A program made the translations under genes and the position numbers. Positions 1-64,000 of a stretch of DNA of 64,000 nucleotides are shown here, piece by piece. Position 1 is the first letter of the stretch. Every line of letters starts with the position of its first letter. The notes under the pieces were generated by a model, which did no database searches, was not told the DNA's origin, and was given only the letters and a program-made list of their open reading frames with translations. The stretch is from assembly GCA_951406725.2 (NCBI GenBank), contig OX597825.1, forward strand, positions 81,034,001 to 81,098,000. The letters are read 5' to 3'. This DNA comes from Octopus vulgaris. Lineage: Eukaryota.

Positions 1-31
1 CTGGAACACCGCCCTTTAAGAATCTTAGTCG

Positions 32-701
32 TATGTATGTATGTATGCATGTTTGTGTGTGTATGTATGTATGTATGTATGTATGTATGTATGTATGTAT
101 GTATGTATGTATGTATGCATGCATGTATGTATGTATGTATGCATGTATGCATGCATGTATGTATGTATGTATGCATGTATGCATGTATGTATGTATGTAT
201 GTATGTATGCATGCATGCATGCATGCATGTATGTATGTAAGTATGTATGTATGTATGTATGCATGTATGCATGTATGCATGTATGCATGTATGCATGGAT
301 GTATGTGTGTATGTATGTATGCATGCATGCATGTATGTATGTATGCATGCATGCATGTATGTATGTATGTATGCATGTATGCATGTATGTATGTATGTAT
401 ATATGTATGTATGCATGTATGCATGTATGTATGTATGTATGTATGCATGTATGTATGTATGCATGCATGCATGTATGCATGCATGTATGTATGTAAGTAT
501 GTATGTATGTATGTATGTATGTATGTATGTATGTATGAATGCATGCATGCATGCATGTATGTATGTATGTATGTATGTATGTATGTATGTATGTATGTAT
601 GTATGCATGCATGCATGCATGTATGCATGTATGCATGGATGTATGTATTTATGTATGTATGTATGTATGTATGTATGTATGTATGTATGTATGTATGTAT
701 G
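32..701. repeat. Compound (TATG)n/(TGCA)n microsatellite
   Basis: Continuous TATG units interspersed with CATG/TGCA units. Confidence 0.97.
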
Positions 702-1289
702 TAGTAATTTGCAATTATCAAGAACGGAAAATAAAAGGGAAGATAAGTCGTAAAGCGAAATAATACTGCACAGTCACAAAACTACGTAGCGTAACAACAG
801 ACCACGACATATTTAAGTCTCATGGACGCTGTGAAATTCTTCACCATTTTTTAAATGGTGTTCATGAATGAAGAGGGAAAATGAAGAGAAAAATTCTTTA
901 CAAAAAAGAATACCTTACATAAAAGTTAACAGAGGAAATGATATTGAAAACCATCTTAAAATCATATGGTAAATAATTATCGTTAATACTTCTATAATGG
1001 TTAGTATTTCTTGGACTGTGAATAACGTAAATATATTCACATCACTAGCTCTAGCGAGTTGAGACGAAACCAAACCAGCGTTAGATTGGCAAATATCCAT
1101 GAATATTTCATGAAAATGATCTTTAGTGAAAGCAAACAGCAGAGAATATTTTAAAATTTAACTTGTTTACATTCAACACAATATACTGGGATGAAGAGAA
1201 AAATATTAACAATTATGAAAAGAAAGGAAGAATACCAACCGTTATGTTTTTCAAAGAAGCGTGCAATTTAAATCAATTGATTTTGGTTG

Positions 1290-1760
1290 ATGATGAAGGT
1301 TCTCTTGCCCAAGCACAAGAGTGGCCTTGGAGAGTTGCTTTGTAGACATGGTTATCAACAAGTGAATTTTAGATTTGGATATAATCCAGTCAATAAGAAA
1401 ATGTGGAAGCGGCGTGTAACAAAGGACTACATTTCCTTGTCCGAGAGTATCGACCCAGGGGGGAAGAGGAGAAACGTGACATAGCTCAGCCTCACAAAGA
1501 GAAGATGGTTTTCTATATGCTCTCAAAAGATGTACAGAAGGGAGCCCAGACTATTTTGTGGAAGGATGCTGTTTCTATCGACCGGAGTAAAGTTTATGGT
1601 GGTATCAGCCCCCGTTCCTAAGACCGAGTGTGAAGAGAAAATCCAATTAGCGCTATGGCGATAAAAATCCACCCCCGCTCCATAGGATTGCAATACAATG
1701 CAAATATTTAAGAGGATTGGAATAACATTGGTCCGTGAATCGTTGCCACTGGTGTAGAGC
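1290..1760 (+). mobile_element. Highly decayed non-LTR retrotransposon ORF2 fragment (region just upstream of RT)
   Basis: 1620-1757 reads KTECEEKIQLALWR*KSTPAP*DCNTMQIFKRIGITLV, resembling the LINE 'EEI..AL..MK..KAPG.DG.T.EIFK' segment; in-frame stops. Confidence 0.4.
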
Positions 1761-1937
1761 AAATTGGGGGTGGGTGGGTGGTAAGTGATCGGGATCTGTG
1801 AGCGTGAATTTGTAGAGATCTATGAGCTTTCAACATAAGTACATGGCCATTTCGATACTTTTCTCTTGTGTGTACACAAAAAACAACAGGCACGAGATAG
1901 GTTTCTCCTCCAAGAAGCTGACAATATAAAAGATAGA

Positions 1938-2148
1938 TATGTATGTATGCATGTATGTATGCATGTATGTATGCATGTATGTATGTATGTATGTATGTAT
2001 GTATCTTGTGTATGTATGTATGTATGTATGTATGTATGTATGTTATGTATGTATGTATGTATGTATGCATATATGTAAGTATGTATGTATGTATGTTATG
2101 TATGTATGTACGTACGTATGTATGTTATGTATGTACGTATGTATGTAT
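1938..2148. repeat. (TATG)n microsatellite
   Basis: Direct reading. Confidence 0.95.
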
Positions 2149-2211
2149 CGTATTTATAAATATTATGTATATGTATTGATATAAAATATAGAATTTAATA
2201 AAATATTTTCT

Positions 2212-2356
2212 ACTCAAGGCACAAAGCCCGAGATTTTCATATCGACCCCAGTACATAACTGGTACTTAATTTATCGACCCCGAATGGATGAAACGCAAAG
2301 TCGACCTCGGCAGAATTTGAATTCAGAACGTAAAGACAGAAGAAAAACCGCTAAGC
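2212..2356 (-). mobile_element. SINE family B fragment
   Basis: Reverse complement of the recurrent core GAGTTCAAATTCCGCCGAGGTCGACTTTGCCTTTCATCCTTTCGGGGTCGATAAATTAAGTACCAG seen in many copies in the window. Confidence 0.85.
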
Positions 2357-2605
2357 TGTGGAAAGGTGTGCCAATCAGTTGCAGGATTGAAAAGGCATGT
2401 GAAAAGGGTTCCTGCTGTGGCACCTGTTCCTTCTGCCAACCAGTACAGCTGTGCATTATGTAACAGGATGTGCAAAGCTTTGGCCGGGCTCAAGAGTCAT
2501 ACAAGGGACTCACGTAGCATCATCAATGACTCTTCATTTCAACGATTCTTCCTGGCAATGGTTTTGCTTCTATGCGAGAAAGCAGCTGCCAAGTATGTAT
2601 GTATG
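2356..2605 (+). mobile_element. 3' end of RTE-like LINE with two C2H2-type zinc-finger motifs and TATG tail
   Basis: CGKVCQSVAGLKRH...CALCNRMCKALAGLKSHTR, then a short 3' region and (TATG)n. Confidence 0.6.
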
Positions 2606-2612
2606 AATGTTA

Positions 2613-2962
2613 GTGAAGGCGAATGGCTCAGTGGTTAGAGCGTCGAACTTACGATCGTGAGGTTGTGAGTTCGATTCCCGGACCTGGCTGTATGTTGTAT
2701 TCTTGAGCAAGACACTTTATTTCATGTTGCTCCAGTTCACTCACCTATAGAAATGAGTTGTGATGTCACTGGTGCCAAGCTGTATCGGCCCCTTTGCCTC
2801 CCCCTTGGATAACATCAGTAGCATAGAGAGGGGTGGCTGGTATGCATAAGAACAACCCTAGGTTGTGCGTTCGCCGGTGAGACAACTTTCTGCCCAGACT
2901 TGTACCCCGGAGGGGAACATCTTACCTGCACTCATGGTCATTCGTGACCGACGGAGTCGATT
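2613..2962 (+). mobile_element. Near full-length tRNA-derived SINE (family D)
   Basis: Pol III A box TGGCTCAGTGG, B box GTTCGATTCC, then TTCTTGAGCAAGACACTT body and (TATG)n tail. Confidence 0.85.
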
Positions 2963-3501
2963 ATGTATGTATGTATGTATGTATGTATGTATGTATGTAT
3001 GTATGTATGTATGTATGTATGTATGTATGTATAATATTTTCATCTAAAAGGAGTTTCTGGTTATTACATCAGAATGCAAATATTAGAAGACACTCGCAGA
3101 CATTGTTTCATTTCTATCATACTGAAAGTTGCTATAAAGTAAAGCTAACCAATTGATTTTGCCATCCCAATGTATAAAAATATCTCGGCGAGAACATTGG
3201 AGACGGTGTGGATGCAAAATAACTAAATGTTGTCGACACATTTAGAATATTATTTTTAGAAAGAAAATCAAATCTAATTATAGCAATACATAGAGAACGG
3301 TTAATTAAACAGAGGAATATATGATTCAAAGATTTACACGCGATGCGCAAAGATTTTTTAATTAGAATATGAAATTCAAACATGAAGTGTTAAGAAACTG
3401 AGAAGTACAGGTTACATTCTGAGGAAACGACGACCACACACGCTCAGGAACAAAACACTATATATATATACATATTTATATATACATACATACATATATA
3501 T

Positions 3502-3563
<62 letters not shown>

Positions 3564-3566
<3 letters not shown>

Positions 3567-3718
3567 TTAAGTTAAGTTAATTATTTGGCTCCAAAAAGCA
3601 AGGCCATGTAGGGGGAGTTATGTACGGGGTTGTGTTCATGCAAAGAGTTCAGGCCATTTGTGGTCAAGGGAGACTTTGAACCGAGCGGTCGTCGGCATCT
3701 TCACTATCTCGTCCGGCA

Positions 3719-3720
<2 letters not shown>
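3564..3720 (-). mobile_element. CR1/L2-type LINE 3' end
   Basis: Minus strand reads LPDEIVKMPTTARFKVS/DHKWPELFA* (one frameshift), followed by a (TTAAC)n tail. Confidence 0.65.
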
Positions 3721-3756
<36 letters not shown>

Positions 3757-3856
3757 ATCATATGGTTCAAATTTACAGAAAACAAAATACGAAGAAGATA
3801 GGTGAGGGAACATCAAGCAAGTGTATTAGTTTGACGCTTGGGAAGAATGGAAACGT

Positions 3857-3892
3857 CTTTGGCGTTTCGAACCACCGCTCCTCGACAGAAAG
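3857..3892 (-). ncRNA. Degenerate minimal type I hammerhead motif in Penelope-like insert (A6U core)
   Basis: CUUU CUGUCGA G GAGC-GGUG-GUUC GAA ACGC C AAAG; same family as 62797-62832. Confidence 0.6.
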
Positions 3893-4581
3893 GGATAAGA
3901 GGAAAAATGGAGAGCACGAGGAAACGCATCACTCGGTATTGGTCTACCAAATTCCATCTCATGATGTTGGTCGGTCTGGGGCCGAAGTAGAAGACACTTA
4001 AGATACTTGTCGAAGATGCTAAGTGATTGAACTATACCCGAATCCATTTGGTTGCGAGGCGAGATTTTTAATCACAGACAGACTGCAAATATGAAGACAT
4101 ATTTGAAAAGTATAGGAAAAAAGAACAAAATAAACCATCCATTAACTTAAGTTGAATTGGAAAATAAAAAAAAAAAGCGAGAAATGGTGGCGTAAAGCAA
4201 TGAAGTACAACTTGCAATATAAGAGAGCAGAAGACAAACACGAACAACGCGGTGTACTCAGCAGGCCAACAGAAATGATATAACAAAACAAAGAGTAAGG
4301 AACTCCAAACCTAACACTAACAATAATAAGGTAGGAAATATGAGCGTAAGCGTAAGCGTAAGTGAATACTTGCACTAAGATAGAATCCGCGATATAAGAA
4401 ATGAAAGGAAAAAGTTAAGAGAGGAAAATTGTACAAATCGATGACGATCGATCAGTAAAATATCATATAACGGATAAAACTGCTCCCTAATCAAACAAGA
4501 TATTGATTACTGTCTTAGAAATGTTTACAAAATAAATAAAATGAAATACATCTTCAAACCAAACAATGCGCACCTACTTTA

Positions 4582-4585
<4 letters not shown>

Positions 4586-4628
<43 letters not shown>

Positions 4629-4746
4629 GTAGTAGTAGTAGTAGTAGTAGTAGTAAGCAGCAGTAGTAGTAGTTGTTGCTGTAGCGCTAGCAGTGGCTGT
4701 AGCGGTAATAGTAGCAGTAGTAGTAGTGGTAGTAGCAGCAGCAGCA

Positions 4747-4801
<55 letters not shown>

Positions 4802-4820
4802 TAGTAGTCGTAGTAGTAGT
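4586..4820. repeat. (ATT)n-(AGT)n-(AGC)n compound trinucleotide repeat
   Basis: Direct reading. Confidence 0.95.
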
Positions 4821-4821
4821 C

Positions 4822-5021
4822 ATTTCTACTATAATCACAAGGCTTGAAATTTGTGGGGAGGGGTTCGAGAGTCGACTCGAGTTTTTTGCTGATACTTATT
4901 TTATTGACCCCGAAAGGATGAAAAGCAAAGTCGTCCTCAGGGGAATTTGAACTCAGCACATAAAGACGAATGAAATACCGCTAAGCATTTTACCTGGCGA
5001 CTAACGGTTCGGCCAGCGCGA
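4822..5021 (-). mobile_element. SINE family B
   Basis: Family B core in reverse orientation. Confidence 0.85.
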
Positions 5022-5040
5022 CTTATCGTCATCATCATCA

Positions 5041-5167
<127 letters not shown>

Positions 5168-5180
5168 AGAGTTGTGGAAT

Positions 5181-5351
5181 GCAGAATCGTTAGATCGCCG
5201 GGCGATATACTTAGCGGTACTGCCTCCGTCGCTACGTTCTGAGTTCAAGTTCCGCTGAGGTCGACTTTGCTTTTCATCTTTTCGGAGTTTCATCCTTTTG
5301 GGGTTGATGTAATCGACTAGTCCCCTCCCCCAAAATGTCAGGCCTTGTGCC

Positions 5352-5352
<1 letters not shown>
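5181..5352 (+). mobile_element. SINE family B
   Basis: GTTCTGAGTTCAAGTTCCGCTGAGGTCGACTTTGCTTTTCATC core. Confidence 0.85.
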
Positions 5353-5395
<43 letters not shown>

Positions 5396-5537
5396 GATTG
5401 CTGTTTTCCATTGTATTTCAGCACGTGTGTTTGTATATTTGCATCTATGCGTGTCAGTAGGTGTACATTCTCCTCTATGGCATTTCAAATTGTTAAAAGT
5501 CATTCTATTCTATTTCATATTTCATGGAAACCATTTT

Positions 5538-5602
<65 letters not shown>

Positions 5603-6465
5603 AATCCATCGTGTGTTGGATTTCCCCGAAGATCACCTACTTTCAATTTCTATGCATCTTTTATATTTCTTTTTACAATTCTCCAAGTTTGCTTATCGAT
5701 GTTGCTATCTGTATTTCAGTTAATAATCGTGGTTCATCATTTGTTGGTTAATCTATTTCTAACTTTCTACGCATTACAATGTTTCGTTATTCATTTCCTT
5801 ATCTAACATTCTTTCTTTACATACTATACAAGCTATTGCAAAATATTTTATTAGCAGACGTTACAGCCTTTTGTTACATTGAGGTTGAGAGTCACTCTAA
5901 GTCTGCTTTATTTGTAATCTCTATTATTTCTCTGCTATCAAATACACTATACGAACTATCTATATTCTCTCCCTACCAATCACTGCATTTCTTTAGATTT
6001 ATTTATGTATTTCTATTAGATATTTTATGTTTCTGACTTCTCCTGTTTATCATCGTTTGTGTGTATATAGAATTTTTCTGCTTTACATTGTATGCATTGT
6101 TTTTTTCGGAGCAAGTATTTGTAGCCCCAACTATAGAGTCTATCATTTCATCCCTTTATTGATTTCAGTTACTGGACTGCAGCCATGCAAAAGTGCCACT
6201 CCTGGTGTTTATTTCAGAATAGCAGATACTCTGTCGATTTATGTTTATGGAATGGCTTAGTTCTAGAATTAAGTTCTGATTTGTGACATGATACCAAATT
6301 TTACATAAACTCATGGGCATAAACTCACATAAGACGTAAATACAAGCACACACAATCATAAACACGCGCGTGCACCAGCACACGCGCATACACACATACA
6401 CACAAACACACACACACGCACACACATATTCATATACACTCATGTATGAATTCAATATAAACTTG

Positions 6466-6890
6466 ATATAGGGAGCTACATCAAAGTTTCACCGGATGAA
6501 TTGCATAATAATATCAAAGCAATCCAATATGTTCAATGTATTCAAAGGATTGATTTACGTTGTTTTTCATTTCAATTTCCACCCGCTATCTACAAGTCAG
6601 GGTTCTAAAATTATTCTTTGGTGCCAGTAGCGCCAATTCCGAAGATTCCCCATTTGTTGATATCATTTATCGCTGAGTTCCCTTAGAACACTCTTCACGG
6701 CTTCATTGCTTGGATCTGTTATACCATTTGAGATTAACTTTATCGTAAATTGCAATGCTCCTTTGTACCACAACCCTTGGATCATAGTTAATCCATTCTA
6801 TAAATTTCAGAGACCCTTCAGAAGGTCGTGCGAAGTGTATCACTTCTCCATTGACTATGCTATAAAATAATTGCAGCGGATGTGTATGCA
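6466..6890 (-). mobile_element. Probable mariner-type transposon end (decayed transposase C-terminus plus terminal sequence)
   Basis: Minus strand NEAVKSVLRELSDK*YQQMGNLRNWRYW resembles a mariner C-terminus; ends in a TA-bounded TIR-like segment that is repeated near 6907. Confidence 0.4.
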
Positions 6891-7837
6891 TTCAATATAA
6901 ACTCGATATAGGGAGCTACATCAAAGTTTCACCAGATGAATCGCAATAATAATACTATCAAAGCAATCCTACACCCTTCTGTTTATTCTACGTAATTGTT
7001 TTTCATTTTTGCATTTAGTTAGAAAATTCTTGATGCAAAATTATGTGCTGAATCAGCTTTTGTTGTATCTGGGGAGGGCCATTCTGCTAAAACAGACAGA
7101 CACACACACGCACTGGTTCTCTATCACTTCTTTTATTATCACTCAACTACTAAACCATTTAACCAATTAACTAATCGATCATCTGATTAATTATTCGGTC
7201 TATCAATCAATCAAGCTAGAGCCCTTACCTACCCATCAGAGAAAATAGTTATAACCCTATTAGGTTAGTAAACATACCCAGGTATAAATCGGTGTGCTTG
7301 GTGTGCATCTTTGTGTGGGTATGGGTATGTGCTTTGTATACACGTGTGCGAAGTATAATATGCTGGTAGATAAATTCCTGATTTCCTAGACTTATTGGAA
7401 TGGTTGATGAAGGGAATCCTAAAATGGCAACACTATCTGTTCCATTCCTCAAACAAATAAACTGACGTCTTGAATGTCCTTACATGCACGCATATAGACC
7501 GACATGCACCAATACACAAACACACACATACATACACAAACACATACACGCTCATACATGATGCAGTCCATTCATAAAGACAAAAACACCGACCATAGAA
7601 TAAATAAATAAACATTTACGTTCTCACACTTTCCACAGAATCTACATTATACACATACACGGGGACGCACACACACACACACATACGCACACATTATCGC
7701 ACACACTCACAGAACTCACACCTTACACACACACACACACACACACGCACACACACACACACGCACACACACACACGCACATACATACACGCACACGGAC
7801 ACATTCTTCCTCACTCATATTTTCATTCACATAGAAT

Positions 7838-8237
7838 GGCGTAGAAGTGGCTGCGTGGTAGGTAGATTGCATACGAACCACATGGTTCCAGGTTCAGTCC
7901 CACTGCATGGCACCTTGGCCAAGTGTCGTCTACTATAGCCTCGGGCCGATCAAAGCCTTGTGACTGGATTTGGTAGACGGAAACTGAAAGAAGCCCGTCG
8001 TATATATGTATATATATGTATGTGTGTATATGTTTGTGTGTCTGTATTTGTATCCCCAACATCACTTGACAACCGATGCTGGTGTATTTACGTCCCTGTC
8101 ACTTAACTGTTCGGTAAAAGAGACCGATAGAATAAGCACTGGGCTTACAAAGAATAAGTCCTGGGGTCGATTTGCTCGACTAAAGGCGGTGCTCCAGCAT
8201 GGTCTTAGTCAAATGACTGAAACAAGTAAAAGAGTAA
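7838..8237 (+). mobile_element. Full-length SINE family A (tRNA-like head, internal microsatellite)
   Basis: A box TGGCTGCGTGG, B box GGTTCAGTCCC, conserved GGATTTGGTAGACGGAAACTGAAAGAAGCCCGTCG, internal (TA/TG)n, 3' GTCAAATGACTGAAACAAGTAAAAGAG. Confidence 0.9.
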
Positions 8238-9048
8238 CCAAGTGCCAAAGCTTATAATGTGAGGAAAGACACCCTGTGAGACCTCTGACAACAGGCTGCA
8301 GTCAAATGACTGAAACAATTAAAAGAATAAAGAATCTCCATAATTATGAATGTAGAATCTGAAAAGTAGAATTCGTCCCGCAGTAAATGCGTCAATTCCT
8401 TGATGAGACCACAAAAGCGACCAAAGAACTCTGACGAAACTCGCTGATGGATTGATTTGCCGGACAGTTAATCAAACAATTTAAATGCGTCAATGTACAT
8501 CATACACCTGCACATTTAAAAGTGCAGTCTTTGCTGATACAAATACAACGAAGAATAAATGGTAAATTACGTTTTTGTTAGCCTGTCTCCCAAGCGATTA
8601 TTTCGATCAGGTTTTAGAATTAAAATAACAGAATATAGAGTTTTCCCAGAAGCGCAACCGAATTCTTGAAACGGCTTTGAACTTCCGAGTCAGAATCTAT
8701 TATTCTAATAACCTCTTCTATATAACTGTCAATTCATTGGTAGTTCCGTGACAAGGAACTTAATATGTTTTCGTTTGTGTCTGAGACAGTATACCGCAGA
8801 ATATGATTGGCTTTTTCGCTCCTTTTAATTACAAAATATGTTAGATTTAATTATAAAGACTGCAGTTATAATGATTTCATCAATCGTATATACAACTATA
8901 TCAATATATTTGAACATCACCTGTACAAGGCGTTTAGAAACCTCTTAAATATATTTCTATATTATTTTGTTATGGAGAGAAAATTTTGGCAAAGACAGGA
9001 AATTTTTTGTCATAGTTTGTTAGCTGTGTAGAAGAAAGAGAGAATGAG

Positions 9049-9111
<63 letters not shown>

Positions 9112-10304
9112 CGGTAAAAGTGGGGAATGGTGGTTTCAAATAATTCTATGAGATGGACGTTAATGGATGACATCCAAAATATAACAATTTTAAATGCATT
9201 ACAATATTAAGGATGATGTTAAATAAAGTTTAAATTCTCACAGCTACCATAACTTTGGTTCATTGCATCATGGATGGAGATTAAGGTGAAATAAATTTCT
9301 CATTTAATTAATTCTTTGGTGGCCGTTTCGTCCTTTTCTTCTTCGTCAGCTCTGAATAAGCAGATTTGCGTATTGTTCGTACCATTTTTTTCTCTAGACA
9401 TATCTAAAACTACATTAATAATAGAATATGATTTGGGTTATTTTCAGCTGTTATTTTTTGTGGGTCAAGCAACCAATTATAGACTCTTTAAGGTCTGCAT
9501 ATGTCCTTCTTGTTTTATCCCTGGTCGTCGCTTTTGAAGATCTATGATGGAAAACGTTCCAGCCACGACCACACCATTATTTTTTTATTCTTCAAACATA
9601 ATACACAATACTACCTATTTTGAAGCATGTAGAGTGTTTGCTCATAATAGTCTGTCCCTCTAAACCATATATCTTTGCCAAAGACAACAGCGATGAGATA
9701 TAAATAAAGTACGACCTTTCCGCCATTTTTCATCATTAAACTATCATTTTTTCACCTCGTAACTCCACAACTATCTGAACGAATGCAAACCTAATGTGTT
9801 CCAGTAGAGCTTTATTGTATGGCTGCATACATCAATATCTCGGTTATTCTGTGGTCTAAGTTCAAACTAACTCAGAGTCGTCCTCGTTCTTCATTGATTT
9901 CGTGATCGATAAAATAAAGATACAACACTAATATACTTTGTAAATTTAACCAATATTTGTATACTGCAGCCAATTTAAACGATTACACAGAATAAATAGC
10001 AGCCTCGTAGCTTGTTAACTATACTGAGATAAAGAGAAGCCTTGCAGCTTATTAACTATGCTGAAAATTTTCCAAGTCACCCCGCCCATTTCCTGTCGCG
10101 ATTCTGTTACAGAATGAAAATGAACGCTAGAGGAAAAGACGAGTGTTCTCCCTTTACTGTAGAGACTTCCTGACTTCCTTTCTTTCGTTCCATGGTGCTT
10201 GAGAAGTATGGAAATATATTTTAAATTACTGGCAACACAGTACACGATTGGGACAGTTCAATTTAGAAGCGCCATTAAGAGTTCTGCTAGTTACTATATA
10301 TATA

Positions 10305-10733
10305 CTCTTTACTCTTTACTCATTTACTTGTTTCAGTCATTTGACTGTGGCCATGCTGGAGCACCGCCTTTTAGTTGAGCAAATCGAGCCCAGGACTTAT
10401 TCTTTGTAAGCCTAGTACTTATTCTATCGGTCTATTTTGCAGAACCGTTAAGTTACGGGGACGTAAACACGCCAGCATTGGGTGTCAAGCGATGTTGGGG
10501 GGACAAACACAGGCGCACAAACATATACACACACACATACACACACACACACATATATATACATATATACGACAGGCTTCTTTCAGTTTCCGTCTACCAA
10601 CTCCACTCACAAGGCTTTGGTTGGCCCGAGGCTATAGTAGAAGACAGTTGCCCAAGGTGCCATGCAGTGGGACTGAACCCGGAACCATGTGGTTCGTAAG
10701 CAAGCTACTTGCCACTCAGCCACTCCTACGCCT
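10305..10733 (-). mobile_element. Full-length SINE family A
   Basis: Reverse-complement match to 7838-8237. Confidence 0.9.
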
Positions 10734-10998
10734 ATATATATATATTGTGTGTGTGTGTATGTGTACATGAATGTGTGTATGTGTGTGTGCGTGTGTGTGA
10801 GTGTACATATATGTATGTATCTGTATGTACATACATTCATTCGTGCATCTATTGTGGTTGAAAGGGTTAAACGTTACGAACCAAACAAACTTTATTGATT
10901 TTGGAAGACTCAATTAATCTGAGCGATAAAACTGTTAAGACCGAAAATGAAACTAATTTTACTGGCAATTCCTGGACATAAACAGGCTTTAATTACTA

Positions 10999-11484
<486 letters not shown>

Positions 11485-11896
11485 CTGGTCGTTGCGTTTT
11501 ATGCGATTCTCCCTCCTCTGATGCTAAACTTCAAAAGCAGTTATATTCAGTTATAATCTGCGCATGAACAATCAAAGCTGAACACCAAAAACTGAAGCAG
11601 AATTTTAAACTTTTGAAACAAACACATTTAATCATATTTGAGGGGAGGGGACGTGTTGCAAGGAAAACACACTCACATCTATATAAAGAATTTACTATAA
11701 TTTTAATTTTAAGTTTCCTTCCTTCTCTCTTCCTTCCTTACTTCCTTCCCTCTTTTTTTCTTTCTTTCGTTCTTTCTTTCATTCATCCTCGCTCCCTCCT
11801 TCCCTTCGTTCGTTCGTTCGTTCGTTCGTTCGTTCGTTCGTTCCTTCCTTCCTTCCTTCTCCCCTGGTATGATTAAATTGTATGTGCGTGTGTGTG

Positions 11897-12060
11897 GGCG
11901 CAGGAGCGGGTGTGTGGTAAGTAAGGTGCTTACCAGCCACATGGTTCCGGGTTCAGTTCCACTGCGTTGCACCTTGGGCAAGTAATTTCTACTATAGCCT
12001 CGGGCCGACTAAAAGCCTTGTGAGTGGATTTGGTAGACGGAAACTGAAGGAATCCCGTCG

Positions 12061-12129
<69 letters not shown>

Positions 12130-12305
12130 TTGTCCCCAACAACGTTTGACAATCGATGCTGGTGTGTTTACGTCCACGTAACTTAGCGGTTCGCGAAAAG
12201 ACCGATAGAATATGTAGTAGGCTGACAAAGAATAAGTCCTTTGCTCGACTAAAGGTGGTACTCCAGCCTGGTGGCAGTGAAAGGACTAAACAAGTAAAAG
12301 AATAA
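11897..12305 (+). mobile_element. Full-length SINE family A
   Basis: Match to 7838-8237. Confidence 0.9.
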
Positions 12306-12668
12306 AATAATACATATATATATAAAATACAAAATGGGACAAGAACGCAAAATATCCAGACAGACGATACAAGTTTTCTATCCTCAGTCGAGTTCCAGAT
12401 TATCTTTGCAATTTTTTAGGCACATGGCTATGTGTGAATGTGAGGTATTATAGAAAGGTGTGTATCTAGGCATGTAATAACAAAACTAAAATTTAATTTA
12501 AAAATTAATCTAAATATTTTTAAGAATGAGTGAATAAAAGAAAAGTGTCTCCTAACTGGCTTACATATAAATACATATTTATGTGAGTGTATGTAGGTTT
12601 GTAAGCTTATTTCAAAAGAAGTTTTGGTGGAATTTTAGTTGGAGAGCAGGGAAGTTACACACACAAAG

Positions 12669-12699
<31 letters not shown>

Positions 12700-12747
12700 T
12701 ATATATACATATCTATCTATCTATCTGTCTATCTATCTATATATCTG

Positions 12748-12822
<75 letters not shown>

Positions 12823-12836
12823 GTCTGTCTGTTTGT

Positions 12837-12870
<34 letters not shown>

Positions 12871-13980
12871 TTGTGTGTATATCTCTGGCTTCTATCAAAA
12901 TCACTCCCAAGTCAATATCATATTAAAAAATGTCAGCCGTACCGAGAAGAAATGAAGGAGAGAAAAGAAAAGAAAAAGAAAAACAAGTCTAATGACCGAA
13001 ACAACAGCAAGCCTCTCTGCAATCTTGCTTAAGTTATACCGACTGATATCCAGAATCGTAGTTTTCCTGCTGTTTTCCATCAATAAAGATATTTTAAACA
13101 CTATTTATCTGACAATTGCCACTAGGCTGTTAGTTACCTTTTGTTTCTTTCTTTGTTGCATCTGTTGTTGTATTTATAAAATTGAAGACAACAATTGATC
13201 AATCGGGAGGCATCCGATTAGAATCGGTTCTGTTGCTGAAATCATGGTAAGATTAAATTGGATCTCGAAGTTTGAAATTGCTTTCTGTAATTCATGTATT
13301 TTATACATTTAATTTTGTATATCTTCACTGCAGGAATCGAACGCTAATCGAATATATAAAATGAAACGTAAACAATACTACACAAAAGTAAAATAAATAA
13401 AATCATACTTTTACAACTAAATTTCGATTTAGTGAAGATATTTCATTGGTTGTCGCTGTTATTTTCTAAGTTAGAATATCGATATATTTTTAATGACTAT
13501 AGCTTCGAGGCTGCGATTCAGTGAACACGTGACTTGGGGGGAAAATATTTGGAAATTTAATGATGGGACGGAAGCAGATATTTGCTATTAGATGTCATAA
13601 AGATTAAACTTTATCTGGTTTGATATTTTAATGGAGAATAGTGAAGTAAACGATCGCGGGGACTGTATTGCGATGGGCCATAACGAAGCATTTAAACCGT
13701 GCAGAAAGATCTTTTCTTTCTTTCTCACTTTTTCTAAGCTATACTTTTTTTATCTCTCCATCACTTTCTCTATCTTTCTCTCCTTTTCTTCCTTTCTTTC
13801 CATACTTTCTCATTTTCTGTTTTAAGGTGCAAACGAAAGTAACAGAATGAAAGAGGAAGAGAGAGAGGGGGAGGGAGGGAGGGAGAGAGGGAGGAAGGGA
13901 GGGAGATAAAATGAGAGAGAGAGAAAAGAGAGAAAGAGAGAAAAGAGAGAGGTGTTCACATGCATATATATATATTATAT

Positions 13981-14153
13981 ATTTCGTTTTTGTATTAGAT
14001 TTGCAAGATTCTTTATGTGAATTCGTGTGTTGAAGCATATTTTATTGTGTCTGGGGAGAGTCATTCTTTTTTAGTGCCTTATTAACACACTCAACGGGGA
14101 GTGTGTTAAGTAATGAGACACTAAAATAGAATGACTCTCCCCAGACACAACAA
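13981..14153. mobile_element. Fold-back Penelope-like insert (same family as 53434-53750)
   Basis: Inverted arms about 14045-14092 and 14099-14150; shared TTGTGTCTGGGGAGAG; TA-rich flanks. Confidence 0.75.
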
Positions 14154-14409
14154 TATATACATACACACACACATTCACACACACACACACATACACACAC
14201 ACACACACATATATATACGTGTATAAAATATATATATATATGCATACACGCATGCATACACGCACACATATATATATATATATATATATATGCTTATATG
14301 CATACTCACATATATACATATATGTAGATGTGTGTGTGTGGGTGTCTGTGTCACACACACATACACATGCAAACACCCACACACGTGCAAACACACACAC
14401 ACACATATA

Positions 14410-14573
14410 CAACAAGTTTCTTCCAGTTGCCGTGAACCAAATCCATTTCGAAGGCTTTGGGAGGCCCTAGGCTATGGTTGAAAACACTTGCCCAAGGCGC
14501 TACGCAGTGGGACTGAACCTGAAACCGTGTGACTTGGAAGCAGACTTTTCGCCACACCGCTACCCCAGCGTCT
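14410..14573 (-). mobile_element. SINE family A 5' half
   Basis: GCAGTGGGACTGAACC head in reverse. Confidence 0.8.
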
Positions 14574-14722
14574 ATAATTTATATATCCTTTCAAAGTCTT
14601 TTTGAACAGCTTCAAGCGTAATCGGACGTGATAAAACCTGTTGTACAGGAATTGTCCTGAACCAAAATTCTCTATCTAGATTCTCTATCTAGATATATAT
14701 ATATGTATATACATATATACAT

Positions 14723-14755
<33 letters not shown>

Positions 14756-14762
14756 TATACTA

Positions 14763-14821
<59 letters not shown>

Positions 14822-14824
14822 AAT

Positions 14825-15058
14825 TGCAGCGTGGAAGGTGTTTATAAGCCATTTAAGAACACACAAAACCGTTAGATTCACTTCTACATTTAAATCTAAT
14901 TTGTCAAAATATTTTCGTCGCTTTGAGACCGCGACCTCTTCACTGACGAAACTTCGTGCTAAGCGACGAAAATATTTTGACAAATTAAATTTAAATGTTG
15001 AAGTGAATCTAACGGTTTTGTGTGTTTCTTAAATGGCTTATAAATACCTTCCACGCTG

Positions 15059-15060
<2 letters not shown>
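14825..15060. mobile_element. Fold-back Penelope-like insert, arms of about 99 bp, inside (TA)n
   Basis: 14825-14923 is the reverse complement of 14961-15060 with few mismatches. Confidence 0.85.
14903..14947 (-). ncRNA. Minimal type I hammerhead-like motif (G3 variant)
   Basis: GUCA GUGAAGA G GUCGC-GGUCUCAAA-GCGAC GAA AAUAUU U UGAC; all three stems pair, stem III palindromic. Confidence 0.65.
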
Positions 15061-15125
<65 letters not shown>

Positions 15126-15843
15126 GTTATATTAGGTATATGTATTTTCTGTGCTGGGATTTAGTGTGTCATATGATAAGTTTAGCTTCGTTGCGTAGGC
15201 GAAGCGGGTTTGCAAATTAAGTTTCATTCCTTATTAGAATTTTTATCCGCTATGTTTAACACCTTTAGGAAAGGTGTGATCAACAGCACTCCCGTTTCCT
15301 ATTCCTTGAAATCGATATCCTGATCGTTCACGGATGCCTTTGATCACGATAGATCAAACATTTGATCTCTACAGATGCACTGATAACATAAATATGTATT
15401 TGTAAATACGTTATAGATAAATATGAATATTATATTGACTCGGATACATACAACATTAATGTATGTTATATGTGAATATGCAAATATAAATTTGATGAAT
15501 GGATTTTGGGGTCTGAGGAAGCTTATTTCTGATAAATTAATGCCATCTTCATAAATATTAAATACTCAAAAATGAATATTGGGCAAATAGGTGATGTTTC
15601 AGGTACTGTCAAGTTGTTTTATATGAACTGAATATGTTATTACAAGGATTTAAAAGGATTTTGATATTTACATACTTTAAGGTTTAACCTAGCAAAGTAT
15701 TGCGTCAAATACTTTGCTGACGGCGCAGACGTGGGTGTGTGGCCGACCAACACCTTGTGAGTGAATTTGGTGGATTTGGTAGACAGAAACTGAAAGAGCC
15801 CGTCATATGTGTATATACATGTGTATGTATATGTGTGTGTGCT

Positions 15844-15887
<44 letters not shown>

Positions 15888-15946
15888 CATAGATACATAC
15901 ACATATGCATATATATGTATATACACATATGACGAGCTCTTTCAGT

Positions 15947-15977
<31 letters not shown>

Positions 15978-15984
15978 AGAAGCT

Positions 15985-16135
15985 TACGAGCTGGCAGAAA
16001 CGTTAGCCCGCCGGGCGAAATGTTTAGCGGTAATTCTGCCGGGGTCGACTTTGCCTTTCGTCCTTTCGGTGTCGATAAATTAAGTACCAGTTACGCACTG
16101 GGGTCGATGTAATCGACTTAATCCTTTGTCTGTCC
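15985..16135 (+). mobile_element. SINE family B
   Basis: GAGCTGGCAGAAACGTTAGC head and family B core. Confidence 0.85.
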
Positions 16136-16520
16136 TTTGCCTGCTTGTCTGTCTGTCTCTCATTCTCTTATGTTTGCTTCCTATCAATTTATTAATGACG
16201 TACCCAGCGTAAAATATAAGGTCTGCTCTGTTCTTCGTAAGATATTTACGATATCCGCGTGCATTTGCAGTAGTTCTGTCTGATTTGCGAACAGCAAAAA
16301 TATTATATGGCCTGTTGCTAGGGGAAAAGGTTGCTTCAAGGCTGCTTGAAAGTGATAAAGGGGTGACTCAAAGGCAAAGGTCACAAAATTTAAATCAATG
16401 ATACATTGGGTCACATCCATTGACTACAGCATTTGTTTAGAAATAAACGCCGTTGTTTTTGTTTTGTTTTGTTTTTCCAGTTTCAGCTCTTGAGCTGTGG
16501 CCATGCTGGGGCACCGCCAT

Positions 16521-16686
16521 TGTGGTGAAAGAGTACAGCAGGGATCACCCCCCCCCCCTGCCGGAGCCTCGTAGAGCTTTTAGGTGTTTTCGCTCAATAA
16601 ACACACACAACGCCCGGTCTGAGAATCGAAACCGCGATCCTGCGACCGCGAGTCCGCTGCCCTAACCACTAGGCCATTGCGCCTTT
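16521..16686 (-). mobile_element. SINE family C 5' part
   Basis: Reverse match to the tRNA-like head at 57135. Confidence 0.85.
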
Positions 16687-16741
16687 CAGTGGAATCATTG
16701 TTGGTTTTCGATTTACAAGCATAAATATAACACGTGCACGC

Positions 16742-16830
<89 letters not shown>

Positions 16831-17019
16831 GCACGCACGCACGCAGGCACGCACACAAGCACATACAAGCACACACAAGCACATACATATGTGTGTAACA
16901 AGCCCGCCCAAACTAGTAATCATTAAATATATATGTATGTGTGTGTATGTGTGTGTGTGTCTAAATGTATACACGCATACATACGTATATATCTATATAT
17001 ATTTGTATATATACATACA

Positions 17020-17071
<52 letters not shown>

Positions 17072-17192
17072 CATATGTACATGTAAATATATATATATAT
17101 TTTGTTGTAGTCCGTTACGTTCTTATTCCATTTTTGGGATTTATATATACACATAGAGGCGTACGTACACCATTTGCTCACCTTGTAAGTAA

Positions 17193-17248
<56 letters not shown>

Positions 17249-17332
17249 TAGGTATATAATATATATATATATATTTATAAAAAAGAAGTTTGAAAACGCC
17301 ACTATATATGATAAATTTTAATATTCTTAGAA

Positions 17333-17380
17333 ATTTTACATTTTTCGGTTCTTCTTGAAAAAACGAACCTCATCAAAAAT
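17333..17380 (-). ncRNA. Minimal type I hammerhead motif (C3U)
   Basis: AUUU UUGAUGA GGUUC-13nt-GAACC GAA AAAUGU A AAAU; next to (TA)n. Confidence 0.65.
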
Positions 17381-17864
17381 ATTTTGAAAAGTTAAGTGTA
17401 GTAAAAAAGTTCATAATTGTTTCTTACTAGTTTCAACAAAATCCACGCTGTGGTTTTTGGTGGGGAGGAAGCATAATAGCTGTCTTTTGTGTGACTAAAG
17501 TTGGGGAAATGACTAGTGGCTGAAATAGCAGTAGCAACAGCGACTGCTGGTCGTAGTGGTAGTGACCGTAGTGGTGGTGGTTGGAGTTGCTATAGTTGTG
17601 TTTGAGCGTGTGTGTGTGTTTGTATGTGTGTTCATATGTATGCATGTTCTGCGTAGCTTTGAAAGCATTTCTTGCAGGTTTGCCTGTGAGTCAAATTAAT
17701 GACACTTCCGATGACGTGGCCACGACGACGACGACGGCCATGACCATCACGATCACGACGACGACCACGAAGATGATGATGATTGATGAATGTCGTAGAA
17801 ATGTTCTTCGTATCACCATCACCACCACCATCATCATCATCATCCTCATCATCATCATCATCAA

Positions 17865-18628
<764 letters not shown>

Positions 18629-18635
18629 CTCATTA

Positions 18636-19000
18636 GTTCCTTCTAATGCTATATCCTACAAACCACCTTGTCGCCATTTTGCTTCCCACCATTGACAAAT
18701 TAATATCCTATAAAACCTACGTAATAGAATTTCCCCATATCACAGCAAGCTTAAAGGCATTTTCCATAATTCTTCTCGATTCCATTAACCAATAATTTTC
18801 AACGATCATCTTCGCCATAAGTTAACCTCTTATAGCAGAGCTATGATTCCACATATTCCATTGATGGCATTATCCAAAATTCGATTCCGTTACGTCTGCT
18901 ATAAATTTACCTGGCTTTGGTCAGCCATATATTTAGTGATGATGAAATTTATTGCGATTCTCTTTCGGTTTCCCCTGATTTACCGTTTCTAAGATGACGG
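18636..19000 (-). mobile_element. Decayed LINE (RTE-like) RT fragment
   Basis: Minus strand WNREELWKM...YGEILLRRFYRD...VGSKMATRWF...IRR resembles RT domains 3-4; LRNGKS upstream. Confidence 0.4.
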
Positions 19001-19280
19001 CTCACAAGACTCAATGGATTGTATAATGATATTAGTGTCGCTAACTGAAACAAAATCAAATAAATACACGGGGTCAAGTATAGATAACATCTAGGAACTT
19101 CATCTAACTGCATCTAATACATATCTATGAACGTTTGTGTGCTTGTGTGTGTTTCGGAACGTGTGTGTGTGTAATGACAGCAAGAGTGCGATGTCTGCAA
19201 CCGGATGTCAAGTCGCAATGCTATCGCTTGTTTCCACTCTTAAGCATAAACAACACTGGCCGTGACTTTTCAGTCTTGCT

Positions 19281-19445
19281 GGGGATGTAGCTGTGTGGTA
19301 AGAAGCTAGCTTCCCAACTACACGTTCCGGGTTCAATCCCACTGCGTGGTATCTCGAATAAGTGTATTCTACTGTAGCCCCGGGCCGTTTAGAGCCTTGT
19401 AAGTGGATTCGGTATTTGGTAGACTGAAACTGAAACAAGCCCGTC

Positions 19446-19499
<54 letters not shown>

Positions 19500-19500
19500 G

Positions 19501-19534
<34 letters not shown>

Positions 19535-19790
19535 TGTATGTATGTATGCGTGTATGCATTATGTGTGTGTTCTTATTTATGTCTCTGTGTGTACCTTTGT
19601 GTCTGCGTTTGTCCCCTACCACCGTTTGATGACCGGTTTGGCCTGGTTTACGTCCCCATAACTTGGCGGCTTGGCGAAGGCGATCAATAGAATAAGTACT
19701 TGGCAAAAAAAAGTGATGGGGTCGATTTGTTCTATTAAAACCCTTCAAGACAGTGCCCCAGCATGGCTGCCGTCAAATGACTGAAACAAG
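19281..19790 (+). mobile_element. Full-length SINE family A
   Basis: Head, internal (TA)n(TATG)n and 3' end all present. Confidence 0.88.
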
Positions 19791-19913
19791 TCTGCTGCGC
19801 TGCATTCAATGTACATTCAATGTTATCTATCTCTCACTGGATGGAAAACTGTTTTTGTTGATTTTACCTTAACGGACGAGTAAACTATATGCATACATAC
19901 ATACATATATATG

Positions 19914-20022
<109 letters not shown>

Positions 20023-20040
20023 CGTACATATATATATATG

Positions 20041-20133
<93 letters not shown>

Positions 20134-20169
20134 CACGCACCACGCGATTTATATCTGATTCAATGTTGC

Positions 20170-20560
20170 TCGTGAATGAGTATTAAGTTGAAAACGTTAA
20201 GGAGTTATGAAGGTTTGGTGTCTCTGTGTACGAGTGAGTGTTGTTGGAGAAGATACTGAGAAGATACAGGATGCAGAATGCGTGGAATGGATCAAAACTT
20301 CGGACCACAATAGAGTTGATAGAATGTGTGTCAGGGAGGGCTCTACAAGTACTGACTTCAATAGTGCGATGTTGTAGGAAATCCTTGACCCAAGAGTCAA
20401 CAGCCGAACGAAACCCGTGCATGCCCTGCACAGTCCGAACCTAATGGCGAGAGCAACAGCATTGCGGTATCTCGAGAATGAGGGGACTCCAGTGAGTAAC
20501 GCAGTTGAGTGGGACCCCAGTAGGGTTGTGTTTGTGACCACCATACCAAAAATCATTTAG
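20170..20560 (-). mobile_element. Decayed CR1/L2/Jockey-group LINE RT fragment
   Basis: HGFRSAVDSWVKDFLQHRTIEV...ALPDTHSINS...LLSIFSNNTHSY matches the RT segment leading to YADD; frameshifted. Confidence 0.65.
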
Positions 20561-21487
20561 GGATGTAGGTTAATAAAATGTATAGCACTCGTAGTAAATT
20601 CTACACTAAAACTGCGTTAAGCTTGCGGTCTTTATTTGTGGTTGCTCGTTGAATCTACAGCCAAATATAAATAGATTCGTTGTGTGTTGATCGCAGTAGA
20701 GAAATGTCAGTTATTTACATAGCTTATAATTTCATTGTCTGGTGATTTCATTTACATGACGTGCGAATGCCTTGATAAATCCATTGTTATGGCAAATACA
20801 TTTTCAATAAATTTATCGAGCTACTTTTTTTTATCCACGGAATAAATGCATCGCTAAACATTATTCAAAAACTTTTCCTAGAATAAATTTCACGGATTTC
20901 AGCAACCACGGAAAAGAAATTTAAGGACGAAAAATTCTATACTACAATCTGAACATTTCTTTTTTAGATATTTTTAAAAAGGATCAATGAACAAACAAAT
21001 AATCGAACTTTATATCGCTGGCTGGGTTTGAAATGGGGTGGGAATAAAACATAACAAAAAGAAAAATAATGCAGCGAAAATTCATTGTGTTTTTAAAGAA
21101 TATGAAAATAAAAAAATACCGGATTATTGCAGAGGCAGTGATTATAGTTTTTTTTTTTGTTGAATGTTTCTTCCTTCAGTTTAAAATATTATCACCTTCT
21201 TCATTTTTTGTGTAGATTATGTTTTTAAAATAACTTTGATTTGGTTTATGGTGTATATATTGAGAACTTTTGCGTGTTTGTTTTGCATGTAAAAATCTTT
21301 AAATAATATTCTCTAAAGAATTTACTCTGCGGATAAAAAATTAGATGGCGTTGAATTTACTGATGGACAATTGGTTCCCGAAGTAGGAATTTTCCATGAA
21401 ATTATCAAACTATGAGTTTAGCAGAAACCGAATTGATAGTGTCGTTGGACAGTCGGGTAGAATGTTGTGTTATACTACGATTAATGT

Positions 21488-21855
21488 GTCGAGCTGACAG
21501 AATCACCAGCACGCCAGACAAAATGCTTAGCGGCATTTCGTCCGTCTTCACGTTCTTCAACTAAGGTGGCCTTTGGTTTTCATCCTTGTGGGGTCGATAA
21601 AATAAGTACCTATCCGTCTCCCTCGCAATTGCTGGCCTTGTGCCAAAATCTGAAACCAGTATTTACTACGATTCTCTGTACACTGAGTTCAAATTCCACT
21701 GAACCTAATCTTGCTTTTCCTCCTTTCGGTGTTGATAGATAATATACGAATATACAGCCGTGGATTAGGGCAACTGTTAGAACGTCAAGCCTTGTGCCTT
21801 GCGGAATCTGTTCTGGATACTTATGCTTTGAGTTCAATTCCCGCTGTGGTCTATA
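21488..21855. mobile_element. Cluster of SINE family B fragments
   Basis: GAGCTGACAGAATC head and repeated GAGTTCAAATTCC cores. Confidence 0.7.
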
Positions 21856-22987
21856 TGAGCGGTAGACTTAATCTGTTGCTCGGTTTAACACCACCATGTT
21901 GCACCTTGGATGCCATTTTCGGAATCCACTCTGCTGTAAGCATCCAGCTTAGGTTTCCCACATGAAAATACTTTGCTCGCTCCCTCTCAACAATCTCAGA
22001 GGTCTTTAAAAGGATCAAAGGCATGGATTTTTTTCTCCTGACTAAGAAAAACATTAGTACTGGTCTGTGGAGTGGATAAACGTCCAGGCAGTCGCTTTGA
22101 TTTCCACGTTCAGTGTGTAGTTCAATAAGATGGTGACAGAATAAAAGGCTCTGTGAAGTCATACATTGTAGAATGGCTAACCTTGACCACTGGAGTAGCA
22201 TCGGGCTGCTGGGTCAGGGTATGACGAAGGCGCACAATAGCAAAAGACCCCTCCAACCATCACAACTACCACCACCATCCCCAACATCATCAATGTCGCA
22301 ACAACAACGAACATCACCGCCACCATCACTACCGCCAAACCACCACCACCATCACCATCACTATCACCACCCTCACTCCAACCACTCCAACCACTGCGCC
22401 GCTATGACCATCACCATCAACTCCATCAAAGGCGGCAACCACTAGCACAACCACCAGCACAACAACCATTATGAACGCCGCTGCGGTGTTTTAGCAGTAT
22501 AGCAATAGTAACAGCATTGGCGAAGAAGAAGAAGAAAAAGAAAGAAATGGAGGAAAAAACGAAAGAGAAGAAATAGAAGGAGAAAAGAAAGAAAGAGAGA
22601 AAGAAAGGAAAAAGAAAGAAAAGATAAATTATAATGCGCAAGACCCCAAGAACCAGAACGAGAAGAAAAAATCTTGAACAAAAAAATCTTGTGAACATAG
22701 GGAAAAATTGAAGGAGAAAAGAAAGAAAATGAATAAAATGAAAAAAAAAACAAAACAAAAAAAGCAAGAAAAAAACAGAAGAGAATGTAAGAATAAAGAA
22801 GGAAACAAAGAGCGAAGAAGTAAGAAACAAAATGGCTGCCTTCAATAATGCGAGCGCTGCCATTAATGGTATTTCATTTTGATTGTTATGTTGGGTGATA
22901 AACGTCGGTAGATTCGAGTGGATACAGGAACCGCTAGGAATAGATATGTAGGGAATCATTCCAGACAAATGCTCAAGAATAATTGTG

Positions 22988-23065
<78 letters not shown>

Positions 23066-23134
23066 GTGCATGTATCCATATATATATATATATATACATA
23101 TATATTCATAAGTATGTATACATATACATTCATT

Positions 23135-23188
<54 letters not shown>

Positions 23189-23240
23189 TATGTATATATA
23201 TATACACATATATGTATATATATATATACACATATATATG

Positions 23241-23298
<58 letters not shown>

Positions 23299-23521
23299 CA
23301 TGTATATTCATATATATGTATATATATATATATCCATATTCATATCTTTATAAATGTTTATATATACATATATACTTTTATATAAACTTACACACATATA
23401 TATATATATATGTATGTACATATGCATGCTTTTATGTAGGCATGTATGTACGCACGTACGCATGTATGTAAGTATGTATGTATCTCTCTCTCTCTCTCTC
23501 TCTCTTTCTATCTATCTATCA

Positions 23522-23652
<131 letters not shown>

Positions 23653-23970
23653 AATCAATCAAACTAATTGTTCTTTACTTCTTTTACTCGCTTCACGGTG
23701 TCAGCTGTGGCCATGCTGGAGTATTATAAAGCATTATCTTATTTTTATTACGGTTTTCTTCTTCGTGCTATTTATTTATTTATTTCCCGGGAATGGGGGA
23801 GAAGGGGAGGGTGGTGCCGTTTTTTTCTCTTTCTTTTCTTTTCTCTTTAAGTTTTCTTTTCTTTTTTACCTTTTCTATTTTTCCTTGTAAACTAGTTGTT
23901 GGCCACTTGTGATAATAAGCAACTCCCAAGTGTGTGTGTGTGTATGTATGTATGTATGTATGTATGTATG

Positions 23971-24022
<52 letters not shown>

Positions 24023-24077
24023 CTTACGCACAGACACAGACACACACACATATTATATAAATATATTTAATATGTAT

Positions 24078-24151
<74 letters not shown>

Positions 24152-24181
24152 TTTATATATTAAAGTATATGCTTATGTAAA

Positions 24182-24352
<171 letters not shown>

Positions 24353-24369
24353 CTATCTATCCATCTGTG

Positions 24370-24445
<76 letters not shown>

Positions 24446-24769
24446 CATAGGTGAGCGTGCATTAGCATGCATATTTGCGCACACAACGGCCGATGCAGCG
24501 TGAAGAGTTGCTCTGAGTGCCAACGCAGTTGTGAGTGCAACTGAGATGAAGAACAGGCGAGATTGGAAGTTATTGTGGCAATTGTTGAAAGGAGGCGATC
24601 TGAAGGGGAAACGTTTGGTGCTGCTCTTGTAGTCTGCTTTGTGTTTTAGTTCTTTTCATCTTCCATCTGTACAGACGCCTTTACGAAAGAACAGCTTGAA
24701 AGGAAGGATAAAGAAATAATAATAATAACACTACTACGACCATTTATTATTACCTCTTCATCTAATAGT

Positions 24770-24827
24770 CATAATAATAATGATAATAATAGTAATAATA
24801 ATAATAATAATAATGATGATGATGATG

Positions 24828-24894
<67 letters not shown>

Positions 24895-24905
24895 TGATGA
24901 TGATG

Positions 24906-24957
<52 letters not shown>

Positions 24958-25019
24958 TGATGATGATGATGATGATGATAATAATAATAATAATAATAAT
25001 GATAATAATAATAATAATG

Positions 25020-25058
<39 letters not shown>

Positions 25059-25065
25059 TTGATGG

Positions 25066-25158
<93 letters not shown>

Positions 25159-25190
25159 TGATGATGATGATGATAATGATGATGATGATG

Positions 25191-25248
<58 letters not shown>

Positions 25249-25262
25249 TGATGATGATGATG

Positions 25263-25302
<40 letters not shown>

Positions 25303-25316
25303 TGATGATGATGATG

Positions 25317-25383
<67 letters not shown>

Positions 25384-25431
25384 TGGTGATGATGATGATG
25401 ATGATGATGATGATAATGATGATGATGATGA
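24770..25431. repeat. (ATA)n/(ATG)n microsatellite, about 660 bp
   Basis: Direct reading; abuts the 3' end of the Tx1-like LINE. Confidence 0.97.
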
Positions 25432-25435
25432 TTTC

Positions 25436-27390
25436 ATTTATTTGCCACAAGGGTGAAGGCTGAAGGGAACAATAACGAGACAGACATAAAGTGTGGGGGT
25501 TTACGTATAAAGAAAGGATAAAAAAGGGGTAAGTATGCACGGTATACACTGAAAAAGAAGGGACATGTATAGCATACAAAGTTTTAAAAAAAGTGGCGGT
25601 GAGGATGATAGAGCTGTGGCCCTCCTGATACAGGAACGCCTCTAGGGATAATCGAGGAACCCCACTGTCCAAGATTTCCCTGAAATCGCAAGAGCACGTG
25701 CCCTCAACAGTTCCTTCTCTCCGGCTCACAGGCCCACACTTAGAGAGATACCATCCACTCTTGCCATTTTCGCAGCTGTTACCTACCTTTCAATAAACTC
25801 ACTCGAGGACAGCATCTTCCCTCTCCACTCTCAATTTCCTTTTTAAGTGAAACTTGAAGAAGTCAATGAGATCTCTACCAAAGAGGAATGTATCTGTCCT
25901 CATGCCTTTCAGCCTTGTCTACCAAACAACCTCTTTCGCCACTGCCACCAGACAAAGGAAAACTACCTTGCCTGCCTGATTGAAAGAGGGCGGCAAGGTG
26001 ATCATCACTACAGACTCGGCTGACAGACGGATCCGTCCCACATGTGACAGCAGCTGTTCAACATAACCCCACATGTCAGTGATGCCCGGACACTGGACTA
26101 CAGAACGGTTTCGTCACTCTGCGCGCACCTCGGACAAGTCCGTCTGACAGCACATCCGTTCCTGTAGAATTAATCTCGAATCAGTAGCGCCCCCTTGTAG
26201 CACTGCTAAGTCAAGGAGATCTGGAAATTATCCATGATAGTTCCCGACCAGAAAGTCCTCTGGAACAGACTAGCCAATTCGTTCTCGTCGGCGCCCAGAG
26301 TCTCCCCGAGAACGTCATCGCATTTCTCCGCCACTAATCCTCTATAAATGTCTACACCAGAACATCCACCGATCCCATTGGATCATCTGACGACATTCTA
26401 GGTGCCAGGCGCCCAGTTTCGGCCTTTTCTTCATCCAGGGTTGCAGCTCCGTCAAGGAGACGAGCTGTGGAAAGATGAGCCTCATAAACGGATCCCATAC
26501 ACATGCTCACCGTCCAAAAATCGTTGCAGGTGGCGTAATCTAAGCGAGTGTCTGCGCATTAGGAGCCGCGGCATACCTAATCCGCCACTCAGAGGATGCT
26601 GGCAACAGTCTGATCGCCTGACCAATGGAACGCGTCCCTTCCACAACAATAATAGACGCTCCAATCTGGTCAAGAAGTCACTGGGACAAGGCATGGCGGT
26701 CAGATGATAAATGACAACGAAGGTGAAGTAAGCATTCGCCACCTCTACCCGACCTTTCATGGACAGCTTCCTCTCAGCCCATTTCTGGGTAAGACCGGCC
26801 ACCCTGTTCATCCCCTTGTCCGAGTTCTTATCAACCTGAGGTCGGGACTAAACCAGACCCCGACTAATTTAACTGGTCTGTCAGTCCAGCATCAGACATT
26901 TCCGTACGATGGCATCGTTCGGCCTCTCCAGGAACCCAACCTCAAACCCACCGATTTGTCGGCGTTGATTTTAACCCCAGCAACCGACCCATGTTCCTTT
27001 AGGATGGTGCCGACCGTCTCCACTTCGGAGGCGTCCGATACCATGACGTTGACGTCGTACGTGTATGTCGACACTGCCCTTTCTTGTCCAAGTCCGAAAC
27101 GGATGCTCCTTAGCTGTTCCAACTTCTGCAGCAGTGGCTCGAGTGCCAATATGTACAGAAGAGGCGCAGCGGGCAGCCCTGACGGAGCGAGCGAGCCATG
27201 CCAAACGGCTCCGATAGGTGGCTGTTTACTTTGACCACTGAACAGGTGCCGCTGTGCATTGAAGCGATCCAGGCTCAGAAAACGTGTCAGAAAGCGTCTG
27301 CTTTCAGGACGGCTTCCAAGTTGCAATAGTTGACCCTATCGAATGCCTTTGATTGATTCAAATTAATCAGAGCACCTCCGAAGCCAACTT
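25436..27390 (-). mobile_element. 5'-truncated L1/Tx1-clade LINE ORF2 relic (RT to C-terminal zinc motif) with 3' UTR
   Basis: GALINLNQSKAFDRVNY; PLLYILALEPLL; TYTYDV at the YADD position; KINADKS; WAERKLSMKGRV; GGLGMP; TCPRC; frameshifts and stops. Confidence 0.9.
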
Positions 27391-28220
27391 CGGTCCAAGA
27401 TTACGTGAAATGGAACAAACGTCCCTTTGAACGGGTTCCACGGTTTCCTTTTTTTCTTACGCCTGCTCCAATTTCACTTCACATTTTATAGTCATACATT
27501 TATAAAAATGCATGAACTTCTTATCCTCCTTATTTATTCTATTGAATATCTCAATCTTCGTTTCCCTGTTAAAAGATAATTATCACGTAACTAATTAAAT
27601 TCCACACCGAATATTCAACTAATAAAATAAAACAAAACCGGCAACAACTAATTATTCTCGCTTCTGACAAAAGATGTGTTTTATATAACAATTTGGATTA
27701 AGTAGCAATTTCAATTTATTATTAATAAATTTGTTAATTTATGTATTTTAATATAAAAAATATTAATAAAACATAATAGTTACATACCGTTTTTATTTTA
27801 AAACAAAATAATAAAAACTCTATTTTGAAGCCAATTATTATTTTATGCGGAAGCCTTGTTTACATGGCGATATGTATATTTAACCAGTTTCTATGCGAAC
27901 ATATTGCTTTCGGCAACCGTTCAGTAAGTGCAGTAAATATATAATTTACATTAGACGAACGCAGCTATTAAATGTTAATTGCATAAAGTAAATGGAGGAG
28001 TAATTGATAATATTGCTGTTAACAAGCAAGTATTTCGATCTCTTAATCGATAGCTATCACATCAAGTAGAAAGAGAGAAGGGAGAGAGAGTGAGAGAGTG
28101 AGAGGGAATGAGATTAATGAAAGAAAGTCAGAGATGGCTAAACGAAAAAAAAAACATACCAACAAACCTGTAAGTGTTAAGGAGAATTAGTTGTTACAGA
28201 GGTTAAACTTATCTGACCAA

Positions 28221-28562
28221 GGAGTAAAGATTGTTTGCCAACAGAACATGGCAGTCCTGGTTTAGGACGAATGTTGCTGTAATTTAGCCCCAGGAGACAT
28301 CGTCTCCAGCTGGCTATACGACACGATCTGTGTCCTTATTTTTCGAACAAGGGAATCTAGCATCCCCACTCAGCTCAAAACAATACCTGTGTATAGCTGT
28401 ATTGGAGCTGAGTGGGGGTGCTAAATTCCCTTGTTCGAAAATATAAGGACACAGATCGTGTCGTATTATCCAGCTGGAGACGATGTCTCCTGGGGCTAAA
28501 TTTCAGCAACATTCGTCCTAAACCAGGTCTGCCATGTTCTGTTGGCAAACAATTTTTACCCC
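28221..28562. mobile_element. Near-perfect 340-bp palindrome (fold-back/MITE-like)
   Basis: Arms 28221-28376 and 28405-28562 with about 9 differences by eye; spacer also pairs (CAATAC/GTATTG). Confidence 0.85.
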
Positions 28563-28721
28563 AAAGTACTGTTGCTGAATATCTCTCGTTGTGAGATTTA
28601 CAAATAGTAATTTTCTAATTTATCCGATCAAATCTATGATGGAAAGAATTCTAACCTTGGCCATCCCTTTGGTTCAGGCGTAACTCAGACTACTTTAAAG
28701 ACATACACTGTTATTTGAAAG

Positions 28722-28955
28722 GGATTCAGCAGCAATTTCTAGCAGGGCAGAAGGACCACATAAAAATTCCCTTTGTTGTCTCAAGTGACCAGGTAGAGGG
28801 TTCTTCTCTAACCGAAACCATCCCATGCGTTATATAATGAGCTACTCCATTTAAAAACGGAGAGTATTATTTGAGAGCGTTTTGGCTGCTATCTCTAGCA
28901 GGGTAGAATGACGACGTAGAAGCTCCCGCGTTTGTTCAAGTGGTTTGGTAGAGGT
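28722..28955 (+). repeat. Diverged tandem copies of an interspersed repeat (period about 157 bp)
   Basis: TCTAGCAGGG.AGAA.GAC.AC.TA...TCAAGTG...GGTAGAGG occurs twice; related pieces near 9540, 43070 and 52440. Confidence 0.6.
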
Positions 28956-29139
28956 ATCTTCTTTGGGGAGAAAAGAAGAATTGCTTCGTTCCCCTTCGGC
29001 GCCATCAACTCACAACGTTTCCTGACTTCCGTTACAAACGTTATGTTGTCATGGTGATTTCATGGGCCTATAAAAGATGGCAATACAGGGCAAAATGCTT
29101 GGCGGTATTTCGTCCGTCTTTACGTGTATCCTTAAGTAC

Positions 29140-29335
29140 AACCGAAACAGGGAGAAAGAGTGAGAGAAAGTTGTGATGAAAGTACAGCAGGTTACACCAC
29201 CATCCCCTGCCGGAGTTTTGTGTGGAGATTTAGGTGTTTTCGCTCAATAAACACTCACAACGTCCGGTCTGAGAATCGAAACCGCGATCCTACGACCGTG
29301 AGTCTTCTGCTATAACCACTGGGCCATTGCACCTC
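29140..29335 (-). mobile_element. SINE family C 5' part
   Basis: Reverse match to the head and body at 57135. Confidence 0.85.
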
Positions 29336-29807
29336 TACTCTTACAACCATAGACCTAAAAGCTCAGACGTTGTGTAAGGCGTAGCGCTCTTCACTGAATG
29401 TGCGCAATGTAAAGCCCTTCCTTACGCACTGATCCTCAAACTCTCAGGAGATCAGTCACGTTCCAAGAAAGACTTGATTCAACTTTGGATTTTGTAGCAA
29501 AAGGGAACCAGCTGAAATCTTCATGAGAGGAATGTGTTCCCTCTGAACTGGTTGTGGCGGGGTGGATCTGGGGGAGCATTCTTCGAAAAATAAAAAGAAA
29601 GAAAAGAAAATGCTTACAATCCACAACGGGAGAAGGGGCGGATGATGACTGAGGATGGCTTAATTGGCTGAAACTTCGAAGTCACTACCAATGTAATTCT
29701 TGGTAAAGATTAATGTATGTATGTATGTATGTATGTATGTATGTATGTATGTATGTATGTATGCACGCATGCATGCATGCATGTATGTATGTATGTATGT
29801 ATGTATG

Positions 29808-29841
<34 letters not shown>

Positions 29842-29952
29842 TGTATGTATGTATGTATGTATGTATGTATGTATGTATGTATCTATCTATATTTCTATCT
29901 CCCCCTCTTTCTCTTTCTCTTTCTCTCTCTCTCCCTACACACACACACACAT

Positions 29953-30087
29953 AGGACGTGGTGCTTTCGAATCCACTAAATAGGTTATGGTTGGCCCGGG
30001 GCTGTAGTAGAAAACACCCACGCTGTGGGACCGAACCGGGAACCATGTTGTTCGTAAGCAACCTTCTTATCACACAGCCACGCCTAC
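29953..30087 (-). mobile_element. SINE family A 5' half
   Basis: GGGACCGAACCCGGAACCATG. Confidence 0.8.
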
Positions 30088-30288
30088 ACACTCACGCGCA
30101 GCCCCCCCCCCCCCCGCACAAACACGTACACACGCACGTATATATTCATATACACCCACACACGCAGATACACAATACACTATGTTCTTTTTGCTGCAAA
30201 ATTTAGCAACACCCACACACACACATATATATATATATGTATATATATATATTGATATATAGATATATACATACATACATACATACAT

Positions 30289-30323
<35 letters not shown>

Positions 30324-30517
30324 TTTATATATATATATCAAAGATTACATCTGAAGAGTGCCTTTATCAAAATAGAACAGATCGCTTTTCATTTATTTAT
30401 TTATTGAAAAACAGTTTCCTTTGATAATCTATTATTGACAATATAAAATATATATTCCTTAAAAGATATATCAATAAAGTTGGGTGTATATTTTTGCCCT
30501 TTAAAATATTTCTGCTT

Positions 30518-30548
<31 letters not shown>

Positions 30549-30569
30549 TTATTATTGTTGTTGTTGTTG

Positions 30570-30652
<83 letters not shown>

Positions 30653-30798
30653 ATTATTATTATTGTTACTATTATTGTTATTATTATTTATTCACATTGA
30701 AAGTTTATGAAACATAATAATTTAGATATTTCTTAATATCATTAAATTATTTGAACATAAAGATTGTTAAAAGCCTTTATTTTTATCACATGTGTGTA

Positions 30799-30858
<60 letters not shown>

Positions 30859-31550
30859 TGTGTGTGTAGTATACATAATTATCTTGTCGATATTTCTGCC
30901 TGTAGGTTTGAATAATTTGATAATTATTGTTCAATTTGATGTCCTTGATGGAAATGGTTTAACTTCGAAAGAGCCTCGGTTTTTAATGATAGTTTCCATA
31001 AAGCTTTAATAGTTTAGTATACACCTACATACACCGACACATACGTACATACATAAATACTTATATGCGTATATACATACATACATACATACGTACATAC
31101 ATAAATACTTATATGCGTATATACACAAATATGTATGTAAGTATATATATATATATATATATATAATTTGTTTATATAATTTACATATATATTGATGTAT
31201 GTACATATTGTGTGTTTCTCTAAGTGATATGTGTAATATGTATGTGTATGCGTGTACATATATATATATATATATATAATTTGCATTTGTAATATACATA
31301 CAAGTATGAATATATAAATGTGTATGTGCGGATGCGTATGTATAAGTTAAATATGTATTAGTGTGTGCGTATACATACATACATACATACATATATACAT
31401 ACATATATATATATGTATGCATACATAATTTGAGAGTTCATGTAAATGTCTATATGTATGTCTGTATATATGCATATATACATATATATGTGTATGTATG
31501 TGTCTATCTATTTATATATATGTACATGTATATCTATATGTACATGTATA

Positions 31551-31600
<50 letters not shown>

Positions 31601-32026
31601 CATACATACAAACATATATATACATGCATACATATATATATATATATGCTCGACTAAAGGCGGTGCTCCAGCATAGCCGCACACAGATGATTGAAAGAAG
31701 AGTAAAAGAGTAAAAAGAGAGTAAAGAGTATATGCATACATACATACATACCATATATATATATATATATATAATTAGAGGGTATGTTAAGGAAGTATCC
31801 AAGGAAGTAGTGGTTCAATACTAAGTCAGCTGAAGTAGATTGATAGGTCCACATATGACATCCAATGGTTCATGTGTTTTCTTTCTCTGATGAAATTATC
31901 CTCATGACACATAAACGTAAATCTAACGTACAATATGTAATTAAATTATTAAGTATTAATTGAAACGGCCGTAAGAAGCGAAAATGACTAATTTGTTAAT
32001 AATAAATAATTAACTTCTTTATCTCA

Positions 32027-32184
32027 ATGGCTGTGTGGTAATTAGCTTCCTTCTCAACCACATGGTTCCGGGTTCAGTCCCACTGCGTGATACATTGCGC
32101 AAGTTTCTTTTACTATAGCCTAGCATCATGCCGATCAAAGCCTTATGAGTGGAATTGGTAGTCGGAAACTGAAAGAAGCCCATC

Positions 32185-32186
<2 letters not shown>
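32027..32186 (+). mobile_element. SINE family A 5' half
   Basis: TGGCTGTGTGG...GGTTCAGTCCC. Confidence 0.85.
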
Positions 32187-32223
<37 letters not shown>

Positions 32224-32239
32224 CATATATATATATATA

Positions 32240-32309
<70 letters not shown>

Positions 32310-33719
32310 CAAATGTTCTATAATTATAAACATAATTATAATTTGGGGTCAGCTACCGAATTTAGAAATAGGAATTAAAAATTCCTTTTCCACTACCGTA
32401 AGAAATTGCAATTTCACTTAATAACAATTCTGTTCTTGCTGTATTACCATACAATCTGGTCTTAATTTCTTTCAAATCTCAAATTCAGTAACACGCTCTT
32501 AGAAAGATGGTTTTAATCAGGTTGAAGACGTATAAGATACGTAACAAATAAGCTTTGTATGTTTAATTGTTTTTAGTTATGTTTGATAGCTTTGGCACGG
32601 TAGCACATCAGGTGACGACAGCTTCTATTGTTGGATTTTATCAACTGATTTAATTCTAATTAAAACTAATCTAAAATGATTAACTGTAGATTAAAACTGC
32701 CGGGAAATTAAATGTTAAAAACTGCTTAGAAATTATTTATACCGGCGAAGGTAATGAACAAGTTGAAAACAAGTCATGATAGATTTCTTGATAACATCTA
32801 AAAGAATTTACTGGCATTTAATGAATTTCATTCTTGCCAGCGAGAATTACTTGTTATTGACGCCATAAGAATCTTACAAACTTTCGAGTGAAAGTGAAAT
32901 AATTCCTTTCGGAATAATGGTTTTCGAAGCATTTCAAATACAGCTATAAAGAATAGCATGAAAATATTGGGTTACAAGCAGCCTTCGACTTTTTTTTTTA
33001 TCCAAAACGATTTTCAGTCCAATACTTACATGGTATTCTTCATAGCTACATGTGATGTGCTTCGAGAATCATTATTCCAAAAAGAGAATTATTTCACTGA
33101 ATGCTGACAGTATTTTGTTCGGTCAAACGTTTCTTTATAATTTCAAGTTTCTAAGAGAATTGATCTGGGTTTTTTTTTCTAAAATCAAATTAATCAAAAG
33201 TTTTTGATACTTCGACGCTCCGAACATTAAAGTAAAGCTATCCGTTTGTGACTTGGAAAAGATGTAAATCATTCCCTTATCCTCAAAACATATTTCTATG
33301 TCGACGCTAAAGAAATGATAGACAAAAGCTGATTGAAAGTGTGAAACTAAAAATGAAGAGGAAAAAATTACATGTGTCAGACCTTTTAATGCTTTTAATG
33401 CTTTTAATGCTTTATGCTTTACCAATTAGTCAGAGATGAAAAGGAAGCTCCTTTGACACCTTGATTTTCAGGGCTTCTGAAAATAGGTTGGGAGGAACTG
33501 AAGAATGGAGGAAGCTGTCCTTAAACAACATCTGACCTTAATCCTTGCAACAAAGTAAATTCTATTAAAGACACTCAAACATCGGGAAATATTTTGAAAC
33601 CAAATTCCTAATTCTTATTGAAATCTAACTAAACATGGATCGTTGTATTACTACAAAATGCGTCGGCGATTTATAGAATTCCATGCAATACATGGAGATT
33701 AAAAGACACTCAATGACAG

Positions 33720-34060
33720 GAAAGGAACTGCTAAGTAACTTTTAACTCTCTCAATTTCCAACAAAAATATTACTGACCCTCAGACATTCACACTTAATTT
33801 TCTACACTTTTGATCACTCTTATGAAATTTGTACGTAATTTTCCACACTTTACATTATCCTCATCTCCATAGTAGTATCCCCACACAATTAGCAGCTCCT
33901 TTTTTATCTGCTCGATCGAAGTTTTTTTTCTTTTCCCACTCACTTCGTCTCCTTGTTACACCTGAAAGTAATCGTTCCTCCATCTCTGCAAAAATTCTCC
34001 GCATGCGGCTTAGATTTTCAGACTTGGTACTCTTATATGTTCTGTCTTTCTCCACAAAAA
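33720..34060 (-). mobile_element. Decayed BEL/Pao LTR-retrotransposon Pol C-terminus (DUF5641-like)
   Basis: Across frameshifts: EFLQRWRNDYFQ / RRSEW / VG..DEDNVKCGK / KITYKFHKSDQKCRKLSV, collinear with FW.RWR.EYL..LQ.R.KW...VGD.V...DD...R..W..GRI..VHPG.DG.VR. Confidence 0.55.
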
Positions 34061-34559
34061 GCCTTAAGGCAACTAAACTGACTCAGAGATAAATAGAAAT
34101 CAGCTAATGAAAGACTACAGTTACAACCCATAGGAATGCCTCCTACTTGCTTAAACACTTTATCTGTAAACTCAAAGGATAACGTATATATTTTCAAAAA
34201 AATAAAACAAATTTATCTCATTCAGCCTATCCTGTTTGCAACTGATATATCCGTTATATCTTAATTTAGACAGTAAAACCACATTCGCCATTTCAATCGA
34301 TACATATTAAAAAGTTTTCACGAAACGTTTACCATAACGTTTTAAATGTCACCTTATAATGTGTGTATATATATATATGTATGTATATATGTATGTGTGT
34401 ATGCATGTATGTATGCGTTCCTCTATGGATTTGCGTAGCTATGCATGCACATATACAGACACAAATATACAGACACACAAACATACACACACATACATTT
34501 ACATTCGTACAGAAATGTGGAGAAAGACAAATATTCATGTATTCATAAAGATCAAGGTA

Positions 34560-34611
<52 letters not shown>

Positions 34612-34760
34612 TGTAAGCTTGTTTGTGTATGTATGTGTGCATGTACGTACGTACGTACGTATGTATGTATGTATGTATGTATGTATGTATGTATGTATGT
34701 ATGTATGTATGTATGTATGTATGTATGTATCTATCTATCTATCTATCAATCTATCTATCA

Positions 34761-34920
<160 letters not shown>

Positions 34921-34932
34921 CATACATATATT

Positions 34933-35096
34933 AGACGCGGGCGTAGCTGTGTGGTAAGAAACTTGCTTCCCAATCACATGATTCTGGGTTCAGTCCCACT
35001 GCGTGACACCTTGTGCAAGAGTATTCTACTAGAACCTCGAGCCGATCAAAGGCTTGTTAGTGGATTTGGTAGATGGAAATTGAAAGAAGACCGTCA
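34933..35096 (+). mobile_element. SINE family A 5' half
   Basis: Head and conserved body. Confidence 0.85.
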
Positions 35097-35602
35097 TATA
35101 TATATATATATATAGTCCGTAGTAAATTAAGTGTGTACTTGAATGAACAGTTAGGTCAACATGTAAAATGTTTTAATGTCTAACTTGTCTCTGACGATAT
35201 TTTGCTCATAATTTATAATTATAATTACTCTAGGCACAATGCCCAAAATTTTAGGTGAGGGGGCCAGTCGTTTAGATTAACTCCAGTACGCAACTGGCAC
35301 TTATAATACAAATTTAATGCATAGATTTGTAATTTATCCAAATAGTATAAATAGAAACAGCTGTAGGAAGAAATGATTAATAAGAGTATAAATAGAAACA
35401 GCTGTAGGAAGAAATGATTATCAATTTATTAATGAATCCACTATATCAGAAATCTGCAATGGCTCCATAACTACCGTCACAGCTGTAACGTTGGAGCCCT
35501 AATAATCCGTTACAGCACTTACCTAGCGTACCTAATCGTTTAGATCACCTGTGAACTAAACCCCCATACTTTGAATGTATATATATATATATATATATGT
35601 AT

Positions 35603-35778
35603 ATGGTGGTGGTGGATGTCTACTCCTTATGCAGAGTTTGATCATTACCTGTAACTACACCTTAGAATCATCATAGTATCTGATGTGGCTCTTTATACCT
35701 GACAATGTTTTGAAATGACACTCACATAAATTACATATACGATTTGGGCCACCAAGAGCCAGAGTTAAATTCTGATCT
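35603..35778 (-). mobile_element. 3' end of RTE-like LINE with C2H2-type motif
   Basis: CNLCECHFKTLSGIKSHIR, stop, short UTR, (CAC)n tail. Confidence 0.55.
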
Positions 35779-36131
<353 letters not shown>

Positions 36132-36150
36132 TATATATATATATATACAT

Positions 36151-36186
<36 letters not shown>

Positions 36187-36239
36187 CATGTATATATATA
36201 TATCACGTGTATTTTATATTTTATTTTTATATATATTTA

Positions 36240-36278
<39 letters not shown>

Positions 36279-36333
36279 GAAATTTGATTTAATACTAAAT
36301 TGAATTTTTCCCTGTAACTATGGAGTTATACTC

Positions 36334-36391
<58 letters not shown>

Positions 36392-36462
36392 GTTGTTGTT
36401 GTTGTTGTTGTTGTTGTTATTATTATATATACTGTATATATTTACGTGTGTGTACGTGTGTT

Positions 36463-36494
<32 letters not shown>

Positions 36495-37175
36495 ATGTGG
36501 GTGTATGTATGTACAAGCATGAACTTTTACTTCATCATCTTAACAACGTAGTAACAAGGAGAATTTTCCAGTAATTTCTGTGTTGTTATAGCCGAACCGA
36601 AGAAAGATAAGAGAATCCCTCGTGGGAGCCAGTGGAACTTACACACACAAGACAATGAGTCGGAAGAATACAACAACAACAACAGAAAAGAAAACAAAAA
36701 TGGAAAAAAAAAACCCCATAGAATATAAAATCGACCAATGAAAGAAAGAATAACTGAAATGAAGAAGGTCGAAGAATAATGGTAATAATGAGGGCATTGG
36801 TATTTCTTTTGTCTGAAAAGAATATATTTTGATTGGAACTGACATGTAACAAGGTAATTTTAGTGCTTCTTTGATCAGACTCGGTGGCTTTCTGTTGAAC
36901 AAAATGGTTCACGGTGTATCCGCAATGGCTACAGTCACTGTGACGGACGGAGAGCTTGTCTCTTTCTTCTGCTGTTGCGCTTTCCACTGTCTTATCAGAT
37001 AACGAAGATGAATGATCTACCGGTGTATGAACGCGGGTGGGGTTCGTACACACACACATGCGTGTATATATATATATATATAATACAATATATGTAAGTA
37101 TGTATATATATATATATATATATAATACAATATATGTAAGTATGTATATATATATATATAATACAATATATGTAA

Positions 37176-37284
<109 letters not shown>

Positions 37285-37453
37285 CATACATATATTGTAT
37301 TATATATATATACATATAAATATTTGTATATATAAAGTTACACGTATGTATATACAAGCATACACATACATATATACAGCTATATATATCTTTCTCTATA
37401 TATGTATACATATATGAATATTTATGCATTCACATGAACGTATGCACATATAC

Positions 37454-37514
<61 letters not shown>

Positions 37515-37708
37515 CATGCATTTACATATATCAACACATACATATATTTAAATACATATATAAATATGTATGTGTATATATATTTATGTATGCATATATT
37601 TATATATACGTATATATATATATATGAGCATATATATATATATATGTACATATACGTATTATATGCATGTATATGCACGCATATGTACGTATACGTATGT
37701 ATGTATGC

Positions 37709-37772
<64 letters not shown>

Positions 37773-38011
37773 GTGTATATATATAGTTAACTTTTTGCGA
37801 ACATAACCTACACGTAATGGAGTTTATTAGTGAGACTCGTGTGATTTTCAGTATGTGTGTGTACGTGTGAGTGAATGTGGGTGCGTGTGTGTATATATAT
37901 ATATATATATGTATACCCATACATACATACATACGTACATACATACATACATGCATACATACATACATACATACATACATACATACATACATACATACAT
38001 ACATACATACA

Positions 38012-38044
<33 letters not shown>

Positions 38045-39057
38045 GTGTATGTCCATATATGTGTTGCGCCTATATACCACGCAGTTTTATCCTAGATAAA
38101 TCTAGGATTGAAAGACGCGAATCGATTCCGAATCTGCGTTTGCGTATTAAATACGATTGACATTTAAAAGAAAATAAGTTTCACTTTCAAATATCGTCTC
38201 CATTCTGATCCTCATTCTAATTAAGAATACCTATGTGTGTATGTGTGTGTGTGTGTGAGTGTGTGTATGTGCGTGTGTGCATATATGTATATATGTATAC
38301 ATATATAGGATAAGTTTTAATGAAATGCAATTTTTTCCGAGGTAGAGTTACAGAGAAAAGTAACTAGAAATGTTCTTTAAAAAAAATTCATTTACAATTA
38401 TCTTACCGGTTTCAAAAGTTCATGATTATCAAAAGTTTTATGACATAGGGAATCTATACTGTATTTGTGTATACTCAGTTGTTATTTAGTATTTATCTTA
38501 GATGCTTGTGTAGAAGTTCTTCGTCTTTGGTAGCACTTGGTTGCTTTTCGTTATTTGTTCGGTCTGATGGTTCCAGAATAGCCTTATATCTAGGCTTTGC
38601 AATATGATCTATCTATCTATATATCTATCTATCTGCCTCCCTCCCTCCCTCCCTCCCTCCCTCCTTCTCTCTCTCCCTACCTACCTACCTACCTACCTAC
38701 CTACCTACCTACCTACCTACCTACATACCTACCTACCTATATATCTATCTATCTGCTTCCCCCTTTATACCGTACATCATGACACTGTGATACACGATCC
38801 CTATTGATCGTTTTTTTCCTCTCCCCTTTTTTCCTCTTTTTTCTTCTTTTTTCCTTTTTCTTTTCTTTTGTTTCTTTTCCTTTTTTTTTCTTTTTTTTTC
38901 TTTTTTCCCTTTTACGATCCCTTTTGATCGAAAACCTACGCCACTTTTTTTTGTTTCTTTTGTTTTTTTATTTTTTGTTTTTTCATCCCCCAAAAGAAAA
39001 GCTCTACCTTGTAATTTGTCCCATCTGTGTGCAGCCCTGTGTGGTCAATAAAGAAAC

Positions 39058-39130
<73 letters not shown>

Positions 39131-40258
39131 AATCTTTCTGTCTGTGTGTCTGTGTGTCTGTCTGTCTGTGTGTTTGATTGTGTGTGTGTCTATCTGTGTA
39201 TCTGTCTGTTTATCTATGTACCTGTCTGTCTGTTAACTATCTACCTATCTGTCTGTCTATTTACCTACCTACCTACCAGCCTACATACATTGATCCATTC
39301 ATCCATCCACACATGCATACATACCTACATAATACATACATATATACACAAACACACCCACATACACATATGCAAGTATATGTGTGCGTGTGTTTGTTCC
39401 CACACTGCTTGTGAACCAGTGAAGCCTTGTTTACAGTAACATAGCAGTTCAGCAAATAGGTTCAATAGTATAACTGCCACACACAAAAAAACACCATATA
39501 CTAGGGGTCAATTTGTTCGATTTGACCCTTAAACGCGTTGCCCCAGTTTGGCCCCTGTCCAGTGGCTGGAACAAGTTTTATATGTGTGTATGTATATATC
39601 GTTTATCTTTTATGTTTCAGTCATTGAGCTGCGGCCAAGCTGCAGCCAGGCTGGGGCACAGCCCTGGAGTATTTCGTCGAACAAATTGATTTTTTTTAAA
39701 GCCTGGTACTAATTCTACCTATCTCTTTTGCCTAAGCGCTAAAATTAGATATGAAGCCACGCTGTGGGACTGAAACCGGAACCATGTGATGGGAGAAGTA
39801 GACATTTTATCACACAGCCCTATGTATATGTGTGTGTGTGTGTGCGCGTATGGTGTGTCTTTATGTGTTTATGCGTTCAGTTTTAGCAGTTTCAGTTTTT
39901 GCCATGTGAGAAAAATAGGGCTTTGTTAAGGAGCTCTCATAAGACCAAAACATGTCCTATCGTATATTCCAATCTGTTTAAAATCTGTATTATAGACAGC
40001 CTCAGCATTTTGATCAACAGCTTACTGGTGTTGTCTCCTTCAAATTTATGGAAGGACAGAAATACGACTGCGTGATAACTGCAGTTTTACTTTTACAATG
40101 TCATTAGCTAAATCCAAACACATTATCTGTCTGTGTTGATAAACATTATGACGTTCATTCGCCATACACAAGAGAATACTATCATAATTATTATTTGCTC
40201 ATAGAGTTTCGCTGCCATTTTGTTGTCTAGGGACATTGCCACACAAGCAAGTGCCGCC

Positions 40259-40333
<75 letters not shown>

Positions 40334-40335
40334 CA

Positions 40336-40393
<58 letters not shown>

Positions 40394-40455
40394 CATTGTT
40401 ATTATTATTATTATTATCATTGTTATTATTATTATCATTATTATTATTATTATTA

Positions 40456-40523
<68 letters not shown>

Positions 40524-40527
40524 GCTG

Positions 40528-40619
<92 letters not shown>

Positions 40620-40623
40620 GCTG

Positions 40624-40664
<41 letters not shown>

Positions 40665-40668
40665 GCTG

Positions 40669-40702
<34 letters not shown>

Positions 40703-40703
40703 C
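40259..40703. repeat. (ATT)n microsatellite
   Basis: Direct reading. Confidence 0.97.
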
Positions 40704-42582
40704 ACTGTTTGTTCATGTACTGTTGCTGCCATTTTGTAGTTTTGAAAACAATGCTAAACAATTGTCAATGAAACTTTAGAAACATCTTTTATATTTTAAC
40801 GAGTAAAACGAATTGTTTTCTTTTCAAACTGTCGAGAATTTCTTTTTAAATTGTTATTGTTTTTATTAAATGTTTTATTTTATCTTTTAATTGCTACGTC
40901 ATAGGAGCTAAAAATAGCAGCACTATTATCCTCCTGTGTTCTTTTTCAAAAGCTCTGACTAATGAAAAAAATAGATGGAGTTAACAGCGTAGCCCAGAAA
41001 CCTGGTTTGGACGCATGCGGACAGTGGATTAAACGCTACCATCAGCCATGTTTAACACAATCTGTCTTCTAGTTTAACACAATCTATCGTCTGGTTTAAC
41101 ACTTATTGTTAGGTGTTAAACCGGGAAACATGTTAAATCCACCACACAAGATCAAGAACCAACCATCAGGCAGATTTCCACATAGTTATTGCCTACAAAA
41201 TTGCATTTACAAGGTCTTGGTCGGTCGAGTTACAAGCCTTTACCGCCATGTTTCTCACACCAAAAGCAGAAACACAAAGGCTTCCGGTATTATCTCCTCC
41301 TTTTCGAATTATTCTTTGCCAATGTCATCGTTATTGTTATTGTCGGCGTCATCGTTGTTGTTCTTGTTGTTGTCATTGGTTCAAAGTGAATCCAAGTGGA
41401 ATCATAAATGCACACACACACACACACACACAATTACATTCACGCCTTTTAACATAGACTTGCACACACATACACGTAGACATACGTTCATAGAAATGAA
41501 CACACATACACGTACATACACGCATACAGGTACATACTCAGACATGCTTGTCTCCTCATCACCGCTTGACAGCCGGTATTGGAGTGCTTATGTCCCTGTA
41601 AATTAGCTGTTCGCCAAAAGAAACCGACAGAATAAGTATAAGCTTAAAAAATGTCTTCGTGTCGATTTGCTCGATTAAAAACCATTCAAAGCGGTGCTCC
41701 AGCATGGCCGCCGTCAAATGACTTAAGTCGAAGAATAAGAGAATACATATACACATACATACACATAGACTTACGTTCATACAAATAGATAAATGTACAC
41801 ACATACGTACACTCATACACGCAGTCAAACGCATTCATAAGCACATACACATTGCTATAGACATACATTCATACATATAGATATATTCATGCATTCACAT
41901 ACACACTTACTCACAGACCTATGTTCATACAACCATATACACATTCACTACACATACGTTTGTTACAAGTCTGTTAGCAGACGATACCTATAACCATAAC
42001 TATTGCCAGCTTCCTCGACATCATCAGCCGACCTTGACTTGAAGATGGCGGAGGTAATTAGCGGCGATAAACGAGGATTACGTTAATGATATCTAAATCG
42101 TATGTCCGTTTCTGCAAATGTAATTATATAGACATCATTAATTACTGAAAGTAGATGGACGTAACATAAGCGAAAGCCATTGTTTTTGTTTTAAAGCTTT
42201 CAATATACGTTTGTGAAGTCGACTGTCGGCCATGAAGAATGGCTACAGAAAACTCTTTATGGAAATGAAAAAAGAAAGAAAAAAAGCAAAATATATTTAT
42301 CGTCTGCTCGCTTCATTTGATTTAAGATTTAACGATATCAATTGGCCTTAATTGCGGACAAAAGTAGTAATTTATTCTAATGGCTTTTCGCAGCAGTATC
42401 TTCGGAAATATCAGAATGACTGTCTCTCAGTCGGGGATAAATATACTTTTATCATCGACGAAACGTTCATAGTTAACTTCAATTAATTCGTTCGCTTCTT
42501 CGATTAAATTATGGCTCGAAAATTAACGGAGATTAAAATGCTGGCAACGAACTAACCATATAGGTGAGATCTGATGGAGATC

Positions 42583-42875
42583 GGAGTAGTAGTTGTAGTA
42601 GTAGCAGCATCAGAAGCAGCAGAAGCAGCAGAAGTAGCAGTAGTAGAAGCAGCAATAGTAGTAGTAGCAGTAGTAACAGCAGAAGCAGCAGCAGCAGCAG
42701 TAGTAGTAGCAGCAGCAATAGTAGTAGTAGTAGTAGAAGTAGTAGTAGTAGTAGAAGTAGTAGGATTAGCAACAGCAGCAGTAGTAGTGGCAGCAGCGGC
42801 AGTAAGAGTAGCGGCAGCAGCAACAGTAGTAGTGGTGATAGTCGTGGTAGTTGCAGCAGCAGCAGCAGCAGCAAC

Positions 42876-42932
<57 letters not shown>

Positions 42933-42975
42933 TTGTGTAGTAGTAGTAATAATTGTAGTGGTGGCGGTGGTAGTA
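42583..42975. repeat. (AGT)/(AGC) degenerate trinucleotide repeat
   Basis: Direct reading. Confidence 0.93.
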
Positions 42976-44261
42976 ACTAGAGTAGAAGTGTTTGGTGTTG
43001 CTCTTACTACTATTTTTGTTGTTTAACTGGAGGTCAATTGTCAGCAAGCAAATCAATCATCAAGTAGCGTTCCAAGCGTGACCATCCCATCGTTTGGAGG
43101 ATTGTTTTGTTTTGTTTTGTAAATTTTTTTTTTCAGAATTTGTTTTCACTCCTGATGCGTCTAACGATAGAAAAGGGGGAAGGTTTCGTTGGCAACGGGT
43201 TTCTAGCAGAATCGGTTGAGCTTCGGAATAATGGCTTTCGGCTTCATCGTTACCGTCATCTCATTTAACCATCCTCATTAGCACCACCAATATCACACCA
43301 GCCCAACCACCACCGCCACCGCCACCACTATCATCATCATCATCATCATTACCACCAATACCACCATCACCTCCCCACCGCCTTCGCCGCCACCGCCACC
43401 ATTATCATCATCATCATTATCATTATCATTACCACCACCACTATTACCACTACCACCACTATCACCTGTACCACCACCACCACCAGTACCACCACCACCA
43501 GTACCACCACCACCACCAGTACCACCACCACCACCACCACCACCACCATAACAACAACAAGATTACCAACAAAATCACTACCAAACCACCAGCAGCACCA
43601 CCACCATTATCCGATACCACCACATCATCATCATCAACAACAACAACCACAGTTTTCACAGAGAAACTTGATATGACGTAATTTTCTTTTTTATTCGAAA
43701 TTAATCCCAAAAGTCGCCGGAAATGTGTCGTTTGTCATTTTCTTCTTTCTCCGCCTCCCACAACAATCAATAACAACAATAATAACGGACAAAATCTCGC
43801 AACAGTTTTATTCTCTTTGAGAAAAAGCGAAAAAAAAACTGCAAAAAAAAAAAAGGGTGGTAGCGGGTGGAATTTACCTGCTGACAAAAGTGAATTCTTC
43901 AAATGGTTGTCTTTGATGTATATATTCGTCAGCGCCACCGTAATATGGCAACTGTATCAACAATGACAGAGTTATTATCATCAAACTTTACCAACTTCGA
44001 TAATATTTTCCCAACACAGGTGTATCCGATATGATTGGTAAATGCGTCCTTTGATCAATTGATTGGTATCGAACAGACGTTTTGTCGGTCGTTGATGAAA
44101 TTATCAATATTGATGAAAAATTTCCGTGACAAACTGGCGTAAACGAGAATAAACTGCTTTCACGAGAGGCGATCGATGTGGAATCAATCATATAGCTTTT
44201 TCTCAATGATTGGTTTTATGATTAGCAAAGATCAGAGATAAACTGTTGAGGTTTTTCTTCT

Positions 44262-44506
44262 TGGGTGCTGGTTTGGCTCTGTTGGTAAGACTACCGCTTA
44301 ACAACCACGTGGTTTCTGGTTCAACCCCGCTGTGCGACATCTTGGACAAATGTCTTCTACTACAGGCCCAAACCGATCAATGTTTTGCAAGTTTATTTGG
44401 TAGATGGAAACTGTACAGAATCCCATCGTATCACTCTTTCTCTCTCTCCCTCTCCTTCCCCCTCACTCTCTGTCTGCCTCTCAGTATATGTGTGTATATA
44501 TATGTG

Positions 44507-44539
<33 letters not shown>

Positions 44540-44768
44540 ATGTGTACGTGTGTGTGCGTGTGAATGTCATTGTCCTTGCTTTTGTCACTCACCGACACTT
44601 GACAACCGGTGTTGGTTTGTTCGCATCCCCCGTAACTTAGCGGTTTAGCAAAAGATACCGATAGTATAAGTAGCAGACCTAAAAACAAGACTGGTTTCGA
44701 TTTTTTCGACTAAAAAGCTTTCAAGGCCAGTGCCCCAGCATGACCGCAGTAAAAGACAAAAGATAAAC
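44262..44768 (+). mobile_element. Diverged full-length SINE family A
   Basis: Head, internal (CT)/(TA)/(TG) repeats, 3' end. Confidence 0.8.
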
Positions 44769-45074
44769 GATGCAGCCTTCTCAGAGACACCTGAATATTG
44801 TGGTCGCACGATCAAATCCTGTTGCAAGCAGAAGACAGTTTGTGAAATTTGGCAAAGCGGAGCAGAACAGCTTTCGAGGCCCGGGTAATGGAATCCTCTC
44901 AAACTCCAAGGAGCTCTTAGGGGTTATGAGAGGGTGGTGGTGGCTGGCAGTCTTTTGTTGGCTTTGCGAGTCCACAACCATGTGTACAGGTAGGTCCTGA
45001 TTGTTTCTTGCAGAAATTCAAGCGTCTTGTTACCCTGAAGAATGCAAAATTACCACCATCATCATCACTATCAT

Positions 45075-46215
45075 CAAACATTTGATTTTGCCTCTCTTCA
45101 AGACACCACACTTTCTCAGTCCGAACTCCATTCTGATATCAGCACTGAAGGTATACACTGTATCAACGAGGGAGCTGACTTGGGCTTCATATTTACCATA
45201 GAGTTTGAGGTCATCCACGAATAACAAATGGCTGACTTTTTGTTGGCGGCTTTTGAATACATACCCGGCTTTTGCTTTCATTAGAATCAGTGTTAGTGGT
45301 ATCAAGCACCGTACAAAGATCAGTGGGGACAGGCAGTCCCCTTGGAAGATGCCCCTCCTGATTTCTACTGTCCCTAAACTTCTTCCGTATGCTGTCAGGT
45401 CCGTCCTCCAATTCGCCCTATTTTTTTTTCCAAGCAATCGTTCAACATTTTTTGCTGATTTCCTTCACTTCCCTAACTGAAATGATTAGTTCTGTCTGTT
45501 TTGGACAGACTACTGTTTGTTTCAGTTCTTGCAACCATTCAGCATCCTTCTTGTGCTCCTTGTCTTTGCTCCAGATGTCACTCCAAAACCTTTCACCCTC
45601 AACGTTATCTGGTATCAACTTTTCATCTGTACACTCTCCATTTATTTCTTTATAGAATCTCTTCTAATCTACTCTGAATAACCTATTCTGGTGGTAACTC
45701 TTCATAATTTGGTCGTATCTTACCATCTTTGCTTTCTTTGCAACGAGGCACTGTTTCAGTTCCTCCATTACCACTTCCAGCGGCTTTCTTTCAATATTAT
45801 ACTTCCTTTTCAGCGCCCAGAGATTTCCTACGGGAGCATATCTAACCCCGCCTGTATTCTTCTTTTCCACCATGGATCTTTTCTGTTGTCACTCCCATTA
45901 TGTTTCTTTTTCTTGACATCAACACCCAACGTTTTCTGCTACAACAATACTTGCTGCCTTGATCAAATTATTTGTTTCTGTGATGTTGATTTGCTCTGAT
46001 GTATTTCAGAAATTCATTGACATTTTTCGTTTCTTGGTTCAATTTCCATCGATCAACCCTTTTAAGGTGGCAAAGAATGTCGCTATCGTTCTCCTGCAGT
46101 CTTGCCTTTATCCTGTCGTAGATTGCCTTTTTGTTCGTCTGTCATGTCGCCATTAGTTTTATTATCCTCTTTCAGACCATCTAGATATCTCTCCTAAAGT
46201 AAGCTACCACTGCTC
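45075..46215 (-). mobile_element. R4/Dong-clade non-LTR retrotransposon relic (RT), internally deleted
   Basis: IRRGIFQGDCLSPLIF...KVSHLLFVDDLKLYGK...DIRMEFGLRKC; upstream EELKQ..AK..RY...QNRLF; abuts (TTA)n. Confidence 0.85.
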
Positions 46216-46216
46216 C

Positions 46217-46304
<88 letters not shown>

Positions 46305-46333
46305 ATTACTATCATCATCATCAACATCATCGA

Positions 46334-46395
<62 letters not shown>

Positions 46396-47389
46396 GCATC
46401 ACCATCATCATCATCATCATCGTCATCGTCGTCATCGTCGTCGTCGTCGTCATCATTTATTGATTGGTTATGCATTACCATGGTTATTTTTCTTTTCATG
46501 TAATATTTATTTTATTGTGCTTTTATCCTTTTTATTATTTTGTGCTCCGTTTTATGATTTTATTAAAGATAATTACGGTTGGCAATTTAACCATCGAGTA
46601 ACAACTAAATTGGTTGATAATGGAACGGTGCTGGAAGACAAAGGCAACTGAAAATATTCAGCCACAGATCAAATACGGACAACTAAAGGGAAAAAAAAAA
46701 TGTTTATTAAACTACAAACCACGATTGACTAAACTATAACAATGTACTAAACAGATCCATTTACTAACAAGTAAATCGTCAGAACATTACACGAATGGAG
46801 TTTGCTCGAAAACAGACAGACAGACAGACAGACAGACAGAAACACAGACAACCGTACACACTGACATACGTCTATGCATGCATACGTAAATACAGACGTA
46901 CATGCATGATATATAATATACATACATACGTACATACATACATGCATAAATACATACATACGTACATACAGACATACATAACATATATAACATACATAAT
47001 ATATACATACATACATGCTACATACATACATACATAAATACATACATACATACATACATACGTACATACATACATATATGCATACATGCGTACATAACAT
47101 ACATAACATACATACATATATACTTACATATATGCATACATACACACGTACATGCATACATACATAACATACAAATATAACATACATAAGTACATTCATG
47201 CATACATATATACATACATAACATACATACATACATTCATTCATGCATATATACTTACATACATGCATACTTACATACATACGTACATGCATACATACTT
47301 ACATACATATGTAACATATTTAATGCATAACATACATATATAACATACATACATACATACATACATACATACATACATACATACATACA

Positions 47390-47423
<34 letters not shown>

Positions 47424-48240
47424 CTTATATACATGCTTACATGCATTCATGCGAAGGGGTGCGAAAGAGTTCCTGGCTTTGGGTATACATTCTGTAAGCG
47501 GAACAGTAAAAATATACAAGACTTTTCTCAAGTTTAAAATCTGACATTGTTTTCGTTATCTACATTTCAACGATTGAGCCCTTGTATCTTTGTGGAAACC
47601 AGGTCCTTCCTCGGAAGAAAAATTCAAATACTTAAAAGCAGAAAAGGACATACATACAACTTTACATACAGACAAACAGACAGAGAGCTAATCTAAATTC
47701 TATCATTCACATACAAGCAATCAATTTATAATTATTCTGATAATTAGTTATTCATGACGTCTCGTGACTCAGTCACTGGATTAACACAGTCTTGACATTT
47801 GATGCAGTTACTGTCTTGACCAATTGCGCAGACATAATGCGCATGCACATTTGTTAATCATGGCAAATTCATTGAACTTGCTGGTCTTAACTTTTGGCAT
47901 AAAAATCGTTCATACAGTGAAATTACCTAATCAAATAACATTTTAATTGACAGCTGTTTGAGCCATGATCTTTCCACAAATAGAAACGAGTATCCAAACA
48001 CAGGTCTGAGTCAAGACAAATGCAGCATAACACCAGGTTTCCTCATCTCCCCCGAGTTTTGAAAATCATGAAATTTCGAAACTGGTTAGGTTAATGTAAA
48101 AAAAAATCTTCTTAAAGATTCCAAACACATTCTCAGATTGTTTCTTTTTAAATTTACTCGTGCGTAGAAACTTATGTTTTTGCAAGTCTATATGTATATA
48201 TGTCATTATTCAGCTTATTTCAAGATTTCTTGCAAATAGA

Positions 48241-48289
48241 GAAAGAACCGGTTTCTAACCTAGATCCAAGGCTCCTTCATTGGAATTTC
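48241..48289 (-). ncRNA. Degenerate hammerhead motif with ACCGGU stem III
   Basis: CCAAUGA AGG AGCC-UUGGAUCUA-GGUU A GAA ACCGGU U; core mutated. Confidence 0.45.
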
Positions 48290-48454
48290 AACAACAACAA
48301 CAGGATATTTTTGATTGTTTGTATGTATGTATGTATGTATGTATGTATGTACGTATGTATGTATGTATGTATATATGTACAGATTTGTATGTTTTACGTA
48401 TGTATTCTCATGCATATACTTGCATATCTAGACATGCTCATATATATTTAAATA

Positions 48455-48947
48455 ATAAAAATCTGGAAAGTTGCTGGAGGCATGTTTGGCATCGTCTTGG
48501 TTTTTTTAAGCATTTCTCACGCAAGAAGTTGTCGAAATGCTTGTAAAAAGTGGTAATCGGTAGGCGAAAGGTCTGGTGAATATGGCGGATGAGGCAGAGT
48601 TTCGTAGCCCAATTCGTTCAACTTCTGCAGGATCAGTTGTGCAAGGTGCGGTCGAGCGTTGTCGTGGAGAAGAATTGGTCCTTTTCTTTTGACCAATGCT
48701 GGCTGTTGTTGTCGGAGTTTCTTATGTATTTAATCCATTTGCTGACAGTACTTCTCCGCCGTAATGGTTTCGCCTGGATCCAAAAAGCTGTGATGGATGA
48801 GACCGACCGCAGACTACCAAACAGTCACCATGACCTTCTTTTGGTGCAACTTTCGCTTCGGAAGTGCCGTGGAGCTTCGTCGGAGTCCAACCACTGAGCT
48901 GAGCGTCGCCAGTTGTCGTAAAGAATCCACTTTACATCGCAAGAACT
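48455..48947 (-). mobile_element. Mariner (DD34D) transposase catalytic-domain relic
   Basis: CDVKWILYDN, GPILLHDNARPH, PPYSPDLSPTDYH; frameshifted. Confidence 0.92.
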
Positions 48948-50339
48948 TTCTTGACAACCTAATATGTATGTATGTGTGAGTGTGTGTGTGTATGTTTGCA
49001 GCATAAGTGAAATAAAATAAGAAAGGAACAAGATGTTAACTCCTAAATAATTTAAAATCAAGTGGTGCTTATTTCATCCGATATAACATGATCGCTACGA
49101 ATGCATGGTGTCTAGTGCAAAACGTGGTAACAACACGCCATTATCATCACTTCATTCATAAGATGAGGACGAGAAGGGATTGAACCTGAAATGTTTGTGG
49201 ACTTCGGAACTTTATTACTCCACGCTAAACATAAAGGAACAGTTTAAAGATATGAAAAATCCTTTTATAAAGTATTAATTTTGAACACAAAAAGTGTCTT
49301 TATAACAACACAAACCATAGCGCACGCACACACACGCGCGCGCGCGCGCATATATGTGTGTGTGTGTGATTGTTCTGTTATACGTAGCTTTAGTTTCTGT
49401 ACCCTCTTTACAGTAATATTATCATTTTCATATGAGAACGAGGCTAGATATTGAGCAGGAAGTGGGCAACAGAATAAATCAACCATTTTATTTTATTTTA
49501 TCGACCCCAGAAGGATGAAAGGCAAAACTGACGCCGACAAAATTTGATCACAGAACTTAAAGAGCTGGACTAAATAACGCAAGACTGCAAATCCACCGCG
49601 TTTTGCTTTAATAAAATACAATAAAATAGAGAGAACGATAAATTTCTTTCACGGCCACAATCTTACGTGACATCCGGCTTTGCTGCTTCTTTGCTCCGTG
49701 TTTGATAGCGAAAAGAGGCGAACATATTTTATTTCAGTCGTTGGCTAAGCTTTAACTAGACACCATTAAAAAGAAATAAATACATACACGGCAAGAAATA
49801 GCGGAAAATGGAGAGAAAAGAAGAGGATGTGGAAGCGGTTGACATGAAGAAGTGAGACATAAATCACAGATTGTTAGTCTAAAAGTTGGGATGAAAAATC
49901 ATGGAAAAACAATCGGTTATAAATTACATCAAACAAATATTGATCTTGTTTTTGTTGTTGTTTGATATTGATTGCATTTATTGTGTTTTTAAAAGAGAGA
50001 AAAATGGGAATTTTTGAGTTCCATATTTTTTTCTTGTCAACTATTAAATATTTTCCAAGTTATTAGCGTTATTAAGAACTATCATTTAGTTTCGACCATC
50101 GATCGTTTGAGGTTTGCGGGAAGCCTGCCGTTTCGTCTTTCGTCTCTGGTATTTCCCCCATAAAATGCAATAAATAATTTTGACTAAACTCAAGGTTTTC
50201 AGAAGCGAAATGTCGTAGCAGTCATGCATTTATTTTGATCCTTTGTGACTCAATTGAAATGTAATCACTGCTCGGTTAGTTTCGAGATCTCGTAGACTAC
50301 GCAACACAATAAGTTTTCATTGCGTTATAATATCTAGTT

Positions 50340-50795
50340 CTTTATTACCCACAAAGGGCAAAAACATAGAGGGGACTAACAAGGACACACAAAGGGATTA
50401 AGTCGATTACATCGATCCCAGTGCGTAACTATTACTTGTTTAATCGATCCCGAAAGGATGAAAGGCAAAGTCGATCTTGGTAGAATTTGAACTCAGTACG
50501 TAATGGCAGACGAAATACTGCTAAGCTTTTCGCCCGGGCTGCTAACGATTCTGCCAGTTCGCCGCCTTCATTTTATTATAATATCCTTTAGGCACAAGAC
50601 CCGAAATTTATGGGGTGGGGGGACCAGTCGATTAGATCAACTCCAGTACACAACTGGTACTTAATTTATTGACCCCGAAAGGATGAAAGGCAAAGTCGAC
50701 TTTGATGGAATTTGAACTCAGAACGTAACGACAGATGAAATATCGCTAAAGCTTTTCGCCCGGCGTGCTGACGTTTCTGCCATCTCGCGCCTTCA
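50340..50795 (-). mobile_element. Two tandem SINE family B copies
   Basis: Two successive reverse family B cores (about 50340-50570 and 50585-50795). Confidence 0.88.
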
Positions 50796-50919
50796 TTGCA
50801 TTATAATACATTGCAGACTTAACATACAGTGATTGCTTGAAATAAAAAAGGAAACATCGTGCAACATTGGCGCGGAGATCAAGCATCACCCATTAGCACC
50901 CCACAAAAAATTTCTTATT

Positions 50920-51285
50920 TAGGTTCTGAACTCAAATCCTGCCGTGGCCAACTATACCTTCCATCCTTTCGAGGACGATAAAATAAAGTGCTAACCAAGT
51001 ACAGGATGTGGCGAAACCGATTAGATCCCTCTTCTCAAAACTGCTGACCTCTTGCGTAAATCTAAAACCGTTTTATGAGTGGAATGTTTAGAGCGTCGAA
51101 CAAAATGCCTCGCAGTATTTTTTCGTCTTTTCGCTCTGAGTTCAAAACACGCCAGTTTCAACTTTGTCTGTTGTCCCTTTTTCTGAATCGATAAAACAAA
51201 ATACCCGTGAAGTACAGCGGTCGGTGTAATTAACTCGACCACCCTTCTCACAAACCCGCTGGCTTTGTGCCTTCATTAGAAAGCA
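50920..51285 (+). mobile_element. Two diverged SINE family B copies
   Basis: GTTCTGAACTCAAATCC...CCATCCTTTCGAGGACGATAAA and a second core near 51135. Confidence 0.65.
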
Positions 51286-51307
51286 GTATATATACATACA
51301 TACATAC

Positions 51308-51372
<65 letters not shown>

Positions 51373-51438
51373 TTACAAGATAAATGTGTGCTGGCCATTG
51401 ATAAAATTTTTTTCCCGAAAGAAATTTTATCCTATATC

Positions 51439-51558
<120 letters not shown>

Positions 51559-51855
51559 TTGTAAGATCTTACACAGAATGGGTTGAAGTTCCAGTGTAAA
51601 AGAAATATCGATCAATTATCGGCCTGTCTTTTTTTCTTTCTGAAAGAAGGAAATGAGGAAAATGTCAATAAATAAATAAATGAATAAATATATAAATAGA
51701 ATGCAGAGAAGATTGATTGGAATAAATGGTGGATCAGAGAACTAAATGCTTATTTCATTCGACCCTTGGGGGTAGGAAATGAAAATTGACTTTAATGACA
51801 TTTGATCTCAGAGTATAAAAGGACATTACGAATGCGCGCGCGTCTGCTTGCGCGG

Positions 51856-51931
<76 letters not shown>

Positions 51932-51947
51932 ACACACACACACACAC

Positions 51948-52186
51948 ATCGTTGTTATTATGCAAAAGTGTCGTAAGTCCAAAACGTTGCTTATTCAGGA
52001 AACGAGAAAATAGTTTCACCATTCCATAGCAAAACTTTGACACTTTTTGATATCTTAGGATCTGAAGCAGATGAAGATTCGATAGTTTGACCAAAAGAAC
52101 CGGCTATTGCAAGCAAAAATAAATATTGAAAAGAAAACGCATTTGGTCAAATTTGGACATATGAGAGTTTAACATAAAAAAACGAC
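51948..52186. mobile_element. MITE-like element (copy 2) with imperfect TIRs
   Basis: Left CGTT..TTATGCAAAAGTGTCGTAAGTCCAAA versus right (rc) CGTTTTTTATGTTAAACTCTCATATGTCCAAA; second copy at 35779. Confidence 0.75.
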
Positions 52187-52290
52187 ATATATATATATAT
52201 ATCGTTTTTATTATATATGTATATATTATGTATGTATATCTATCTATCTATATATATATATATATATACATATATATATAAACACACACA

Positions 52291-52390
<100 letters not shown>

Positions 52391-53121
52391 CATGCATATA
52401 TAGGTGGTTTTTACATTAAGGTGGTTTTAGAGTCAGATCATGGCTGCTATTTTCAGCATGGTGGTATCTCGTAGATACCCTAATTTTATAATTATATATA
52501 TATATATTATGAGGTTAATTAGTTAGGGATGACATCGGCATAGAACACAAACAGTGAAGTCACAATTTCAAAAACCTTTTCCCATGTCTGATATTGCAAC
52601 GCCCAAGGTGACATGCAAAGTGCTATCACGGTGTTTACGTCTTCAGTGCATGCTGGGGCGGGTGTCCTTTGATTAATCAAACATTTTTTTTTTTTTTTTG
52701 GTGGGGGGTTATCTTCATTAAGTGCTATATCAAGCCCTACTCCACCTTGATAACACAAATATCATTACGTGAGTCATTCTTTATCTATCGTTTAGTGGAA
52801 TCGGCGATGATCGCTACACGAGAGCAGTTACCTACTTAGGCCTGCCCTGATCTGATAAACTTGAACACTGGATCTCTCTGGTATAGGAGGACAAAGTTTT
52901 CTTCGGTTACACTACAAATAATTAAATATGTCTGCGTGTTTAAGAAGGTCACATTCCAGCCACGTGGTTTCCAGTGCGCAAACCTACTGCGTGACACTTA
53001 GAGCAAATCTCCTACACTATAGCCATAGGCCGACATACCAATGCCTCATGAATGAATTTGCTAGACAGAAATTGCGGTGAAGCCCGCGGTCTTCCCTTCC
53101 TTGGATCTTTCCTTTTTCTAT

Positions 53122-53156
53122 GTTTCTGACGAAGAGCTCTGCTCCAAACGTTAAAT
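53122..53156 (+). ncRNA. Minimal type I hammerhead motif with G12C substitution
   Basis: GUUU CUGACGA A GAGC-UCU-GCUC CAA ACGU U AAAU. Confidence 0.65.
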
Positions 53157-53274
53157 CCGCTTTCTTTCATTCCTTTCCTGAGTGTCCAATAACACTATAC
53201 TTGTTCCACGTACCTTCGCGTTGTTGTGTTTTCATGTTTGCATTAACTATATATATATGTATGTGTGTGTGTGA

Positions 53275-53356
<82 letters not shown>

Positions 53357-53357
53357 T

Positions 53358-53433
<76 letters not shown>

Positions 53434-53440
<7 letters not shown>

Positions 53441-53750
53441 GTCTGGGGAGAGTTGTTCTCTTTTAGTGGTTTATTATTTAACACACTCGCCGGTTCAGTT
53501 TCCACTCATTTACTTATTCATTCTTTTCTAAAATTTTCGTTGCGTGTTGCAACCTTTGACTATTGAAAAGGTTGCAAGATGCAACGAAAATTTTCGGAAA
53601 ATTAAATAAGTAAATGAGTGGAAACTGAACCGGTGAGTGTGTTAAATAATAAGGCACCAAAAGAGAACAACTCTCCCCAGACACAACAAAATATGCTTCA
53701 ACACACGAACCCACATGAAGAATCTTGCAAACCAAATCCAAAAACGAAAT
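53434..53750. mobile_element. Fold-back Penelope-like insert, arms of about 123 bp
   Basis: 53434-53557 inverted against 53567-53689; microsatellite flanks. Confidence 0.85.
53560..53596 (+). ncRNA. Minimal type I hammerhead motif with U3-A8 core
   Basis: CUA UUGAAAA G GUUGC-AAGAU-GCAAC GAA AAUU U UCG (UAG in the other arm). Confidence 0.65.
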
Positions 53751-54128
53751 ATACATACATACATACATACATACATACACACATACATACATACACACAC
53801 ACATACATACACATACATACATACATACATACATACATACATACATACATACATACATACATACATACATACATACATACATACATACATACATACATAC
53901 ATACATACATACATACATACATACATACATACATACATACATACATACATACATACAAGAGAGTTGTGGCGTGCCCCATTAATGCTGCTACTCAGTGGTT
54001 TGGTTGGCTGTCCGGGTTGAGGAGGGGTGTCCTGCTAGTCGGTCTTCTATGGCGATCGGGTGTCCGTACTAGGCTCGGCATCAATATGGTGCTGGAGAAT
54101 AACTGTTGCTTAACCAGCTTCTCACACC

Positions 54129-54176
54129 GTCTCTGATGAAGGGATATATAAAGTATCCCAGAAACAGCTGTAAGAC
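54129..54176 (+). ncRNA. Minimal type I hammerhead ribozyme, canonical core
   Basis: GUCU CUGAUGA A GGGAUA-UAUAAAG-UAUCCC A GAA ACAGCUGU A AGAC; predicted cleavage after GUA at 54172. Confidence 0.85.
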
Positions 54177-54414
54177 CTTCTATCTATAAATGTTCTGAAA
54201 TCTTTCACAGCCTTGGATTTTTATCTCATTCTGATTATTTTGTCATATATACACCTGCTGATATATGGCCGACGTTGGACTCTTCGTTCGCATAATCACC
54301 GAACCTGGAGCTTAACTATAGTTTGTCCTAAGCACTTAATCAGCATTACCTGACAGCTTTGGGTCTTATTGACACCATTACCTCTTCTAATCTCACTCTC
54401 TCTCTTTATATATA

Positions 54415-54539
<125 letters not shown>

Positions 54540-54883
54540 TCATGGGGGATGTATGTACATATATATACATATGTTAATAAATAAAGAAATATATATATAT
54601 ACATATGTGTGTGTGTGTGTGTGTTCGCGCGTGTCCTCTGTGTGTGTGTGTTTGTATGGATGTGTTTGCACGAGCGTTCATATTGTTCCCAAGTCTCTCC
54701 TACAAAAGACAAATTGAAGCAGTGACCTGCAAGAAGACAGTAAATTCAATTCCGCACTTCTCCTCACCACTCTCTCTCCAACCTTTCTCTCCCTCCCTCC
54801 CTCTCTCTCTCTTCCTCTCTCTCCTTCTCTCTTTCACGCTCTCTCTAATTCCCTTAAGTTATTTATCGCTTTATTTTTAAAAT

Positions 54884-55137
54884 CATTTTACTTGTTTCTG
54901 TCATTAGACTGTGGCCATGCTGGGGCACCGCCTTGAAGAATTTTTAGCCGAATGAATCGACTCCAGTGCTTATTCTTTTAAAGTCGGGTTCTTACTCTAT
55001 CTTTTCTGTTGCCGAACCGCTAAGTTGCGAAGACGTAAACACACCAACACCAGTTGTTAAGCGGTGGTGAGGGAAAACACACACACACACACACACTCAC
55101 GCACACACACACACACACAGACACAGACACAGACACA

Positions 55138-55185
<48 letters not shown>

Positions 55186-55535
55186 CACACACAGACACAC
55201 AGACACAGACACACAGACACAGACACAGACACAGACACAGACACACACACACACACACAGACACACAGACACACAGACACACAGACACAGACACAGACAC
55301 AGACACAGACACACACACAGACACACAGACACACAGACACACAGACACACGCACACACACGCACACACACACACAGACACAGACACACACACACATACAC
55401 ACACACACACATACGACGTGCTTCATTCAGTTTCCCTTTACCAAATCCACTTATAAGTCATTGGCCGGTCCGAGGTTAGAGTAGAAGCCACTCGTCCAAG
55501 GTGCCGCGCAGTGGGACTGAACCCGGAACCATGTG
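54884..55535 (-). mobile_element. SINE family A with expanded internal (CA)/(CAGACA) repeat
   Basis: Both conserved halves flank about 335 bp of microsatellite. Confidence 0.88.
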
Positions 55536-55847
55536 TCTGGGAAGCCACTGAGATTGAATTTTATTTTATTTAATTTCCTCGCGTTCGGCATAACATACTA
55601 CAGCATACTGCAGCCGTCACTCGCAAGCGAGGGCGACCCGCTGGTGGCATGTCACGTGATTTTCACTAAATGTCTCAGGTGCTTGTCGAGTGGCGACATA
55701 GACAGCCTAGTGGTCCTTACATCCAGTTGGACATCCAGGGTGTGACACCTAGAGGAGACAGAAGGAGGCACCAGCACTGATTACTGAATAAACTGGGGTA
55801 GCATGAAGCGAATTACCTTACTCAAAGACAACACGTCGTCCGAGAAA

Positions 55848-56287
55848 TTTTTTTTTTCACGTGAGTTCCAGACCCCAGGACTGAACTCATTTGCATACAG
55901 CCAATCAGAGCTCGCCTAGTTATGCCTGATTTTAGAAGCAGACAAGTACTTAGATAAATTTGCATATCGGATTTTGTTAGGGCCCCATATGGTAAAGATG
56001 GGGATGAGAAAAATGTGGGTAGAGGGTGATGTGCTAGCAATCCTGTCCCCTTAGTGTTTTACAAAGTAAACAACAACACAAATAACTACGCAGAGACAGC
56101 CATGGTTGAAACAAGAACAAGAACAACGAGAGAAAAGCGGCATGGCCATTCCTTACCCAGGTGATCTTATCTTATCACCCATCACTTGTTATGCGCTCAT
56201 AAGTTAGTTTGATAGTTGAGCTATGATTGGCTGTATGCAAATGAGTTCATAACCGGGGTCCAGAACTCCCGTGAAAAAAAAAAAAAA
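55848..56287. mobile_element. MITE-like element with inverted arms of about 70 bp
   Basis: 55848-55913 inverted against 56218-56287. Confidence 0.75.
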
Positions 56288-56672
56288 CAACTTCGTGTCC
56301 CATCCAGAAATTGAACTTGCAGAATTAGGATGGTGAGCCGAACACACTTAACTAACGCATCTTTACCAACAAAATAGACACAGCAATAAGATATAAAGTT
56401 ATCTCCCCTAACCACTCGGCTATACATGTTGCGCAACAGAGCAGATAGCAAATTATTATCTCGAGTCCTGGGACTCAGTTACTCAGTTTCCTTGGTTGTA
56501 AGGGGAAACTGATTGTAATATTATCTCTGAGCGGGGCATCAGTCCGTCTCGGGAATACTCATGTAGAGCCTAGTGGAGTCGAACAGTGCGAAATGGAGTG
56601 TTGTGCTGAAGAATACAACGCGTCACCCGTCCACAAATCGAAACCATAATCTTGCATAGATCCCTTACATAT

Positions 56673-56838
56673 AGGCCCGGGCGCGGCTGTGTGGTAAGAA
56701 GCTTCCTTTCCAACCACATGGTTCCGGGTTCAGTCCCAGTGCGTGGCACTTGGACAAGTGTCTTCTACTATATAGCCTCGGACCGACCAAAGCCTTGTGA
56801 GTGGATTTGGTAGACGGAAACTGAAAGAAGCCCGTCGT
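56673..56838 (+). mobile_element. SINE family A 5' half
   Basis: Well-preserved head and body. Confidence 0.88.
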
Positions 56839-56839
56839 G

Positions 56840-56906
<67 letters not shown>

Positions 56907-57134
56907 GTAAGTGTATTTATTTGACACTTTATCTGGCACAACTGGGCCACCATGTAGTTCACGTTACCTGCTGGAAATTGTGGCCTAATCTCCTTCAAAT
57001 CTTACAATGTCATTTTAAGAATGTAAAGAACACCTTAAATAATGCAAAACGAGATGGTCACAACTAGAACGACTTTGGTGATAGATCAACTTGATTGTGA
57101 TAGGTGTAGGCTTACAGTAGCAGCAGCAGCAAGT

Positions 57135-57526
57135 GGAGGCGCATTGGCCCAGTGGTTAGGGAAGCGGACTCGCGGTCGGAGGATCGCGGTTTCGATTCCC
57201 AGACCGGGCGTTGTGTGTGCTTATTGAGCGAAAACACCTAAAGCTCCACGACGCTCCAGCAGGGGGTGGTGGCGATCCCTGTTGTACTCTTTCGCTTCAA
57301 CTTTCTCTCACTCTTTCTTCCCGTTTCTTGTCCCCGACGTCCTACGCAACCGCTGAACCTGGATGCGCATTCATCCATCTGTCGATGCTCTCGGTGTTGG
57401 GAGTTGACCTGCTCTCTCTTCTGCGGGTCTTACAAATAGCAAAGGACCACGTTTCGGACTTCTCCCACTCGCGATCTTGCGAGCTCTGGGACGAAGACCG
57501 CTTCGCTCAACAAACAAACAAACAAA
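57135..57526 (+). mobile_element. Full-length tRNA-derived SINE family C
   Basis: A box TGGCCCAGTGG, B box GTTTCGATTCC, (CAAA)n tail. Confidence 0.88.
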
Positions 57527-57534
57527 GCAGTAGC

Positions 57535-57566
<32 letters not shown>

Positions 57567-58556
57567 TAGCAGCAGCAGCAGTAGCAGCAGCAGCAGTAGC
57601 AGCAGCAGCATCATCATCACAAAAAAAAAAAGAAAGAAAACGACAGTAACCAGACTAAAATATGATACTAGTTAATACAACTTGGGAACGTTCAATTGAT
57701 ATCGGTTTCTCAACTTCATTTCCCTTCTGCAAACTTGTAGCCTTTCCTTTTTAACTGAATATAAAATTTATAAAATACTTAGAAGTGTTCTATCATAAAA
57801 AAATCAATTAATTATTTAAATTAAATAAGATTAAATAAATTTTGAAAGACGAAACATTTTCCAAGTTCCATTTTCGAAGTAAAAACTTATAGGGTGTTGC
57901 AAGGGAAGTAACTTCCTTACAAACACTTTCGTAGTTACTTCCCTTTGAACCAGAATTTATCTTCCTCTCGTCTGACGATGTTTTGAAATGAATTCAGATA
58001 AGTAAGTGACAATTAAGAGCGACGTTGGGGCATTCATGCCTCGCCTAATCAGTTATGAAACTAATTAAATAAAACTGACCATTTTTTAAATTTAAATATC
58101 TACATATTTTATAATTTTGTTTACAGTTTTATCGTTTATATGCTAATAACATGCTGTATTCGTGTCTGCATTTAGACGTGTGTGTGTGTGTGTATGTGTG
58201 TGTGTGTATGTGTGTGTGTGTGTATGTGTGTGTGTGTGTATGTATGTGTGTGTGAGTGTGTATTGAGCTGTATACGTGTGGGAATATGTGTTTATTAATG
58301 TGTATGTGTTCATCCCTCCTCATATATAATGTATGACTGCGCGTAAATGTATGTGGGGTACGTGCGTGCGAGTATGGAGTATCGGGGGATTGTAGTTCCC
58401 GGGGAAAAAGGATTGACTAAAGCAGATAGTATGGTAGGTTGGTAAATGAAAAGCGCAGGTGACTGATTGCCCTATGCGATATTAGAAGACATACGTAATT
58501 GAGAAGAAAGGGTATCGTCTAGAAATAGAGGTAAAAGAGAAAAATAGTGATCGATA

Positions 58557-59097
58557 TATGTCCATCATTGAGAAGAGCAACGTCGAAATCACGTGATCTC
58601 GGCGCTGGAGGTAGCGGGAATTTGTCTCTCCACTAGTGATATAAACAATTGTGCATTTTGTTTCTCTCGTGGCATCTACCGCAGTATAGTTTGTTCTAAC
58701 AGAACAGCCACGTTTAAGTGGAGATAAACATTATCCCTCGGTGTTAAAACTGCCTCTGTCGCTAATAAATATTCTTTTTAACAAGTTCACTGGCTAATCG
58801 CGACACCAGCGCCTGTTCTGGTACTGTCAATCAATATATCGCTGGCGGGGATGAATTGTTGATACCTCCGGCGGTCGAGCGTCTATCATAGACGAGACCA
58901 AGGAAGGTCGAAATGACATGATCTGGTGGTCTCGGCGCTGGAAATGGCCGGGATTTATCTGCCCGCTAGCGATGTAAGCAATTGTGAATTTTGCACTAAA
59001 AGCCAATATGAGAATTTCTCTCATGGCAACAACTGCAGTATAACTTGTTCTAACAGAGCATCCACGATTAAGTGGGGATACATGTTACCTCTCGAGA
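58557..59097 (+). mobile_element. Diverged tandem repeat (325-nt period), each unit starting with a hammerhead motif
   Basis: Shared TCTCGGCGCTGGA, CAATTGTG, TTTCTCTC.TGGCA, GCAGTATA, TTGTTCTAACAGA, TTAAGTGG in both units. Confidence 0.75.
58883..58929 (+). ncRNA. Type I hammerhead motif (unit 2)
   Basis: CUAUCA UAGACGA GACC-AAGGAA-GGUC GAA AUGACAUGAU C UGGUGG; core positions 3-4 altered. Confidence 0.6.
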
Positions 59098-59252
59098 TAT
59101 TGGTGCTTGTGATGGATCCTCCGTCGGTTTCGACGGTAAACATTCAACTGTATGATCCACTGAACTACGTACTTGGCCAATTTATGTAAGTATTAATGTA
59201 AATATTCTAAAAACACGTGAATCGTTCACGTAATTCTCAGACAAAATGGGTC

Positions 59253-59419
59253 ATGCCGTAGCTAGGGTGTGTGCTGCCAGTGGAAGCCCTTGAGTCTGTC
59301 TTCCCACTCTCCAAGCCCCCAAACCTATACAGGCTTATGCAGTTGACCCAAAAGTGCGGCCCCAATAAAGACGTCACCCAAGGTAGACCTCACTGCCCCC
59401 CCCTCTATCTACGCTACGA
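59253..59419. mobile_element. Small TIR element (Harbinger/hAT-like MITE)
   Basis: Left CGTAGCTAGGG, right CCCTCTATCTACG. Confidence 0.45.
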
Positions 59420-59526
59420 CAAATGAGCGTGACACCCTGGGTGATATTTGGATCTTTGAAATACTCGTTCAATCCATTCGTTTGTTTTTACCTTTTATTT
59501 GCTTCAGTCGTTAGACTGCGGCTATG

Positions 59527-59780
59527 CCGAAAGGATGAAAGACAAAGTCGACCTCGGCGGAATTTGAACTCAGAACGTAACGGCAGACGAAATACCTATT
59601 TCTTTATTACCCACAAGGGGCTAAACATAGAGGGGACAAACAAGGACAGACATAGGTACTAAGTCGATTACATCGACCCCAGTGCGTAACTGGTACTTAT
59701 TCAATCGACCCCGAAAGGATGAAAGGCAAAGTTGACCTCGGCGGAATTTGAACTCAGAACGTAACAGCTCCTCGCCGCCT
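59527..59780 (-). mobile_element. Tandem SINE family B copies
   Basis: Core GAAAGGATGAAAG..AAAGT.GACCTCGGCGGAATTTGAACTCAGAACG occurs twice. Confidence 0.88.
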
Positions 59781-60169
59781 TTGCATCTTTTCATTCTTCC
59801 CTCTTACTCGCTTTCTCTTACTGACTCCCCTCTCTCTCTCTTTCTCTGATTCACGCACACACATACACATACGCACACAGACGAATGAATACACGCAATC
59901 TTTCTGTACGTCTGTCTGTTTCTCTGTCTCTCTTTCTCTTTCGCACTAACACACTCACGTACACACAATTTCACTCTCACACACACATGCATAAAAAACT
60001 CTCTTTCTCTTCCCCACTCTGTCTGTCTGTCTCTCTGCTTTCCTCCATTACCTGCGCATACAACCCTTCACCCCTCTCTGTTCCATTTCCCTCTGTCTCC
60101 CTCACCGTCTCTTTCTCTGTCTCTCTATTTCGATTTCTGTCTATCTGTCTATCTGTCACTCTCTCTCCC

Positions 60170-60225
<56 letters not shown>

Positions 60226-60595
60226 CAACTTTTCAATTCCTTTCGTCCTTCGGTTGGCTCCGAAATAAACTTCTGTCGCCAAATACCAATCTGATACCTA
60301 CCAATATCGATCGAACTTGCTAGTGATCAATAACAACATTAATTCTTATCCCAATAGGGCGGTGCTGCGCCAAAAACGGTAAAATGCCGTATGCATTTAT
60401 TTCCACTAATTATTTATGTCTCCAGATGATCCGGGTTCAAATCCCAACGCGGCTTATTTTTTCTCTTTCATCCTTCCTCTTTGATAAAATATGAACGTTT
60501 GCAGGATATCGGCACTGACATAGCTGTGGGGTTAAAGTGTTCGTTTGACAACCACACAGTTCCAGGTTCGATCTCAGTGCGCAGCATCTTGAGAA

Positions 60596-60820
60596 TACAT
60601 ATATGTATACATATACATATGTGTATACATATACATATGTGTATACATATACATATGTGTATACATATACATATATGTATACATATACATATGTGTATAC
60701 ATATACATATGTGTATACATATACATATGTGTATACATATACATATATGTATACATATACATATATGTATACATATACATATATGTATACATATACATAT
60801 ATGTATACATATACATATGT
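60596..60820. repeat. 18-bp minisatellite GTATACATATACATAT(A/G)T, about 12 copies
   Basis: Direct reading; six-residue periodicity in the ORF track. Confidence 0.92.
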
Positions 60821-60846
60821 GTGTGTGTGTGTGTGTGTGTATATAC

Positions 60847-61064
60847 ACGAGGGGATGCCAAACGTTCCTGGTTCTGGGTAAAAGAAAATACTGGAGGATC
60901 AGTTAATTAGGATTTTATTCAACATGTTCCCTTCTCAGATTCATACACTTAATGTAGCGGTCCTTCAGTTTTTCCAAGCCCTCTAAAAGAACTCGGAAGG
61001 TTGGGCCTCCGACCACGCCTTTCGTGATACCCTTAAAACCAATAACTTTTCAGTAACCCCTCAT
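60847..61064. mobile_element. Mariner-derived MITE
   Basis: TIRs ACGAGGGGATGCCAAACGTTCCTGG / rc ATGAGGGGTTACTGAAAAGTTATTGG; related end near 47452. Confidence 0.7.
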
Positions 61065-61116
<52 letters not shown>

Positions 61117-61246
61117 ATATATATATATACGTATATATATACCGGAGTAAACACATAAATGTGACACAAGGTGGAAAAAAGAGTACTCAAATACCAGTGG
61201 TAGAGTAATATGCTTTATTTAAAAGCAGCAGAACATTCAACAAAAC

Positions 61247-61284
61247 CTGTTACTCTGAGTTTCATGTTCCCGTTCGTCGGACAG
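61247..61284 (-). ncRNA. Minimal type I hammerhead motif (U4C), antisense copy
   Basis: CUGU CCGACGA ACG-GGAA-CAU GAA ACUCAGAGU A ACAG. Confidence 0.6.
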
Positions 61285-61307
61285 TTTTTCTAGAATTCTA
61301 GCAAAAA

Positions 61308-61345
61308 CTGTCCGACGAACGGGAACGTGAAACTCAGAGTAACAG
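61308..61345 (+). ncRNA. Minimal type I hammerhead motif (U4C)
   Basis: CUGU CCGACGA ACG-GGAA-CGU GAA ACUCAGAGU A ACAG; GNRA loop II. Confidence 0.72.
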
Positions 61346-61393
61346 ATTTTGTTGAATTTTCTGCTGTATATTTTAAATAAATACACACACACA

Positions 61394-61906
<513 letters not shown>

Positions 61907-61909
<3 letters not shown>

Positions 61910-62028
61910 TTTCATCCTTTCGGGGTCGATTAAATAAGTACCAGTTAAGCACTGGGTTCGATGTAATTTATTTAATGCCTTTGTCCTTATTTGTCCCCTC
62001 TATGTTTAGTCCCCTGTGGGCAATAAAG
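61907..62028 (+). mobile_element. SINE family B 3' part
   Basis: GCCTTTCATCCTTTCGGGGTCGAT core. Confidence 0.85.
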
Positions 62029-62134
62029 AAATATATATAAATATATATATATATATATGTACACACACATATATGCACACATATATATATGTACACACGC
62101 ACACGCACACACACAGACACACAGACACAGACAG

Positions 62135-62244
<110 letters not shown>

Positions 62245-62796
62245 AATTTAATGTACACATGAAGATACTAGCTACTGATAATTTTTTGATTGGATACGCG
62301 TGTCTAGGCAGGTTTTTGTAACACGTCTTGTGTCTTCAAGCAATTCTCAGGCTCTGAGCACATGGCCCATTCAATCTGATATCGGTGGTTTTGGGATATT
62401 CTTAGCAGAGAAATGTATGTTATATAAATCCATAACAGAGCGTAAATTGGTAGTGTAAACTTAGCTATCACGCGAAAACTATTGGAGATTAGGAATTCGA
62501 AGTAGAAAACTACGTGTTGGAAGTATATAATTAACTGTTCGTTTGAGACAAGATGACCAAAAAAGTAGTCCATTCAATGAGACATAAATATCATTTAATG
62601 TACACAGCAGCTCGGATCTTTATTCTGTCTACTTTAAACGAAATTTATATTTCACTGGATGAAGCACTTATTTGTCGATTTTCTTTTAACAGAACATTAA
62701 ACTATATATATAAACACACACATATATATATGCGTATACATATATCCATATAAATATATATACACACATTTTCTCTCCTTGTTTCTTTCTGTGTTC

Positions 62797-62832
62797 CTTT
62801 CTGTGGAAGAGCGTAGGCTCGAAACGTTAAAG
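62797..62832 (+). ncRNA. Minimal type I hammerhead motif (A6U core)
   Basis: CUUU CUGUGGA A GAGC-GUAG-GCUC GAA ACGU U AAAG. Confidence 0.68.
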
Positions 62833-62978
62833 ACTTTTTCACTTCCCGAGCGTTATACTAATACATCTGTTTGTTTTGTACACCACCTGTCTTCGTCTTT
62901 CGGTTTTTTGTGAATTCTCCCTATATACATATGTATATACACAATATATAAGCATATATATACGTACATACACATATA

Positions 62979-63026
<48 letters not shown>

Positions 63027-63035
63027 TATATAGCT

Positions 63036-63203
63036 TTTAGCCAACACATAGATACTTGCGCCAACAAAAAAACACCAAACTTCAGAATTTTCCCCCTCTA
63101 CCAATTTAGGGACGATACAACCTCGAGACAACGAATAAGTAAAGAAAATCTCTTTATTATAAAATACAGGCGACTTCTTAACGGGTCTACGACAAACAAT
63201 TAA
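63036..63203 (+). pseudogene. Penelope-like element GIY-YIG endonuclease C-terminal fragment
   Basis: Open frame without ATG: FSQHIDTCANKKTPNFRIFPLYQFRDDTTSRQRISKENLFIIKYRRLLNGSTTNN*, matching the PLE H...C....F.I.P.......R...E..FI.K....LN pattern. Confidence 0.75.
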
Positions 63204-63755
63204 TATACCTCAACTTAAGAATAAAAGAAATATATATACACACACAAATATTACATTCCATAGAATCCATTACTAATCGCCCCATCACAGCTATATCTTC
63301 ACCCATTCATATTCTCCCTTCTCTGTTTTTTTCTTCTTCTTCCTCTTCTTCTTCTTCATCATCATCATTATCATCATCATCGTCGTCATCGTCATCACCA
63401 CCATCATCATCGTCATCTTCTCCTTCTCCTTCTTCTTCTTCATCGTCATCATCATCGGCACCGTCATCTTCTTCTTCTTCTTCTACTTCTCCACCTTCTA
63501 CCCCTTAACCTTGTCACTAATGTCTTTAAGTATAACGCCTACGCAGCGACTGCCGGTCGCCACTGACCAGCCCAGATTTTCCCACTCCCACCCCCTCAAG
63601 AACTCACAACGACCTCGAATACACAAGTGCAAACAAGGGAGTCAGAGAAAGGCAGAATGCCACCTATATCTGAACACTACTATGGAAGTATTCCTTTAAA
63701 AAAACCTTTCTTCTAATTTTTCTAAATTTTTCTAAATTTAATTATTTAATCGTTA

Positions 63756-63793
63756 CAGTTGAAAAGGTCTCAAAATGACCGAAACCGGTACTG
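63756..63793 (+). ncRNA. Minimal type I hammerhead ribozyme with compensatory U3-A8 core
   Basis: CAG UUGAAAA GGUC-UCAAAAU-GACC GAA ACCGGU A CUG; stem I extends via AAUC/GAUU; predicted cleavage after 63790. Confidence 0.8.
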
Positions 63794-63842
63794 AAAGATT
63801 CACTATAAAATCATCTTAGCATTTTCTATTTTTGACTTGTTT

Positions 63843-63889
<47 letters not shown>

Positions 63890-63893
63890 TATA

Positions 63894-64000
63894 TACTCTT
63901 TTACTCTTTTACTTGTTTCAGTCATTTGATTGTGGCCATGTTGGAGCACCGCCTTTAGTCGAACAAATAGACCACAGGACTTATTCTTTGTAAGCCTAGT
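63894..64000 (-). mobile_element. SINE family A 3' end (runs off the window)
   Basis: ACTTGTTTCAGTCATTTGA...GGAGCACCGCCTTTAGTCG. Confidence 0.85.

Follow-up and report, generated by a model that had tools for sequence, protein, structure and literature searches.

The insert at 63030-63848 on the forward strand of the window (the whole 64-kb stretch of octopus DNA analysed here) is an ordinary 5'-truncated copy of a young, recently active Neptune-like Penelope-like element (PLE) in a (TA)n target. To judge from sequence patterns at the junction of two overlapping frames, the family of this copy very probably carries a well-supported -1 frameshift site, through which an upstream frame, ORF1, would be joined to the frame for reverse transcriptase (RT) and endonuclease (EN). 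The hammerhead with a U3-A8 pair that a preliminary description of this DNA had flagged is real but ordinary and already published. A truncated Neptune-like copy, a U3-A8 hammerhead predicted to act only as a dimer, and a family-level -1 frameshift likely stimulated by a stop codon together form an explanation that we moderately favour.

The window copy and its family

Over its whole length (Table 1), the window copy is 98.9% identical to the full-length copy L044. The preliminary description had reported an ATG-less open frame resembling the end of a PLE GIY-YIG domain, a hammerhead as written there on the same strand, and flanking (TA)n tracts, and all three were recovered. No stop interrupts the frame between the (TA)n tract and a TAA at 63201-63203. 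In tblastn searches its peptide matches residues 729-785 of the family RT-EN frame (98%), whose version in L044 gives RVT_1 and GIY-YIG, and the hammerhead lies 553 nt past the frame stop. An ATG is indeed missing from the window copy, but only because this copy is truncated at its 5' end. Among 120 homologues, the finger His of the tail is conserved in 116, its Glu in 114 and its Asn in 114; a Pro-to-Arg change at 63172 is private to the window copy, and the 55-aa fragment alone was without a match in a Pfam search. The low-complexity tract of the 3' UTR occupies the same place in L044 and is spanned by genomic matches, which rules out a separate insertion. In all likelihood, the window copy would have arisen by incomplete target-primed reverse transcription that terminated early.

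Table 1. Features of the truncated element and its hammerhead in the window
Feature	Position	Strand	Basis or remark
(TA)n target tract, left	62982..63029	.	sequence
Neptune-like PLE, 5'-truncated	63030..63848	+	final ~820 nt of 4.24-kb unit
RT-GIY-YIG frame tail	63030..63203	+	last 57 codons and stop; second His of CCHH finger, conserved Glu and Asn present
(TCA/TCT/TCG)n low-complexity tract	63310..63510	+	inside element 3' UTR; repeat family D1
Minimal type I hammerhead in 3' pseudo-LTR	63756..63793	+	descriptor scan, folding, family matches
Stem I	63756-58/63791-93	+	CAG/CUG
Hammerhead core UUGAAAA	63759-65	+	U3 at 63759, A8 at 63764
Stem II (4 bp)	63766-80	+	followed by GAA at 63781-83
Palindromic stem III ACCGGU	63784-89	+	predicted cleavage after A17 at 63790
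Family-wide 3' terminus	63794..63848	+	ends in internal (AT)n microhomology; in tandem copies runs on into ORF1 leader
(TA)n target tract, right	63849..63886	.	sequence

A search of the animal's own genome (G000, 2.8 Gb) gave 3297 candidates, of which the best 40, including the window itself, were scored. Peptide and hammerhead occur together in all 39 others, over 799-814 of 814 nt and at 95-99% identity; the ribozyme is thus tied to a Penelope parent, as had been proposed. Thirty fetched loci share one common 3' end, directly followed by ATATA[T/C]A in 29 and by a further tail of ~30 nt in six, and their 5' ends vary from 0 to more than 1500 nt further upstream. The linkage in the scored copies and the common 3' end rule out that the hammerhead is an independent insertion. 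A non-LTR retrozyme is likewise ruled out, as the single dispersed copy forms one unit with the RT-EN frame that an autonomous family encodes.

Upstream of the point where the window copy starts, longer copies continue the frame as RT, Cys linker and GIY-YIG. Searched against Pfam, the whole L044 frame yields RVT_1 (E 4e-8) and GIY-YIG (E 0.0012; 19.5 bits, under the cut-off of 22.6), with the RT at residues 264-451 and GIY-YIG at 689-776. This order excludes Naiad and Chlamys, whose endonuclease is N-terminal to the RT. An uninterrupted RT-EN frame of 784-785 aa is present in about 49 of 150 scored copies (counted by eye). The cysteines of a CX4CxxC linker between RT and EN occur in 120/120 homologues, and the CCHH residues of the GIY-YIG finger in 116-118 of 120. 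Two ribozyme-bearing direct repeats lie 4238 bp apart in L044, and an inverted 5' repeat or pair was seen in L038-L041, L043 and many other copies. The family thus shows the features of EN+ PLEs: a telomerase-like RT and a GIY-YIG domain with CCHH, pseudo-LTRs, inverted 5' copies, 5' truncation and an optional tail.

According to PMC8557442, a CX2-5CxxC linker with long spacing to the GIY cysteine occurs in Neptune, whereas the spacing is short in Nematis and the linker is absent in Penelope and Poseidon. The spacing of 24 residues found here is like Neptune and unlike the Nematis rows of its supplementary Fig. S2 (compared by eye). The Neptune clade also shares the domain order with a C-terminal GIY-YIG, the pseudo-LTRs, inverted 5' copies and optional tail, and the (TA)n target (PMC8557442). 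The RT trees here were built from the loci of this analysis alone. The label is "Neptune-like" because two overlapping frames are present where canonical EN+ PLEs have a single ORF (PMC8557442); a killifish Neptune has two ORFs that, unlike those here, do not overlap (PMC12602865).

The same genome contains a second active Neptune-like family (the sister family, L112-L141) with 58% RT identity to the family of the window copy. It has kept an ATG in the linker, has two extra bases in stem II before GAA and a long (TG/TA)n 3' UTR, and several of its copies differ by one base in a C- or T-run at the ORF1/RT junction. PLE sequences filed under bacterial MAGs or symbiont genomes (L252-L268, P0027, P0065, P0069, P0070, P0080, P0100) are most likely host DNA in the bins.

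The hammerhead and its 3-8 pair

A relaxed hammerhead descriptor returned eight rows in the 64-kb window, and the motif of Table 1 is the sole one with zero mismatches. It has the parts of a minimal type I PLE hammerhead, namely a core with a 3-8 pair, GAAA, UH and G10.1-C11.1. Rfam gave no match at the gathering score in the window; Hammerhead_HH9 reached only 22.9 bits (E 0.021; cut-off 52), and in the E-value mode microsatellites matching miRNA models crowded out other results. Three further places in the window drew attention. A 64-nt inverted repeat at 61226-61366, which resembles two pseudo-LTR ends from another PLE family placed head to head, carries in its right arm a second, unrelated hammerhead-like motif with a U4C change (61308-61345). 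A repeat between (TA)n tracts at 62790-62915, found by eye and missed by the scan, is hammerhead-like (4-bp stem II, GAA, ACGU palindrome) with an atypical core, and a weak row at 58883-58929, its 3-8 position unpaired, probably belongs to another repeat or is due to chance.

Within the family, a 34-nt pattern, exact except that any base was allowed at positions 3 and 8, had 1865 genomic matches (reversed control, 0), of which 1856 (99.5%) are U3-A8. Five of the rest lack U3 (C-A in three, G-A and C-G in one each) and four have U3 without A8 (G in two, C in two). UUGAAAA is intact in 28 of the 30 fetched loci, one lacking an A and one reading CUGAAGA. It is therefore the family state, and copy-specific decay of U3 and A8 is ruled out. 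The single-change rates would predict ~0.006 C3-G8 copies among the 1865, and one exists (L026 = L035 = L271, G000:C13:524780-524813). Apart from three more private changes it looks like any other member; it could have arisen by reversion or by conversion from another family, or could be a minor master copy.

In the predicted monomer fold the palindrome of stem III is unpaired; in the predicted cofold it pairs intermolecularly (-22.9 versus 2 x -9.1 kcal/mol). Cleavage would thus require two copies held together by the palindrome, and would probably be weak, dimeric and protein-assisted. Predicted folds also pair U3 with A17 at the cleavage site, which could lower hammerhead activity. A short ATG-started frame at 63773-63817 opens within the ribozyme, in stem-loop II, and reads across the position of predicted cleavage. 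It is also present in the 5' repeat of L044, so that in tandem copies it sits upstream of ORF1; the main ORF of an Anolis element starts at a similar place (PMC11167929).

The preliminary description had taken the double change at positions 3 and 8 as a sign of selection for catalysis. Fixation of UUGAAAA within the family is no proof of this, since copies 95-99% identical form a young family and founder effect suffices; the argument from fixation was therefore rejected. The comparison across families does point to selection on the pair. The sister family has a hammerhead that differs in its stems, N7 and H17 but shares the palindrome; of 19 motifs, 17 are U3-A8 and two are U3-G8. Its exact motif had 682 matches, and U3-A8 was found in 100/100 among the matches listed. 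A scan of 101 PLE loci, mostly from metagenome and MAG contigs and with no pairing required at 3-8, gave a motif in 41 loci. After correction of one mis-pick, the 33 distinct motifs comprise 22 C-G, nine U-A, one G-C, one U-G and no mismatch; shuffled loci gave a motif in 6 of 1010 cases, one of them paired. On an RT tree of 31 rows (hand-checked labels, one row per distinct motif; L271, which has no RT, and L272, of the same family as L273, omitted), the U-A state needs seven changes, at least four of them forced by strong branches. Because all 33 distinct motifs are Watson-Crick or wobble despite repeated swaps, the 3-8 pair is maintained, with recurrent exchanges, across PLE families, and selection on the fold would most likely be what keeps it. 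As side observations, the hammerheads of the ORF1-bearing clade (L178, L179, L180, L254, L258) tend to 6-nt palindromes with an unpaired base on each side of stem II; the other PLE rows, unlike these, have 4-nt palindromes.

The novelty that the preliminary description implied for a U3-A8 hammerhead did not hold. The variant and a descriptor for it were published in 2014, with ~1,300 U3-A8 matches in Schistosoma PLEs (PMC4209133), and natural U3-A8 covariation was described in 2011, with earlier in vitro activity (PMC3088659). The Cercyon elements of Schistosoma mansoni share a type I minimal hammerhead in the pseudo-LTR, U3-A8 for C3-G8, G10.1-C11.1, a small palindromic stem III implying a dimer, and mostly single truncated copies (PMC4209133). 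Unlike Cercyon, the octopus family has a 4-bp stem II, no extra base after A9, a homogeneous core (99.5%), and an A at H17 that is pairable with U3. The PAc Poseidon element of Anolis has a pseudo-LTR hammerhead with a tested 3-8 pair, AT-rich targets and two 3' ends (a tail); it differs in having a single ORF that starts inside the ribozyme, a C3-G8 core and membership of a clade without the Cys linker (PMC11167929).

The family hammerhead might instead be a weak or dead relic, in which U3-A8 is an old accident spread by founder effects and the core is blocked by U3-A17. The youth of the family, which makes the fixation of U3-A8 uninformative, and the predicted U3-A17 pairing agree with this. 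Metazoan minimal hammerheads cleave weakly in vitro (PMC4209133), and the Anolis PLE hammerhead needs protein; its assay gave no reads ending at the cut site, and mutants were without effect on insertion in vitro, so that cleavage was unneeded there (PMC11167929). A relic is nevertheless rather improbable: the rest of the core is intact, as are G10.1-C11.1 and the palindromic stem III; 33/33 distinct motifs retain the 3-8 pair despite repeated swaps; and the sister family altered its stems yet kept core and palindrome.

A probable -1 frameshift site between ORF1 and the RT-EN frame

L044 carries two overlapping frames: ORF1, 411 aa long, occupies 2592-3827, and the RT-EN frame, in -1 phase to it, occupies 3761-6118. 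No Met occurs in the RT-EN frame before residue 69, which lies past a conserved NLS...GLKFTP motif (about residues 37-61), and within the overlap the heptamer U_UUU_UUA lies at 3788-3794 in the phase of ORF1. Among 49 fetched copies, 46 agree exactly at the junction, and its sequence is matched without a difference at 132 places in the genome. Among the 101 PLE loci, the NLS...GLKFTP motif was found in 33, of which 13 have T6A or T6G in ORF1 phase; L142, L154 (a third family) and L187, whose junctions are decayed, were excluded from the 13. RT identity of these loci to L044 is 33-58%, and they represent ~10 families. Where ORF1 homology is detectable, the in-phase heptamer is present in nine of ten loci, the tenth being decayed. 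Eight of the 13 have no Met up to the NLS...GLKFTP motif, and two relatives (L112, L192) retain a linker ATG. In 13/13 the -1 frame stays open between heptamer and stop, and in four it closes 0-1 codons upstream of the run. Consistently, a residue that NNU cannot encode precedes Phe-Leu in only one of 68 proteins, against a background of 20%, as U_UUU_UUR requires.

Of the canonical signals for -1 frameshifting, an in-phase X_XXY_YYZ in a -1 overlap was thus found, and a stimulatory stem-loop or pseudoknot 5-9 nt downstream was not. The 78 nt downstream of the L044 heptamer showed no structure (MFE -0.7, z +0.9). No stimulatory RNA structure shared among the 13 loci was found; a hairpin better than all 40 shuffles occurs in two (L172, L192), and in a crude, local scan a pseudoknot reached p 0.05 in one. 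Assembled contigs from eight runs (seven presumed RNA, one unclear) contained no GT-AG joint at the junction and several span it unspliced; contigs cannot show absence, and this observation was given no weight.

An AlphaFold model of the ORF1 protein (mean pLDDT 61.5) has long helices as far as residue 243, followed by a tail that is disordered. No Pfam family is common to eight aligned members, and neither an Atlas match of at least 0.9 nor a Foldseek match at E <=0.001 was found. The ORF1 homologues P0132, P0133, P0194, P0216, P0226 and P0236 end in Phe-Arg plus ~10-11 residues instead of Phe-Leu, which may reflect one-base run errors or a different shift motif.

Athena and Terminon elements join a helical or coiled-coil ORF1 to a PLE RT by -1 frameshifting at a U6-purine heptamer; they are endonuclease-deficient telomeric elements with a pseudoknot. 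In contrast, the elements studied here have an endonuclease and no shared structure, and their ORF1 stop lies at multiples of 10 codons. In the literature searched, no description of a frameshift in EN+ PLEs was found; coverage is thin for subscription papers and Repbase, so a prior mention is possible. The available portions of PMC3846280, PMC5408684, PMC5009743, PMC7618472, PMC8915115 and bioRxiv 10.64898/2026.07.22.740005 contain nothing on a Neptune frameshift.

Distance from the heptamer to the ORF1 stop

From the UUR codon to the ORF1 stop, the 13 DNA loci count 10, 11, 17, 10, 12, 10, 12, 20, 10, 10, 10, 10 and 19 codons. Shuffled DNA loci give P(=10) of 0.02-0.04 and P(<10) of 0.32-0.57. 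Word-index searches for ORF1 returned just 2-3 homologues; a profile from eight ORF1 sequences led to 1069 cluster representatives (50% identity), of which the best 150 were analysed. Phe-Leu lies within the last 60 residues in 94 of these best 150, a count from a profile that included the Phe-Leu columns and tails of its eight seeds and may favour Phe-Leu proteins. In the long-tailed subset (at least 60 residues past the conserved core; 109/150), Phe-Leu is near the end in 78 and absent there in 31. This set shows Phe-Leu and not codons, and at least two of its proteins (P0123, P0244) overlap the DNA set.

Among the 78, the spacing from Phe-Leu to the stop is exactly 10 in 27 and shorter than 10 in one, where a geometric null predicts ~35; none falls at 7-9. 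Further steps occur at 20-22 (12 proteins, versus two at 17-19) and at 30-32 (seven, versus two at 27-29). The two steps together, 19 versus 4, give a binomial p of 0.0013, for windows set after viewing the data and among related sequences. Spacings outside the bins 10, 20-22 and 30-32 account for 32 of the 78. The 26 rows in the 10 state cluster on the ORF1 tree (11 changes; 0/500 shuffles as low), so that this spacing may be an ancestral length kept for another reason. The 20-22 state is scattered (11 changes for 12 rows, at least eight forced), and the 30-32 state needs five changes, at least two of them forced. The sequence of the 10-residue tails is unconserved (9.6% identity).

The position of the stop agrees with a model in which a queue of ribosomes behind a terminating one stimulates -1 frameshifting, a reading of the spacings that we put close to, or a little below, an even chance. 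An 80S ribosome has a footprint of ~30 nt, and a spacing of 10 codons would place the trailing ribosome, one ribosome length upstream, on the heptamer. Spacings of 20 and 30 codons would put the third or fourth queued ribosome there. A stop closer than one ribosome length would hide the heptamer, so that shorter spacings would fail. That a trailing ribosome, while on the heptamer, collides with the one terminating at the ORF1 stop and slips -1 would be about an even bet.

Within the literature examined, collision-stimulated -1 frameshifting has been shown only in engineered E. coli reporters, where a ribosome stalled at a slow stop raised the -1 slippage of the trailing ribosome with a peak at a 9-codon spacer (PMC6815119). 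Both systems combine a slippery heptamer upstream of a stop, no RNA stimulator and an optimum of one ribosome length. They differ in that the reporters are bacterial and engineered with a 9-codon optimum, whereas the elements here are natural and eukaryotic with a 10-codon mode, known from sequence only. No natural gene with a terminating ribosome as the -1 stimulator was described in the literature searched.

Alternative readings of the junction

The frameshift could be real and yet be conventionally stimulated, by a distant or protein-bound RNA element, or it could reflect the intrinsic slipperiness of U_UUU_UUA, with the 10-codon spacing being inherited or a minimum distance at which a terminating ribosome does not mask the site. 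The clustering of the 10-codon state on the ORF1 tree and the hairpins in L172 and L192 are in line with this. For some type of PLE, the legend of Fig. 1 in PMC8557442 names an ORF1 frameshift accompanied by a pseudoknot, and the stop position in SARS-CoV-2 acts via pseudoknot refolding (PMC8168617). However, structure is lacking in the family of the window copy and in 11 of the 13 loci, and the exact length is kept although the ten residues have so little identity. A simple minimum distance does not predict the steps at 20-22 and 30-32, which arose repeatedly. We regard conventional or intrinsic stimulation as a serious but unlikely alternative to stimulation by queued ribosomes.

Readings that dispense with a ribosomal frameshift fare worse. 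RT-EN might be made as a separate protein, by termination-reinitiation or by near-cognate initiation at an AUA, replaced by AUG in the sister family, that shares bases with the ORF1 stop. This AUA stands where L112 has its ATG and near several predicted homologue starts. Yet the eight loci without a Met before the motif, the openness of the -1 frame from heptamer to stop in all 13 with closure just upstream in four, the invariant phase of the heptamer, and the continued activity of the family without an ATG make separate initiation very improbable. Least probable of all, with hardly any weight, is that the U-run and an AG form a splice acceptor joining the RT frame to an upstream exon, or that RNA polymerase stutters on U6. 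Nine of the 13 loci do read UUUUUUAG, and introns are known in PLEs (PMC4209133). But a splice acceptor is hard to reconcile with the other four, where the run is not followed by AG; the upstream sequence yielded no strong donor, and neither process would fix the codon phase of the run or its distance to the stop. Frameshifting by ribosomes on the heptamer thus remains the preferred reading.

Proposed life cycle and implications

RNA of tandem copies would be translated from the ORF1 ATG, and most ribosomes would end at the ORF1 stop, giving the ORF1 protein. It is highly probable that a minority would slip -1 at U_UUU_UUA and make an ORF1-RT-EN fusion, and the majority an ORF1 protein that is helical and ends in a disordered tail. 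(TA)n DNA would be nicked by the fusion, and reverse transcription would begin within the RNA, a short way beyond the ribozyme. If the Anolis element is a guide, this start point would result in a common 3' end and an optional tail. The window copy lacks ORF1 and the junction, and the steps of frameshifting and collision therefore concern the family and not this copy.

By itself, the U3-A8 hammerhead matters little, except that the natural C3-G8 copy and the copies with single changes mirror the U3C, A8G and double mutants that the preliminary description had proposed for cleavage assays. ORF1 defines a protein family without a Pfam match. The functional enzyme is probably an ORF1-RT-EN fusion of ~1,170 aa, which would be missed by annotation of, and in vitro work on, Neptune-like elements. 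The idea that a large clade of EN+ PLEs (>1000 ORF1 clusters) uses a natural structure-free signal, made up of U_UUU_UUR and a stop one to three ribosome lengths downstream, is tentative and falls somewhat short of an even chance on the sequence patterns. If true, the stop-spaced slippery site would be a natural counterpart of the collision effects known from engineered reporters, and the ORF1 set of PLEs offers natural spacings by the dozen, independent of one another and sharply peaked at 10 codons. If the terminating ribosome is the roadblock, the output of reverse transcriptase would rise with the ribosome load on the RNA.
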